The notes beneath the pieces were generated by a model. The model was not told where the DNA came from and made no database searches. It saw nothing but the letters and a program-made list of their open reading frames with translations. A stretch of DNA of 12,415 bases from Promethearchaeota archaeon. Its GTDB lineage: Archaea; Asgardarchaeota; Hermodarchaeia; Hermodarchaeales; Hermodarchaeaceae. Of this stretch, positions 1 through 12,415 are shown piece after piece. Within the stretch, counting starts at the first letter, position 1, and each line of letters starts with the position of its first letter. Both the position numbers and the translations under genes were made by a program. Location of the stretch: the NCBI GenBank assembly GCA_048938295.1, contig JBHLMI010000044.1, forward strand, positions 1-12,415. Reading direction: 5' to 3'.

Positions 1-369
1 GATAACCCTGCATTTGACGAGTGGACTATGGATGAACCTTCCCCTCTGGGAGAGGATAAGGGACCGAACGCCACACGAGCGTTAGCAGCCGCCATTGGCA
101 ATTGCCTAACGGCGAGTTTTATGTTTTGCCTTCAACGAAGTAAACTCACTGTTGATACTATTCGTGCAGAAGTCTCCCCAACAGTCGCTCGTAATGAGGA
201 GGGACGCTGGCGCATTCATCATATTGACGTAAAGATTCATATCAAAATGGCTTTGGATGACCCGAACCGATACCAGCGCTGCGTGGATATTTTCGAGAAT
301 TACTGTATCGTCACATCTTCGGTGCGCCAGGGGATTCCAGTCGATGTTAATATTATTCATGATGATTGA
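1..369 (+). CDS. OsmC/Ohr-family protein, 5'-truncated by the window edge
   Basis: Frame 1 is open from base 1 (DNPAFDEWT-MDEPSPLGEDKGPNA...). It has the OsmC-type pattern P-LG-x3-GPN, a first Cys in GNCL and a second in YCIV. The ATG at 28 is probably internal. Confidence 0.85.
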   Translation, partial: DNPAFDEWTMDEPSPLGEDKGPNATRALAAAIGNCLTASFMFCLQRSKLTVDTIRAEVSPTVARNEEGRWRIHHIDVKIHIKMALDDPNRYQRCVDIFENYCIVTSSVRQGIPVDVNIIHDD

Positions 370-434
370 TTTCAACTTAACTTTTTCAGAAATTGAGCTA
401 AACATTTATCTGGAGTCTTACGGACAATGGAGAA

Positions 435-448
435 CGGAAGGGTTATAC
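435..448 (+). promoter_or_regulatory. Candidate archaeal BRE/TATA promoter for the 499 ORF
   Basis: CGGAAGGG-TTATAC lies about 50 nt upstream of the ATG, with SD-like GGAG close to the start. Confidence 0.4.
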
Positions 449-498
449 TATCCGCTAGCCCGTATTAATTGTAAACAGCTCACGGAGATTGATTTCTG

Positions 499-1197
499 AT
501 GACACAACCACCTCAAACCCCACCACCTGCTGCTCAGAAAGGCGGAATTGATCAAGAGTTGAAGAGAATTGTTTCATATATCAGCCATCTGAACGAAGCG
601 CAGAAGAAGATGGCTGCACAGATCACTAATATTGAGAAACGTATTGATGCGCTGGATAAGGCCATCGGTAATATTATGACGGCTACAGGGAAGGCGGTTG
701 CTGATGGATTGGCTCCCATTGAAGCCAAACTTTCAGAAGTCATCGATAAATCCATTCGATCAGCCATGACCGAACAGATAATCCCACAACTTAAACGAGC
801 TGCCCCCGCACCTGCTTCTGCACAAACCCCAGCCCCAGCGCGTGCGCCAGCCCCCGCACCTGCACCAGCTCCTACACCTGTCTCTGCCGGACCAGCAGCT
901 CCTCGTCGCCCCTCCGATGTACCTGATACAAAAATTGCCATGGTCATTGAAGTGAACGATAACATTATCAACGACCTGAAGAGTCGGCAAAAGGTGCAAC
1001 GGGAGTACCTGAAACCCCTGATTGAGCAAGCCCGTGATACTGCAATGAATAACCTCAGCAGTCGGGCGAAAGCTGCGAGCGTGTACAAAGAACTCATCGC
1101 CCTCCTAAAATCTAGCCCTTCTGATTTACCCCCAGATACCGTTGCCACAGCCGTTGCCAGGCTAGAAGAGCTGAACATGCACATCCGATCAGGCTAG
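499..1197 (+). CDS. Hypothetical protein: N-terminal coiled coil, Pro/Ala-rich linker, C-terminal helical bundle (Vps28-CTD-like by eye)
   Basis: 232 aa. Heptad hydrophobics at I28/L31/M38/I42/I45/I49/L52/I56/I59, an APAPAP linker at aa 101-142, and an amphipathic helical domain at aa 143-232. Confidence 0.8.
   Translation: MTQPPQTPPPAAQKGGIDQELKRIVSYISHLNEAQKKMAAQITNIEKRIDALDKAIGNIMTATGKAVADGLAPIEAKLSEVIDKSIRSAMTEQIIPQLKRAAPAPASAQTPAPARAPAPAPAPAPTPVSAGPAAPRRPSDVPDTKIAMVIEVNDNIINDLKSRQKVQREYLKPLIEQARDTAMNNLSSRAKAASVYKELIALLKSSPSDLPPDTVATAVARLEELNMHIRSG
802..863 (+). repeat. Low-complexity Ala-Pro coding repeat containing a 14-nt direct repeat
   Basis: GCCCCCGCACCTGC occurs at 802-815 and 850-863 within the linker-coding region. 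Confidence 0.8.
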
Positions 1198-1255
1198 CCT
1201 AAATGGAGCAGTTACCTCAATTGTTCCTTTATTTTTCACTTCACCACTTGTTCTA

Positions 1256-1272
1256 CTCAGGGTTAACCTGAG
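1256..1272. promoter_or_regulatory. Inverted repeat (candidate operator or terminator hairpin) upstream of the nitroreductase operon
   Basis: CTCAGG-gttaa-CCTGAG, perfect 6-bp arms. Confidence 0.35.
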
Positions 1273-1354
1273 AGCGGATACTTCATTGTTAGCAAAGCTA
1301 CCATTTAATACCACTTACATATATTCCGAATAGAAACGCCAAGGTGGTATATTT

Positions 1355-2134
1355 ATGACAGAAGCAAAATCCAAGGTATCTGCGTCGAAAAAAGGTGAAT
1401 CCAAGATCCACACCCTTGCCACGAGCCAATTGATCGAGTTAATTCGTATGCGACGAAGCATCCGGCATATGACGGGTGAACGGATCCCAGACGAAGATTT
1501 GGAGCTGATCTTGGATGCCGCCCGATATGCACCGTCTCCAGAAAACATGCAGATGTGGCGGTATGTCATGATCCGTGATGATAAGGAAATGAAACGAATT
1601 ATCGCTGATATCAGTCAAGAGGCAGCTCGCTACGTCTTTGGCAACTACCCTTATGAGGCAACCCAGGGTCGGCTCTGGTATATGCCTGATGCGAGTCGTC
1701 CGGGGACCTATGAAGAAATGCGGGACGGCTCCTTGTTTCGGTATCCTGAGAAAGCGGATGCTGTAATCGTATGCTGCGCCTCAGAAAGCTGGCATGATAG
1801 CCCCGCAATGTATTCGAATGAGCTCTGTGGAAGCGTAGTTGTCGCCATGGGAGTCTTTAGTATGTGGCTGGTCGCCCATTCCATGGGATACGCCTGCGCA
1901 TATCAAGCGGTCCCCTTTGCCGATAAAAGGCACGTCGAATTCATCTGTGACAAACTAGGAATTCCCCGCACCTGGACACCATTAGCGGCTTTTTGTATTG
2001 GGGTGCCTGAAAAACCACGGATGCTTGGACCCTCCCGTTGGCCGTTAGAAGGAAGTTTCTATGCTGAACGGTGGGGGAATCCATACACACGCTTAGCGTT
2101 TCGTACCAATAGAAAAACAAAATTCAAACGTTAA
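1355..2134 (+). CDS. Nitroreductase-family flavoprotein (FMN-binding)
   Basis: RRSIR FMN-binding motif, AARYAPSPENMQMWRYV, late LVAHSMGYAC and LGIP...IGVP segments; SD AAGGTGGT at 1341-1348. Confidence 0.92.
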   Translation: MTEAKSKVSASKKGESKIHTLATSQLIELIRMRRSIRHMTGERIPDEDLELILDAARYAPSPENMQMWRYVMIRDDKEMKRIIADISQEAARYVFGNYPYEATQGRLWYMPDASRPGTYEEMRDGSLFRYPEKADAVIVCCASESWHDSPAMYSNELCGSVVVAMGVFSMWLVAHSMGYACAYQAVPFADKRHVEFICDKLGIPRTWTPLAAFCIGVPEKPRMLGPSRWPLEGSFYAERWGNPYTRLAFRTNRKTKFKR

Positions 2135-2144
2135 CAAGGAGTAG

Positions 2145-2417
2145 ATGCTCATGAAAATCAGTTTACCCAAAGAAATCCAGAAGGGACTAGCGGAGAAAGC
2201 TAAAAATGCCAACATTACTGTTGAAGCAGCAGCAACCCTCATATTAAGTGAATATGTCCGCATCTTCGGAAGTGAGATTTACGTGGGAACCTGGCGCAGC
2301 GGAGACAAAGCCGGGAAGAACGGGATGCGTTATGTAATTGATTGGCCCTTTCAACCCGGATTAGTTAAGATATCTGGCGATCAGTCAATAGATTTGGAAA
2401 AGGAAGAAATCAGTTAA
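2145..2417 (+). CDS. Small protein with an N-terminal ribbon-helix-helix (RHH)-like domain
   Basis: MKISLPKEIQKGLAEKAKNANITVEAAATLILSEYV fits the RHH strand-helix-turn-helix pattern. SD AAGGAG; the start could be 2145 or 2151. Confidence 0.7.
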   Translation: MLMKISLPKEIQKGLAEKAKNANITVEAAATLILSEYVRIFGSEIYVGTWRSGDKAGKNGMRYVIDWPFQPGLVKISGDQSIDLEKEEIS

Positions 2418-2429
2418 GGAGGAGTCGAT

Positions 2430-2720
2430 GTGAAACGATACAAGAAAGCACCAGATGGACAATGGCCCGGGTATCCCACACTTCGATTAAATGACATAGA
2501 GACACTGACCATTCGGCAGAACCAATATGTCGCGGAATCGATGGTGAACAACCGTAAGGGACGAGTTGTAGTGTTAATGGACCATAATGAATACCAAGAA
2601 TTTCTAGAAAAGGTCCAACATAACAAAGGCGACATCAGTGCCCGACATGTGAATGCAGCGGCTTTAGAAGCCATACGTGCTTGGATGAAACAGAAACGGT
2701 TAGGAGAGAAGAGAGAATGA
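2430..2720 (+). CDS. Small protein with a C-terminal RHH-like domain
   Basis: GTG start after SD AAGGAGGAG. RVVVLMD-HNEYQEFLEKVQHNKG-...-VNAAALEAIRAWMK resembles archaeal RHH proteins. The stop overlaps the next ATG (ATGA). Confidence 0.65.
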   Translation: MKRYKKAPDGQWPGYPTLRLNDIETLTIRQNQYVAESMVNNRKGRVVVLMDHNEYQEFLEKVQHNKGDISARHVNAAALEAIRAWMKQKRLGEKRE

Positions 2721-3079
2721 CCAATCTAATTACCCAATTATTCGATGGATTAATTGCAAGAGTCAATAGCACTTCAGAGCTTCGTGAACAGGTGAGGATA
2801 TGGGTAGGCTCTTATCAAGGGAAAGTCCTCCAACTTGAAACCGAAGCTGAAACATTGCATATCATTATCTTCAAGCAGGGAACGATGGAACTGAGAAAAG
2901 GGAGTTATCCTTCTCCGGATGTGATTTACAAAGCGAGCAGTGAAACGTTGATGAATTTGTTCACAGGGCAGGCATCATTTCGGGACTTGATGAAACGGTG
3001 GGAACTCATCATTATTGGAGCCGGCCATGAGTCAGGGCCCTTGGGACAGTTAATGCTACAGGTCTTGCAGGCAAAATAA
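2717..3079 (+). CDS. SCP2 sterol/lipid-binding-domain protein
   Basis: 120 aa from ATG 2717 (ATGA overlap with the upstream stop). The PDVIYKASSETLMNLFTGQ...ELIIIGA...LGQLM pattern is typical of the SCP2 fold. Confidence 0.75.
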   Translation: MTNLITQLFDGLIARVNSTSELREQVRIWVGSYQGKVLQLETEAETLHIIIFKQGTMELRKGSYPSPDVIYKASSETLMNLFTGQASFRDLMKRWELIIIGAGHESGPLGQLMLQVLQAK

Positions 3080-3095
3080 TTGAAAGGGTGAGTAA

Positions 3096-4088
3096 GTGTC
3101 AAAGAAATCCCCTCGAAAAACCAACTTGACAGCAGAAGACTGGTTTAGCCTCGGAGTGACACTTGGTGAACAGGGAAACCACGAGAAAGCGTTGGAAGCT
3201 TTTACTGCTGCCACGGAGTTATGCCCTCATGATGCAGCCATCTGGTTTAACCGGGGGCTTGTCCTTGATGAATTAGGTCGGATCAATGAGGCGTTGGACT
3301 GCTATCTTCGGGCAACCGAAATAGATGACAATCATACTGAAGCATGGAACAACCTAGGTGCAGCCTATCAGGAACTGGGACGCTCCCAAGAGGCGTTAGA
3401 AAGCTTCATTAGAGCTACACGCACGCGTACACCAAACCGATTGGATTATGCCAATGCCTGGTACAACCGGGGCGTTATTTTAGCCGATATGGAGCGCTAC
3501 GAAGAAGCACTGCATTGTTTTATTGAAACAGTACGTAATAATCCTGGAGACGCACGCGCATGGTACAATCGTGGGGTTATCCACGAACAGCTTGGCCAAC
3601 AAGAAGAAGCTCTCGCCAGTTACAAGAAAGCTACCAAGATGACTCCAGAGCACATAGAAGCGTGGCTTGACATGGGTGAACTCCTGGGGAAGCTGGAACG
3701 GATTGAAGATGCCCTAAAGATCTTCCAACGAGTTATTGCTCTCGAACCAGAGAACGCCCGTGCGTGGTATGATAAAGGCGTCACATTAGGTATGCTGAAC
3801 AAACACAATGAAGCCGTTGAAGCTTATTCACGTGCCACACACCTTAATCCACATGATGTGCTAACCCTCTATAATCTTGCCAACACGCTAGCGCGTGACC
3901 TCAAACGGTTTGACGAGGCCCTAAACATCACTAATCGAATTCTCGAGGTGAGCCCTAACCATGTTAACGGGTTATATCTTCGTGGCAGGATTCTCATTGA
4001 GTTAAATCGTCCACAGGAAGCCCAGACCTGTTTTGACCAAGTTCGTAAGCTCGACCCGAATTACCCAAATCTCATCCAGGTCAAGTAA
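3096..4088 (+). CDS. Tetratricopeptide repeat protein (9 TPRs, no other domain)
   Basis: Nine ~34-aa repeats with W-x2-[LRKM]G...A...[YF]...P consensus. GTG start after SD GGGTGA. Confidence 0.95.
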   Translation: MSKKSPRKTNLTAEDWFSLGVTLGEQGNHEKALEAFTAATELCPHDAAIWFNRGLVLDELGRINEALDCYLRATEIDDNHTEAWNNLGAAYQELGRSQEALESFIRATRTRTPNRLDYANAWYNRGVILADMERYEEALHCFIETVRNNPGDARAWYNRGVIHEQLGQQEEALASYKKATKMTPEHIEAWLDMGELLGKLERIEDALKIFQRVIALEPENARAWYDKGVTLGMLNKHNEAVEAYSRATHLNPHDVLTLYNLANTLARDLKRFDEALNITNRILEVSPNHVNGLYLRGRILIELNRPQEAQTCFDQVRKLDPNYPNLIQVK

Positions 4089-4169
4089 TTCACCAAATAA
4101 GATATTTAACCGGATGTGATTATACGCTGACGATACACCAGCCTATAACAAGAAATAGTGTGGCTTGGT

Positions 4170-4379
4170 ATGAAGTTTGAATGGTTGAAAAACTGGGTTC
4201 AATTCGCGTTCGTTGCAATGCTGTGTGGCGTTGCGTCAATTGTCGATCTTATACTCGGCTCCTTGGGAGCCGTGACTATTGGCATTATCTTCACAGCCTT
4301 TTTCGTCATCATTACCATCAGTATGATAATTCTTGGCTTCATTATTGCCCGAACACAGAAGGCTGACAATACTACTTGA
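4170..4379 (+). CDS. Small membrane protein (2 predicted TM helices)
   Basis: 69 aa from ATG 4170 (GTG 4158 is an alternative start), with two long hydrophobic stretches and a short polar tail. Confidence 0.65.
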   Translation: MKFEWLKNWVQFAFVAMLCGVASIVDLILGSLGAVTIGIIFTAFFVIITISMIILGFIIARTQKADNTT

Positions 4380-4409
4380 TGGTTAAGGTTAATTCCAGCA
4401 CTGTAATTT

Positions 4410-4415
4410 TTTAAG
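4410..4415 (+). promoter_or_regulatory. Candidate TATA box (TTTAAG), also part of a T-tract after the small membrane gene
   Basis: TTTTTTAAG at 4407-4415; about 24 nt downstream is 4439, where a long hairpin starts. Confidence 0.4.
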
Positions 4416-4438
4416 CCTGAACTTGTGGAGTCTAACAC

Positions 4439-4542
4439 GAGGGATATTCGAACCTGGTGCGGGATTCACGATTCATCAACGCAAGTGTGATAGATGTTTA
4501 TTTACATGATCTACGCATAGTTCCAAATCGCAATATTCCCTC
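4439..4542 (+). ncRNA. Candidate structured leader or sRNA: long imperfect hairpin upstream of the SPFH gene
   Basis: GAGGGA(4439-44)/TCCCTC(4537-42), TATT(4445-48)/AATA(4532-35) and TGCG(4458-61)/CGCA(4514-17) are nested; further pairs use G-U on the + strand. Confidence 0.3.
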
Positions 4543-4635
4543 AACCGAAAAGTGCTACCATCCAATCCAACTAGCATTTCAGCAAATGTCTACACGAAAC
4601 GTGTGGAGCACTTTGAGTGACTTGTGGTGAAAACT

Positions 4636-5601
4636 ATGACTGAAGTAGAAATAAGTGATAAAGAACAGCAACGTATGTATGAATATAGGGGCTCGCCACT
4701 TCCCTTACTCACATTCCTATTTCTTGGAATTATCTTCATTCTCGTCGCAATCTTTGGAGTCCCCTTGCTGCTACCCATACTTGGTTTTTGGACCTTCTTT
4801 CTTCCATTCCTCTTTGGATTCTTTGCAGTAATGTTTTTTGTTTTCATTCCAACAACCGTGTCTATTAACAAACAGTGGGAAGAAGCCATTGTTCTACGAT
4901 TCGGAAAATTCGTTCGACTCGTCGGACCAGGTATGTTCTTCAGGTGGCCTTTTGTCGAGAGATTCATCCGCCAAGATATGCGAATCCAAACCCTGGATGT
5001 AATGAAACAGGAACTAATGACCCGTGACAACATCAGCCTACACGTTGACGCTGTAGTCTTCATGAAAGTCATCAACACACCCAAAAGTCTCATCAATATC
5101 CAAGATGTAAGACTCAGCACTGTTCAATACGCTCAAACCACGATGCGAGATGTCATTGGCAATGTCGAACTTGACGACCTCCTCGCAAAACGCGACCAAA
5201 TTGCCGAACGTATCAAGACCATCGTTGACAAAGATGTCAATACATGGGGCATTGATGTAATCAGCGTCAATTTACAAAATATCGAATTGCCCCTGGATAT
5301 GAAGCGAGTCATCGCTCGACAGGCAGAGGCGGAGCGTGAACGCCGGGCAGTGATTATTAAAAGTGAAGGGGAACTCGTTGCGGCTCAAAACCTTGAGCAA
5401 GCTGTTCGAGAGATGAGTACTCAAGCCCTCTATCTTCGGACCCTCTCGAGCCTTGAAGACATTAGCTTCGATCAGAGCAACACCATCGTCTTTGCCATTC
5501 CCATGGACATGGTCAAAGGCGAAATCATGGGTCTTGCAGGCCTTGCTGGTGTAAATCAACCAGCACCAGTTAGAGAAACACGACGAAGGAAAACAGACTA
5601 A
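4636..5601 (+). CDS. SPFH/band-7 stomatin-like membrane protein
   Basis: SD GGTGA 4626-4630 before ATG 4636. Motifs VLRFGK...GPGMFFRWPFVE, QELMTRDNISLHVDAVV and RQAEAERERRAVIIKSEGE; hydrophobic N-terminus. Confidence 0.95.
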   Translation: MTEVEISDKEQQRMYEYRGSPLPLLTFLFLGIIFILVAIFGVPLLLPILGFWTFFLPFLFGFFAVMFFVFIPTTVSINKQWEEAIVLRFGKFVRLVGPGMFFRWPFVERFIRQDMRIQTLDVMKQELMTRDNISLHVDAVVFMKVINTPKSLINIQDVRLSTVQYAQTTMRDVIGNVELDDLLAKRDQIAERIKTIVDKDVNTWGIDVISVNLQNIELPLDMKRVIARQAEAERERRAVIIKSEGELVAAQNLEQAVREMSTQALYLRTLSSLEDISFDQSNTIVFAIPMDMVKGEIMGLAGLAGVNQPAPVRETRRRKTD

Positions 5602-5645
5602 GAAGAACTATTCAATGCTAGCGATCTTGAGAGTCGACAGCACTA

Positions 5646-6254
5646 CTACCAGCTGTCGGCTCGACTACCTTTTTTTCTGCGGTACCATAATTGCCAGATG
5701 ATGAGAACTAGAAGTGTGAAAGACCAAATGAAGATAACGAGGATCATGAGGATTACGAGGATAATCAGTGCATGAAAAGCTGTCACCGGAATTATCATAA
5801 TGAACACACTAGCGTCAAGATGCCCTCCATTGCCATAGAAGTATCCGTGAACTTGATAGTATCCCGGAGGAAGTGTATATTCCGGACCTAGTTCTGAAGC
5901 ATCATAAACGTATTCAAAGGTGAACGTCTCCTGGGATTCGATTGTGAATGTAGTAAGCGCGGGATGTACTCCATGCCCCGCTTGAACAAAGATTTCATCT
6001 CCTCGTCGAATCTCGATACAGAATGGAAAGTTATCGAGACCAGTAATACTGATTGGTGAAGAAGTGGGATTGAAGAAAGATAATTGGATAAAGATTGGCT
6101 CAGCGATAAAATATACTGATTTGTTCACTCGAATAGTTGTGACTAGTGAGGATTGAATGTTCGTTGGTTGAATGCTTTGAAAATCAGAGGGTGAAAAAGA
6201 AAATGCTAGGGATAAAGTTAAGCTGAGACCGATGACAAGAATCCTTTTTTCCAT
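5646..6254 (-). CDS. Predicted secreted, membrane-anchored Ig-like (BsuPI-like) domain protein
   Basis: N-terminal signal peptide, a beta-rich domain (IQLSFFNPTSSPISIT...LPPGYYQVHGYF), and a C-terminal TM followed by RRKK. ATG at 6254 (TTG 6257 alternative). Confidence 0.7.
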   Translation of the reverse strand: MEKRILVIGLSLTLSLAFSFSPSDFQSIQPTNIQSSLVTTIRVNKSVYFIAEPIFIQLSFFNPTSSPISITGLDNFPFCIEIRRGDEIFVQAGHGVHPALTTFTIESQETFTFEYVYDASELGPEYTLPPGYYQVHGYFYGNGGHLDASVFIMIIPVTAFHALIILVILMILVIFIWSFTLLVLIIWQLWYRRKKGSRADSW

Positions 6255-6340
6255 CAAAGGAACCGTAATCTGGTATAGATAGCATCCGGTATTAGTCTAC
6301 AGTTTAGAACATTATGTCCACAGGGAATAGGTGGCATTTC

Positions 6341-7612
6341 TTATTTCTTAGATTTCTTTTTGCCCCAGAAGTCGGGAACTTTACCTTCACGGGGACCCCA
6401 AGGATCAGGATTATCGTGTCCAGAATATTGTAGGCGGAATCCGGTGTCCAATTCAGTGACTTGGGCGTCTTTCAAAACAGCCTGCCCCGCGACCAGCCGT
6501 TGTATCTGGTTGGTGCCTTCATAGATTTGGGTCAGCTTGGCACCACGCATCAGCTGTTCAGCAGGGTATTCTTTGGCGTACCCATAGCCACCCATAATTT
6601 GGATACAATCCAGTGTGTTTTGCATCGCAGCGTCAGTGGCGAAGAACTTCGCGCAACTGGACTCCTTGGTGTTGCGTTTGCCTTGGTCGACAAGCCAAGC
6701 TGAATAACGGGTTGCCCATCGGGCGTGCATGGCTCGTGCTTCCATATCTGCGATCATGAAGTTGATACCCTGGTAGACACCGATGGGTTTGCCAAATTGG
6801 TGGCGATGATTAGCGAAGATAGCTGCTTCATCCACCGCACGCTGTGCAATTCCTACACCCAAGGCCGCAATAGCGGCGCGGGTCCGGTCAAGGGTTTGCA
6901 TGGCATACTTGAAGCCCTTACCTACTTCTCCAAAGAGACAATCGCTAGGAATGCGAACATCTTTGTATTCGATTTCTGCCTGGAAGGAGGCGCGCTGTCC
7001 CAGCTTGTTTTCGAGCATGACGATTTTAACGCCGGGGAGTTCAGCGTCCACCATATGCACGGCCATCCCTTTGTAGCCTAAAGAGGGGTCCACGGTAGTG
7101 AAGACACTGTGATATTTGGCGACATGCCCATTGGTGCTGAAGCACTTGCGTCCATTGATGATCCACTCATCACCATCCTTGGTGGCGGTGGTCTTCACGG
7201 CGGCTGCATCTGATCCCGCCTCACGTTCAGTGAGACAAAAAGCCGCAAATTGGGCTTCCTTGCCAGTAGCAAAGGGTTTGAGGTATTTTTTCATTTGTTC
7301 AGGAGTGGCAGTAAGGAGAAGCGGTGTGAGAGCCAGGTTGTTAGCAAGTATAGTTGTGGCGATTCCACCGTCGCCATACCCGATAGCCTCTCCGATGAGG
7401 GTCTCTTCCACCATCGAATGAGCGGGTCCACCGTATTCTTTGGGGATGTGACTGTTCATGAGGCCAGCTTCATAGGCTTTCTGGGCCAGCTTCCAGGGAA
7501 ACTCATCAGCTTCTTCAAGTTCCCGAGCATACGGTACAATCCACTTCTTGGAGAATGTCATAGCAGTGTCAAAGATTTCTTGTTCACGTTTCGTCAGAGC
7601 AAAATCGACCAT
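6341..7612 (-). CDS. Acyl-CoA dehydrogenase (short/medium-chain-type catalytic Glu position)
   Basis: Motifs FCLTEREAGSD, NGRKCFSTNG, KLGQRAS, MGGYGY and IYEGTNQIQR. Start MVDFAL at 7612 with SD GAGGCTGA; the upstream 32-codon extension in the ORF track is unlikely to be real. Confidence 0.95.
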   Translation of the reverse strand: MVDFALTKREQEIFDTAMTFSKKWIVPYARELEEADEFPWKLAQKAYEAGLMNSHIPKEYGGPAHSMVEETLIGEAIGYGDGGIATTILANNLALTPLLLTATPEQMKKYLKPFATGKEAQFAAFCLTEREAGSDAAAVKTTATKDGDEWIINGRKCFSTNGHVAKYHSVFTTVDPSLGYKGMAVHMVDAELPGVKIVMLENKLGQRASFQAEIEYKDVRIPSDCLFGEVGKGFKYAMQTLDRTRAAIAALGVGIAQRAVDEAAIFANHRHQFGKPIGVYQGINFMIADMEARAMHARWATRYSAWLVDQGKRNTKESSCAKFFATDAAMQNTLDCIQIMGGYGYAKEYPAEQLMRGAKLTQIYEGTNQIQRLVAGQAVLKDAQVTELDTGFRLQYSGHDNPDPWGPREGKVPDFWGKKKSKK

Positions 7613-7657
7613 GCATATCAGCCTCGGTATAATTGGGGCGACTAGGTAGGAAACCCG

Positions 7658-7668
7658 CTTAAAAGTTT
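7658..7668 (-). promoter_or_regulatory. Candidate promoter of the acyl-CoA dehydrogenase gene
   Basis: The minus strand reads AAACTTTTAAG, about 46 nt upstream of ATG 7612. Confidence 0.5.
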
Positions 7669-7784
7669 GTAGCTCGTGCTGTGAATCACTTCGACAAAAT
7701 GCGAGCACATACCTTTTTATGTCGCTGATGCGAATTCCACATGAGGATTCGGGACACAGCCAATCAGGCTTCTATTGTTATCAC

Positions 7785-8040
7785 CAGAGCGGCGAGAAAT
7801 TTGGCACCTCTCTCCCCCCTTAGAAAACCATTCCCTCTCCGATGTTTTCATTATCCTTGAGGTGTCTAATCCGCCAAAGCTTGGGTGATGACCATCCGAT
7901 TAGCCTTAGAATGCCAAGTGAAAACAACCCAAAGGTTACTCAACCCCCTGACCTGGATGGATCATGAGTTTTTTCGATGGCGTTGTCTTTGACAGATACG
8001 CCGTTCTCATCCAGAGGGAACAGCACTGTAGCCGCTTCTG
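7785..8040 (-). ncRNA. Candidate unannotated multi-branched structured ncRNA (core about 7824-8026)
   Basis: Nested helices: 7785-93/8031-40, 7831-38/8013-20 (8 bp perfect), 7843-50/7919-26 (8 bp perfect), 7866-71/7898-903, 7934-37/7942-45, 7964-68/8006-10, 7977-82/7999-8004. Most mismatches become G-U on the minus strand. No substantial ORF. Confidence 0.5.
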
Positions 8041-8049
8041 CCTATTAAT

Positions 8050-8055
8050 CTTAAA
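8050..8055 (-). promoter_or_regulatory. Candidate TATA box (TTTAAG) upstream of the structured region
   Basis: Same hexamer as the candidate promoters at 4410 and 7658; predicts a start near 8026. Confidence 0.4.
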
Positions 8056-8078
8056 GCTTCAACAAGGCTCCAGCTCGC

Positions 8079-8261
8079 TCAGAACCGTCGACTCAAACAG
8101 CCTGCCAGAATAAGAACAACCAACCCAACAGCCAACAAGAAAATTGAGGCCACATATGAGAGTGGCCCCAACAAAGGAATCAACAACAACCCAAACCCAG
8201 CAATCATGAACACAAAACCCAAGAAGATTAACAATATTACAAACCGTGGTTGCGAAGACAC
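8079..8261 (-). CDS. Small membrane protein (2 predicted TM helices)
   Basis: 60 aa, GTG start after SD-like AAGGTGTG, two hydrophobic helices and a basic RR tail. Confidence 0.65.
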   Translation of the reverse strand: MSSQPRFVILLIFLGFVFMIAGFGLLLIPLLGPLSYVASIFLLAVGLVVLILAGCLSRRF

Positions 8262-8389
8262 CTATACACACCTTGAGAAAGCTCTAATAGCTAATACGTG
8301 CGCCAGCTTTTGGGTCTTCTGTTCCCCACTAATTTCTGCTAGAAGCAGATACTATTCCACTTGGGGTAACGACCGTGCCAGAATAGAGA

Positions 8390-10708
8390 CTAATCGCGGC
8401 TTTCCCATTGAGCAATTGGTGGAATAGCCCGTCGGCTTCGACGGAACGCCCATACTAACAACACTACCAGAATGATGACGACAATGCCAATAACGAAATT
8501 CCAAATTAAGACATCTGGATTCGGTGGCCAACCTGGATTGAAGAACCGATAAAGAATCAGAATCGGTGCCGCAATCAGACTAATCAGGTTCACCACTTTA
8601 ATCATCGGATTCAACGCTGGGCCAGCAGTGTCCTTTAAGGGATCGCCAATAGTATCACCACAAACAGCGGCTTTATGACGTTCTGAACCCTTCCCAGTTC
8701 CTTTTTCAAGATCACAAACCTCATCCTCAATTTGCTTCTTAGCATTATCCCAAGCACCACCAGCAACAGCCATATACACGGCAAGCAGTAACCCAGACGC
8801 AATCAATCCTGCGAGAAAACCACCCAAAGCCTCAACTTGCAACAAGAGACCAATAACAATCGGCGTAACCACCGAGAGAATCGTTAAGCTAAGCAGTTCC
8901 TTTTGGGCAGCAGCCGTTGTGATGGAAACCACCCTGTCATAATGTGGCTTCACCGTCCCCTCCATCACCCCAGGAATCTTGAACTGCTCACGCACCTCTT
9001 CAATAATCTGTGAGGAAGCACGACTCACCGCTCGTATAGCCAGTGCTGAAAACAACCACGGTAACGCTGCGCCAATTAGCACTCCTGACAACACCAACGG
9101 ATTATCGATCCGAATTCCAAGCGCAAGCGGATTCGGCACCCCAGCTGCGGCAGCGGCCCGACCAACATCCACCACGAAACTGTAAAACAATGCACTCGCA
9201 GCAATCACTGCCGAGGCTATCGCCACATTCTTAGTGATCGCCTTTGTCGTATTCCCAACCGCATCTAAATCAGCCAAGATCCTCCGCGGCTTCTCAGGCA
9301 TATCCGTAAGCTCTGCAATTCCCCCAGCATTATCCGCAATAGGGCCATAACTATCCATAGCCACATTATTTCCGGTATGTGACAACATTCCAATGCCGAT
9401 GAGAGCGATGCCGAAGAGGACGTATTCAGGGGCGATGAGGAAGGCAGCAATGAAGGTGGCGACGATGACGAGGAGGATCCAGACAGCGGCTTCGTAGCCT
9501 GTGCTGATGCCGCTGAGGACGATGGTGGCGGGTCCACCGTGGGCTTGTTCGACGATTTCTTCGACAGGTCGGTGACGGTGGCTGGTGAAGTAGTTGGTGA
9601 GGGGATTGAAGCTGACAGCGAGGAGGACACCTACGGCGACAAGAATGCCGAGGCGGATATCGCCGGTATAGAAGAAAGAGAAGAGACAGGAGACGGTAAT
9701 CGTAAAGGCGCTGCTGACTTCATAGCTGTAGAACATGGCTTTTTCGGCTTTTTCGGTTTTCCAGACAGCAACCATGAAGGTGCCAATGATGCTGCTTATG
9801 ACACCGATGGCTCGAACGACGAGTGGAAAGATGATCCAGAAGATTTGCCCTGTAACCACGTAGAGTGCCACACCGAGTATGAGGGCTGAGACGATGGTGA
9901 CTTCGTAGGATTCGAAGATGTCGGCTGCCATCCCGGCACAGTCGCCGACGTTGTCACCGACGAGGTCAGCGATGACCGCGGCATTGCGGGGATCGTCTTC
10001 AGGGAGACCAGCTTCAACTTTGCCGACGAGGTCTGCACCGACATCAGCTGCTTTAGTGTAGATTCCGCCACCGATTCGCATGAAGAGGGCGAGGAGGGTG
10101 CCGCCGAAGCCGAAGCCAAGCAGGGCATCGGGGGCGCTTATGCCGAAGGCGATGAAAATGAGGGTGCCACCAAGGAGGCCAAGACCATCGGTGAGCATGC
10201 CGGTAAAGGTGCCTCCATGGTACGCGATTTTTAAGGCTTCACGGTAGCTTCGTCCTGAGGCAGAGGCAACGCGGATGTTGGATTCTATCGCAATCCGCAT
10301 TCCGAGTTGTCCTACAGTTAGAGAGCTAAGGGCACCCATCACAAAGGCAATTGCCCGTCCAGTGGCTATGATGAGCTGTACCTGCTGATACAAGTATCCT
10401 TCGCTGGGTGGAAAGACTTCGAGAGCTTCAAGGCTGGGTGGGACGATATAGACAGTGAAAAAGAGCACTATAGTAAGTAAAGCAATAAATGGCAGGATGG
10501 TTCGTAACTGTTTTCGAAGGTACGCCTTTGCACCTTCTTTTATGGCAGTCCATACTTCTTGCATTTTTACTGTGCCCTTATCGTGTTTGAGAACGTCACG
10601 GCGGAGCCAGACAGCATAAATTAAGCTAATTATCGCAGCGACAATAACGAAGCAAATAGCAACTTGTTCATACCATTGCAGGTGGAGGAAAGTGCTAAAG
10701 AGTCCCAT
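8390..10708 (-). CDS. hppA: Membrane-bound pyrophosphatase, K+-independent type (probably the divergent subfamily)
   Basis: Motifs GGGIYTKAADVGADLVGKVE, PEDDPRN, GDNVGD, GNTTKAITK (Lys determinant), GGAWDNAKK and GDTIGDPLKDTAGPALN; SD GAGGT. Confidence 0.96.
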   Translation of the reverse strand: MGLFSTFLHLQWYEQVAICFVIVAAIISLIYAVWLRRDVLKHDKGTVKMQEVWTAIKEGAKAYLRKQLRTILPFIALLTIVLFFTVYIVPPSLEALEVFPPSEGYLYQQVQLIIATGRAIAFVMGALSSLTVGQLGMRIAIESNIRVASASGRSYREALKIAYHGGTFTGMLTDGLGLLGGTLIFIAFGISAPDALLGFGFGGTLLALFMRIGGGIYTKAADVGADLVGKVEAGLPEDDPRNAAVIADLVGDNVGDCAGMAADIFESYEVTIVSALILGVALYVVTGQIFWIIFPLVVRAIGVISSIIGTFMVAVWKTEKAEKAMFYSYEVSSAFTITVSCLFSFFYTGDIRLGILVAVGVLLAVSFNPLTNYFTSHRHRPVEEIVEQAHGGPATIVLSGISTGYEAAVWILLVIVATFIAAFLIAPEYVLFGIALIGIGMLSHTGNNVAMDSYGPIADNAGGIAELTDMPEKPRRILADLDAVGNTTKAITKNVAIASAVIAASALFYSFVVDVGRAAAAAGVPNPLALGIRIDNPLVLSGVLIGAALPWLFSALAIRAVSRASSQIIEEVREQFKIPGVMEGTVKPHYDRVVSITTAAAQKELLSLTILSVVTPIVIGLLLQVEALGGFLAGLIASGLLLAVYMAVAGGAWDNAKKQIEDEVCDLEKGTGKGSERHKAAVCGDTIGDPLKDTAGPALNPMIKVVNLISLIAAPILILYRFFNPGWPPNPDVLIWNFVIGIVVIILVVLLVWAFRRSRRAIPPIAQWESRD

Positions 10709-10793
10709 TGTAATACCTCACATCTGATGATTTCGCCTTAGGAACTGGATTCCTGACTGCAGGACGATTGAACTTGTGCTAACACGTACTTTT

Positions 10794-10803
10794 GCCTTAT
10801 ATA
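10794..10803. promoter_or_regulatory. TATA-like element in the divergent hppA/permease intergenic region
   Basis: CCTTATATAC, read as GTATATAAGG on the minus strand about 85 nt upstream of the hppA ATG. Confidence 0.4.
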
Positions 10804-11006
10804 CTGTTCCTGTCATTTGAGCTTTCTCTCAGCACAACGGTTGACAAAGGTGTTCTTTTTCGTAGATGTTTGTAACCTTCTTCACTAGTCATCTGCAAAA
10901 CCTAAGGCCGGGGTATTCTCGAATTGAAAGATCGACGATGACGATTCCTGGAGTAGCGTAAAGAACCTAACGAATTACGGTTTCTCGACCAGCAAAGTTG
11001 ATAAAC

Positions 11007-11021
11007 CAGAAGTATCTTCTG
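11007..11021. promoter_or_regulatory. Inverted repeat (candidate operator) upstream of the permease
   Basis: CAGAAG-tat-CTTCTG, directly after TATA-like TTGATAAA. Confidence 0.3.
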
Positions 11022-11064
11022 CATCCATTCAAGGATTTTATTGAAGCTTCCGGCGGGATGCAAT

Positions 11065-12378
11065 GTGTTTCCTGGAACCTTCGTATTCATTATTTTCATT
11101 GTTGTAGTCTTGTTAATTACGACCAACATGGTCAAAGAGGTAATTGCGGCGCTGCTAGGTGCGGTCGCTGTTTTGGTCTTTATGGTTCAGATTTGGCCAC
11201 TGTGGGCTGGAGAATTTTTGACCTATCCAGTGTTTGCAGAACTTTTAGTTAGATGGGTTGATTTTCGTACCATTATTATTATTCTGGCAGTGATGGTGTT
11301 TACGGAACCGATTAAGGATTCAGGATTGTTTCAATATATTTCGATCAAGGCAGTGAAATGGTCGCGGGGAGGTCCTGCAATATTACTTGCCATTTTTTGT
11401 CTGCTTGCATTTACACTATCGGCGGTGTTAACTCAAATTGCGACGATCGTGTTGATTGGGTCTTTGACGATGATTGTTTGTGAGGCGCTTGATTTTAATC
11501 CTGTGCCTTACCTTGTGTCAGAGGCTATCGTTTCCAATGTTGGAGCGGTGAGTACTCAGATTTCTGGGATTCCAAATATTTTGATTGCTGGCGCGACTGG
11601 ATATGATTTCAATTGGTTCTTAATCAATCTCTTACCTTTTGCGTTGATATTGGCAGGGGTAACAATGGTAATTTCCTTCGTATTCTTTAGAAAAACCCTC
11701 AAAGCCCTGCATCCAACCCAGCTTGAACATCTACTTGAAATCGATGAAGCTACAATGATTCCAAACCGCTCAATTTTCTACCGGACAGCATTTTTATTAG
11801 TGGCAATTATTGCGGGGTTCATCCTATTTAGTCAATATGCCTATATCGTCGCAATCATTGGAGCAGTCGCCTTCTTACTTTTTGGTGGTAACACGGAAGA
11901 GATATTGAAAGAAGTAGAATGGTCATCTATCTTCTTTTTTATTGGATTGTTCATAATTGTAGGAGCCCTGGAGGAATTTGGGGTAATTGATGTGCTGGCT
12001 ATTCAAATCATCTTATTAACTGGAGGAAATACTGTCACAGCTCATGTTGCAATTTTATGGATTACTGGTCTAGCGAGCGGCGTAGTTGATAATATTCCTA
12101 TTACAATGGCGCTCATTCCTGTTGTCGAAGGATTAACGACGATTGGCATTCCCGCGGGAACCCTTTGGATCGCCCTAACCCTTGGCGCTGAACTTGGAGG
12201 ATGTCTCACTCCGATCTCTAGTACAGCGAATCTCCTTGCATATCGCACGGCAGCGAAACATAACCGTCCAATTCCCTATTTTACATTCTTGATGATTGGC
12301 ATCATAATGACGTTCATTTTCCTAGGGTTATCAACAGCCTACGTGCTATTGCGTTTGTTCCTGTTACCACTTCCGTAG
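11065..12378 (+). CDS. ArsB/NhaD-superfamily (P-protein/YbiR-like, SLC13-like) permease
   Basis: Multi-TM protein with DSGLF, EWSSIFFFIGLFIIVGALE, SGVVDNIP and LGAELGGCLTPISSTAN. The start is ambiguous (GTG 11065 or TTG 11041). Confidence 0.88.
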   Translation: MFPGTFVFIIFIVVVLLITTNMVKEVIAALLGAVAVLVFMVQIWPLWAGEFLTYPVFAELLVRWVDFRTIIIILAVMVFTEPIKDSGLFQYISIKAVKWSRGGPAILLAIFCLLAFTLSAVLTQIATIVLIGSLTMIVCEALDFNPVPYLVSEAIVSNVGAVSTQISGIPNILIAGATGYDFNWFLINLLPFALILAGVTMVISFVFFRKTLKALHPTQLEHLLEIDEATMIPNRSIFYRTAFLLVAIIAGFILFSQYAYIVAIIGAVAFLLFGGNTEEILKEVEWSSIFFFIGLFIIVGALEEFGVIDVLAIQIILLTGGNTVTAHVAILWITGLASGVVDNIPITMALIPVVEGLTTIGIPAGTLWIALTLGAELGGCLTPISSTANLLAYRTAAKHNRPIPYFTFLMIGIIMTFIFLGLSTAYVLLRLFLLPLP

Positions 12379-12415
12379 TGAATCCGAAGAAAATAGGAGA
12401 TATAAGCAGGTACTT

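Follow-up and report, generated by a model that had tools for sequence, protein, structure and literature searches.

The archaeal bulge-helix-bulge (BHB) motif consists of a 4-bp helix with two flanking 3-nt bulges that give the splice sites (PMC4090602). Circles that depend on the splicing endonuclease EndA are known from tRNA introns, from rRNA precursors, from the permuted SRP RNA of Thermoproteus (PMC4731332) and from an intron in a 5' UTR of Haloferax (PMC7714728), and the circular RNAs of archaea have been surveyed (PMC12558985). The BHB substrates treated in these works are tRNA introns, rRNA processing stems, the permuted SRP RNA and two mRNA introns (PMC7714728, PMC12558985, PMC4731332). 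Our search of the literature, incomplete in its coverage, returned no description of a stand-alone, multi-paralog gene family for a BHB-excised ring of new sequence.

The window analysed here, 12,415 nt at its full length, is an entire 12.4-kb contig of a Hermodarchaeia MAG that measures 2.5 Mb and is 91.6% complete. A 446-nt intergenic gap separates its acyl-CoA dehydrogenase gene from an ORF for a 60-aa membrane protein, and in this gap we find a conserved structured element. We think it probable that positions 7781-7888 of the plus strand are a stand-alone gene, whose transcript would give rise to a BHB-excised ring of ~80 nt made by EndA and a ligase (RtcB). The tRNA-splicing machinery is the most likely agent both for excising the ~80-nt piece and for closing it into a ring.

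Results

A conserved hairpin on the plus strand

In a search of 40 relatives, only ~7781-7888 proved to be conserved, at ~90% in 14 genomes of the same genus. The same holds for an alignment of 13 orthologs, where conservation is restricted to 7781-7888 and the flanks are unalignable. As a plus-strand RNA this 108-nt segment folds with a z-score of -3.52, and 1 of 200 shuffles does as well. Rfam 15 gives no hit in the window at gathering thresholds. The claim of an earlier note on this DNA, that the region holds an undescribed stand-alone structured non-coding RNA gene, neither a leader nor a known RNA, stands.

Beyond the element, 7894-8058 shows no similarity at the relatives' loci, although the adjoining 60-aa ORF is conserved. 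The spacer up to this small membrane-protein gene ranges from ~55 to 185 nt across relatives and is ~55 nt long in the closest one. The ORF itself apparently has two hydrophobic segments and matches no Pfam family. Its relatives share 44-88% amino-acid identity and keep the same place between the RNA gene and hppA.

An alignment of 54 family members defines the architecture: a closing stem h, a 4-bp helix H, a 3-bp helix h', a stem P3 and a hairpin P4. The 13-ortholog alignment likewise shows nested helices with compensatory changes surrounding an invariant core. Over the 54 members, 90% of cells are paired (37-46% in slid-partner controls) and 23 of 34 pairs carry double, both-side changes, values that 0 of 500 shuffles reach; fitting this alignment to the covariance model inflates the pairing somewhat, and the compensations are also visible in raw MAFFT alignments. 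Each of the 10 modelled closing-stem pairs changes on both sides in these members. In helix h' all three pairs covary and 86% of cells are paired; for P3 the values are five of eight pairs and 94.4% of cells. Hairpin P4 comes from the fold, its covariation being weak.

G-U pairs are seen on the plus strand only, and their frequency places the RNA on that strand (columns 31:128 in 21 sequences, 25:135 in 16 and 35:124 in 16). The second pair of P3, a G-U in every copy of group 1, the window's own group, fixes the strand as well. P3 in this group reads CACCUC/GAGGUG, the letters of an anti-Shine-Dalgarno/Shine-Dalgarno duplex; this likeness is probably a coincidence, since the other paralog groups do not keep those letters. 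A coding RNA or peptide was ruled out by core indels of 1-2 nt and by interior lengths of 52, 54, 55, 56 and 57 nt.

Table 1. Positions of the RNA element, its parts and its neighbours in the window.
Feature	Position	Strand	Remarks
Acyl-CoA dehydrogenase gene	6341-7612	minus	Divergent neighbour of the RNA gene
Candidate archaeal TATA box CTTTTTAT	7713-7720	plus	TTTATA in orthologs; start predicted near 7745
Closing stem h, 5' strand (5' exon side)	7781-7790	plus	Pairs with 7879-7888 in the MFE and centroid folds
Central helix H, 5' strand GGCG	7791-7794	plus	Pairs with CGCC at 7872-7875
Upper bulge, putative 5' cleavage site	7795-7798	plus	AGA, or AGAA as the next pair is an A.C mismatch; columns 21-23 unpaired in all groups
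Excised, circularised RNA	7797-7876	plus	80 nt here, 79 nt in the transcribed relative; junction shiftable by up to 2 nt
Stem P3, 5' strand (GGCACCTC)	7803-7810	plus	Pairs with GAGGTGTC at 7859-7866
Invariant pyrimidine-rich core CCCCCC(U)UAGAAAACCAUUCCCUCUCC	7814-7840	plus	The same in every copy of groups 1-3 and in the second genus; retained in part by group 4
CCCUCUCC, loop of hairpin P4	7833-7840	plus	P4 is 7823-7832 pairing with 7841-7849
Stem P3, 3' strand (GAGGTGTC)	7859-7866	plus	Pairs with 7803-7810
Central helix H, 3' strand CGCC	7872-7875	plus	Pairs with GGCG at 7791-7794
Lower 3-nt bulge AAA, putative 3' cleavage site	7876-7878	plus	AAU, AAG, AUA or ACA in relatives
Closing stem h, 3' strand (3' exon side)	7879-7888	plus	Pairs with 7781-7790
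Spacer, rest of the element of the earlier note	7894-8058		Unconserved; precedes the small membrane-protein gene
First downstream T-run TTTTTT	7969-7974	plus	Possible end of the primary transcript, as read from the sequence
Small membrane-protein ORF, 60 aa	8079-8261	minus	Followed by the H+-pyrophosphatase gene (hppA)

A bulge-helix-bulge motif and its putative enzymes

Helix H is exactly 4 bp long (columns 17-20 with 137-140), is paired in 96.8% of cells and covaries at three of its four pairs. Present in every member, it takes the forms GGCG/CGCC, AGCG/CGCU, GGCA/UGCC, AACG/CGUU and GGUG/CACC. The lower bulge interrupts the 3' strand beside the closing stem, and the upper one, on the 5' strand, adjoins a short upper helix; in the window they fall at A7876-A7878 and A7795-A7797. 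This two-bulge form is canonical in paralog groups 2-4 (e.g. GGCG-AAA-GAU ... AUC-CGCC-AUA-AAG), as is the lower bulge of the window. The upper bulge of group 1, AGA plus an A.C mismatch, is effectively 4 nt long, or 1 nt in the MFE fold.

The genome has two tRNA_int_endo genes for the splicing endonuclease EndA (104 and 70 bits) and one gene for RtcB (C61:8358-9668, 567 bits). The two endonuclease domains belong to separate genes, at C1:9416-9670 and C19:2925-3185 (ORFs of 188 and 200 aa), which suggests a heteromeric enzyme. Heteromeric splicing endonucleases are the kind that accepts relaxed BHB motifs. In the same genome, the partial matches to 16S (C48:36-1167, 1132 nt for 514 model positions) and 23S rRNA (C20:44859-46418, 1560 nt for 830 model positions) were also located; both genes seem to carry insertions of several hundred nucleotides, which could be introns.

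We propose the following processing. The precursor would fold into a helix-bulge-helix-bulge-helix (BHB) structure, topped by a stem and the conserved pyrimidine-rich loop. EndA, with its two subunit genes, would cut both bulges that flank the 4-bp GGCG/CGCC, and an RNA ligase, RtcB being present, would circularise the excised piece of ~80 nt (7797-7876 +/- 2 nt). The ring would retain stem P3, the invariant loop CCCCUAGAAAACCAUUCCCUCUCC and the conserved UAAUCCGCC segment, leaving flanking 'exons' that amount to just a covarying stem; for group 2 the predicted ring junction is ...AAUCCGCCAU joined to AGAU.... Since conservation resides in the excised ring, with flanks that only covary, the ring would be the product. 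Circular folding predicts a dumbbell, with P3 bearing a large C/U-rich loop at one end and a small loop that holds UAAUCCGCC and the junction at the other.

A circular junction in RNA libraries

A search with words of the 114-nt element led to two wetland metatranscriptome runs, which come from two studies. Each contains one contig of 109 nt, 95-99% identical, in which 7797-7848 and 7821-7876 stand in permuted order. The contigs join 7876 to 7797 with a 2-nt ambiguity (the alternatives being 7798-7877 or 7799-7878), inside both BHB bulges: the junction maps within 7797-7799 in the upper bulge and 7876-7878 in the lower one. Their length would correspond to a circle of 79 nt plus the 30-nt overlap (k-1) of a circular contig assembled at k=31. 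This evidence consists of Logan contigs of depth 2-3, free of strand or end information, and concerns group 1; the RNA comes from a close relative (95-99% identical, with one 1-nt deletion) and not from the strain of the window. A third run, of unrecorded type, gave a co-linear 343-nt contig with genomic flanks, and the genomic copies, 80 or more, are all co-linear. A sequencing-run search with a 5.1-kb stretch listed no RNA run.

For the motif as defined in the introduction, canonical cutting separates the second bulge nucleotide from the third. Two such cuts would yield a circle with 1 nt more than the one observed, whose joint lies within 1 nt of the canonical sites. The discrepancy would fit a relaxed upper bulge in group 1, with cuts between 7797 and 7798 and between 7877 and 7878.

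A small gene family of Hermod-type Asgard archaea

The relatives search also brought up, in every genome, a second copy elsewhere, ~76% identical, with TTTAAATA before it, T-runs after it and a strand matching the plus strand of the window. With a covariance model built from the orthologs (R1), four copies were found in this genome (the window, C16:18544-18685, C53:75664-75777 and C32:22886-23004) and 1-4, mostly 2-4, in each of 19 family genomes. A model built from 54 members (R2) detects 1-5 copies in 19/19 family genomes, and 3-5 in all but two incomplete ones; the 132 other sampled Asgard genomes, searched with stricter filters, gave none, to be read as 'not found' and not as 'absent'. Among the genomes searched, the RNA family is found only in Hermod-type Asgard archaea (the Hermodarchaeia family). 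A pattern scan of metagenome contigs brought 28 further model-confirmed copies, and no copy was found in viral contigs. The DNA pattern scan had a single match in an Eubacteriales contig, which the covariance model does not match and which we therefore discarded as a chance match.

The copies form four paralog groups, the first two of which are syntenic, ~25-37 kb apart on one contig in seven genomes. Genes next to the paralogs differ: acyl-CoA dehydrogenase and H+-pyrophosphatase, acyl-CoA synthetase, a B12-radical-SAM gene, and a Ras-like GTPase. In group 2, the loop of about half the copies (e.g. C16:18544-18685) contains an additional hairpin, UGUCCU-loop-AGGACA, which apparently arose when the UGUCC motif was duplicated. 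Group-3 copies and those of the second genus often have a further hairpin on the 5' side of the closing stem.

The earlier note had named a MITE-like relic as its alternative. Copies were sought in the same genome and in relatives, and they make up a small family, 3-5 per genome, not many dispersed repeats. Synteny holds at the loci checked, those of groups 1 and 2; promoter-like boxes precede the copies, the covariation is of the RNA type and terminal repeats are missing, all of which rules a MITE out.

Putative promoter and transcript ends

About 60 nt upstream of the closing stem, a block reading ...TATAYC-TTTATA-TGTCRCC is kept in 13/13 group-1 orthologs. We infer that the box at 7713-7720 is read on the plus strand and belongs to the RNA precursor; it could instead serve the divergent acyl-CoA dehydrogenase gene. 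The paralogs have TTTAAATA, TTTTTATTAA, TTTATATCC or TTTAAAGG upstream and T-runs downstream. Across the paralog groups a TATA-like box stands ~21-45 nt upstream of the element, and in the window's group the box is of the TTTATA type and stands ~60 nt upstream. The T-run at which the primary transcript may end comes ~80 nt after the element; in orthologs and paralogs, T-runs follow the stem by 5-60 nt.

The stretch separating the RNA gene from the acyl-CoA dehydrogenase gene contains two conserved promoter-like blocks, at 7656-7683 and 7707-7726. One, GCTTAAAAG, resembles a TATA box when read on the minus strand, where the ATG at 7612 follows ~45 nt later; the other is the near-palindromic TATAYC-TTTATA. 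The two look like a divergent promoter pair.

Alternative explanations

A different molecule had been proposed for this DNA in the earlier note: a multi-branch RNA of 200-255 nt on the minus strand (7785-8055), with a start near 8026 and an end at the U-tract 7827-7824. Individual helices of that model are real, arms 1, 1b, 1c, 3a and 3c being perfect and the closing helix 7828-38/8013-23, read on the minus strand, having 9 Watson-Crick and 2 G-U pairs; the 'outer' helix 7785-93/8031-40 is poor, with 4 of 9 positions unpaired on this strand. TTTAAG (8055-8050) and TTTT (7827-7824) are likewise present on that strand, and the promoter and terminator roles given to them fall with the model. The free energy of its 271-nt fold, -80.8 kcal/mol, compares with a mean of -76.5 for shuffles (z = -0.88, 37 of 200 shuffles equally good), and on the plus strand the same stretch shows no folding excess over dinucleotide shuffles either (z = -1.64). 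The proposed extent finds no support, only 7781-7888 being conserved and ~165 nt (7894-8058) being unconserved, and of varying length, even in the closest relatives. With no folding excess and no counterpart of 7894-8058 in relatives, the multi-branch RNA is thus unsupported. The compensatory changes sought for it are strong, for 7781-7888 read on the plus strand; on the minus strand the covarying G-U pairs of the conserved part would become A-C mismatches. These G-U pairs and the TATA boxes upstream of the paralogs set the RNA on the plus strand; in place of three arms it has one irregular hairpin that includes a bulge-helix-bulge motif, and several of the proposed helices take their strands from this different, real structure on the opposite strand. 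Rfam has no match for the minus-strand model, and we hold it to be extremely improbable. An RNA on the plus strand might still be a linear structured sRNA, the permuted contigs then reflecting a minor by-product, or an error made in reverse transcription or assembly. The depth of merely 2-3, the evidence in contigs instead of reads and the junction 1 nt off the canonical prediction would suit such an sRNA. It is nevertheless unlikely: the junction is identical in two libraries from two studies, falls exactly in both bulges of a covarying 4-bp-helix BHB conserved across four paralog groups, and is carried by an isolated circular contig with no branch into flanking sequence.

Circularisation could also restore a known RNA, circularly permuted or highly divergent (tRNA, 5S, SRP RNA, or a C/D or H/ACA guide), for which the permuted, BHB-flanked SRP RNA of Thermoproteus is a precedent (PMC4731332). 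This identity has very little in its favour here. Standard 5S and RNase P RNA genes were located elsewhere in the genome, so that the element is neither; ARAGORN returned 0 tRNA or tmRNA genes, linear or permuted, in the window and 0 on the doubled circles of four paralogs; and for a C/D box sRNA (RUGAUGA + CUGA), the C box occurs in 2/70 unique members and both boxes in 1/70. At E-value thresholds Rfam yields matches of chance level only in the window; the best of those over the element is MtlS (21.7 bits, cut-off 80), and none reaches E<1 when five paralog loci are searched. A cis element, finally, would be either a BHB intron in a 5' UTR, as described in Haloferax (PMC7714728), or an antisense or leader RNA that controls its neighbour, i.e. 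the acyl-CoA dehydrogenase gene here and the radical-SAM gene at the third paralog. Within the genus, group 1 is indeed always beside the acyl-CoA dehydrogenase gene, and group 3 lies ~85 nt upstream of the B12-radical-SAM gene on the same strand. However, neighbours differ between paralogs, the window has no plus-strand gene downstream, and T-runs follow the stem. Moreover, the radical-SAM gene has its own separate conserved promoter-like box, and what is conserved is the excised piece, not the exons. We consider control in cis improbable, and the excised ring of a stand-alone gene remains our preferred reading.

A possible mode of action

We infer that such a ring would act through its C-rich loop. 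Bacterial sibling sRNAs, LhrC and RsaE/RoxS, pair with Shine-Dalgarno regions by means of C-rich loops. Our best guess, a conjecture offered tentatively, is that the ring may be a stable trans-acting regulator whose exposed C/U-rich loop pairs with purine-rich sequences, e.g. Shine-Dalgarno regions. The next guess, equally a conjecture and one on which we would lean still less, is a scaffold or decoy for a C-rich-RNA-binding protein.

In this genome, GGAGGTGA ribosome-binding sites are 4-5-fold enriched in the 20 nt that precede predicted starts (-22 to -4), with a peak at about -15 to -9, and the enriched words before the ATG of long ORFs are GGAGG, GAGGT, AGGTG and GGTGA. Shine-Dalgarno-led initiation is thus in wide use in this Asgard archaeon. 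The CCUCC/CCCUCUCC loop could possibly pair with GGAGGTGA-type sites.

The best complement of the loop genome-wide (as a 16-mer) was rejected as a target: it is antisense to an ORF, so that the mRNA has the RNA's own sense. Across 19 genomes, every exact match to the 16-mer complement is itself one of the RNA genes, and the matches with 1-2 mismatches include no convincing conserved target. Complementarity of the loop to partial 16S, partial 23S and 5S rRNA is no better than that of shuffled loops. A search of the genome (91.6% complete) for TROVE/Ro60 (PF05731), the partner that would make the RNA a Y RNA of a Ro RNP, gave no match.

Discussion

Dedicated circular non-coding RNAs would be a further class if, as it seems, a conserved multi-copy family exists just to make a small ring of new sequence. 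We can speculate that Hermod-type Asgards keep promoter-driven genes solely for stable circular RNAs, and that the rings are regulators or decoys acting via the invariant, anti-Shine-Dalgarno-like C-rich loop; this larger picture is doubtful at present. If true, it would provide a natural prokaryotic counterpart to the circRNA 'sponges' of eukaryotes, in their closest archaeal relatives. The Asgard host also makes this RNA biology relevant to the origin of eukaryotic RNA processing. With its defined junctions and an invariant loop of 25-45 nt, the RNA is a testable object. Annotation based on Rfam misses RNA genes in these genomes, and the covariance models built here can annotate them.

Comparison with known systems

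The introns of archaeal tRNAs and the rRNA processing stems, which EndA cleaves and RtcB closes into circles, resemble the Hermod element in their 4-bp helix with two bulges on opposite strands between helices (PMC4090602), and in an excised circle that is joined within the bulges (PMC7714728, PMC12558985). Here, however, there is no host tRNA, rRNA or mRNA, and the 'exons' are a promoter-proximal stem only; the excised piece is the conserved product, encoded by a multi-copy gene family.

Bacterial LhrC and RsaE/RoxS are alike in having several paralogs per genome with an exposed, invariant C/U-rich motif, and the host genome here has ribosome-binding sites of the GGAGGTGA type. Those sRNAs are bacterial, linear and terminator-ended, and the likeness may extend to a possible mode of action only.

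In Thermoproteus, the circular SRP RNA (Plagens et al. 2015, PMC4731332) is a functional non-coding RNA with a dedicated transcript from which it is released and circularised by the tRNA-splicing endonuclease, as we propose for the ring described here. There a universal RNA, whose function is known, has been permuted, whereas the Hermod RNA belongs to no known family and has no detectable permutation. The BHB intron in the 5' UTR of Haloferax HVO_1309 (PMC7714728) is, like the putative Hermod precursor, an EndA substrate outside tRNA and rRNA that gives a small circle. In Haloferax this is a 46-nt intron within an mRNA leader; here it would be the product of a stand-alone gene, with 3-5 paralogs and an invariant loop.
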